Notes: a model not told the origin generated them from the letters alone. A DNA stretch of 64,000 nt from Oopsacas minuta (GCA_024704765.1 JAKMXF010000361.1:62001-126000), one strand, 5' to 3'; counted from the first letter of the stretch, positions 1 through 64,000 are shown. Program-made: numbers and translations.

Positions 1-342
1 AATAAATGGATTCCCGACGATATATTAGCTTTAAATCCCAAAATAAAGAATATTTTCGAGAATCCAACAACTACACAATTTAACCACAGGGTACTGGGAA
101 CTACTGTATTGGGAATGGTAGCATTTGTATGGAGTGTAGCGAGACCGATAGGGTTACCACCTCGTGCCCGATTGGCTGTGAACTGCTTAGCTGGTATGGC
201 GGTTCTTCAGGTTACCCTTGGGATCAGCACCTTGTTAGCATATGTACCTACGTATCTAGCAGCTACTCACCAGATGGGATCAGTCTCACTACTCAGTCTC
301 ACTGTTTGGCTGATGCAAGAAATAAGGCGAATAATAAAGTAG
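1..342 (+). CDS. COX15: Heme A synthase COX15, 3' end (5'-truncated by window)
   Basis: Frame 1 is open from base 1: NKWIPDDILALNPKIKNIFENPTTTQFNHRVLG...LQVTLGISTLLAYVPTYLAATHQMGS. The ENPxTxQFNHR, QVTLGISTLL and LAATHQ motifs are typical of COX15. Confidence 0.93.
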   Translation, partial: NKWIPDDILALNPKIKNIFENPTTTQFNHRVLGTTVLGMVAFVWSVARPIGLPPRARLAVNCLAGMAVLQVTLGISTLLAYVPTYLAATHQMGSVSLLSLTVWLMQEIRRIIK

Positions 343-2231
343 ATCTCTTATACACAGATTAAATACGCTTATTTTATCTACGTACAACTTAGATTAATTA
401 TTTTCGCAGTCCTAGCATGACTTACAATATCTTTATAGGAAATTATGTTTCTTTAGAAGTAAAAACTATTATTGTTTCTGTTTATGTGTTTGTCCGATAT
501 GGCGATATCAAAAAATAATTATGAAGATAAATCACCAATACATTTTGATAAATATGTGAATTAACACTTTTGGTTGAAAAAAGCTTAAAATGATCAGAAA
601 GCCAGAAAATTGAAGGAATTATGACAAACCTGATATCACCTCACCCTTCACGTTCATATTATTTTTCTAAAAGTGAGAAAGCCAAACTTTTGTTTCCATC
701 GTGAACGAGTTAAGTTTATCCCATTTTTATTCCAGCCTCTACTAGGAGTAAACCTGAGTGAATACTACACAAATATGAAGAATTGTATTAATGTTATGTT
801 GGGCTGGAGGAAGGGCATCGAAGCAGATTTAGATTAGCTAAGCATAAATTGGGAGTATTAAATGAGTTAGTGGTGCTTGTTTGGAGATTAATAAGCCCAC
901 TTAAACACCCAATTAAGCCCTGCTGAGGCTCGTGAATATGTTCAATTTAACATAAATTTTTATATCCGTTTGATCTTCATAGATCGAGTTGTCGTGCTGT
1001 CCATTGTGTATTATTGAGATTAAATTTGAATATCAGGCTCGGCAGAAATCTGGTAGAAACCTCATAAGGGCCCCAAGCTGTATTGTCGATTTGTCGAACC
1101 GAATGGGATACGTATCCTTATAAATTTATATTTCTATACGTTTTCACTATACATTGTTAATCTATTTCCAAAACCAACATGTTGATTTTGCAACATCAAC
1201 GTTTTTCAAATTTAAACATAGTAGAACCGATACAGCAGTATTTTGGCGGTACATCGCACATCGCTTGGGAAAGTTTTGAACTAAATTTGGAACTAAAATA
1301 ACACATCCACCACTTTATTACGTAAGAATCGCCTTTTTGGACAAGGTGTGACTTTATTCCATAGAAACTTCACCATTCTAAACTAGTGTGCAGTGCAGTG
1401 TAGCACAATAAAGTTCTTTAAACTCGATTATATGTCTGACAATATTATAAAGAACAGTAGTTAATAAATGAATCATTATTCGCTGCGTTATTTCAAATGA
1501 AATTTAATTCCTCAAATGCTAGATGTCATAACGTTATGCCACACATAGGGAAAGCTTGCGAGAATAGGAATCGAACTAGACTTATTCTTGTCAGGGTTTA
1601 TTGCATATATTTGTTGTACAAGATAAGATTATGGTACAATTCGAACTACGTGTAGACTACCATTTTCAATGAATTGTGTAGATGGAATCTATTTTGAAAG
1701 TTCACAATTCACAAGTTGATAATTTCTTGTCAACTTGTGAATTGTGAACTTTCAAAATAGATTCCTTATTCGCACCTTGTGTACTTGCACCTGTTCAATA
1801 CATGTATGTCTTCAATTATTATTATTGAGTAGTTGAGAAGAATGTTGCATTAGCTAAATTGTATTAGATAATAGACCGAGATATGGAATTATACACAGGA
1901 CTCTAAAATATATTTTGATTCGTAACAATGGCAATAACACTATTTCTTTGGTTATTCGATTAGATTATCGTCAATATGGCCGCCTAACTAGCATACATAC
2001 AGATTAACTGAATCTTATAATAAATCGCATTGAGGGTAATGAAGCCTCGGTTTTACGTGAAGCAGCATTTTCAAACTTTTCTCACTTTTAGTCATTCATC
2101 TGATAGGAGTTCATTCAGATCGGAGCTGACACATGACTTATAATAGGCTTTATTGGTGAACATATAAAGGTGATGGAGATGCGATAAACATCAAATACAC
2201 AATATTATCAGCTGATTCATATATCTGTAGC

Positions 2232-2516
2232 ATGGGTTCGGCAGGAACGTATTGTTGGAGATTCCTCTGGCTTATCCTCTTCTTGGTAATAGGATGGTGG
2301 TTGGGATTCTTCTGTGCAGGTTTGTACGTGCTAATTGGACCATTTTGGATGTGTTGTGGATGTTGGCAACCAGTAGCTAGAGTTCTCCTAGTTGGTCTCC
2401 ATCTGCCATTATTGCTTATTAAATTTATGAAGGAGGGGAAAACTGGATGCCCTAGCAAAAAGGGACTCGTGAAAGAAATGGGAGAGCTACTGTTAAAGTT
2501 TGTGTCATACGTCTAA
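2232..2516 (+). CDS. 94-aa Cys/Trp-rich small membrane protein, uncharacterised (paralog A, intronless)
   Basis: ORF MGSAGTYCWRFLWLILFLVIGWWLGFFCAGLYVLIGPFWMCC...; ATG is preceded by tgtag|c. It aligns along its length with the minus-strand gene at 3864-4223. Confidence 0.8.
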   Translation: MGSAGTYCWRFLWLILFLVIGWWLGFFCAGLYVLIGPFWMCCGCWQPVARVLLVGLHLPLLLIKFMKEGKTGCPSKKGLVKEMGELLLKFVSYV

Positions 2517-2626
2517 TGCTGAAGAAATTATTATAAAGCAATTTGATTATTTCTCTTACTTATTCATTATTATTTATTTATAAAGTTGTAGAATTTAGTA
2601 TTAAATTCATTTCTAAGCATCTACAT

Positions 2627-2667
2627 TAATAATAATAATAATAATTATTATTATTATTATTATTATT
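2627..2667. repeat. Palindromic microsatellite (AAT)n followed by (ATT)n
   Basis: taataataataataataattattattattattattattatt seen directly. Confidence 0.85.
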
Positions 2668-2710
2668 TTAAATTTATTGACAAACTGTATAGTAATAAAA
2701 TATAAATATA

Positions 2711-2799
2711 CAGTAGAAGCAAATACGTACACGAGCGAAATTTGTACTTCTTTTACGGAAATTCGTATTAACTGTGTTCGTACTAACGAGGTTCTACTG
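2711..2799. mobile_element. 89-bp pogo/Tigger-type MITE
   Basis: TA|cagtagaa ... ttctactg|TA terminal inverted repeats with a TA duplication. Confidence 0.65.
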
Positions 2800-3863
2800 T
2801 ATTCACCATTAATTGGAGAAGTCCTTCCAGTGGCTTTTGCCCCTATTAACAAATAAATTGCAATAATTAATGAAGGTAAACAATTACTGTCACAGAGTTC
2901 GAATATTAAATATTTGAATGGTGTTATATAATATGAGTATACAGTCAGAGTCACTTAGTATGAACCCTCTCGGGGGGCCAAAAGACTCTCAAAATAATAA
3001 AATACTTGATTGTATATGTAATTTTATTGATTTACAGCCTCAAATAAGCAAATGTTTAAAATACTTGATCTTGAAACTAATGATAATATTAACGTTAGTT
3101 CCTTTGATAGGATATTAATGAAGTACTCTAGAGGATTCTATCTACTTCCTATATTAATTCGTAACATTAAGGAAGCAAGTAAAAATACAGAATACCTGCA
3201 ATGTTGAGATTCTTTGGTGCAGTTGAGTATCACATAGTGATTACACAACTTCTTCACTATTTGAATTCATTAAACTTCCCAGATAAGAGCTAATTTATTC
3301 CTGATACGTACCTACAAAAATTCTGAATATAACTAACAAAACGTATCTAGTAGTAATAATTATATATAATGAATACATATACTAAATGAATTATTGAATA
3401 ATACACCTTCTAAAATAGGGGTACACTTATTCGTCATTTTTTTGGGGGTTATCTCTGGTGCACAGTTTGTGGGGAGTAGTAGGGTGAACCCTGTTTGTAT
3501 TGTTCTGTACATGACTGATTATCGAAATGGCAGTGAGGAAAGTATATGATGGACACAAAGGTTAGAACTCTTATTATCAAGGAACACTATTCAATAGTCA
3601 CCTATGTGTTCCCCATTAGAGATATTACTGTGTATGAAAGATTTATTGTATAAGATAATATCCGAGTAATGATCTCACTTTAAATGCGTACTTTATTTTA
3701 TATAATCAATTAACAACGACACAGCTAAGTACTAAAAATACCGAACAATAATAATGAAAATAAGCATCTCAGAATATAGATGAGATATTCAAACTATAAG
3801 AAATGTTTAGATAGCAGAACTATTATAACTACACAAACTAATTTATTAAATATTTGAATGTTA

Positions 3864-4223
3864 TTAGAATGGAGAGATGAGATCCTTGAACATCATTCCC
3901 AAGTCTTTCGTCAGATCCCCGTAACCAGGAAAACTGTCTCTCCCTTCCTTTATGTACTTAGCATTGAGGATTGGAAAGCAAGTGCCGATCCAAAGAAATT
4001 TAATCTATGAAATAATAAATACATTAAATTTAGTCAGAATTGAAATTCAATATCTAATCATTTTGAAAATTGAAAGAATATAACTCACCACTGGTGTCAA
4101 TGCATCTATACACACCCAGCAAGGTGAAATAAGAACGAACCAACCAGCACAGAAATTTCCTATCCACCACCCGATCACAATAAAGATTATAAACCATAGA
4201 ATTGTCCAACCTGCGTTTGCCAT
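3864..4223 (-). CDS. 91-aa small membrane protein, uncharacterised (paralog B); exons 4223-4089 and 4004-3864
   Basis: MANAGWTILWFIIFIVIGWWIGNFCAGWFVLISPCWVCIDALTPV|gtgagt...ttcatag|IKFLWIGTCFPILNAKYIKEGRDSFPGYGDLTKDLGMMFKDLISPF*. The 84-nt phase-0 intron restores full-length similarity to 2232-2516. Confidence 0.82.
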
Positions 4224-4681
4224 TTCAATTGAGATAGATTGAAAATGCGGGAGAATTAAACTAGAATGAAAGCTAGATTTGAAATCTTGCAATTCTTACT
4301 ATATATATATGTGTGTGTGTATCAGAGTATATCATTAATTAATGAATAAGGCCTAATTTCAATAACATGTAGAATTTAGAGATAATTGAGTCTTATCAGC
4401 AAAATAACGATATTCTTTGAATCTATAGCAATATTTTAGTCCAAATTATTAGTGTATCTTAATTAATTCTATTATGTGTATTAGAGACTTCCGATGTGCA
4501 TCCGTAGGCTGACAATAATTTCTGTGTTTTAGAGTTTCTAATATCATATGTTCTGGTATCGGATATTATAATAGAATCAATTTTACAGGTAAGACAAGAA
4601 AATGACTACATACATTTCTACACTCTATAATAGCAACTCTTTTGTATTATTCTAGAAAACATTAGCATATTAGATTTCCAT

Positions 4682-5333
4682 AGCTACGAGTACGCAACTC
4701 TTACTCACGCTATTCGGTTGCGAACACTTCGTGTCCGCACTCAGGACTACGGCCCTCGAGTACATAACTCATAATCTTAACCGTAGCAAACATGGTACTA
4801 CCATAATCTTTAAATCTGCTTATTTTATGTCCCCAAAAGTAAACAAATATTTATATAATATTGTTTACAATATCATATTTGGATTCAACATACTCGATTA
4901 CCTCAGTATTACCATTGAAAGCAAGTTTCTACCACAATTTTGAAATTTGTTTACTTCATGTACCTTAAAGCAAACAAATATTCACGATATGTTGTTTACA
5001 ATACCATATTCAAGACTCAGCATACTCGATTACCTCTGAGTAGCCATTTAGAGCAGCCTGTACATATATTTTAGATTTGGATGATTTGTTTACTTAATAT
5101 TCATAAAAGCAACAATAAATTCACATATGAGAAACTTGAAAATGTGAAAATCGGGTTCAGCATGTTTGATATATTTACTGAAGTTTTATTGGATTCTATT
5201 TACTTCCTTAATAAACACGAAAAATACATAGTTATGCGACAATGTCAAAAATTGCATACCGTAACTCTTCCTTGACAACGGACAAACAGGCAAACAAACA
5301 AACAAACAACAATTGAGATTTAATAATATAGAT
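4682..5333 (+). mobile_element. Helentron/DINE-1-like non-autonomous element, copy A
   Basis: 5' GC-rich hairpin region, core shared with 6012-6411 and 62882-63250, (CAAA)n microsatellite, 3' end ttaataatatagat. The family assignment is inferred from this structure. Confidence 0.6.
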
Positions 5334-6011
5334 TTTAGTACTAAATTTGACCATTGACAATCGAAGAAATGTCAGAAGGGGCAGCGTCAAACCATTGTCA
5401 ATTTCATCTCATTATTATATTATTAAGGATGCTTGTTGTTTAATGGTAATACATAGAGAAGTACATATAATGAGTCACTGAATGACCATAACAGCATAAG
5501 CATGATGACGTCATTCAACTTGAATTTTGACAAAAGAGTCAAAATTCAAAATTTGATATAATAGGATCATTGGAGTATTTAACTTCATTGAAATTCTATG
5601 AATTGAAAATTGTTATATTGAAACTCATAGGACCACTAAATGTGCTTCAATATAACAAGAGTTCGATACAAACGGCTGTACATTAAGTTCATTACAAGGA
5701 GTGGTTAGGGAACATTCTTACTTATTTCGATAATTCCATGTAGCAGACATTTCCTAAAGCCAATCGTATATGATGTAACTATGTTGCATGCAACAAGACT
5801 TCATACAAGGTACGACAATTGCATGAACAAATTTAATTTTCATCCAACATTTCTTGCATGAAAATAGTACATGTTCCTAATTCCATACAAACAAGTTTTT
5901 TGCAGCATTATTGCATGCAACTCTTGTCATACATAATGCAACAAAATACCCTCAAATTCCCCAAACAAATTTTAATGCAACAATATTGCATCCTGTATGG
6001 TAGGCTTTATA

Positions 6012-6411
6012 TTATACGAGCCACTACGCTTGCTCGCGCTGCGAGGTTTGCGAACACTGTGTTCGCATGTAACTCGGCACTTCGTGCCTCGAATTGGCAA
6101 AGTATATAAAATGCAAAATGAATTAATAAATATATATTTGAGCTATTTGTTTACTTTATATTCATAAAAACAACAAAATTTACATATGATGAACTTGAAA
6201 ATGCGAAATTCAGATTCAGCATATTTGATATATTTATTCAAGTTATATAGAATTGTGCTTACAATCTTGATAAACACGATAAATACATAGTTATGTGACA
6301 TCTCATAATTGAGTAGTTCGAATTCAATACAACATTCCATAAATCCTTTCCCTGACAACGGACAAACAAACAAACACACACACACAACGGTCGAGTTTTA
6401 ATAGTATTGAT
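6012..6411 (+). mobile_element. Helentron/DINE-1-like non-autonomous element, copy B
   Basis: atacgagcc...ctcggcacttcgtgcctcg (GGCAC-GAA-GTGCC hairpin on the opposite strand), shared core, gacaacggacaaacaaacaaac, 3' end ttaatagtattgat. Confidence 0.62.
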
Positions 6412-6481
6412 TAGTCAAAGTTACCCCCTATTGAAACAAAATAGTAGGTAATCTAGGCAATAAAATTGGGTGAAACAAATA

Positions 6482-7297
6482 CTACAAAGGTTTGAATTTT
6501 CTCTGAAGTTTCATTGCAGTAATTTTTTTCTTGTCTTCATCAAACTTTTTCTGTAGCTGTAGAATATTGTCTCTCTTCTCTTCTCTCATTTGGAATTTGT
6601 AAAAGTGTAGTAATTCATTCTTTTTCTTTTTCTTAGTAACTTTCCTTAGTCGTATTTTTGAGAGATTATGTTTGGGGACCTTTTTATTATTCTTGCCAGT
6701 GACTGTTATCCAACCATCTTCATCAGGAATATTTCTACGTTTCTTAACTGTATTCTCTTCTGTTTGTCTTCTTGCGTCATATTTTGTCATAAATCTCTTT
6801 ACCTGAGTTTGGAGTTGTTCAATTTCAGGCCTCTCATCTTTGTATTCTTCTATCCAGGAATTGATTCCGATTTGTTTCACTATCGTACAACTGATAGGAG
6901 ATTCAATAGAGTTCCTGGATAATTCCTCAATACATTCTAAAGATATTTCATTTACAAATACAACGTAAGCATAGATGAAACCATCAGAATTTGGTAGCAA
7001 GATAGAGAAATACGGATCTTTGCTTGATTTTGTTGACACTTTTAAGTTTAACCCACCCAAAGACTTGCTAATATGTAAGTAGGAGATTGCACCTAATGAA
7101 TTGAATATACCAGTTACACTCTCCTTCTTCATATAGAATGGTAATCCTGCTACAAACAGGGTTTTACCATCAGGCAACTCTTTCTTGTCACTGTGGTCTG
7201 TGTGAACTTTACAATACAATGAGTGTGGATCTGATGGCAGGTCGTATTTAAACATCACATCTATTATATAATAATCTCCAACTTTATTTGAACTCAT
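6482..7297 (-). CDS. RRP7A: Ribosomal RNA-processing protein 7 homolog A (intronless)
   Basis: KTLFVAGLPFY N-terminal RRM-like region; PDEDGWITV and KKKKNELLHFYKFQMRE...KKFDEDKKKI...RKFKP form the RRP7 C-terminal domain. Confidence 0.93.
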   Translation of the reverse strand: MSSNKVGDYYIIDVMFKYDLPSDPHSLYCKVHTDHSDKKELPDGKTLFVAGLPFYMKKESVTGIFNSLGAISYLHISKSLGGLNLKVSTKSSKDPYFSILLPNSDGFIYAYVVFVNEISLECIEELSRNSIESPISCTIVKQIGINSWIEEYKDERPEIEQLQTQVKRFMTKYDARRQTEENTVKKRRNIPDEDGWITVTGKNNKKVPKHNLSKIRLRKVTKKKKKNELLHFYKFQMREEKRDNILQLQKKFDEDKKKITAMKLQRKFKPL

Positions 7298-7620
7298 CTG
7301 TATAGTGACTCTCTCTTTTGCATAAAATCACTGAAAATTTATTAGAAAATGGTATAATTTTCAAAATTTAATATTTTAGAAACTTCTACATATGTAAAGG
7401 AAGTCGGGTCTGTGGATGTGTTGATATGCCCACATTCCCCAATTGGGACCTTCAATTTCAACTATTAAATATTTATAATGTATGAGCCCAAAATTAGTAC
7501 GTCATCCTTTCCTAAATCTAAATTTGAAATTGTCTGACGTAGGCCAAATGTATACCTTTAGATCCCTGAGCTGTGGGTTCTTCAATCAATTCAAGACATA
7601 GAAATATATTCATACAAGTA

Positions 7621-8927
7621 GAACGGGCGTTCAAAAGTTCCCGACCCTACCCAATATTTTTGTAACTATACAGAATATACATGTACAATTGTTATATTTT
7701 CTCGAAATAATCACCATTAACGTCTATGACTCGTTGTAGACGATCTAGCCATTTATAAATACATTTTTATAGTCTCCGAGCGGGATACTTTTTAGGAATC
7801 TCCAAATTGCGTTCCCTAGGTCGATTCTGGTATCAAAATGCCTGCCTGCAAGGTCCTTTTTCAACTTTGCAAAGAGCCAAAAATCACAAGGAGCGAGATC
7901 AGGTGAGTAGGGTGGGTGATCTAGCTCAACAACTCTCATTCTATCCAACTCTGACTTTACGAGCTTAGTTTTATGTGGCCGTGCATTATCGTGCAATAAT
8001 CGCATGCCCCGCGGTCTAGACTTTGGCCTCTGCTCCCAGCAATGTTTTTCTACTTCTGAGAGGCAACTGTTTGCATAAAAGTCCCCGGTAATTGTCTCCC
8101 CTTTTGGTATTATAATCTGGGCGATTGGGCCATGTGCATCAAAGAAAATTGAGTACAGGGCCTTCTGACCTCTGAAGTCCGACCTAGGATTGAGAGGAGG
8201 CGCCTCACCTTTTACGACCCATACCTTATTTCTTTCTTTGGATAGTGGCTCGTCGTATCTTATCCAAGTCTCGTCACCAATAATGATTTCTGCCAACCTT
8301 CTTGGATCCGAGTCGTTATACTCGGAGAGCGTTTTCTTGCACAAGTTACCGACGGTCCTTTTGGTCCTTTGTAAGGGATTGCGGGATCCACCTCGAACAA
8401 ATTTTGCGAACTTTCAGCTCCCGTTGAGATCCCTACACTCATAGCTAACTCCTCAACAGTGATATGAAGATCTTCTTCCACTCTCCAGCGAATTTCAGAG
8501 GTGTTACTGCTAGTGACGGCGGATATGGGACGCCCGATTCGCTCCTAATCTTCCAGTGACTCTCGTCCTTCACGAAACCGCTTGGCCCACTCCTTCACAG
8601 TAGTATATGAAAGACTAGCATCTCCATAAACGACTTCCAAGTCAATGAGAATATCCTTAGGGTCAATACCAAGAAGCGTGCGAATTTTGATATAGGATCT
8701 TTGCTCCAATTTCAAATTTGAAGTAATAAATACTGGAAAATACAAGAATAGTTAAAACTGAGAAATTTGAAATAATCGTAACTAGAAAATTATTGACGAT
8801 ATATGAAAGTTAAAGTAGTTCTGAATAGACAATTGAATAATTTTCGTGTTGAATACAGATACGTAATATAACATCTTATATCTTAAAATTATATGACCAA
8901 GGTTGGGAACTTTTTGAACACCCGTTG
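7621..8927 (-). mobile_element. Mariner (Tc1/mariner, DD34D) DNA transposon, 1307 bp
   Basis: TA|gaacgggcgttcaaaagttcccgacc ... ggttgggaactttttgaacacccgttg|TA imperfect TIRs with a TA duplication, enclosing a transposase. Confidence 0.93.
7745..8745 (-). pseudogene. Mariner transposase pseudogene
   Basis: HTH region (EQRSYIK...WAKRFREGRESLED*ERIGRP), then GDETW, HDNARPH and YSPDLAPCDFWLF with 34 residues between the second and third Asp. There is an in-frame stop at 8545-8547 and a frameshift near 8400. Confidence 0.9.
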
Positions 8928-9180
8928 TAATATATACTCAGGTTGAATTGTTTTAACTTAGTAGATCACATAATGTCAAATCAGTGAGAATTATCTACAT
9001 AATTAATTATCCTTGAATTACTAATCAAAAGTTTATATAGAGGGATAATATTAAGGCTATTTCCCTAATAAAATAGAATAATATTAATTTCTAATTATAA
9101 ATTTCTAAAATTAACCGATGTTATCACAAAGTATATAAAAGCAGAGATATTTATTAAGATTGAAATAAAAAAAGTGAGTT

Positions 9181-12100
9181 ATGAAACAGTTTGTAAAGGC
9201 TCTTGCATTTATATTGACTCTAATAATATGGACGGAATCATGTACGAGTAATGGGATAAGTCTAAACGACAAATTCTCCAGGTGTAATTTCCCCAATTGC
9301 TCAATAACTCTACACGGAGGTGAGCATATAGTGAATAGAACGCTAGTTTTGGAAGGATGGAATTATTTCAATTTGAGTGCTTCAAATCAAACAATCATTA
9401 GATGTAACAACATGGCTGATAATGATACCACAATTATCCGTGCTTACAGAACAAAGTATGTGTCTCTGGAAAACATAACGTTCATAGGCTGTTCAAAACC
9501 AAACCTCAAGGTAGATCAAGACCCTATCCCTTCAATTATATCTACTGATTTCGCATATTCTATCTACATGGATAGCTGCTACTTTCCAGATTATCTCGTA
9601 GTGGGATTGATCGTAAATAATACAGATAGTGTAGTGCTTACAAATAGTTATTTCAAAGCCTGGGATGGGGTGAGCTATAGGAGAGCTGTGTTATATCAGA
9701 ATACAATTCCAAGAAACGCTTCATTCTACGCACATAACATCACATTGGATGGTGGTAACGTATCTTCCCAAATAGATCTTCCCCACTATCATTCGTACAA
9801 GAGTCAGGAAAGAGAAATAGGGGGGAGCTTAGCCTTGTTTATGTACAATATAGGGTCCGTATATATTAAGATTAGTAATTCTACTATTCTCAACTCAGAA
9901 GCAGTTCTAGGGGGAGGGGTCTTCTTTGAAATGTCTGGAAAAGTAACGGAGTATAACATTGAGATAATTGACTGTCATTTCGAAAACAATATCGCAGTGA
10001 AATCTAAAATCGGTAAAGGAGGTGCAATGGGAATCAGAGCCGAATCTAAGAGAGGTAATATCAGAATATATAACTCAACTTTCCAGAACAATCAAGCTAT
10101 CAATGGAGGAGCTATTGCTATTCTTTTGAATGAAAGAGTAGGTGGATCAAATATTGGAATAAATAGTTCCCATTTTTTCAACAACACAGCCAAAATGGAT
10201 TCAGGCGGTGCCGTTTACGCTGAAAACTTCTATCTGTCCAGCTTAAATGTTCTCAATATCAACAATACAGAGTTCTACAGGAATTCTGCTAATAGTGGGG
10301 GAGCAATTTTAACAATGAATTTCCTAGTGTATCTTCTAGAAAATGTCAGCATAAGAGATAACATTGCGTATTATGGTGGAGGAGTGTGTCTACTCGCAAG
10401 TACCCTGATATTAAAAGGAAGTAACATTGTACTTGAAAAGAATAACGCTACCCATTCAGGTGGTGCTCTATACGTGCATAGCTCATCTCAAGTAGTGGCA
10501 TACGGGAATAGAACAAGAATTACAAATAATAATGCAATGATACGAGGAGGAGGAGTATTCGTCTACACGAAATATTTCGAGAACCAGATACATTATGGCT
10601 GGAATAATTGGAGGGATAAAGGCGCATTGTTTGATATTAACTGCTTTCTAATAGCCTTGAAAGGATCTAAAAACTCGCTCATATTTTCAGGCAACAACGT
10701 GACAAGTAATACCGAATTGTGTATGGGAGATGATCTATTTACCAACACATGGGGATCTTGCTATAGCACGTTTCTGCGTATCCCAATTAAACGTGCAATC
10801 GTGTTTAAGGATAGAATAAAGAATAACTGCAGCATATCATTAGATATTGTTATGTATAGCGAGCATAATCATTTCCTCTCTCCTTGTCAGTTAGATATTC
10901 AGTCTGGGGTGAGTTTCACACACAACTGCTCTAAAATACTGGAATTGGATACATTGATAAACTATAATATGAGTTTATCGCAGGCAATTCAAAGACAAGG
11001 TATGGCATTGAAAGGAAAAGCACATTTATTCTTCAACGGATACAAATCTCAAATAAACATTCAGAGTTTGGACGGATTGAATAACTCAATACAAACCTTA
11101 ACAAGGATTATTTTCAAAAGTAAAAATGCTAGTTTCCTAGATAATAAACAGTACCATGTATTAGGAGTTTCACAGTCTGGAAAGTTCAATTTCGAAATCA
11201 AAAAAATGGAAGATGGGTTTGTATTTGGAGAAATATGTCTACTCTCATATTCCACACTTAATCTAGTACATTATTGTGAAGATGCCATAATAGGAGATTG
11301 TCCGAGCCCCTTGCTGAGAGCTGGAGAGGATGAATCTTGCAAGATCCAGGAGAGATTCCATGGAAATGCCTTTGCAAAGGTAAAAGATTCAGATGTTAAC
11401 AAGTTTGATATACAATTGGCACCCGGCACATTATTTTATTATACAAAAAACCCGAGAGAAACAATTTTCAAACCATGCACTTGGTTCCAATGCAAATGTC
11501 ATAAATCAGCAAGCCTACGAAATTGTACATTCAATGTCAACTCACCAGGGGATCAATGTCAACATGATCTGAAATTTCCCTACTGCACTGAATGTGTAAA
11601 GCCGAATCATCGCATTTGTCCGCCATTCAGTTGGTTTTGTTATCATAATCATGTTTGCTTCGAATGCTTTCAGCCCATCCTCATGATAATTGTCTACATC
11701 ATTTTCACTATAATAATAACTGCGGTAATATGTTTGTTACCAATAGACGTCTTCTCTCATTATTCTAGGAGTATCGTATTCTATTCAAGCACTCTATATC
11801 TCCTCTGTATTAACTGTGGAACATTCGAGAAAAAGTTCATTTACCATATACTCTCAATTCCAATAGTAATCTTTAATCTTCTGGTGTCACATATGTTTCC
11901 ATTTTGTCTCCCCAAAGAAGAACCAATATACGAGGCAATTTTTGAAATGGTTACACCACTTCTGTTCGCATTTTACATCTGGGTCATAAAACTGGCATTA
12001 GACAAAGCGCCCCAATGTATAGCTGGACTAGGGAAGTATGGGGCTGTAAACAAACTATGGACGATTATGGTACTGACATATGTACATCTGTGCAACCAAG

Positions 12101-12717
12101 CATTCAGTGTGTTGAATTGTACAAATGATTCACAAAATAATATAACTTGGTTGTATGACGGTAGACAGAGATGTTTAGCTGGGCCTCACTTAGTAGCATT
12201 CATTATCGCTATTATAGTACTATCAATATTAGTCACATTTCCTATTGTAATGATCATATTGAGCTATTCAAAGCACAAGGATTTCGTGCTCGTATATCAG
12301 GAGAGATACAAACCTGGCTTTAGAAAGGTGGAAATGTTGAAATTGTACCTACGTATTATATTCGCATTGGTAGTTACCCTGCTGCCTCATGTTATCAAGA
12401 CCCCTAAGCTTCCCTGCTCACTAATATCAATATTCTGCTTAGCTCTATTGATCTTAAACTCTCTCATCGAGCCAGCAACAAATGCTAACATGTTTGAGTC
12501 CTTATGTTTATTCATCTTAGCGTATGTGGGATCCCAAGCAGAAAGGGCAAGTTTGGAGAAGATTGTAGTTAGTCTACTCGTGGTAATTCCTTACATAATA
12601 TACCTGGGATGTTTGATTTGGACGCTTGGTAAGTGGATAAATGAAAAGGTCCAAAATTCGAAAATAAAGAAAATGCAAATGAAAATGGAAAAGATTAACT
12701 CAATACAAACCAAATAA
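9181..12717 (+). CDS. 1178-aa cell-surface protein: signal peptide, GGA(I/V)/FxxNxA right-handed beta-helix (Pmp-like repeats), Cys-rich stalk, ~7-9 TM C-terminus; intronless
   Basis: MKQFVKALAFILTLIIWTES signal; repeated FENNIA/GGAM, FQNNQA/GGAI, FFNNTA/GGAV, FYRNSA/GGAI, LEKNNA/GGAL; hydrophobic helices after about aa 835 with the WLYDGRQRCLAGPH loop. Confidence 0.85.
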   Translation: MKQFVKALAFILTLIIWTESCTSNGISLNDKFSRCNFPNCSITLHGGEHIVNRTLVLEGWNYFNLSASNQTIIRCNNMADNDTTIIRAYRTKYVSLENITFIGCSKPNLKVDQDPIPSIISTDFAYSIYMDSCYFPDYLVVGLIVNNTDSVVLTNSYFKAWDGVSYRRAVLYQNTIPRNASFYAHNITLDGGNVSSQIDLPHYHSYKSQEREIGGSLALFMYNIGSVYIKISNSTILNSEAVLGGGVFFEMSGKVTEYNIEIIDCHFENNIAVKSKIGKGGAMGIRAESKRGNIRIYNSTFQNNQAINGGAIAILLNERVGGSNIGINSSHFFNNTAKMDSGGAVYAENFYLSSLNVLNINNTEFYRNSANSGGAILTMNFLVYLLENVSIRDNIAYYGGGVCLLASTLILKGSNIVLEKNNATHSGGALYVHSSSQVVAYGNRTRITNNNAMIRGGGVFVYTKYFENQIHYGWNNWRDKGALFDINCFLIALKGSKNSLIFSGNNVTSNTELCMGDDLFTNTWGSCYSTFLRIPIKRAIVFKDRIKNNCSISLDIVMYSEHNHFLSPCQLDIQSGVSFTHNCSKILELDTLINYNMSLSQAIQRQGMALKGKAHLFFNGYKSQINIQSLDGLNNSIQTLTRIIFKSKNASFLDNKQYHVLGVSQSGKFNFEIKKMEDGFVFGEICLLSYSTLNLVHYCEDAIIGDCPSPLLRAGEDESCKIQERFHGNAFAKVKDSDVNKFDIQLAPGTLFYYTKNPRETIFKPCTWFQCKCHKSASLRNCTFNVNSPGDQCQHDLKFPYCTECVKPNHRICPPFSWFCYHNHVCFECFQPILMIIVYIIFTIIITAVICLLPIDVFSHYSRSIVFYSSTLYLLCINCGTFEKKFIYHILSIPIVIFNLLVSHMFPFCLPKEEPIYEAIFEMVTPLLFAFYIWVIKLALDKAPQCIAGLGKYGAVNKLWTIMVLTYVHLCNQAFSVLNCTNDSQNNITWLYDGRQRCLAGPHLVAFIIAIIVLSILVTFPIVMIILSYSKHKDFVLVYQERYKPGFRKVEMLKLYLRIIFALVVTLLPHVIKTPKLPCSLISIFCLALLILNSLIEPATNANMFESLCLFILAYVGSQAERASLEKIVVSLLVVIPYIIYLGCLIWTLGKWINEKVQNSKIKKMQMKMEKINSIQTK

Positions 12718-12794
12718 AAATATCAGTTTTGTTGTATATTATTGTTTGTGTAGTATAAGGTATTTTAAATTATTTTCATAATAATTAACTAGAC

Positions 12795-13619
12795 CAGGGC
12801 TGTCCAACTAATGGTAGTGCGCCGGCCAATTCTATAAACCATACAACATCGAATTTCCAATGTCTGAATTTTTGCCTTCACTTAAATTAAAATTAATAAC
12901 TTACAAGTACGTAATTGGTATTACACCATAGACAATTTTGTTGAAAGCCTATGGTTCAGACTTTAGAGTTTACTGCGGACAGACAAATTTAGGCGTGAGT
13001 TATCAGTGCTTAACACCTGAAATCACACCCAGAGATGCCAGCACTTATGAGTTGTCCCTGATTCTCGTCGCTCTAACTGTATTGTCTCAACTATCACACG
13101 GTTTTTTGCTCCAAAAATTAAATTGTTGATGTCTTCATGAATCAGAAGACACATAAGCGTGACTAGGCTCCTGGGTTTGGATGGGCAAAAAAATCCAGTG
13201 TTTGCACGTACCCACTGAAATGCCACTAGTTGCGTCTATGATGAGACATTTATAGTAATGTCTACAAAGACCAGAAATCGAGAATTCTAAATGCTTGTCA
13301 GCTATGGCCTCCCAAACCTAGTTTTACCTTGTAATTGACCGATTACCCGAGAAAAATATTCTGATTGAAAATTTTCCGTTAAAAAATAAATATATTATAT
13401 TGTACATTATCATTGTTACTATGTGAGAGTTAAAATTAGTAACATTGGTTTGATTAGCGAGCGTAATGAGGAAGCGAAAAGTAGTGGGATTCAAACCCAT
13501 TAAACTTTTACCTCTGTTAAGATAATCCTGGCTACTGTAGCGGTATATTGGTCCGCGGGCCGCACAAAAAGAACGAATGGACTGCATGCAGCCCGCGGGT
13601 CGTATGTTGGACAGCTTTG
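12795..13619. mobile_element. hAT-family non-autonomous element, 825 bp
   Basis: TIRs cagggctgtccaac / gttggacagctttg; exact 8-bp TSD aactagac at 12787-12794 and 13620-13627; subterminal gcgggccgca. Confidence 0.88.
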
Positions 13620-14767
13620 AACTAGACTATTCATACTAGTCATAGAGTTACGCCGCAATTCGTTATTTTCAGTTTTTCCCATCAACTAATTAGCCTTTAA
13701 TAAATTAATTACATAATTAGGGCTTAAGCTGTCCATGGTCTACTACTTTAAACTCAGCTATACATGCAAACAACTACTTAAAGTCCAAACAGTTTCAACT
13801 AGTTCAGAAGCAATTTATGCAAAGACCTTAGCATTTCAAAATAATTTTTATACAAAAACATCTAACAAAATTCGTTCTATGTAGGATTTTTGAATTTATT
13901 CAGTTACTTCACAATCAAGAAAATAAAAGTTCGATGATAGCTTAATAGAAGAAGGTTTCAAAGGTTTCACAATTTATCAAAATAATAAATCTCGGGATAA
14001 TCCAGGGATCCCAGGAAGGCTAGCAAATATGTAAATCTATGAACTATAGTCCTATAAAGCAGTCAATTGGGACGCGGTATAAAGCTCCCGGTCAAAGTTT
14101 TTTAACGCTAAAATTGAATTAGTTTCGAATAATTAAAACTTACAAGTAGACGAACCGATGGTTCCGAATCATAAACCAGATCCAATCCTTAATCCATTTC
14201 CACAGGACATAAATCCAAATCCAATCGATGGAATACGGATAGCAAAATCCAATCGATGAAATTTATAAACTTTATGGATATAAAAACATATGATGGATTA
14301 CTTTGGAGAATCCAACTCCATCCAAAATCCATGGATTATATAATCGTGACATCAAATATTCGTAATTCATCCGATCCCTCTGCTTACAAGGATTACTATG
14401 TCCTTCATGATAAATCAATAACAAACCTCACCCCAGAAGCTATTAGGAAGTTAGATTCAACACGCACTTAATTGAAAGGAATAATGAAAATATGAAATCT
14501 AGCACCAATAACAAACCAATAAACCAGTCTGATTAATACAATGAATAAGTACTTACAAACAAAGAATTAACTTTTCTAAAACATTAGCCCAATTTATACA
14601 AAATTCCTGATAAGTACATTTACAAAGTATAAAATCAAGACGCGAGATCTTGGATAAAACAATACCGAGCGATATTGTCGAAAAGTGTAAGACGAGCATC
14701 AATCTTACGAAGTACCAATGTATATACAACAGATAAATAGCCTACGTATATGTACATGTAACTTGAA

Positions 14768-17700
14768 CTATATGTGACCATTGGTTGGTTTAGTGGCAAA
14801 ATGATCAGCTGAGGTTTTTGGGCGTAGCATTTTGGGAAGTTTGTTTGGAAAATCATTCTTTGGCAATGCAGGAGGGGGTGTGATCAAGGACGACCTATTC
14901 ACTCCGGTAGCATGTAACAGCTGGTGGGATTGATGGGGAGCAGGCGGGCGAATCTTTGATTGGACTTGTTCAGGGAAAGAATTTGTTTGATGAAGCGGCT
15001 TCTGAACAGTGCTCTGTTGAAGAATTCTCTGGCCAGATTCAGTTCGTTTGATTTTCGTAGGCTCGGGGATACTTCGCTTAACCTTTGCACCAGCACGGAT
15101 CGTTTTCACGAGTGCAACGCGAGGACCAGTTGAGGATGAGGATACAATACGACCTCTATTAACTCGCGGTTGTGGTTTTTGCGCATTCTTTAGAATCTCA
15201 GATTCATTTCGCAATTGAATGACAGTCTTCTCATACACGTCTGTCATTGTCACCATGTATTGCTGCTGTTTTTCCATCTGTTTCTCTTTTGATGTTAGAA
15301 TATTCTCAAATTTAATACACTGTTGAGAGAGGTAATCAGCCTCTCGCTGCTTTTCTTTGAAACTCAAGTTCAGCTGATTGAAGTTCTTCTCAGCTAACTT
15401 AAGTCTTTCTTCTTCGATATTAATTACTTCCATCTTCAAATTTGCTTTGAGTTTCCCAAGCAAATCTTTTCTTATACCAGACATCTTTTTAGTTCCAACC
15501 TCTAGCGGTTGAGATATACTATACAGATCAGCTGTAGCATCCGATGTAGCTTGTAGATCAACACGCAGCTGTTTTAGTGTATTTTCCTTCTCTTTAACAC
15601 TATCCTGATAATATCTGAGATCTAGCTCTAAGTCTTTGATCTGATCTTCTCTCTCTACCACTTGTCCCTCAGTCTCTATTAATATACGGTTCTTCATAGC
15701 TAATTCAGTACGAACAGCCTCCAACTCTGATTTATGACTATCGATTTGTTTTTCAACCTGACTGGTTAAGTTAGTGATCCGTTCCTGGTCTCCCGAAGGG
15801 CTGTGTAGGTTCTCTTCGCTCTGTGTAGAGTACATACGGAATTGTCCCAGAATTTTCTTAACTTTAAGCTCTGATTGTCGATTGTTACGTTTGTGCTTTT
15901 CCAGATCTTTCTCCATATCTCTGATAGTAATCTTCATCTCGTTGATACTAGACTCAGCATTTGATAGATTCTGGAAAGCTATCTGAGCATTGCTTTTCAT
16001 CTCAGTGAGATATATCGTTAGTTTCATAAACAGTTCTTCGTTCAATTGATTGTCAATTGAATTGGGATCGAACATAACTGTCTTTTCAGATTTAAGAGTG
16101 CTACCTAGAGTTCTTAGTTCTGAGAATAGAGTTGTTAGTACTTGGACTATCTTGGATTTGAAAGTTTTGAAAGTACTCTTTACAGTATCAGAAGATCTCT
16201 TCTCTTCCACAAGATTATATTCCAACTCAGAACATCGCTCACTCATTGTTTGGTTAGTATTAGATAGCTCTTCAGTAGTTAGAGCTAATGTTTGTAGCTC
16301 AGAGATAACCTGTAGTAAATCATCCTGACTCTTCACTACGTCATTCTTGGTCTCCTCCAGTTTATTTTTCAGCGTATCATTCTGTGATTGTAGTTCTTCT
16401 GCTTTCTCCTGATACACCTTCCTCTCCTCTTCAATCTCGTTATGACTCTCCTGTACTTCCTCCAGTTCCTGTCTCAAATCATTCAGTTCTTCTTCCTTCT
16501 TGTCTACACTGCTGATCAGCTGAGCTCTCTCCTCCTCCCAGTCGGGAGGAGCAGCTGGTGCCTGGGGGAGAGGACTGATGTGAGTTGAGTTCACTGAACT
16601 GTCTGATGTCTCATTGAAGATAGAATTTAAATCTGTTTTTGTATCAGTAAGAAGTGAGCCTGCTAGAGAAGAAGATTTATCATCATCTCCAGGAGTAGAG
16701 GTGGAAACAAGTTTGGCCCAATCTTCCTCTGGAACCTTTTCCCCTAAACGCCACCGTTTAACCTCCTCCTGTACTGAGTTAAGATAGCTGACTATTCCTC
16801 TGTACTGCTTCTTTAATTTGTTGTAGCGCGCCTTCCATTCATCAGCTGTCAGCTCTTCATTACGGATTATAGTGTTTTTGATTGTCTTAGCTCTGCTCCC
16901 AAACAAGATAGTATTCTTAGTCTCCATCTCATTGAAAGAGGAGGGAGAGCAACAAATAGCTATTGTAGTGCGAGCATTTCCTCCTAAGCTCTCCTGGAGA
17001 ATTCGTGTCAGCTTACTATCCCTGTATGAGATATGAGCCTTCTTCAGAACCAATCCTTCAATCACGTTACCCAGACAGAGGAGAGACATGTTTATATTCT
17101 TAGCTTCATTTAGTGTGCTGCCCTCTGCTCCCGTCTTCTTGGCTTTCTCAGAGCCGGCTAAGTCAACTAGATACAGCTTTCCCAGGAGTTTACGTTTTGA
17201 TTCAATATTCTCCTGACAGACTTGGAAGATGAACACAGAGTGACTCCGTGAGCTATGCTCGTTCATGTTAGTGACAGATACATGTCTGTTAGATTTGCCC
17301 TCTTCAATAAGCTCCATCACCTCCTCTGGAGAAGCTACTGCATGATCGCTGAGGCCCTTCACGAATGGCTTACCCGACCTGTCTTCATGGATGGAAAGCT
17401 TGCCTTTCGTCAGATCGAGGAGATCGCGAATTTCTTCGTTATAAACCTCGAAATATGACACTTTGAGTGTGAATTCTACATTACATTCAGGGTCCATGTT
17501 GTAGATGTAATCAAAAATATCGTTTACTATGCGTGGAGTTATTCCGAATAATTCTGGTTTTGATAGATTGCCTTCCATTGTATGAGTTTTTCCACTTGCA
17601 GTTTGTCCATAAGCGAATATTGTTCCATTGAAACCATTCAATACATCCTTGATAATCGGTTTAGCTGTGAAATCATACACATCGTATTGTGTTGAATGAG

Positions 17701-17863
17701 GTTCGAAGACCTTGTCGAATGGATAGTATGCGCCTAGGAGAGAAATTACGTTAGGCTTTGGGAAAGTGACGCATTGTTCTCCTCCTAGAGATATTTCATT
17801 GTTATTCAAGGGCCTCACCCGACATACTACACGAATATTGCAAGAACCTGCGTCTTCACTCAT
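14768..17863 (-). CDS. KIF5: Kinesin-1 heavy chain-like (KIF5-type motor, divergent tail), intronless, 1031 aa
   Basis: IRVVCRVRP, GQTASGKTHTMEG, NEHSSRSH, LYLVDLAGSEK..KTGAEG, and a kinesin-1 neck (NEELTADEWK), followed by a long coiled coil. Confidence 0.88.
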   Translation of the reverse strand: MSEDAGSCNIRVVCRVRPLNNNEISLGGEQCVTFPKPNVISLLGAYYPFDKVFEPHSTQYDVYDFTAKPIIKDVLNGFNGTIFAYGQTASGKTHTMEGNLSKPELFGITPRIVNDIFDYIYNMDPECNVEFTLKVSYFEVYNEEIRDLLDLTKGKLSIHEDRSGKPFVKGLSDHAVASPEEVMELIEEGKSNRHVSVTNMNEHSSRSHSVFIFQVCQENIESKRKLLGKLYLVDLAGSEKAKKTGAEGSTLNEAKNINMSLLCLGNVIEGLVLKKAHISYRDSKLTRILQESLGGNARTTIAICCSPSSFNEMETKNTILFGSRAKTIKNTIIRNEELTADEWKARYNKLKKQYRGIVSYLNSVQEEVKRWRLGEKVPEEDWAKLVSTSTPGDDDKSSSLAGSLLTDTKTDLNSIFNETSDSSVNSTHISPLPQAPAAPPDWEEERAQLISSVDKKEEELNDLRQELEEVQESHNEIEEERKVYQEKAEELQSQNDTLKNKLEETKNDVVKSQDDLLQVISELQTLALTTEELSNTNQTMSERCSELEYNLVEEKRSSDTVKSTFKTFKSKIVQVLTTLFSELRTLGSTLKSEKTVMFDPNSIDNQLNEELFMKLTIYLTEMKSNAQIAFQNLSNAESSINEMKITIRDMEKDLEKHKRNNRQSELKVKKILGQFRMYSTQSEENLHSPSGDQERITNLTSQVEKQIDSHKSELEAVRTELAMKNRILIETEGQVVEREDQIKDLELDLRYYQDSVKEKENTLKQLRVDLQATSDATADLYSISQPLEVGTKKMSGIRKDLLGKLKANLKMEVINIEEERLKLAEKNFNQLNLSFKEKQREADYLSQQCIKFENILTSKEKQMEKQQQYMVTMTDVYEKTVIQLRNESEILKNAQKPQPRVNRGRIVSSSSTGPRVALVKTIRAGAKVKRSIPEPTKIKRTESGQRILQQSTVQKPLHQTNSFPEQVQSKIRPPAPHQSHQLLHATGVNRSSLITPPPALPKNDFPNKLPKMLRPKTSADHFATKPTNGHI

Positions 17864-20503
17864 TTCTTATCATTTGAGATGGCTAACTAGAGATAATATA
17901 AATATGTTGAAAATTTATTGGTCGAGTATAGTTTGCAAGTGGTAGCATTTATACAAACTTAGAAATGTGTGAATTAGTATAAGTTGTCTACCTATACTGA
18001 TTTCATCAATGTATCCTAAATATATAAATACCAAGTTCTACTTTGCCACGTTATACTTTCCAAACACAACACAAAAAGCCTTCCAATCAATTCACTACAA
18101 TATAAGGATGCCACACGAACAATCCTATTGTTAACAAATACAAGTAAATATATATACGTATAGTTACACAGGACTATTAATTAATTAATTAATAAGTATA
18201 AATGGGTGGATACTGTTACAATGAGGTATGACGTAGGTGGGTTAGAAAGAATTACACATACATTACCTACGTAACAAATTTCAGTCTATGAACGATTAAA
18301 TTAATCACTGATAACACATCCTCCAATTGGTAGAAATATATATTTACATAACCATATGATAATACGTAATGATCAATATTAATGTGTAATAGTATTCTGG
18401 TCACTAAATGTGTAGAGCAAAAGTTTTATTCATGCTGCAATAATACCGAAAGTTTAGTGGTGTAATTCTTAAATAAATAGATGCTCGTTTGTCTTCAAAC
18501 CGTATATCCACAATTCCACATATACATATAGCTTAAATTTAACCTATAAGGGTTTGTAGCTGAATTATTCATTCAACCTTGGTTGGGATAATCAATCTAA
18601 TTAGTAGGGCAGATAAAGCAGGTACAGTAATTGACGTATTATGATTTCTGAATCGATACGGTAGTACTGATATGCCATATCGTGAACACGGCCATTCAAA
18701 TTTTTAGATTATATTATTACATTGCATTTCTAGAGCTGATTACCGTGGCTAGAACGTAATTTAAGCCCCACTCTATCCTTATTACATTATTTCTTTGTAA
18801 TATTATCTTCTATTAATTCATTAACCATATTGCACATATTAATATAACTGAGAATCAGCTTTTATGAGATGAATAAGATAAATTGTTAATTATAGTAATG
18901 AATAATATAAATATAGTTTGAAATCGTGATATCTGGAAGTACATTATCGATACATAATCATAATTATATAATTATGTAAAGTATGTTGGTGGAATTGTCA
19001 TTAGTTATGAACTGAATTAATTAATTAATATACATAAATTACATAATAAATATTGGTTTGATGAATATGAAAAACTATTTACGAAAGTTCAGTTACCAAT
19101 ACTTGACTGATTTCCAAACTCTCTGTAAATTATATCATTAACAGATCCTGTGTATGATATAAAGAAATATAATATTTCTAATATATAATGATAGCAACCA
19201 GTTTCACATCTTTCCGTAAACTTATCCTCAACTAAAAGACCATAAGTATACAATTTATAAGATGTCAAGCATTAATATCTTAGTATTTTTTCTAAATTGA
19301 TAATATTATGCGAATTATAACTACTTAGTACACCAAAGACAAATAAATAAGAGCAAAATAGCTAATAGAAGGAAAAATTGCATACTTTACAGGGACGAAG
19401 GAAGCAAATAATTATTTGTGAAGTGGGGTATATTGTATTGGTGCGGCAATCGCCGCACCTGCCGCACCGGCTCCTACGGTCCTGCTTTAGCTTTAGCAGT
19501 TCAGCAAGTATATATATTTGACTTGAAATTACGAAGTGTAGTGAATATTTGAGCAGGATAGATGAATAAATATATTACTACGTAGAACAAATTTGATCAG
19601 CAATTATGTGTGTTGACATATGAATATTAAATGTTGTTAAATTTTGAAGTAAAAACCTAGCATTAAGATCTGTACCGACAGTATAGTATATTACATTAAT
19701 TTATTTATAATGGAATTATTCATTTGAGGCACTATGTGTATTGGGAGTAAATTATACATTCTATAGTGACTCCAATTAATTACGCCACTTCAAATAAATT
19801 CAATTAATATAATATGATGTCGGCAGGGATATACATTTTAGACTGGTCACAATAGATTCCTTATACGTATGATGAGTCCCATTTGGAACTATCAAGAAAG
19901 TCCTGTTAGGATTTTAATAATTCTGAACTCCTCATATATCTGCTTAATCTATTTTAGAACATATGTTTGTGGCAACGATTAGAAAAACTCTTCAAAAATA
20001 AAAACGGATATATCGACGTTTATCAATTACCCCAAAGCTATAAATGAATTGATTTCCTTCGCATAAATCGAACTGCAGCTGCAATGGGCTTTTCCTTTTA
20101 GTCAATTTGCAATTATAGCCAGACAGTTACGTATATCAATTATGCATTTTGTGGAATTTTAAACTTGCATTTAAAACATTTGAAGAAATTATATTTACCC
20201 ACTTCCACTATTGAAGCAGGCTCTATCAAATTTGTATGCCGATAGTAATTAGTGTTAATATCACGTCTTTAGGTGATCACTTCATTCACCTGAATAATGT
20301 AATACTCATGCGATAAAATAAATATACGGCTCGAACTTCCTATAAATTGATAATCTAATCTGGATCATCATGGAATACAAAATACAGACTACATTAAATG
20401 GTGATTTGTATAATTCTTCGACTTTAATTCGATGGTTAAATGCGAATAAATTAGGTTAATACATTAATGATATAAAACAGTTTAGTGTAACAATATTGAG
20501 AGC

Positions 20504-23500
20504 TCAGTTTATAGGATGCTCGGATATTAAGCTAATCTCAGAGTGTTGAGCTGTCATAGAGCTGAATATGGTAGTGGAAGGATCGAATAAATAATAGAGA
20601 GCACTAGAGTGTATTACCTCAGTAAAGAGAGGATATGAGAGTAACTGTGCATATGTTAGTTCATTCAGTCCTAAGGTATCAAGTTGAGAAAATACCTGTC
20701 CTATATCAAGGGGGGTGGTATGTAGAGAAATGTCCGATTGTTTCATCTCTATTTGATTGTGACAGAATACTTTGAAAAGTTCTTCTTGAGAGAAAGAGAT
20801 TGCTGACATCATCTCGGGTGTAGTGGATTCTGGTAAAGGAACTTTTATTCCCTTCAACAGACTGAGGGCGTTAATCAGTCCCGTGTTAGCGGATGTGTCT
20901 GCACAGAAGTACAATAACATATCCTCATAGTCCAGTAGGTCTGTCTCAGGATCAGCGTATATATCAAAGAACACCTTCCTTATCATAAAGTTTCTGTCAA
21001 ACTTTGACAGAGCATCAAGATTCTCATATTCACTGGGATCTCTAGGGTAGGAAAGGAACCACAAATGCTCCTGGAGGTATTCCTCCTTGTTCACTTGTCC
21101 TGATGGGTATCTGTCTCTGAACCTCATTAAGGTTTCCATAAGGCTGTCTAGCGTGGGAGCAGGATAAGGACGGGATAAACTAACGATAAAGTTTTTCCAG
21201 TTGATATAGTGGCCATCCCAAGATATCTGAGTTAGAACTGTAGACAGCTGGTCTGTAGAGAATTCGGGTAATAAATTAGATTTAGAGGAATTGTCTGATA
21301 GAAACTGTATGAACTCCTGTATACTGATTACACCGGATGGAGCAAAAAGAGAAAGGGAAGTAGCGAGGGATTCTAGCTGTAAGACAGAAAGAGATCCATT
21401 AGCTGTATCCTCCGGGGGTGTAGTAGGGCGAAGTCTAGGAGGCTCTTCATATGTTACCATAGAGGATTCTATTAAAAACTCAGTACCACTCAGATTCAAA
21501 ACTGGTTTAATTTTAATCTCATTTTCAATAGCTTGATGTATGTATTGGCATAATTGATTAATGCTTGAGGTCTCTTCTTTGAATCTTATACCAATCCAAC
21601 CTTTCATCTCATCATACAGACTCCCTACTTTAGATTTCAACTCACGTATCACAGATATTCCCCTATACTTCAGCTGCTCTAGTCTGTATTTAGAATAATT
21701 CTCCTCTAATTTAATCGCTTCCATAAACTCATCCAATAAATTATCCTCTTCCTTTCTAGCTTTAATAACCTCAGGAGGTAGTTGTGCATCTGGCAAGACA
21801 GGCTCTGGAGTTACTTCAGCCGGCTTGGTACCTTTCTTACCCACAGGAGTAGCCTTGCCTCCCTTTTTAGCAGGAGTAGATTTCCCTAATTTACTCTTAT
21901 CATCCACTTCCCTCTTATCTTTCTCTACTCGTTCCTGCTCCACCTCTTCCTTCAGCATGTACTCACTATAACACATATTGTGGATGTTATTATATGTCAG
22001 GCAGTATGCTTGTAACAGCTGGTGCTCGTCTTGATCAGCTGATTCCAACTCTAATACATTTGATACTAACGATTTCTCTGAGGCTCTCTTGTCTAACTTT
22101 TTCTTCCCTTTATCATCTTTAGACGACACAGATTCTACTTTATACTCGTAGCGTGGCATCAAGGCAGGTCTCTGTACAGACTTACTTTGCTCCTCTACCC
22201 CCTCCCCTTCCCCTGTACCTCCCTCTCCATCCTCATTAAGTAGGATACAAGTCCCACTGATTGACTCCAGTACAGCTTGAGCGTCCGGCAGCTCCAGGAG
22301 AGGTACTACTATCTGAGCAGGAGTCTCTGAGAGAACACGTCCACGCATTGACTCGTAGTAGTCGTGTACGAGTCGCATGGTGTCTTGGAACCTGCTGAGT
22401 TCTGCCTGTAGCAGAGATATGAATAGATTGATCAGAAATCCTGAGTTATCTTCAAGCCAGTTATTCTCCATAATGTGTGCTCTCTCTAGCTCTGCATCAT
22501 GTTTCCGCTTATCACTAATATCCCCTAGACAATTCTTTTTTAAGTCATCTACCTGTTGATGGAACTCAGCCTTCACTTCCTTATCAGCTCTCAGGTCAGT
22601 AGTCAGATCGTTATACTTCTTTTGGAATTGAGATACTATAACTTGCTTCTGGTCTGGCCTCCTTAAATACTCTCTAAATTCTTCTCTTGTTCGATATATA
22701 TACTTACAAGATATGTGTTGTGCTTGTCGTATAGAAGAGAAAGCTTCCTTACAGGTATTAATATAATAATCCTCTGTAGCATTCCATAGTCTAGCTAGAT
22801 AGTTAGATACTACGTTAGGAATAGGTTTGTCACAATAATCCCATCCAATCTCTCCTGGCTTCACTACAGACTCTTCCTGTATATCAGAGCCTTGTTCAGA
22901 ACTCATAATCTGGTCCTGTGTATCTAGATAGCTACTGGTAGCTTGTCGTTGAGGTGACGTAATAGATAGAGTCAGTATTTCCTCCACTTTGTGTGTGAGA
23001 TCAGTCATAGTGTTAGCTCCCTCGATAAACTTGACATTACCAAATCTTGTGAACCATTCCTCAAGTGCTGGTTTGCTCTCAGTATAATTAGCTAGCATGT
23101 ACTGTAGCATGTCTAGTCTATTGGTGTTACAACGTGATAATTCGGCTTGTTTTACACTTGAGGGAGCTGGATTGAATTCTATATGGTACTTATCCTTGGT
23201 TCTTGTGTTCACTTGTTGACCTAGTCCTCTTCTGATTGCTACCTTATCTGGGAGATTGAGGAATATAATCTTTTTGAAGTAGCTGTTGGGAGTAGTGAGG
23301 TTCTGTTCATGTTCTAGACCGTGTACTAGTATAGATAACTTGTTCCCGCACCATTCCCTAGCCTCACGAGAGGTTCGTAGTTTAGGAGGATCGGATGGCG
23401 GTTCATACCCAGAGAGCTGTTTCTCAAGCAGCTGAGCTTGATTCAGAGTTTTAGGAAATCCATCAATTATCCAGGAAGATCCATCAGGCAGCTGTCTAAT

Positions 23501-26397
23501 CTTATGAATAAGAATATCTATCAAGAGGTTGTCATCTATGCTATCTCCTCTCCTCAGCATATCGGAGGCTTGCTTTCCTAGCACGGCTCGAGGGGTGGGG
23601 ACCAGTTGAGACACGAACAAGTCTTGAGAAGGAGGTTCCTCCTGGCTAGGAATCTGTGCACCTATAGTCTGCTCTTCCTCTTTCTTAGCACTGACACGAG
23701 AAGACATATTCCTGGGAGATACAGCACCAGGTGATAATCCTTTAACCTGTTTTTGTTTCTTACCACTCATAGATTTAGGTTTTCCAGGTTTCTCTTTAAT
23801 TGATTGGGTTGCTATTTCTGAGGGGATTGGGATACATTCACACTTGACCTCCTCCATCTCATTGTTCTTGTGAGCTGTTATCGCTTCATGCACCAGTTTG
23901 ACTAAGTCAAGTACTACTATCCCAGTACGCTGAGCAATGTAAGTGAGGATTGTACTCTTACCAGAGAATGGGGGTCCTATTATACAGCCTGTGAATAGGA
24001 ATGTGGGGAGATCAGGAGGTGTGGGAGGAGGAGGAGGAGGGAAGGCTACAGAGTAGAGTCTAGAGATCATATGTTGTAGTATTAGATTAGAAGGAATGCT
24101 TATTAGAGACCCATCTTCAGTCTTGCTCCACTCTTCCCTCCAGTAGAGATAGGATAGGAAGTCCTGTTCATCTAGCAGAGACTTCTGCTCTATGTCCTGC
24201 TGGTCATCAGGAGGGACAGGGCAAGTAGCAGGATTAATTATAGGGGGGTAGTCCTCTTCCGTCTCGTTTTCAAAAGGAGAGTATCCAGCCAATACGAGTG
24301 CCTTCCAGCTCTTGAACACCTTAGAAGGGATCTGTTTATCTGTCATCTTGCGGTAGTCAGCTATCTTACAAGCTAAATCCGCGAAAAGTATCACTATTTC
24401 CTGGCAAGCTATCCTACTCTTTTCTGCATTTTTCTTCTCTTTCTGATGAAGCAGTTCTTTATGCAATTCCTGTTGCTGTTTTATCTATGAGACAGTATAC
24501 TATCTACTAATGATTATATATAATTATAATATGACTAAAGTTATGCTGTAATAATACACATTTGTATAGAAATCTTAAACAAATGTAAAACACACAAGCA
24601 TGTGCTAGCCAAAACTTTCCAAAAAGGTCACACATACGTTACGTCATGTAAATTCAGTTCAGCTCAGAACTGACATTTTGATATTTGTAGATAAGCATAA
24701 ATTAATCTTATTAGCTTCATATGGTACAGTAATTGAGAATACTTTTTCTGAATAAGAAGTAAACTAACCTGTTCAGCATACAATTCCTTCTCAGCAGAAG
24801 CTAGCTGAGCCTCTCTATCCAATGCCTCGCTAAACTCTCTCCTTCTCTCCTCCTCCAGCTGTTTCTGCTTATTAGCTCTATTCTCCCTGATAACCAGTTT
24901 GTTCTGCTTAATTTGTAACAGCTGAGTAGCTGCTCTCTGCTCCTGTTGACTCTGTCGCATCAATCTCTTAACAAGCAGCTCCTCCTTCTGCTCGTCAGCT
25001 CTACACTCCTCACGTCTCAGCTGTTCAGCTAATATGCGACGTCTACGGGCAGCCCGTTTCTGAGCCATTTCTCTCCTTTTATGTCCTCCTGTTTGCAGTC
25101 TAGCTACATATCTAATGAGTAACATTATAACAGCTGATCTATAAGTCAGCTATAAGGCTAGTCACCTATTATCTGGCTCAGCTAAACTACCAGTCTCTGA
25201 GGATGGAATGGAGGAGGTTAGAGAACACTCACTCTCTGTACTAGTCACAGGAGGCTGCAAGTCAGCTGTTTGAGAAGTTTGTGAGATAGGTGGGAGTTCT
25301 GTGGTATCGGGACGTATAGAATGAATCAGCTGTTGATTCTCAAAATCCTCCAACAATTCTGACACCTCTCTTGCCTCTCTGTGCTTGTTCTGTCTAACAG
25401 TCAGTGACCTATACAACATAGTTAAGTATATTCTCGTTGCTATGCAGTATAATCTATGAATTCACATACCTTAACCTCTTATTAGAGCCTCCAGTACCAG
25501 AGGAGGATGTTACAGGACCTAGGGAAGTCTTGAGAGGACTTAGTCTCATGCTCTTGTATAACTGGGCCTGTCTCTCTCTCTTCATTCTCCCCTCTGTCAG
25601 CTGTTCTGCTATTTTCTTCTGTCTCATCATAATCTCATCCTTCTCCAACTGAGCCTCCGTCTCTCTCAATCTCTTTTCTTGCAAACTACGCTTCTCCTCG
25701 TATCTATGCACCAGTGCTTCAAAATCTAAGTCAGACTGTCGTAGAGTCTGTTGTCTGAGTCTGTCTTTGTACCACGTACTCTCAGAGCTCTCTAGCTGTC
25801 CTCTACCTAACGTCTTACGACCCTAACACTTCAATAAACTCTATCCCTATTTCCCTATCATATATCATACAGTAGAGTTCGCCTATTAGCAAGTCGTATT
25901 GTGCACGAATTTCGCTTGCTAATACCTATGCAATCTTGCTACGTATTAGACTATTAGAGGGTTATTTCCACTATAAGTTCCTAAAAAAAATTCTTATTAG
26001 GTGAATACCGCTAATAGGCAAACACGACTGTATATCTTATACTAACCTGTACTAAACTCCTCTTCAGCTCACTACGAGAACTCCCCAGAGACACAAACAG
26101 TCTGTACAGCAACTGAACAGCAGCATGTCCCTTCTGATTGATAATATCACTCACTGCCTGAGGCTTCAGATGTATATCTAGCAGTCGTAAGCTATGCTCC
26201 AGTCTAATGAAGTTATTCAATTTAGCTTCAGAGGAGTGAGCCTTATGGAAACTGTTAAAATCCTCCTGCATTCCATATCTGAATAGAATCAGTCCGTATG
26301 GATACCCGTTACTGAGCTGAAATGACAAGTTATCGCTTTCTAGCTGGGTGTCTGGTTCTATATCTTTGTTTACCCAACGGCACAATATCTCTGCCAT
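20504..26397 (-). CDS. SPEF2: Sperm flagellar protein 2; exons 26397-26047, 25822-25470, 25408-25166, 25138-24769, 24484-20504
   Basis: N-terminal CH domain MAEILCRWVN...LSNGY...QEDF...SEAKLNNFIRLE; LMRQSQQEQR...EALDRE; AK-like GPPFSGKS and WIIDGFPKT. All five exons are GT-AG and phase-compatible. Confidence 0.92.
25870..25973. mobile_element. Short pogo/Tigger-type MITE in SPEF2 intron 1
   Basis: TA|cagtagagttcg ... ttccactata, degenerate TIRs of the same type as 2711 and 39074. Confidence 0.4.
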
Positions 26398-26548
26398 GAG
26401 TAGATAATATGATGTATAACTAAGGTAATTGAGCTAAAGTATTGAAAAGTTAAATCTGAGTCCTTACCGCTACGTATTATACCAGTTGGATACTAGAGCA
26501 GAAATAGAAATTTCAAAATATATTACTATGCAAAGGTAAATCCTAAAT

Positions 26549-29500
26549 CTATATGTTTGTATCTCGAATATTGGAACTAATTTTGTTTTTAAGAAATGAT
26601 CTTTGCGCCTCCTTTTCGAGCCGTGTGAGTTTATCAAGAGAGGGTCGTACTATATCTACATGTCCCTGGTAACATGAACCAGAAGTCTCCCTCTTAACTC
26701 CATATGCTACCTTTCCATCAAACTCATTCTCAGGTACATACAGATTGCTATCAATCTCAGGTATAGTCACACCTAAATGCTCCTCAATATCTCCGAGATA
26801 CTGCTCTTCATCATACCATATACAGCAACCTCCTTCATCCTTCAAATTAGTGTTATAACAATTCTTACCACGACTAACACATGTATGGTACCACACTTTT
26901 TCTGGTACCTTAGAGGCGAAAGAAATCGCGAGTCCCATCCTCTCTGCCCGTCCCACTCGTCCGATACGATGCACATAGTTCATTTTATCGTCTGGCATCA
27001 TGACATTGATTACGTAGGGGATTCCTTTCATGTCGATACCTCTAGCTGCTACATCTGTACAGATTAAGAACTTTACTTTGTTTGCTTTGAAGAGTTCAAG
27101 GTTCTTCTTACGTTCCTGCGGTCTCCTGTCGGCGTGTAGACACACACAGGTGAAGAGAGTTGGATTCTTTTCTATTTTAGTGCCCCGGTATCCTAGATAA
27201 CGCTCCATGTTGTCACAGTCTAGTTTAGTGCGACAGAATATAATGCCTTGATCCATTTTAAGATTCTTTATTGCTTTAACAACAAGATCACCTGTATATG
27301 ATACAGTACAGAAATATTATCGTGCTAATAATAATACAGCAAGGTTGGAACCGAATAGTTCAATAATTGGCTGGCTCCCGAATACCAGTATTCAGTGTTT
27401 GGTTAGCAAACAATTATATTTCATACTTGCCAACCCTCATGGGACCTGTGGATTATCCCTGGTTTTACAAGAAATCTATGGAAATATTCCAAAATCCAGG
27501 AAAAATAATTGGTAAGTATAACATTTGACCAAATATTTGATTGAAGTATTCGGTAGGAGCGGTTTCAACCTTGTAATACAATAAACTCTGGTTTTAACGA
27601 GATGTTAGAGACCCAGGTATCATTTCTTTGTATTCGGAGTAAAATCAACTTAGTTTCATATAATAGGGAGTAAAGAATCACTTGGTTATAACGGGAGTTC
27701 ACTGTAATTATACCTTTGATTAATTTGATTGCTTCAGATAATGCTTCCGCCGGTTGAGTGCCGCTTGGATTAGTATCGTCGTGAATATGCACTCCATCCG
27801 TCCTAATTGTATTCTTCATATTGTGCCAGCTGATGTCCTTTTTGGGATCCACTCTATACACCACGTGATGGACAGTTTCAGGTACAGAGTCCTGTCCCTT
27901 CAGGTCTACCCAAGTAGGGAAGTACATGAGACGCTGTGCTAGCTTCTTAACCTCGAAATTATGGAGTGTAGCAGAGCATACTATCATCTGCAGTCTCTGA
28001 CCGTCAGTGTGAATCTGTGGTTGAAATGTTATCATTGAAAATACTCAAAATAGTCATAAATTATATGCCAACTTGGACAGGAAGGGATGTCCAGCAATTT
28101 GGATTTGTGCGTGGATCCAATATCCCGCCGAAAATTGCAGAAAATAATACCGATTTTGTAGCCAGACAATAGAAATAGCCAGTCTAATGCTAATACTGTA
28201 TGCTAGGTCCCGACATTCTACAAATGTCTCGCTAAACTACTTTTGAGTGGGAAAGATGTCATATTTCCCACCCAGACGCAGGAGCCTAATTGCGGCTATA
28301 CTTCTCACTTTGTTCTTCACCTAAGTTGGCAATTATGTAATACAAAAGGATAGTAAATTGACAATATATATATACACATATAATACATGTATGTAGTGTA
28401 AATAATATTACCTTAGGAATGTTATTATTTATTTTGTCAATAACCTCTCCGTGTCCCTGGCTAAGCAGACCATCAGCTTCATCTAACACTAAGAACTTAA
28501 CTTGATCCAGACACAGTACACCACTAGAGATGAGATCTTCCAGTCTTCCAGGAGTACCACACACAATATCAACTCCCTGATTTAATTTCTCTACCTGCAT
28601 CTTAGCAGGGTCTCCTCCTACTATTGCTAGCTCCTTCACTTCAGGATGAGTCATGTGACGCTTGAATAACATTATCTGATCTATAGTCTGGTGTGCTAGC
28701 TCTCTGGAGGGCTCTAAGATAAGACAAATAGGGGACCGTTTGTTCTTCTTAGGGTTAGAGGATATCTGAGAGAACTCTGTGAATTTAGAAGAGACATGAT
28801 TACATTTACTGAGACCCTTATACCCTTCTGGTGGATCTGATAAGAACTGTTTGTCTCCAAAGTTAAAACTCAGTTCTGCATTCTTAATCGTACAAGCTGC
28901 GTATAAAGGAACTCCGATAATATCTTTGTCTATTCTGAAAGCAATCCCCAGATCTTTGCCATTCTTAGAATAACTAATCTCTTTACTATATAGATCTAGG
29001 TAGCAGCCTAACGTGTCATTCTTCCCGAACTTCTCTCCATAATCCTCAAACTGAGAATTATATGACTTCTTACCAGTACCCCCGAATCCGTACCCCATCT
29101 CATCTTTCCCCAGTTCCAATCTCCCGTTTAGTGTGGACCAACCAATACGACACAATCCCTCATCAGTAATTGTAGCTTCGAAGTAGTAGCGACCCTCTTC
29201 AACCACTCCCCAGGTGGATCTGCACCCCTGCCAGTTCCTGTCCCTAGACTGACATACGAGTCCGTCCCGTGAAATAGCGATCTTCTCTTCTCTGTCCCAG
29301 TAGTTTAACATGCATTTCTGTGGAGCATGTTGTGATTTACCCTCCAACTGGTTCAGTAGGGTTTCCTGTACAATTTGAAGAATAGGAAGACAGAAAGCTC
29401 CTGTTTTCCCACTTCCAGTTTCCGCGGCCATCAACACATCTCCACCTCCCAGTATAAGAGGAATAGCTTCAGCTTGTACGTCTGTTGGGAGTAGCCAGTC

Positions 29501-29563
29501 CATCTCCTCGATAGCCTGAACGATCTCTGGTATAACTCCGAATTGTGAAAATGCACTCATCAC
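26549..29563 (-). CDS. DDX1: ATP-dependent RNA helicase DDX1; exons 29563-28412, 28014-27714, 27291-26549
   Basis: [13 protein letters not shown] insertion ([18 protein letters not shown]), [29 protein letters not shown]. Phases are compatible. Confidence 0.96.
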
Positions 29564-29971
29564 TTCCTAACCTGCTATTATAATCATATAGTATAAAATC
29601 GATGAAGCGCATGCACCTCGTTGATTTTAATAGCTCACTATAATATACGAATTTTGTATAACTAATGAAGGGTGAAAATATAAGAGGTAGTAAATTAGAA
29701 AAGTTACTTGCGAACAGAACCATTTGGCCTTGGATTAGAATCTATTATAGTTAATAAAGAGACAGATCGGGGGTCTTAAAACAATAGTAAATAGGTTCCA
29801 AAAATTTTATTGAATTCTAAACACGATAAACAAATAGTAATACCTACAACGAATCTGAATTGTAAATATTAATTTCAAAATAGCATACCATAGAAAATAT
29901 ATTCTTATAAAATATCAAATAGAAATTTTACATCAATAAAACAGTTTCATTACTTTGTCCTGGAAAACAGA

Positions 29972-32900
29972 TTAAGATCGAGCTGCGTTAGTCAGGGCAA
30001 CATCTAGATCCTGAATGAGATCACTTACCTCCTCTAGACCTAATAATTAATTAACACATATTTACTAGTAATAATTATAAACACTCCACAAGGGGTGATA
30101 ATAGCAAAAACAGTCATATATATATATATATATACTCAGTTACTCACAAAATCAAGTTGATCAATTAGAGTACAGTAGAACCTCCCAAAGTGGGGTATCC
30201 GGGAAGTACTAACGAAATTCTGCAGCCCACTTTGGAAATACCTCATGCACCAATTCGGACATAATATATTTCAGCGGTTTTTCATACATTTCAATAAGTG
30301 CTTTTTTAGATTGCATTTGAATATTATGACTACCGAGCAAAACCCAATTGATTTTAAAGAGAAAGTGGAAATAGCGAAAGTTCTAACAAAAGCAATGACC
30401 CAGCAAGGTGTTGACAAGAAGTACAAGACCTAAAAGGCACTGTTTCCCGTATTAGTAAGGTAAGGAACGATGGGTAGCTATTAATTCTGAAACTCCTGAC
30501 AGAAGGGGTTGATACAGGAATTTATAGCTCGACACTTTTGGACAGTAACAAACTGATCCTGTACAAATTTGGGTCAACCCCACTTTGGGTTGCACCCTAC
30601 TTTTGTCATCTCACTTTCTGAATTTCCACTTAATATCTACCCCACTTTGGGAGTTTCAATTTAAAATTTTGTATACAACTATACACAAAATTCCTGCAGA
30701 GCACCCCCATTCCCACTTCTGACAAATTCTCCACTTTGGAAGGTTGGTTTAGCTGAGGTTTCCATGCACACCCCTTTATACACCCACACTTTGGGAGGTT
30801 GATTTAGCTGTGGTTGGCCATACACACCCCCACTTTTGAGATTCTACAGAACGTAGTTAACAATACAAACCTATTGACAATCTAACGAGATTGCCAGTAA
30901 TTCCTAACTTCAGCTTTACATCTACTGGAAAATATGCGTGAGTCGTAATACTAGGAATACATGCCACACTCTCACAACCTCCCAAACTAGATGCAGAAAG
31001 AATTACTTTCAAACTCTTCAGAAATATCTTAGCAGTATCGATTGTTCCTTTCAACCTAGAATATGATGTTTGTAGAATCTGTAGATTAGTAGCGGAATGT
31101 CACGCTGATAGCAAAATAAATAGAAATATTGTAGTATGTACAGTAGTGGAGCTTCTGAGGATAGTCTAGCATTGTGGATTGGTTAATTTGACCGATTGGC
31201 CAAACTTATTTACTTTTATCGGTTAAAGAATTAACATACAACAGCTTTGTATTCATGCAATGTCATAGATTGCTGATTTAATATTAATGGGAATTATAGG
31301 CTTTATAGCATAATTAGATACCGGTTTTTATGAATAAATATTATGAGTTATAACCAGTGGCGTCGTATTATATGTGCCTGGAGGGCCGGGACCCCCCAAA
31401 TATTATCCTAATTCCCACATCATTGCTCCAAGAGACCAGAAATGGCAACTTTCTGTGCTACTGTAATTGCAAATCAAACGTTATTTCTTGCGATGGGTTT
31501 CACTCCTGAACCTTTCTGATTGTTTAAAGCGCCCAGAGACTCTCATACAGAACTTGTTGCACAATAGATTGAATTTGTGCCCCTCAGATTTCAAAGCCAC
31601 ACGACGCCACTGGTTATAACCGATATAAATATGAACTAAACTACTATATCAGAACCGTTGACCAGAAGATTATTCTATACTATAATTATTCATTACTATT
31701 ACTATATCTGATGATCTTATCACTGCATTTTCTACGAATGACAAATTCGAGGTAAATGCTTAGGCAATTAAATCGCATACCTGAAAGTAACAATACCAGA
31801 AAATCCATAACACTGTTTCTTAGCCAGCTCGTGCTGGGGATGAGAAGGAAGACCAGGATACAATACTAAATCCACTTCTTTGTGAGATTCCAAGAAATTA
31901 GCAACAGCTAGTGCGTTACGTTGATGCTCACGCATCCTCAGGTGTAGTGTCTTTAGTCCTCTGATCATCAGGTAGCAGTCAAATGGAGTAGATACTGACC
32001 CTAAAGAAATGTTAGAATAAGCTTTACGCATGCATAATCACTAAAACTCGAAAAGGAAAGCATCCAATAAAGAAAAGGGTTTGTCTAACCAGCAACTTAG
32101 GTTGTTGACTGGTTTCTAACAACCTAGGAGGAGGACTTTGTATATAGTAAACTAGGAAAGACATATAATTCAATTATTCTTCTTTTTATATCTCAAATAG
32201 AGTTATTGTAATTGTATATGTCAATCAACATATATAATAGCGAAAGAATGTCCATATACGTGGATTCATAATAATGACCCTGACTTTGTGTTTTGTAGAT
32301 GATCCTATTGCGATTGGAAAAATATTTTCATTTATTTTCGTTCTAAACCACTTTTTGGTCAATTTTCGCTACCGAAATACAGCCTTGAAAATATATGCCT
32401 TTTATATCAAATTGACCTAGAGCTTCATCCAACGTGCTGCAGGCAAACAAGAAGAAAAGTTACTTACCATTGCCGACACTCTAGTCACAGAGGGATAGGT
32501 CTAAGCATCGCGATGCTTTCCTCGAGGTCTCACTGGTCTCACCTACAGGGCGTATGAATAGGTGAGACCAGTGAGGCCATGGCACGACTAAAATTTATAG
32601 TAGACTTCCCCGCTCCCAATATTTATGAATGATGATTAGAGTGTGTTTACTGTGCCTCATGGGGCACGGATACAATGGGTCAGATGGGTCATGAGTCACC
32701 AATGGTCCACTCTGTTCCACAAGCAAGCCAAATTTCAAGTTTGTAGTACTTATCAGTTATTTAATATATATTCGAAAAAATAATTTTAATATAACACACA
32801 AGTGCAATCACAACACTCAAATTGATCCATATAGGAGAATAATCATAAAACGAGAAAAGTCTTACCAACAGACATCTGTATAGACTTGAACTTGTCTGCT

Positions 32901-34789
32901 AGATCATGTCGGTTGGTTACGAGACAGCCCATCAATACATCAGAATGCCCACCCATATACTTGCTAAGAGATTGCATAGTGACGTCAGCTCCCAAACACA
33001 GAGGCTGCTGGAAGTAACTGGACATGAATGTGTTATCTACTACCACTACTGGGTTGCTAGGATAAGACTTAGCTATGCGAGCTAAAGCAGCTATGTCAAT
33101 TATCGTCAACATAGGATTAGTAGGACACTCCAACCAAACTAGGCTCGTCTCTGGCGTCAGGGCTATATAAGATCGTTAATCATTAAGAAATACAGGTGGC
33201 CAATTCTGTGTTCACGATGCCTGAAATGATACAACCAGTTTGTCAAGATTGTATATCAGGGTGATGCAGTTGGAGTCTAATCTCTATGTTATGATAATTT
33301 GAATTACACACAGTATTCCCCAAATATGACATATGAACATGGACAAAACATGTGAAATGATGAAAAATTATTTCTGCCCTCAGGCATACAAAAATAGCCA
33401 AAAACATAACCATGGCATAGACATCGCATATAGTTAATAGTGAGTATATACCATTAGGAGTTTAGTACATCTAGCAACATAAGAGTGTATCATAATTAAT
33501 ATTATCTCAGTGGTTACAGTGTGTATTTAATCCAAGTTGGTGGGATGAAATTCTCCTGACAAAATCACTTTTCAAATAGATTTATATAAATAACCTACTA
33601 ACCAGCTTTGAAGGTGTCGAGATTTGTAACATCCACGAACTCAACACAAATTTTGTAATCTTTTGCATATTGACAGAGATAGCTAAAATATTGATGAATG
33701 TACATATATATCAATCAGAATTAAATTAGATTGGTTGGAGTATAGGGGCGGATCCAGGGGGGATAGGGGGGATATACCCCCCACCAGACTTGTTACTTCA
33801 ATTATCCTGGAGATATATTTCTTGTATCCTGACCAATTGTTCAAAATCAATTAATTTGGTGCTTACATTTTTGAGTTATGAATAAAATAGATTGTGTTAA
33901 ACTGTTATTCGTGTATTCTTCCAAAACTGCCAACTTACTATTTATAAGAGGTTAAGAGTTTTTGCTTCCAGCACGACTATTATACCCTCCTACCAACATA
34001 TTCTGGATCCGCCCCTGGGTAGACAGATACGGGAGATGCTCGATACATTGAGTGAGAGATTAGTTACTCAGATATTGCTTACCACCCGTAATAATATCAC
34101 TGTAACACCACCTCTGAGGTAATACCTATAAGTCCCTCCATACACAGCATTCGTAGCAAGAACTCTGTCACCAGCATGAACAAGTGCACTAACTGCAGTA
34201 GAAGTAGCAGACATTCCAGAAGAGAACACATAAGCGTGATTAGCATTCTCTAGCATAGCCAGACAAGTCTCTAGAGAATCGCGAGTTGGATTCTTCATAC
34301 GTGTGTAAATGTATTCATCTTCATTGAATTCTACAAACAATAATACTTAAAATTATTAGTGAAGGGGGTGATACAATCATTATGAGCTATCATACTTGTA
34401 GATTTTCTATAAAATCAATATAACCTTTCATTTAATGAGAAATAGCCCAGAAAAATGGCCAGGGTCTACAAATAGGGGGATTGATGCATTTTTCTACAAG
34501 AATAGTGCAACGTTTACAAAACACCCTCTGTAGAGAAAAGTAGCACTAGCCTTGTAGAGAATTGTACTTCATACACATAAACCCAATACATATACAAGTA
34601 TTGACATGAATTGCTAAATCTCAATTCACCAGGATTATCTAACTTGAATATTGTAGAATTGATGATAGGTGGCATAATAGCCTTACTCTTCCACTGTTCA
34701 GGTTCATATCCAGCGTGAATAGCATTAGTACCAAAGTGCTTTATGTGTTCTGTTCCTTGAGTAGATTTATCTGGTAGCTTAGTAGACAT
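29972..34789 (-). CDS. CTH: Cystathionine gamma-lyase-like PLP enzyme, 404 aa; exons 34789-34630, 34330-34126, 33682-33603, 33162-32866, 32000-31781, 31055-30871, 30039-29972
   Basis: FGTNAIHAG, YTR..NPTR, VYGGT, ECPTNP, VVDNTF, SLSKYMGGHSD, YPGLPSHPQHE, SLGGCES, LVRLSIGLE. The seven GT-AG exons sum to 1215 nt in frame. Confidence 0.9.
30173..30849 (+). mobile_element. pogo/Tigger deletion derivative in CTH last intron
   Basis: TA|cagtagaacctcccaaagtggg ... cccacttttgagattctacag; internal cccactttgg repeats; remnant IDFKEKVEIAKVL resembles a CENP-B-type HTH start. Confidence 0.55.
31355..31612. mobile_element. hAT-type MITE, 258 bp
   Basis: TIR cagtggcgtcgt / acgacgccactg; exact 8-bp TSD gttataac on both sides. 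Confidence 0.9.
32526..32578. repeat. Perfect inverted repeat (16-bp stem, 15-nt loop) in CTH intron
   Basis: ctcactggtctcacct-acagggcgtatgaat-aggtgagaccagtgag. Confidence 0.8.
33743..34017. mobile_element. hAT-like MITE
   Basis: TIR aggggcggatccag / ctggatccgcccct. No clean TSD seen. Confidence 0.7.
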
Positions 34790-35561
34790 AGCGGCAGCGT
34801 GGATACGGATATAGGCGATAGGAATGTGACTAATATTATAATATAAGGTGATAAAGCCACGAAATTGCACCCTAAACACTAATATTAAAGTAATTTCTGT
34901 TAAATATTGACGCAGATGTTTAGTTAAAGTTTGAAGACAAGCGTACCTTGAAAATTGCAAATTAAAAAGTGTATCGCAGAGATTTATGCTTGCAATTAGA
35001 AAAAGGTTGAGAAACACACAATGACTTCTTAAGCTAAACTAAATATTGAATCAATTATATTATTATAATGATCAAATAGAGCTGGAGTTTGTTGAAAGGT
35101 TAAACTTCGACCAGTAAAAGAGGTTAACTAGCTAATCGCCGATATTGTATCTATTCAACAAATGAGGTCTTATTTTATTAAAATCAAAATTATATCCCTA
35201 TAGCTATTAGATATGCAACTGTGATGCGATTATATCTTTGACAAAAGGATTGAAATTTAGAATAAGAACCTAAATGTAATATCGCACAATACCTTTCTAG
35301 AAGAATCCTCCCCCTTACCAAACTATTAATTGAGATGGTAGGAGACAATTAAAATAACTGACTAGTACAGGTGAGTAGAATAATTTCATGAATAATTTGA
35401 TATAATAACAAAGCTAATGAAATTGCCTACCGTACTAAGAATAGAAAAGTCAAATAGCCTTGTGACCTGTAGCATTTATAGGTAGTTTGGTTCAATAGAA
35501 GGCTAATAAATACACAAAACACACTAAGCTATACAAATATCCACATCAGTTCATGTACAGA

Positions 35562-47201
<11,640 letters not shown>

Positions 47202-47480
47202 ACTTCCTAGTCTAACTTCTTATAATGTATAAACTATTATATCGCGTACAAATCTAAAATTAAAATAATCTTAAAGTGTATAATAGAGCTAGCATAGAGT
47301 CATTATTAAATATAAATAATATTAAAGAATTTAGTTAATGGAATTAAATATTGTAAGAAGTAATTAAACTGAAGATAAAATAAATATAAAATAAAAATAT
47401 ATTAAATAATTATTAAGTGTGTAAGATGAGTGCATTAGTAGAAAGCGTTTGTTATTCCATTGAATAAATAGTCAAATATT

Positions 47481-50400
47481 CTAAATTAAAGTTTCTTCTG
47501 ATTCAATATCAATCAGTCCTGCAGCCTTCTTATAAACCTCAGTCTCTGCCGGACTGTACTCATTATATTTTCTAGACTTCCAATAACGACAAGAATAATA
47601 GCAGGAAATGACAGCTATTAGGATAGCCAAAATAGCTATCAGAATTAAGCAAACTGAGAGTATTGATATTAGAATTACAGAAGTAGTGGTAATAGGGATA
47701 TCGCATAGGGAGCCGGTATATCCATCTATACATTCACAGAGATAATGAGTAGAATTGAGATTACTGCAACCACCGTTTTGACACGGATTTAAATAGCAGA
47801 AATCGGTCTTGTTACAAAATGTACCTCTCATACCGGGATTACACACACACGAGAATGTCCCACTATTCAAATCTTCACAAGTAGAATTCTCATGACATGT
47901 ATGGTTATGACAAGCATCGATGTATTGGCAATATTCCCCCCTATATCCTAAATCACACTTACACATAGACTCATTATAAGTAATCTTCAGACAAGTACCA
48001 TTATTACAATCTACCTCATCACAAGGATCAATTTCAAACTCACACATTACACCTGTATAACCAGGCTTACAGACACAAGAGTATGTAGTATTACCATCTA
48101 CACATGAAGCATTGTTCTCACAAGAATTAGATATACAATTATCTAGTATTACATCACAATTGGTACCTGTGTAATCAAGGTAACATGAACAGAAATAGTA
48201 TGTACCACCCCCGTTACAAGTACCATTCTGACAAGGAGAGCTATCACACAGGTCCAATTCTGTTTCACATTGATCTCCAATGAATCCATCAAAACATGTA
48301 CAATCAAATCCGTTTACTCTATCAGTGCAATTACCATTCCCATTGCAAGAATCAAGCAAGCAATCGTTAATGTTCATTTCACAATCTTTCCCAGTGTAAC
48401 CTACTTCACAAATACAATTGTAATCGCCGAATATTGGACTACAAGATCCTCTGATGCAAGGAGATGGTGAGGTGTTGCAATAGTTTATTTCTGACTCACA
48501 CTGATCGCCTGTGTATCCGGAATTACACACACAACTGAAGTCATTGAGGAGATCAAGACACTCCCCTCTCATGTTACAAGAGTTTTCCGTACAGTTAATT
48601 ACGTCCATATCGCAATCGTTACCTGTGAACCCTACATCACAAGTACACATGTAGTTGTCAACTAGATCAGTACATGTTCCATTCACACAGGGATCAGGAG
48701 AGCAATCATTGGTATTAATCTCACAAAACATACCAGTGTATCCAGGTTGACATTTACATCTGTAGCCATTAATTACATCCATACACTGTCCACCATTCAT
48801 ACATAGTACAGATTTGCATTCATCTATGTCTATTGTGCAGTTCCTTCCTGTGTAACCAGCAGCACACATACAAGAATAGTTCCCGTAGGTATTGGTACAA
48901 TTACTCTGATTCTTACATGGATTAATTGATGACTCACACTCGTCTACATCTACTGTACAATTATTCCCTTTAAATCCTAATGTACAATCACATGAATAAC
49001 TCCCGTCATGGTTAGTACAATTTCCTTCATTCTGACAGGTATTATACAATGTACACTCATCCACGTCTACTGTACAATTATTCCCTGTGTAATTAGCAGG
49101 ACAAATACACATGTAGTCACCTTCTGTATTCATACAAACACCTCCGTTCTCACAGGGCTCTGTATTGCATTCGTCTATGTCTATGGTACAATTCGGACCT
49201 GTGTACCCAGAGAAACATTCACAGTAGTACGCACCCTGTGTGTCAGTACAGTTACCGAATAAACAAGGTTGTATAACTGTACACTCATCAATATTAGAGT
49301 CACATAAGTCACCAGTATAACCAACATTACATACACAATTGAATGGAGTTGTTCCAATCATTTCACAAGTTCCGTTAAAACAGGGAAAAGCTTCACAAGG
49401 ATTGACTAGATTATCACAATGCATTCCTGTGTAACTAGGAGTACATACACAAGTGTAATCGTTCACCCCGTCAATACAAGTACCGTTATTCAAGCAGAGA
49501 TCTAGATCACAATCGTCAATATTTATTTCGCAATTATTACCACTGAAACCATCCAAACATTCGCACAGCTTTTCAAAAATATCTGTTAATGTATCTATAC
49601 TACAAGTTCCGTTATTGTGACAAGGTTCTGCCTCACATAGGGTAAGTGAGCATGTAGGGGAAGTATATCCAGCTGTACAACTACAAGTATACCCATCTGG
49701 TATTTCATTACATGTTCCTCCATTTTGACATGGAGAAGATTTGCAGGATTCAATTTCACAACTCTCTCCTTTATAAGTAGTGTTTGTACACGTGCAATTA
49801 GCGTCTATAATTGTTGACAAGTTAGAGTACATAGGAACACACGTACCTCCGTTAAGACAAGAGCAATTGAAACAAACATCTAACAGATCTAATCTCTCTA
49901 TACTGCAGTTAGTACCATTATAGGAGCATGGACATTCACAATAGTATGAGTTTATACCGTCAATACAATTACCTCCATTCTGACAAGGATTATGTATACA
50001 GTTATCTGTATTTATCTCGCACCTATTCCCTTCAAACCCTGTGTTACAATCACACATGTAACCAGGTGAGAGATTCATACAAGTCCCATTCTCTGTACAG
50101 GGGAGCTGATCACACTCGTTAATATCCATATCACAGTAATCTCCTGTATACCCAGTAGAACAGTTACATAATACAGAAGAACTGTTAGATATACATGTAC
50201 CGTTATTACAGGGATCTATAGAACAGGGGTCTACTAATAACTGACAGAATGTACCAATCCTTCCTTCCTCACAAAATAATTCTCTGCCATCATCTTCTAC
50301 CAAATTATTTGATACGATATTGAAAATAGAATTATTATTACTGAATAGAGAGAATAGTGTATCCTGTACTATCAGTTGTCTTACTCCACCAACATAACTA

Positions 50401-53400
50401 TCTAATAGAACAAATAAATTAGATAATTACAGTAGAAACTCGTTAATAAGAAGAATACGGTTAATACGAACTAATACGATATCAGGTCTATAATGGATAT
50501 CCAATAGGTATAACTCCGGTTAATAAGAACTCCAGATAAGGCGAACGACAAATTACTATAATAAAGGACTGAAGACTGCCAGCCTCATAGCTTACTAGAC
50601 ATAAGACCTCACAGTAACTTGTGAATTTTGGACTAGGGATGTTGTTATCGGCCGAGGTATTTTTATGGGAGTTACAATATTGCAGAAACGGAGCATTTTT
50701 GCCTGAATACGTTTGTAGAACAACAAATTTTCAAACATTATATGTTAAAAATTTCTTGAATATGCCATTCCACAAATATTTAGTAAGGCAATCAGCTATT
50801 CAACAATAATACATTTTCGTAGTCTAGCTTTAGCGGATTAGGAGATATCAGGAAAACATCATGGACCCAAGTTCCAGGAGCCGGCTTGGCAGCCTACAGT
50901 CCTTTATTATTGTAGTTTATGAGGGGAACAAATTTTGGCCGAGCACGTATTAACGAGGTTCCACTGTAACAGTTTACAATTCGTAGGTATAATAGTCTAC
51001 CTGCATTCATAATAGTACTATTAGCTCCAAGAAGTATATGTATAGAATAATTAGCATCTATTGGTAATGTGAAGTTGATCTTATCTGTAGTTTCATTCCC
51101 ATCAATCCTGTATACAATCATATCAGTGTATAAACTCCAGCTGACTGAATGCAGTACTCCATTAGTTACATAATTGTCTGTACGTCGTGCAAAAAGAACT
51201 AGACATAACAACAGTTAATAAATAACCAATACAGTCAGCATATAAAAGGCAGACAATAAAAGATTTAATTAAGAAAAATGTGCAAAATATGGAGAGCTAT
51301 GAAATATTATGCAGAATAGGGGAGGGTGCTCACGGAGTTGTATTCAAAGCTAAACATATTCAATCCGGCTACCACGTAGCCTTGAAGAAGATAGCCTTGA
51401 GGAAGATAGAGGATGGTATACCGAACAATATTCTTAGAGAAGTGAAGACATTAATGTCATTAGAAGAACACCCAAATATAGTACGGCTGTTTGAAGTGTT
51501 CCCACATGGTATGGGGTTTGTATTGGTATTTGAATTCATGCTCTCTGACCTATCCGAAGTATTACGTAATCACAGTATATTGCTATCAGAGGCTCAGATA
51601 AAGTGCTACATGTTGATGCTATTACAAGGAGTATCACATTGTCATAAACATAATATAATCCACAGAGACCTCAAGCCTGCTAACTTACTGCTCAGTAGTT
51701 CTGGTCACCTTAAGATAGCAGACTTCGGTCTAGCACGTGTGCACTGTCTGGCAGAGGATAGACCTCAGTACAGTCACCAGGTAGCGACCCGTTGGTACAG
51801 ACCTCCTGAACTGCTCTATGGTGCTAGGGTGTATGATGAGGGGGTGGATCTATGGGGAGTGGGGTGTATCCTGGGAGAACTAATCAACAGTTCTCCTCTG
51901 TTTCCTGGAGAAAATGATATCGATCAGCTGTGCTGTGTAACCAGGATATTGGGAACTCCGAACGAGCAAGTTTGGCCAGGGCTCTCAGACCTACCGGACT
52001 ATAAGAAGATTACATTTCCTGAGCTCCTTCCGATCCCACTCCACAAAATAGTCCCAGACGCTGCACCCCTTGCACTGGACCTCCTAGAAAGCTTCCTGGT
52101 ATATGTGTCAAAGAGGAGACTCCCAGCTGTTAGAGCTTTGATCCATCCTTACTTCTTCTCCGAACCTATCCCAGCGCACCACACACAACTCCCTTCACCT
52201 AGGACACTCCCCAAGAGGGATCTGTTCCAGATATTTAGCAGTGCTGAATTTGACCCCAGCCTCCTAATCCATCCCTCTAAGATCCCCTCTCATGTAATAG
52301 CAGTAACCACACCCACTCAAACACGAAAGATACCCAAGCAAATAACAAGCAAAAAGTCTACTACCGACAAGAATAGTAAATTCTAACATGCACTTATATT
52401 ATGTTACTATATTAATCGTAAAATATTTGTAATTCTAACAGGTTCACTCACTCTGATTATTCACTGATACTATCATTACAAGAAATCCTTCTTGTACATG
52501 GAAAATAACAATAAGAGATTCATTCCCTGTAATATAAATTGTAATCAGGAGTTGAGCTTCAAAGTCTCTTGTCCTGAAAGCAAAGCTTCCGCTAAACTTT
52601 GTTACAACAGGGAACATATCCAGACTTATGTAGACGTAAGAATCAGCTGAGAATAATGCAGGAATATCTAAAACAGAATATAGTACTAGTGATATACACA
52701 GGAAAAAGGACAACATACAAGGCCGTTGCAAGCAGATTAAAATTGGTCAGGTTAACTATACAAAATACATGGAGCTACCAAAAGTTGGTCCCGTTTACTA
52801 ATTGAATTAGTAGTTCTGTTGTATGACAGTTTAACTACCTCTATTACCAGAACCATAGATATTTGAATTTTAGGACAGTATAACGGGAGCCCCAGTTTAA
52901 CTACCCTAATTTTCTCGTATTATACTTACAATTACATATACACTTCAAAATATCATAAATACGAGCCGCTTCGCTTGCGAACATTATGTGTTCGTATGTA
53001 ACTCGGCACTTCGTGCCTTGTCAAAATGGAAGATCATGTAATGAAATTCGGAATCAGCGTATCTTGTTTCCCGATTGCGGCTGTTAAGAGCAAGTCTCTA
53101 CGTTTATTTTAAGATTTCAACTATTTGTTTAATTTATATTTGTTATGGGAAATGTTGGCGATGTACACAATATAGCTTCAATTATGCATTAGTATGGGTT
53201 TAAGACGAACTACATGGCTCCTGATTATTCAATCCGTAGACTCCAGCACTATTCATTAATCATTTTACCCTAAAAACGTTCATTGTCAGACTGTATCAAA
53301 ATTGTGAAAATTGGAAAAACACTTCCTTACGTCCTATGTGAAAATTTATGATATTTAAGTATAACATGTGAAAATTATGGTAGGTAAACAGTCATACAGT

Positions 53401-56400
53401 TCGTCTGATTGCAAGGAATATTGAAATAACGTTGTAGAGAATAACTACTGAAAATTACTTAATGAAATTACCAAATTTCCCTATAACCAGGTGTGTTTGC
53501 AGGAATATTAGGAGGGAAGGGGGTTGAAACTACAAACCCCTAATAGACCACACTGGGTTGAAACCTGACCAACCGGACCGTCTCCGACGACCATGACATA
53601 TAATATACACTATTCAAATTTCGTACTAGTCCTCACCTTGTTCACACAATTCTCCAATATATCCAGCAAAACAGTTGCAGGTGAAATCAGTAGTAGTGAT
53701 TCTAATACAATCTCCGTTTCCACTACAAGAGCTGTATTCACAAGGATCTATCATAATTTCACACGTAGGTCCTGTGTAGTTAGAGTTACAGTCACAAGAG
53801 AAAGAACCTAATGTGTTGATGCAAGTACCAGCTGATGAGCAGGGAGATTCCATACACTCATTTACGTCATCAGTACAAGTTAATCCTGTAAATCCTTCTA
53901 AACAAGAGCAAGAGTATGAGCCATTATTATTCATACAAATTGCATTGTTCTGGCATGGAACAGGTTGTATACTGCATTCATCAATATCAAATTCACAATG
54001 TGGCCCTAAAGAGAAGTAGATAACTACTCTTATGAGCCCTGGGTAATAATTTCGAAAAATTATTAGCAAGGGCTCAACCAATATACAGTGATAGAAGTTT
54101 GAAATTTGAATCACAGGTACTCCTCAATGTGCCAAATGTTCTGACGTCGTGATTTTGGCTAAATTAAATTAATTATGGGATTATTACATCACCATGACTG
54201 TACAAAAAGATATTTTGAGAATTTAATAGTACTCGAAGCACAAAGTGCAGATTACTACCGAAGAAGGCAAATAAATGGAATTTGGATGGACCATGGATAA
54301 AAAGTACATTTCTGCCATTTCATACACTCGAGGCAAGAAGTGCCGAGTATATTCCGTCGCATAGCGACCAGAAGTACTAAGAAAATTAGCTTTTAAATAC
54401 TTAAGCTAACCTGAGGTACTAAGCTGTCGCGTAGCGACCGAGCAAGGGGAGCACGCTAGTATTGTCATAAGACCAAAATAGGCCACTTTAATCACAGAGA
54501 TATTTGTGTAACTTTTTGTCAGTTGATCTTCTATGGGCAATTAACCAATCTAAACCAACAAGACAAAACTTGGAACCGAGACCGACTAGTCAACTTGGGT
54601 GTGGTCATGATAGTTTAGAATTTTATACAAGGTGTGACCATAGCCCGCAAGAGTTTGAAACCTTGCTGTAATTGTTAGTTAAACAAGTATATACTACGTA
54701 GAATGTTAGCAACCCACCTGTATACCCGATAGTACAATTACAAGTGAAATTCCCTCCGTCATCCTGCTGGCAAATTGCTCCATTCTCACAAAGAGAGTAC
54801 AAACAAGGATACAGAAACACGTCACATAGACTGCCAGTGAAATTCTCACCGCAAACACATACAAATCCATTAACAACATCTAAACATGTAGACCCATTCA
54901 GACAGGGGTTACCAATGCACTCATCGATATCAAGTTGACAGTCTACACCCGTGTAACCGGGGTCACACTGACAAGTATAGGAATTCTTCCCGTTAACACA
55001 CAGGCCGTTTAAACAGGGAGAGGATGAGCACTCATTAACATCTTCCTGACACATCAACCCTGTGTAGCCAGAAGGACAGTAGCACTCAAATCCAGACCCT
55101 ACTGGAACACAGTGACCTCCATTCACACATGGAGAGGAGAGACATTGATTCACTTCTTCTGTACAGTTTGTACCTGAGATAGAGAGAGAATGATAATCGC
55201 TCAGTAATAGTTTTAAACATTGATTACATATTAGCCATTGGATAAGTCGTTCCTTATCCGAGTTACATGCTATTCATATTCGTAATAACGAGTCTACTGT
55301 AGTGAGCATCGAGAAACATCAATAATAGATTAATAAATATGAATAAATCAAACAGACTATATTAAGATAAATAAGACTGAGTAGCAACGAGTATAACATA
55401 ATATTATTTTAATTCCCCTTCATCTTCTCTTTGAGACTCAGCAGGTGTTTCAGGAGGAACATATAGAGGATTCTGCTTAGCAAGGAGTGATACTAGCTCA
55501 GTACATACATGCTCGTCCTCCTGGAATAGATTGTTTTTCAATGAGACTCTCAATAGTCCTGGTTTATATGTATTCTTAGGTTCTGTTGTCTGCCACATAA
55601 CAGCAGCTATTAATAAAGATACACTCTCTACTGACATTAAGTTATAAGATAGGTTTAAGCTGAGTAGAGTCATATTCCCTGGAATAAATATCTGCTTTTC
55701 TCTCATAGATACCTTCTCCAGGAGAGGGTTAGCATACTCAATAGTATCTTGTTTATCAGAATCTATTTGTTCCTGAGGCCTCTTAGCTATCTTACTGCCA
55801 GCACGTTTCTTAGCACTTTCCACATGTTTAGCTTTTGTTCTTTCAACAGGTTTGGCAGATTTTTCATCTTTTGGTAAGTTCTTTGAAGTAGCAGTAGCCT
55901 TATGTGTAGTAGAGCGTAGTTTAGCAGAACTAGTGCCATCAGGAATAGGGGAGGGAGTACCTTGATGGATACCTAGCTTATTAGGACTGTCTACAAGTTC
56001 TCTTGTGTGAGGATTTTCAGCTGTTAGAGTAGCAAATATGAGAGTTCTACGCTCCATTATTTCTTCATGAGTTAGTGGAAACTCTTGCAATACAGACTTA
56101 GATAAGAAATCTGTCATAACATCAGTGAGAGCGTTACCAGCTAGAGAGATACCGTGTAGAGTTCTGTTTGTTCTAAGTCCCTTCACTATATCAATACTCT
56201 TAGTGTCATCCAGTTGGTTGTTGGATAAATTCAAGAATATCAGAGATTTATTCTTCCTAAGAGCATTACCTATAGCTATACACTGAGAAGATGAGAGAGC
56301 ACATCCACGTAATGAGAGAGTATCAAACACAGATCTCTCTTGTGTGAGGAGAACACTAAAGTCTCCCTCAGGGATAGGGTTACCGTCTAGATTGAGCCGT

Positions 56401-59400
56401 TTAAGAGAAGTGAGACTAGCAGTTAGTGTAGCTAGCTCAGATAGAGTCCTCTTACTCATTCCTACATTCCATAGAGAGAGAGATTGTAATTGAGGATAGA
56501 AAGGAAAACATACAGACAGTATATTTAACAGCTGGGAGGTTAGCTTATAGCCTCTGAAAGAGAATTGTTTCAACGTAGACAAGTCATGTTCATCTTCATA
56601 ACAAACTTCAATACGTGGAGATATATATTCTGCATTAGGAACAAGTTTGTAGCTGTGAAGGGATGAGATATCTTCGTGCTTTGCTCCGTTAGAAGAAGAA
56701 AGTTTTTCTTCAGAAGATCGAGGCTTATGAACTACAGGTATTTCATATATTCCCTCTTTCTTACAGAGTTTAGTGAAGTCTTCAGGGAATATACCTTTAG
56801 GAGTGTAGACAGAGTCATCTTCTGTGCCCTCTTGAGTGGGGTTAGGCGTTTTTAACTTTTCACTTTTCTTGCGCATTCTACTCTTTGTTAATTATGTAAT
56901 TTGTTAGAACACCCTCACTGATCCGAACAACACTCCAATTACAAATAAATTGTTAGGATTCGTGAAATGCATTGAATTAATGCTATAGTAAGCTTCGGAT
57001 TTAACAACATTGGTTCTAGCGACAAATCGCTTATAACGACACTTACTCTAGCCCATATATCTCCAGCAATATTTCTACACACCATACTTCAGGTATAATG
57101 ACATGTTAGATAAGGACACTTCGGATATATCGACACTTTTCCATGCCTGATGCATCTAAATTACATCGGAAATTACGACTTTGGCGAATTTTATACTGTG
57201 TAATGCAGAAATGCTTTCTGTATATGCAGGAACTTAGCAAAATCAGTCTAATTTGTAAATAATTGGGTTTGTATTTATCTAACTATACAGAATATACCAT
57301 TAAACTTCTCTTGTTTTGAATCATACATTTTCCGTCTAAACAAATGGAAACGCATTTAAATATAGTCATTATGTACAATGTAATTTCGAATAATTTCTAA
57401 ACCTACATATCATCATCCTTATAGATTCAGGCGGAGTTGGCTAACGGAAGCGACAAGTATTGAGTAATCTATATTACACTTACATGTACATACAGCCTTT
57501 ATGCAACTATATATTACTCATTATACTAATATCACCAAACTTGTTCGTCATATGTATAGTTTGGTTTTCGCATGAGCGTTGCAACATATTAAAATGAATG
57601 TATTTGGAGTCCATCAAAGTATATACTATATACAATACATTCGGAGTAACTTCGGATTTAGCGACACATCCTATATAACGAGCTATTTTGCTTGCCCAAA
57701 TGAGTGTCATTAAATCCGAAGTTTACTGTAGTTCAGTTTTCCGAACAAACGATGAAAAGGGTGCCAACATGTGTAATTCAGTATTATGTATTTGTTCGCA
57801 GTAGAATTGGACACAGCACGGGAAATAAAAAGAACATTATTGAAAATTTTCCAAAGGTTTTGTATCAATTAGGGCCTGTTCGGATTAGCGAGGGTCTACT
57901 GTAATTAAAATAATTAGACATCAAACTAACATTAAATAAATGAGAATTATTGATACAAATATAAAGTAACCAGTTCATTCTCATTAATCAATAACATTAC
58001 TGTTAATATAATATATTCACTTCTCGTAGGGAGAGGATTCATTGTCAGGATGTTCAATATCACTTTCTGAGTCTGATTCATTCGGACCACGAGCCTTATG
58101 GTGAATACAACAACAATTAGATTTCTTCTTCCCCATGTGTTCGTTATCAATCACATCTTCTGACCATTTAATCTCCTTTTTAGGTTTCTTCTTAAGTATC
58201 AATATTTGTTTAGAATCAGTGGGTTCAGTAATCTTAGTAGTAGTAGTGGTAGTAGTAGTAGCTGTAGTGGGAGTCTTAGTGGTCTTTGTTCTTGTTGACA
58301 TTTAGCTAGTTTTACTTAATTAAACAAATAAATATTTAAATAAAAATAAATGCCCAGCTATAATAATAAAGAGAACACAATACTCAAATAGGCAATTTAA
58401 TATACAAATGTGAGAGTAGTGGCCAAGTACATTACATCACTACCTACTGAGTCTGGTAAAATTCGCTACTCACAAGGGTGATCATATAATCGACAACTAC
58501 ATTACCACACTTGCATATAATATATACGTTAAATTTGTTTATATCCATAATTGTCCACCAGTGAGTTAGGACTTAGGAGTCATATATGCACTATTAGGGG
58601 AACTGATGTTTTATGAAATTAAGTAACCAACTTGAATGAACTATTGAGTACAGATTATGGATAATTACTATTAGACAACACTTATTGTAGTGAGTAAATA
58701 ATTACAAGACTAAGCATTTAACTTTAATACATAGCACATCGTGACTTACTACAATAAATGTACGAATAATAAACATCAGAGGCTAGGTAATCAAATACGA
58801 TGTATGCAGGAGAGCATGAGAGACAGAGAGACAGCTGTTGTAATAAACACAAACAGAGCAAATAGGATAGACCAGATAGGTTCACGATAACAGTACACAT
58901 ACAGAGTACGTTGGTAGTAATATTCGGTCGAGACGAAGCTAGAATTATAGTAAATTACGTCAAAATTTGAATGAGATAATTCTGAAAAGGAAACAATATA
59001 ATCGATTGTTCTTAAAGATGAATTATTCACAAAAAAGTGGTATTTTTGTCCTGATATCGCGACATTGCGTAATAATAACCAGTATCCGAAGCTTTACAAT
59101 ATGATAGATAACAGTGAATATATCGAGGATATACGCAAAAATCTAAATCGAAGAGAAACAACTTAGGAGCCACGTATCTATCAGATGTGTTATGAAATGG
59201 ATTCAGCTGGAATACAGTAGAGTTAGCAATCATCCAAATACACATGTAGGTTATATTCTGATATTTGGTAGTAAATGGTTGTAGCTTTGCTTGTATTATT
59301 GTCATATTTCAAGCCTTGTAGGTAATCTAAACAACCATAATTCGAATTAGGCAGATGATAAGAAGAATTAAATTTATATTTACATATGATTGGCTGGTTG

Positions 59401-62400
59401 TTCAACTGAGAATTCTATGTAAGGACAATCTTGTGATGGTTTATATACTTCACCTCTTGCTATTGGGACTCTACTAGAATATGTCTGTATCATGAGCGGA
59501 GATAGAAGCAAAGAATACAATACACTAACAGTAGTAATGATAGATATATAAGCTACTAACATAGCTCTATCTTTGAGCTTTTAGAAAGTATGATGAAGAT
59601 GATCCTGATTAGTCAATGTAGGTGTGTCGTCAGTTTTCACATCAGCTGTGTGGAATCCTGAGAACTTTACCTTAGTACGGTCACGGAAAACTAACCATAC
59701 AATAACAATAAAGAGAGAGCATAGGATGCTTGGGAGGAATGACAAGATGGATAACACCATCATAGCGTATTTATCACAATTTGAATCAAGCTTAGATGAC
59801 CGGATATGTAATCTCCATCGGTTGAGGAATTTCCTATTAATAAGTTTCAATACCATTTGCTAAGACATAACAGTAACCAGAGAAGAATATTAACGAAATT
59901 ATAAACATTTCAATGAAAGAGAAAACGTTTAGAGAGTAAGTTCCCCAGGCGACTGTCCTTAAGAGTCTAAAAGCGCGTACTTTGTCTTCATAGCGATATC
60001 TCTCCAGGTACTCCGTGTTTATACCTCTAATGAAATCCTTTATGTACTTAGTAGCAGTTCTTAATGTCATTCTTACAAATGTGAATACAAAGAAAAGTCG
60101 ACTGAATGTGTCAAATAGATAGAATATGCCGAATATAACCGAAGATAGAGAAAATAATCAAAAATAAAGATGGTTACGAAATATGAAATTAACAAAGACA
60201 ATACATTCCCAATGTTGAATTCCAAAAGAAATAAGTACACCAATCGGAAGATAATAAAAGTCAAAATTCTACTGAAATAAAACTTCTTCCTTTTCAAATA
60301 GTTAGCGATTTGTAACAACAAACTAGGACCAAACAACACTATTCCTTCTTGGAGAGCGAAAGAAATGGAACCTACAACATAACTGATTTGGAATTGATGG
60401 TCTCATACGTTATTAGTAACAGAGACTGACAAATAGATTTGAAATATTACATTAAACACGTTGAACCCTGAAATGCATAGAACTATTCCTAAAGAAACGC
60501 TTGAAAATGTTGGTAGTAGGCAGTTATTATCTGCTTACCATCAGGATCAGGAGTGTGGTATTTAACTATGTTACGATATTTTAAAACTTGCATAATTAAC
60601 TGACCAGCTAAACGTGTGTTGACTGGGATAGTAAGGAAACAGAAACGGAGAATAGGATAGAAATGACCAGCACGTAGTATTGATTTTCCGTGTTATTGCA
60701 AAGATCATAATTGCGTTCTGTAACACAAACAAGAAATAACTGGTAAACATTTCAAATTCTAGTATCAGTAGTCAATGATAGTACTTCATAAGATGAATCA
60801 CACAACTCATAATGCATACTGTAGATATATGGAGTATCGCATTCCATTTGCTTGAATTCCTTAAAGGACTAGTGTACCAACAGGATTATAGGAGGTGTGT
60901 ACCTCTTTATCTGATGTAAATGGTGGAACGACGAAATTTGTATTCTTAATTGGAATACGTATTAACTCATTGAAAAGTGTACAACAAATATGTCTATTAT
61001 CAATCCGGATCAGAGTACTAACCCTGTTGGAAATAATAAAGTTATATTGCATTAAATAAAGATTAAGCGGGCACCAAATTAATATACTCTGACATAACTC
61101 TATGTAAAATATATTAATTAAGTATAATGGAGAATTATGTTGGGTACTATATTGACTTGTGCGTCCCTTGGAGATTGAGACCCGACCAAATGGCCCCCCA
61201 TAGCGCACAGAGGTACTGTATAACAGTGTATATACAATAACAATATATAAAACTACCTGTGTATGTCTCGGTACAAGTACAGTTATAACTGAACTCAGTA
61301 GTAGTACACACTCCACCATTCTCACAAGGAGTAGGGTCACAAGGATTGAATATTGATTCACAGCGGGCACCAATAAATCCACTAGGACAGTCACAAAAGA
61401 GTTCGGTTTCTGACAGCTGACATGCGCCATTATTCTCACAAGAATCTGGTTGACATGAAATACACGAACTACCTAAACAAATGGTCATAACTGTTAATAC
61501 AAATACAAAATCTTACTAGAGAACATGGGAGGATATCGTATATATAAAATAATACTATAAGAGTATATGCTTATGTGAAAAATTTGTAAATACAGTGATA
61601 TTCTCAAAAAAATGAGCACTTTATATAAATTTCATCTAGTTGGGCTTTACAAGGCAAACATCAACATTCACAAAAGTTAAACAAATATTATTCCCCTGCA
61701 TATGATCCTGGGTAGCTCGTAAAGCAGTAATACATACCGGATTGTATAGAGTCCTGTGGACAGCTGCAGGTAAAGTTACAGATAGAATTGTTGAGTAAGG
61801 TATCACATGAAGGATCACAAACTGAATCTGATTCACATTGAGAGCTTGATAAAATGCTATAGAGAAACAACAAATTTAGGTTTAACTCAAACTTAAATGA
61901 AATACAAGAATAACTACAATCAGTCAATCTGAATACTAATGTTAACCTGCTATTAGAAGTAGGTGTAAGAACATTAAGGAATACAGGCTGATCTAAGTAG
62001 ACAGGGTTGCTGATACAGCCTCTACACGCAGAAGAGGAAGTGGAAGGGAAATAAGTTAGTGTTGAATCGTAGCCAAGAGTTATTTCATTCTGAGGGGAGA
62101 ATATATTACTGAGGCTTGGGTCTACAATACAATAAAACATAATATATCAAATGTTAATACATACGCATGATTTCTTGTGGTCAAGGTCATGAAATTATGT
62201 TTGGATCGCATAATATCTTATATTATTGGTAGCGAATTCGCTAAGAATAACCAATACAGTATTACTAAATGATTTGAAAGATCTCGAATAAAACAGAAAT
62301 ATTAAATCAATATACGAGACCTTTAAGTTTGACTATGTAGGTATACTTCCAATTTTTCACTTTCTAAATTAGCATACGTCCATTATTGTCGCCCTTAATC

Positions 62401-62784
62401 TAGGAGAACGCCACACAACCATGGCCATGATATGGCCGCAAAATTGAAGGAATAATGTATATGGGGTGAAAACCCAAACATATGTATAGGAGCAAAAGAT
62501 GTGTCCCAAGCGTGCGGAATAATATTATAAGATGACATAATGTAGGATATTAAATATTATTATTACCTGTATACTCTCCTATCTGGTTACTATCCAACAG
62601 TAGAATAACATAATTATCAGATCTAACAAGTAGTATAGTGTGAGGAGAGGAATCATTTATAAAGACAGAAGACTGTCTAACATATAGCTGGTTAATCTGT
62701 AAGTTTACCAAACCATCTGTTAGAAAAACGAGTAGATGAGAAGATGAGTTAGTACCAAGCTGTATCAAGATGCAGTCACTCACT
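47481..62784 (-). CDS. crb: Crumbs-like LamG/EGF single-pass protein (5'-incomplete); exons 62784-62567, 62121-61947, 61856-61738, 61472-61257, 55173-54718, 54005-53637, 52667-52452, 51198-51001, 50401-47481
   Basis: Calcium-binding EGF repeats (DIDEC...C.N..G.Y.C.C..GYTG..C), two LamG-like segments, one TM, and a 35-aa tail with YSPAETE and C-terminal ETLI. All eight junctions are GT-AG with matching phase. Confidence 0.75.
50430..50966. mobile_element. pogo/Tigger-type MITE, 537 bp, in last Crumbs-like intron
   Basis: TA|cagtagaaactcgttaataag ... cgtattaacgaggttccactg|TA. Confidence 0.8.
51289..52386 (+). CDS. CDK20: Cyclin-dependent kinase 20 (CCRK), intronless, nested antisense in Crumbs-like intron 51199-52451
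   Basis: MESYEILCRIGEGAHGVVFKAKH, VALKKIALRKIEDGIPNNILRE, HRDLKPANLL, DFGLAR, HQVATRWYRPPELLYGAR are diagnostic CDK20 motifs. Confidence 0.92.
   Translation: MESYEILCRIGEGAHGVVFKAKHIQSGYHVALKKIALRKIEDGIPNNILREVKTLMSLEEHPNIVRLFEVFPHGMGFVLVFEFMLSDLSEVLRNHSILLSEAQIKCYMLMLLQGVSHCHKHNIIHRDLKPANLLLSSSGHLKIADFGLARVHCLAEDRPQYSHQVATRWYRPPELLYGARVYDEGVDLWGVGCILGELINSSPLFPGENDIDQLCCVTRILGTPNEQVWPGLSDLPDYKKITFPELLPIPLHKIVPDAAPLALDLLESFLVYVSKRRLPAVRALIHPYFFSEPIPAHHTQLPSPRTLPKRDLFQIFSSAEFDPSLLIHPSKIPSHVIAVTTPTQTRKIPKQITSKKSTTDKNSKF
52958..53025 (+). mobile_element. 5' fragment of the Helentron-like family
   Basis: atacgagccgcttcgcttgcgaac...actcggcacttcgtgcc matches 6017-6090. Confidence 0.6.
54322..54460 (-). 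mobile_element. Related Helentron-like fragment
   Basis: ctcgaggcaagaagtgccgag is the reverse of the family hairpin; cgtagcgacc repeats follow. Confidence 0.45.
55404..56876 (-). CDS. LRRC71: Leucine-rich repeat-containing protein 71-like, intronless, same-strand nested in Crumbs-like intron
   Basis: RI-type LRRs (LQSLSLWNVG, LKRLNLDGNP, LIFLNLSNNQLDD, LRTNRTLHGISLAGN), EFPLTHEEIMERR and PGNMTLLSLNLSYN match LRRC71. Confidence 0.8.
   Translation of the reverse strand: MRKKSEKLKTPNPTQEGTEDDSVYTPKGIFPEDFTKLCKKEGIYEIPVVHKPRSSEEKLSSSNGAKHEDISSLHSYKLVPNAEYISPRIEVCYEDEHDLSTLKQFSFRGYKLTSQLLNILSVCFPFYPQLQSLSLWNVGMSKRTLSELATLTASLTSLKRLNLDGNPIPEGDFSVLLTQERSVFDTLSLRGCALSSSQCIAIGNALRKNKSLIFLNLSNNQLDDTKSIDIVKGLRTNRTLHGISLAGNALTDVMTDFLSKSVLQEFPLTHEEIMERRTLIFATLTAENPHTRELVDSPNKLGIHQGTPSPIPDGTSSAKLRSTTHKATATSKNLPKDEKSAKPVERTKAKHVESAKKRAGSKIAKRPQEQIDSDKQDTIEYANPLLEKVSMREKQIFIPGNMTLLSLNLSYNLMSVESVSLLIAAVMWQTTEPKNTYKPGLLRVSLKNNLFQEDEHVCTELVSLLAKQNPLYVPPETPAESQREDEGELK
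56905..57901. mobile_element. Probable degenerate pogo/Tigger-type element between PPP1R11 and LRRC71
   Basis: Right end gttcggattagcgagggtctactg|TA; left partner accctcactgatccgaac is degenerate. Confidence 0.45.
58017..58301 (-). CDS. PPP1R11: Protein phosphatase 1 inhibitor-3 (Ypi1/PPP1R11), same-strand nested in Crumbs-like intron
   Basis: KKEIKWSEDVIDNEHMGKKKSNCCCIHHK contains the RVxF-type motif, the DNEH motif and the CCC motif. Confidence 0.92.
   Translation of the reverse strand: MSTRTKTTKTPTTATTTTTTTTKITEPTDSKQILILKKKPKKEIKWSEDVIDNEHMGKKKSNCCCIHHKARGPNESDSESDIEHPDNESSPYEK
58791..59562 (-). pseudogene. Frameshifted ectodomain + first-TM fragment of a GPCR-like membrane protein
   Basis: Signal-like start MLVAYISIITTVSVLYSLLL, Cys/Asn-rich segments over four overlapping ORFs joined by frameshifts, ending in a hydrophobic helix (PIWSILFALFVFITTAVSLSLML). 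Confidence 0.45.
59581..60837 (-). pseudogene. Decayed multi-TM (GPCR-like) gene
   Basis: MECDTPYIY...NNTENQYYVLVISILFSVSVSLL, followed by several hydrophobic helices broken by stops and frameshifts, ending ...SILCSLFIVIVWLVFRDRTKV...HHTF*. Confidence 0.45.
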
Positions 62785-62881
62785 CTACAAGATGCAATGA
62801 CTATTGAGTATATTCAGATAGTATATAGTAATGCTGGTAATCCTGCCATTGGATATTTTGAAATGTTATTCTTTCGTATAT

Positions 62882-63250
62882 ATCTATATTATTAAATCTC
62901 AATTGTTGTTTGTTTGTTTGTCCGTTGTCAAGGAAAGGATTTAAGGTACGGTATGCAATTTTGAATTTTCGCATAGCTATGTATTTATCGTGTTTATCAA
63001 GGAAGTAATTAGAATTCAATAAAACTTCACAGAATATATCGAAAATGCTGAATCCGATTTTCACACTTTTGGATTAATCATATGTAAATTTAATGTTGTT
63101 TTTATGAATATAAAGTAAAATCTCAAAATTGAGGGAAAATCATACTTTCGACGACTATACTGGGGTATTCGAGTATGTTGAGGCTGAATATTGTAAACAA
63201 TATCAATGCGTTGAATACCTCGAGGGGCGATCTGACGAGCCAAAGGCTCG
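62882..63250 (-). mobile_element. Helentron/DINE-1-like element, copy C (inverted)
   Basis: atctatattattaaatctcaattgttgtttgtttgtttgtccgttgtcaagg is the reverse complement of the copy A 3' end, and the core is shared. Confidence 0.65.
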
Positions 63251-63488
63251 TTGTTTTGTATATTTTAAGACAAAATGAGACTGTTAAATTAAAGATGGAA
63301 ATTAATCAAGAATAACACTGGTCGTAGTTAGTGTATCAGACCTGGGCCTGACCAATGGCTATGGGACTTCTGGGGAATTTCTCGGCTGCCACACGCTAAT
63401 CCGTCCCTGCTTGTAGGTATGCATAAGTTGAATATTCGATAAGTGATTTATTACTAAATACAATACATATATTGCAAAATACAAGTAA

Positions 63489-64000
63489 CTAAGAATTGAT
63501 TTCTTCTCGTGGCTGTGTAACTATATCTGAACAGATCTCAAGTCTTGATAAGACCCTCTCCTTCCCTAGAATACTAACCAGATTCCCGATAGTTGGACCC
63601 TTATAACAACCTGATAAAGCTAGACGTAACAATGTAAGGAGCTCTTGAGTACTAACGTGTAGCTCCATGGCCCATTTTGAGTAGGATACCTCAGCCAGGT
63701 CCTGAAAGAAATCCAGATTCCTGAACTTGCTAATTACATTCAGTAATAAGTCAGGGAGTGAATCAATAGAGATAGAATCAGTGTATGCTAGCAAGAGATC
63801 AGGTGTAGGGTTCTTCCAGAAGTAGCTGTGTTGTTCTGTTATCTCCTTCAGCAATATTATGCGAGTAGGGAAGGCTTGTAATACACTTTCTATATACTGT
63901 ATGTTCCTATATTCATCTGGAGCTGAGGGATAGTAATCTGTTTGTGAAAGAAGTTCTTCTAATTCAGATACCAAACTACCTCTTAGTTTGTCATCTGTTA
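63489..64000 (-). CDS. EARS2: Glutamyl-tRNA synthetase, mitochondrial type, C-terminal anticodon-binding part (5'-truncated)
   Basis: Frame is open to the window edge; RIILLKEI, LLRLALSG...GPTIGNLVSILGKERVLSRL is the typical GluRS C-terminus. Confidence 0.8.
   Translation of the reverse strand, partial: TDDKLRGSLVSELEELLSQTDYYPSAPDEYRNIQYIESVLQAFPTRIILLKEITEQHSYFWKNPTPDLLLAYTDSISIDSLPDLLLNVISKFRNLDFFQDLAEVSYSKWAMELHVSTQELLTLLRLALSGCYKGPTIGNLVSILGKERVLSRLEICSDIVTQPREEINS

Follow-up and report, generated by a model that had tools for sequence, protein, structure and literature searches.

The window (the whole 64,000-nt stretch of Oopsacas minuta DNA that was analysed) contains a Crumbs gene on the minus strand, three introns of which carry other genes. 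The predicted model of this host gene has 11 coding exons (5499 nt, 1832 codons) in a transcription unit of approximately 27.7 kb, and its start is located 11 kb past the window end. All 11 exons were open in frame, each of the 10 introns was bounded by GT..AG, and the phases chained without a break between start and stop codons. Three relatives were used for comparison (L002, L003 and L004; ERZ25766962, ERZ25072740 and ERZ20067936), all of them independent long-read assemblies made from other samples.

Exon 1 carries a signal-peptide-like start and an all-beta domain that had no Pfam match and gave a predicted structure (pLDDT 52) too poor for fold search; it was assigned to the host gene by its position, strand, conservation and phase. 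Intron 2 interrupts one LamG domain, with exon 2 ending in ...SFQVRS and exon 3 (62567-62784, phase 2 in and 1 out) taking up the domain from Laminin_G_2 profile position 6. Exon 3, the middle of the second LamG domain, matched the profile from position 6 to position 75 of 126 (E 3e-4, slightly below the cut-off) and is conserved in all three relatives. Exon 4 (61947-62121, the end of the same domain) and exon 5 (61738-61856, cysteine-rich and EGF-like, phase 1 out) were placed by using splice sites, frame and the relatives. One EGF module and most of the next are encoded by exon 6 (61257-61472, 72 codons, phase 1 in and out; Pfam EGF, E 2e-9), while the remainder of the split module and three and a half more are encoded by exon 7 (54718-55173, phase 1 in and out; Pfam EGF, E 1e-24). 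Exon 8 (53637-54005) adds EGF modules (Pfam EGF_CA, E 5e-17, and splice sites). The third LamG-like domain starts in exon 9 (52452-52667), which had no Pfam match and was recognised by eye, with splice sites and conservation in the three relatives as evidence, and ends in exon 10 (51001-51177; relatives and splice sites). The last exon (47481-50296), a long open reading frame (ORF) that is 44-52% identical in the relatives, encodes approximately 22 EGF modules together with a transmembrane helix; its short tail contains ..EYSPAE.. and terminates in ETLI. All of these exons lie on the minus strand.

Crumbs (CRB) polarity proteins have an ectodomain of EGF and LamG domains, one transmembrane helix, and FERM-binding and PDZ-binding motifs in the tail. 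The host model is alike in its ectodomain (Pfam EGF matches on exons 6, 7 and 8, Laminin_G_2 on exon 3, and the EGF array of the last exon) and in its single transmembrane helix, which is followed by a tail of less than 40 aa with EYSPAE and ETLI, the hexactinellid variant. It differs in that the LamG-like domains are N-terminal and mid-protein and in its divergent tail, which lacks the canonical RxxxGxYxPS and ERLI motifs. This divergence has already been published, with an ETLI tail and an xYxPx motif described for hexactinellid Crumbs proteins including that of O. minuta (PMC5968619), and the host is the one Crumbs gene, bearing that ETLI tail, already described from this species. The host exons were queried singly against protein libraries. 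A word-indexed protein search with the exon 7 open frame returned only generic EGF proteins (≤ 47% identity), a full HMMER search with the frame of exons 4-5 against a representative library returned one spurious bacterial repeat protein, and the matches to the last exon were dominated by Notch, Crumbs and fibropellin proteins (31-42% identity) and included no hexactinellid entry.

Introns 2, 6 and 9 carry six guests, of which four share the strand of the host. Intron 2 (11,097 nt) contains a tRNA-Met gene, an antisense actin gene and a sense gene for a mitochondrial-type glutamyl-tRNA synthetase (GluRS). The 3' part of the GluRS gene lies at 63489-64000 on the minus strand (tRNA-synt_1c, E 1e-80; Anticodon_2, E 1e-14), the full ORF running from 64970 to 63489 when the window numbering is extended past 64000, and the gene has the same position in L002, L003 and L004. 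The guest of intron 9 is an antisense CDK-like protein kinase (51280-52386, plus strand; Pfam Pkinase, E 8e-63), found in the same place and on the same strand in all three relatives.

Intron 6 is exactly 6083 nt long (55174-61256, minus strand, GT..AG, phase 1 on either side). The earlier note had placed two intact conserved genes within it on the host strand, and both were confirmed. PPP1R11/Ypi1 (protein phosphatase 1 inhibitor 3; 58017-58301, minus strand, intronless, 94 aa) was identified by the PPI_Ypi1 family (PF07491, E 7e-19; score 67.7 bits, Pfam gathering cut-off 27); it is single copy in the O. minuta genome, and its orthologues in the relatives are 73-80% identical and occupy the same place. 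The second gene is an LRRC71 orthologue (55404-56876, minus strand, intronless, 490 aa) with E values of about 1e-50 to proteins named LRRC71. Its similarity is full-length (Patiria miniata LRRC71-like, E 2e-50, 31% identity over 94% of the query), with many further echinoderm and mollusc LRRC71 matches, while single LRR Pfam models all scored below their cut-offs. Orthologues of LRRC71 were found in six ENA assemblies (60-71% identical) and in the same place in the three relatives. Exact look-ups of both guest proteins in the queried protein collections gave no match. In O. minuta as in each of the relatives, the two genes are intact, lack introns and share the strand of the host.

Because both guests are intronless, they add no cis-splicing acceptors to the host pre-mRNA, and the earlier proposal that the host must skip such acceptors is weakened. 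The same applies to the proposal that at least two polyA signals must be read through: neither AATAAA nor ATTAAA occurs within 400 nt of either guest stop, and since several ordinary, non-nested genes of the window are also without these hexamers, polyA signals are not locatable from sequence at this locus. In the relatives the guest-guest spacer measures 223-302 nt, and 230-311 nt separate the LRRC71 stop codon from the host acceptor; the spacers (223-556 nt overall) were unalignable between species when promoter or spacer conservation was sought.

The rest of intron 6 includes a stretch of abutting, frame-shifted sense open frames with hydrophobic segments (58727-60402, minus strand), a decayed or orphan gene specific to O. 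minuta. Seven sense open pieces of ≥ 75 aa were counted from 60402 to 58727, compared to a mean of 1.05 and a maximum of 5 in 500 shuffles, and this stretch either coded for something at one time or does so today. Two GPCR-like pseudogenes had been suggested here. This identification is unsupported beyond the excess of open frames: the six pieces tested matched neither 7TM nor any other Pfam family, and the pieces had no protein atlas match, no paralogue in the genome and no counterpart in the three relatives.

A MITE-like interspersed repeat of approximately 750 nt (56978-57730) lies between PPP1R11 and LRRC71. It is short and non-coding, has terminal inverted repeats of about 20 nt and has at least 50 genome matches, one of them 99% identical (C361:25696-26410). 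The repeat is absent from the relatives, which have only the short guest-guest spacer in its place. Neither the repeat, at 57730 to about 56978, nor the position of the host start outside the window had been recorded in the earlier note.

The exons on either side of intron 6 meet within an EGF module. The donor of exon 6 (61472-61257) reads ...ACACAG|GTAGTT and the acceptor of exon 7 (55173-54718) reads ...CTCAG|GT, both in phase 1; the codon split at 61257|55173 is GGT, and the joined peptide (...CTETYT-G-TNCTEEVNQC) completes one EGF module, whose form is the usual C-x-C-x5-G-x2-C in O. minuta and the three relatives alike. The donor (...YTG|GT) is found at the identical point in L002 and L004, and the acceptor (...CAG|G-xNCTE) is common to O. 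minuta and the three relatives. Exon 6 is missing from L003, and the frame is kept there because exon 5 of L003 also ends in phase 1. Neither a further EGF exon nor a signal peptide was found when the 6083 nt of the intron were scanned. The phase 1/1 junction in the middle of an EGF module, and the lack of any other EGF exon or signal peptide between the two exons, had been read in this way before and were borne out by the splice sites, the split codon, the relatives and the scan. The predicted junction joins exons of one host gene, and a single gene with exons on either side of the intron is supported by the kept splice sites, phase and split EGF module.

Gene order is kept across the locus in L002-L004, running from exon 1 and exon 2 through tRNA-Met, GluRS, the LamG exons, the EGF exon, PPP1R11, LRRC71, the EGF exons and the antisense kinase to the large last exon and dynamin. 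Protein identity between O. minuta and the three relatives ranges from 44 to 80% across the locus. The orthologues of intron 6 measure 2841, 6217 and 3553 nt, and guests occupy up to 62% of the intron in these relatives. The guests of intron 6 lie wholly between two exons of one host, the phases agreeing and the donor and acceptor being conserved. At the level of genomic sequence, the anatomy of the locus is established together with its conservation and the continuity of phase and domain across each guest-bearing intron.

The reading that we prefer, at a probability of roughly 77%, is that Crumbs is one host gene with compact, self-contained guests in its introns and that the host is spliced across them. 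The protein-coding guests are compact, intronless and conserved, and would be ordinary, self-contained genes, each with a 5' and a 3' end of its own. Host polymerase would transcribe through them, and the spliceosome would join the host exons across them; read-through and splicing may be eased by guests that have neither introns nor a canonical AAUAAA signal. Splicing of the host mRNA across the guests, independent transcription of the guests and avoidance of premature 3'-end formation are what we infer from this arrangement.

Another arrangement would deprive PPP1R11 and LRRC71 (and GluRS) of promoters of their own and have them excised from the Crumbs pre-mRNA by spliced-leader trans-splicing and 3'-end cleavage, as an intron-lodged operon in which each precursor gives either host mRNA or guest mRNAs. 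Several features are consistent with it. In O. minuta, L002 and L003 the start codons of PPP1R11 and LRRC71 are each preceded, at a distance of 1-5 nt, by an acceptor-like (T/C)AG, the distance being 11-13 nt in L004. Of 29 long ORFs, 25 had an AG no more than 12 nt from the start codon, compared to 59% of control ATGs (p = 0.0015). A spliced leader of approximately 37 nt has been published for Aphrocallistes vastus (PMC10282587), the spacers in the relatives are short, and most of the guests share the host strand. However, the AG before the ATG is also present at non-nested genes and at the antisense actin and kinase guests; these antisense genes cannot derive from the host precursor. The leader was found on only 4% of A. 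vastus long reads (PMC10282587), and a leader on a guest mRNA would not identify the promoter from which the precursor had come. A shared expression need would also be unlikely for Crumbs, a sperm/cilia-type LRRC71 and a housekeeping PP1 inhibitor. We consider an origin of the guests from the host precursor to be improbable. A 7-nt motif (A[AT][TC]TAGC) noticed before several start codons was not enriched overall (53 copies, 54 expected).

If the AG before the ATGs does reflect general spliced-leader trans-splicing, the guest acceptors should compete with that of the host, and the simple read-through picture would be incomplete. Were most glass-sponge genes leader-trans-spliced just before the ATG, each sense guest would place a working 3' splice site within a host intron. 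The guest acceptors would lie at approximately 58306|58305 (PPP1R11) and 56878|56877 (LRRC71), and the Crumbs donor at 61257 would choose among three acceptors, with cis-splicing to the far one giving Crumbs and use of the near ones (by leader or in cis) giving guests or out-of-frame chimeras. Such a switch, coupling host and guest output on one precursor, is a speculative and rather doubtful reading of the locus.

The preferred reading of one spliced host has also to be set against a division into two genes, an upstream LamG-EGF secreted protein and a separate downstream EGF-transmembrane-ETLI gene with PPP1R11 and LRRC71 in the intergenic interval. An automatic annotation averse to nesting would split the locus in just this way (cf. 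the 83 nested genes of the O. minuta annotation; PMC10282587). Exon 6, however, stops mid-EGF at a conserved GT donor, beyond which read-through gives a non-conserved tail and a stop after 40 codons, and exon 7 begins mid-EGF at a conserved acceptor, upstream of which neither an ATG nor a signal peptide was found in the open frame. The agreement of phases, the form of the joined module in all four genomes and the frame preserved in L003 through exon 5 also argue against two genes, and this division is very improbable. Misplacement of the intron content between two Crumbs exons by the assembly, with misassembly at the intron ends, is refuted by the same order, orientation, split EGF module, splice sites and phase in the three independent related assemblies, and its probability is negligible.

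Glass sponges have many conserved nested genes: in A. vastus 12.4% of genes are nested, and the 83 nested genes listed in the O. minuta annotation are an under-count (PMC10282587). The guests described here resemble those reported by Francis et al. (2023; PMC10282587) in being compact, mostly single-exon, wholly intronic and conserved between hexactinellids. That paper already gives an O. minuta example (glassin), and strand orientation is unreported there; no description of the Crumbs locus was found. Compared to the cases in that paper, the Crumbs locus brings together six guests, including one tRNA gene and four that share the strand of the host, across three introns of a single well-known gene. 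With both nested genes and a spliced leader already published for glass sponges, the locus is a clear example of a phenomenon that is not new.

Same-strand nested genes in human and Drosophila are similar in that a complete gene lies in a host intron in the same orientation. The statement in the earlier note that nested genes are mostly antisense holds insofar as sense nesting is the minority, but sense nesting is not exceptional, with approximately 37% of human nested genes on the host strand; approximately 41% of nested genes are single-exon (PMC3192792). Unlike those of human and Drosophila, guests of the O. minuta type fill a large share of the intron (the 62% reached in the relatives), and the glass-sponge genome may use spliced-leader trans-splicing, adding an acceptor competition absent in mammals. 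Nematode and tunicate spliced-leader operons likewise consist of closely spaced same-strand genes whose start codons each follow closely on an acceptor. The present cluster differs in lying inside the intron of a third gene, in being known from genomic sequence with acceptor-like AG dinucleotides, and in that antisense guests and non-nested genes bear the same acceptor-like motif.

The value of the locus lies in the example and in the correction to annotation. An annotation pipeline that bars nesting would split or truncate Crumbs, and the analysis provides a corrected model, covering the full length, of the one Crumbs gene that this hexactinellid has. That gene figures in arguments on the evolution of epithelial polarity in a syncytial animal. 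The locus also offers a compact test case for the coexistence of host and sense-nested guests in a lineage that combines very compact genes with spliced-leader trans-splicing.

In the predicted Crumbs host gene (minus strand, 11-exon model), two EGF exons flank intron 6 (55174-61256; 6083 nt, the length reported in the earlier note). Exon 6 (61472-61257, minus) ends in ...ACA CAG|GTAGTT and carries a single base of the codon that follows, and exon 7 (55173-54718, minus) opens at ...CTCAG|GT ACA AAC TGT. The codon split across 61257|55173 is GGT, and the joined reading ...CTETYT-G-TNCTEEVNQC is a normal EGF linker, with Pfam EGF matches on either side (E 2e-9 for exon 6 and 1e-24 for exon 7), in agreement with the linker read there in the earlier note. 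The claim of two intact same-strand genes within the intron was likewise borne out: PPP1R11/Ypi1 (58301-58017, minus; 94 aa) matched PF07491 above its gathering score (E 7e-19), and LRRC71 (56876-55404, minus; 490 aa) aligned with LRRC71-named proteins of echinoderms at 31% identity, with 94% of its length covered (E about 1e-50).

Orthologues of LRRC71, 60-71% identical, were found in six ENA assemblies, and three of those loci, L002 (ERZ25766962), L003 (ERZ25072740), and L004 (ERZ20067936), were compared in detail. All three share the order GluRS (a mitochondrial-type glutamyl-tRNA synthetase), LamG exons, EGF exon, PPP1R11, LRRC71, EGF exons, an opposite-strand kinase, a large EGF exon, and dynamin, and this retention of the nested layout in three independent assemblies excludes misassembly of the locus. 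The exon 6 end point ...YTG|GT is identical in L002 and L004, and the exon 7 acceptor ...AG|G-xNCTE... is kept in all three relatives. Introns orthologous to intron 6 measure 2841, 6217, and 3553 nt, and the coding regions of both guests make up 62% of the one in L002. L003 has lost the 72-codon EGF exon 6 (L003:5576-11794), but its frame survives because phase 1 is likewise the end phase of exon 5; judged from phase, this exon must be joined directly to exon 7. About 4 kb of unrelated DNA stands in place of exon 6 there, with a 214-aa opposite-strand ORF (7094-7738).

The predicted Crumbs host extends further than the earlier note had seen. Exon 3 (62784-62567), the most upstream LamG exon inside the window, lacks a start codon, and its match to the Laminin_G_2 profile starts at position 6. 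The relatives have two conserved coding pieces on the upstream side of GluRS. One is an ORF that combines a signal-peptide-like start with an all-beta domain; the other, ending in ...SFQ(L/V)R(T/S), is the first strand absent from the LamG domain of exon 3. Their counterparts in O. minuta are exons 1 and 2 (75191-74685 and 74111-73882, minus; numbering continued past the window). Checked exon by exon, the 11-exon model has GT..AG at all introns, all exons open in their frames, and phases that chain from ATG to stop, for a total of 5499 nt (1832 codons plus stop). The tail, with an ..EYSPAE.. motif and a C-terminal ETLI, is the variant that Belahbib et al. described for hexactinellid Crumbs; they reported one Crumbs gene per sponge (PMC5968619). 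Elsewhere in the window, a DDX1-like DEAD-box/SPRY helicase gene (26549-29563, minus; several long exons), a nearby 1031-aa kinesin, and a 1320-aa ORF have the very long exons typical of the O. minuta genome.

Three guests lie between exons 2 and 3 in O. minuta. A tRNA-Met(CAT) gene is located on the host strand (minus) just after exon 2 (C361:134764-134837, window numbering 72764-72837) and occupies the same place after exon 2, on the host strand, in the three relatives (L002:5457-5532, L003:1271-1346, and L004:2078-2153); a Pol III gene has therefore been kept inside the intron of a Pol II gene across these species. The second, an intronless actin-family gene antisense to the host (C361:133124-134269, window numbering 71124-72269, plus; Pfam E 5e-116), was seen in O. 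minuta only among the four genomes, and the third is GluRS (64970-63489, minus). Intron 2 spans 11.1 kb in O. minuta versus less than 2 kb in L002. In each of the four genomes, the intron between exons 9 and 10 contains a CDK-like kinase antisense to the host. Nesting anatomy, conservation, and continuity of phase and domain hold over all three guest-bearing introns.

The PPP1R11-LRRC71 spacer is 1140 nt in O. minuta versus 223-302 nt in the relatives, and includes a MITE-like repeat (56978-57730), about 750 nt long, whose ends are inverted. At least 50 matches to it occur genome-wide, and a 99% identical copy on the same contig (C361:25696-26410) points to recent movement. Elsewhere in the intron, near 57870-57900 and 55270-55300, are shorter pieces whose ends are similar. 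A 199-aa ORF elsewhere in the window (7745-8344, minus) resembled, by eye, a mariner-type transposase fragment (DDE-like ...HDNARPH...). The 2955 nt separating exon 6 from PPP1R11 include, at 60402-58727, host-strand open frames that abut one another and are frame-shifted (seven pieces of at least 75 aa against a mean of 1.05 in 500 shuffles), an excess that fits a decayed or orphan gene. These had been called GPCR-like pseudogenes, an identity left without support, as the pieces matched no 7TM or other Pfam family, no protein in the atlas, no paralogue in the O. minuta genome, and no counterpart in L002-L004.

An alternative raised in the earlier note is that host and guests are processed from one precursor by competing cis- and trans-splicing. 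A (T/C)AG precedes the ATG of both PPP1R11 and LRRC71 by 1-5 nt in three of the four genomes, and an AG lies within 12 nt before the ATG in 25 of 29 long ORFs from the window and L002-L004, versus 59% of control ATGs (p = 0.0015). These acceptor-like AGs are often TTAG or CTAG, 1-12 nt upstream (e.g., 58306, 56878, 64976, and 39300). In the glass sponge A. vastus, the published spliced leader (about 37 nt) was carried by only 4% of long reads (PMC10282587). Should the AGs before the guests serve as trans-splice acceptors, they and the host acceptor would be rivals for the donor at 61257, and this competition is the testable core of the idea. The pattern fits either leader trans-splicing or start-codon context; however, it is the same at nested and non-nested genes and is carried by the antisense guests, and the motif therefore does not demonstrate a shared precursor.

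The best reading is that the guests are ordinary self-contained nested genes. The host polymerase would read through them, and they would be removed with the intron. Two features may ease this coexistence: PPP1R11 and LRRC71 are both without introns and so bring no cis acceptors into the host intron, and neither AATAAA nor ATTAAA was found within 400 nt of their stops, as is also the case after the stops of several non-nested genes.

Nested genes are reported to be abundant in A. vastus, where they number 2432 (12.4% of genes) and are frequently conserved; the same study gives technical reasons for the mere 83 listed in the O. minuta annotation (PMC10282587). Among human nested genes, about 63% are antisense and roughly 37% lie on the host strand (PMC3192792). 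Rather than a new kind of system, this locus is an example of a known one, well conserved and unusually crowded, and what it offers in practice is a corrected gene model for Crumbs.
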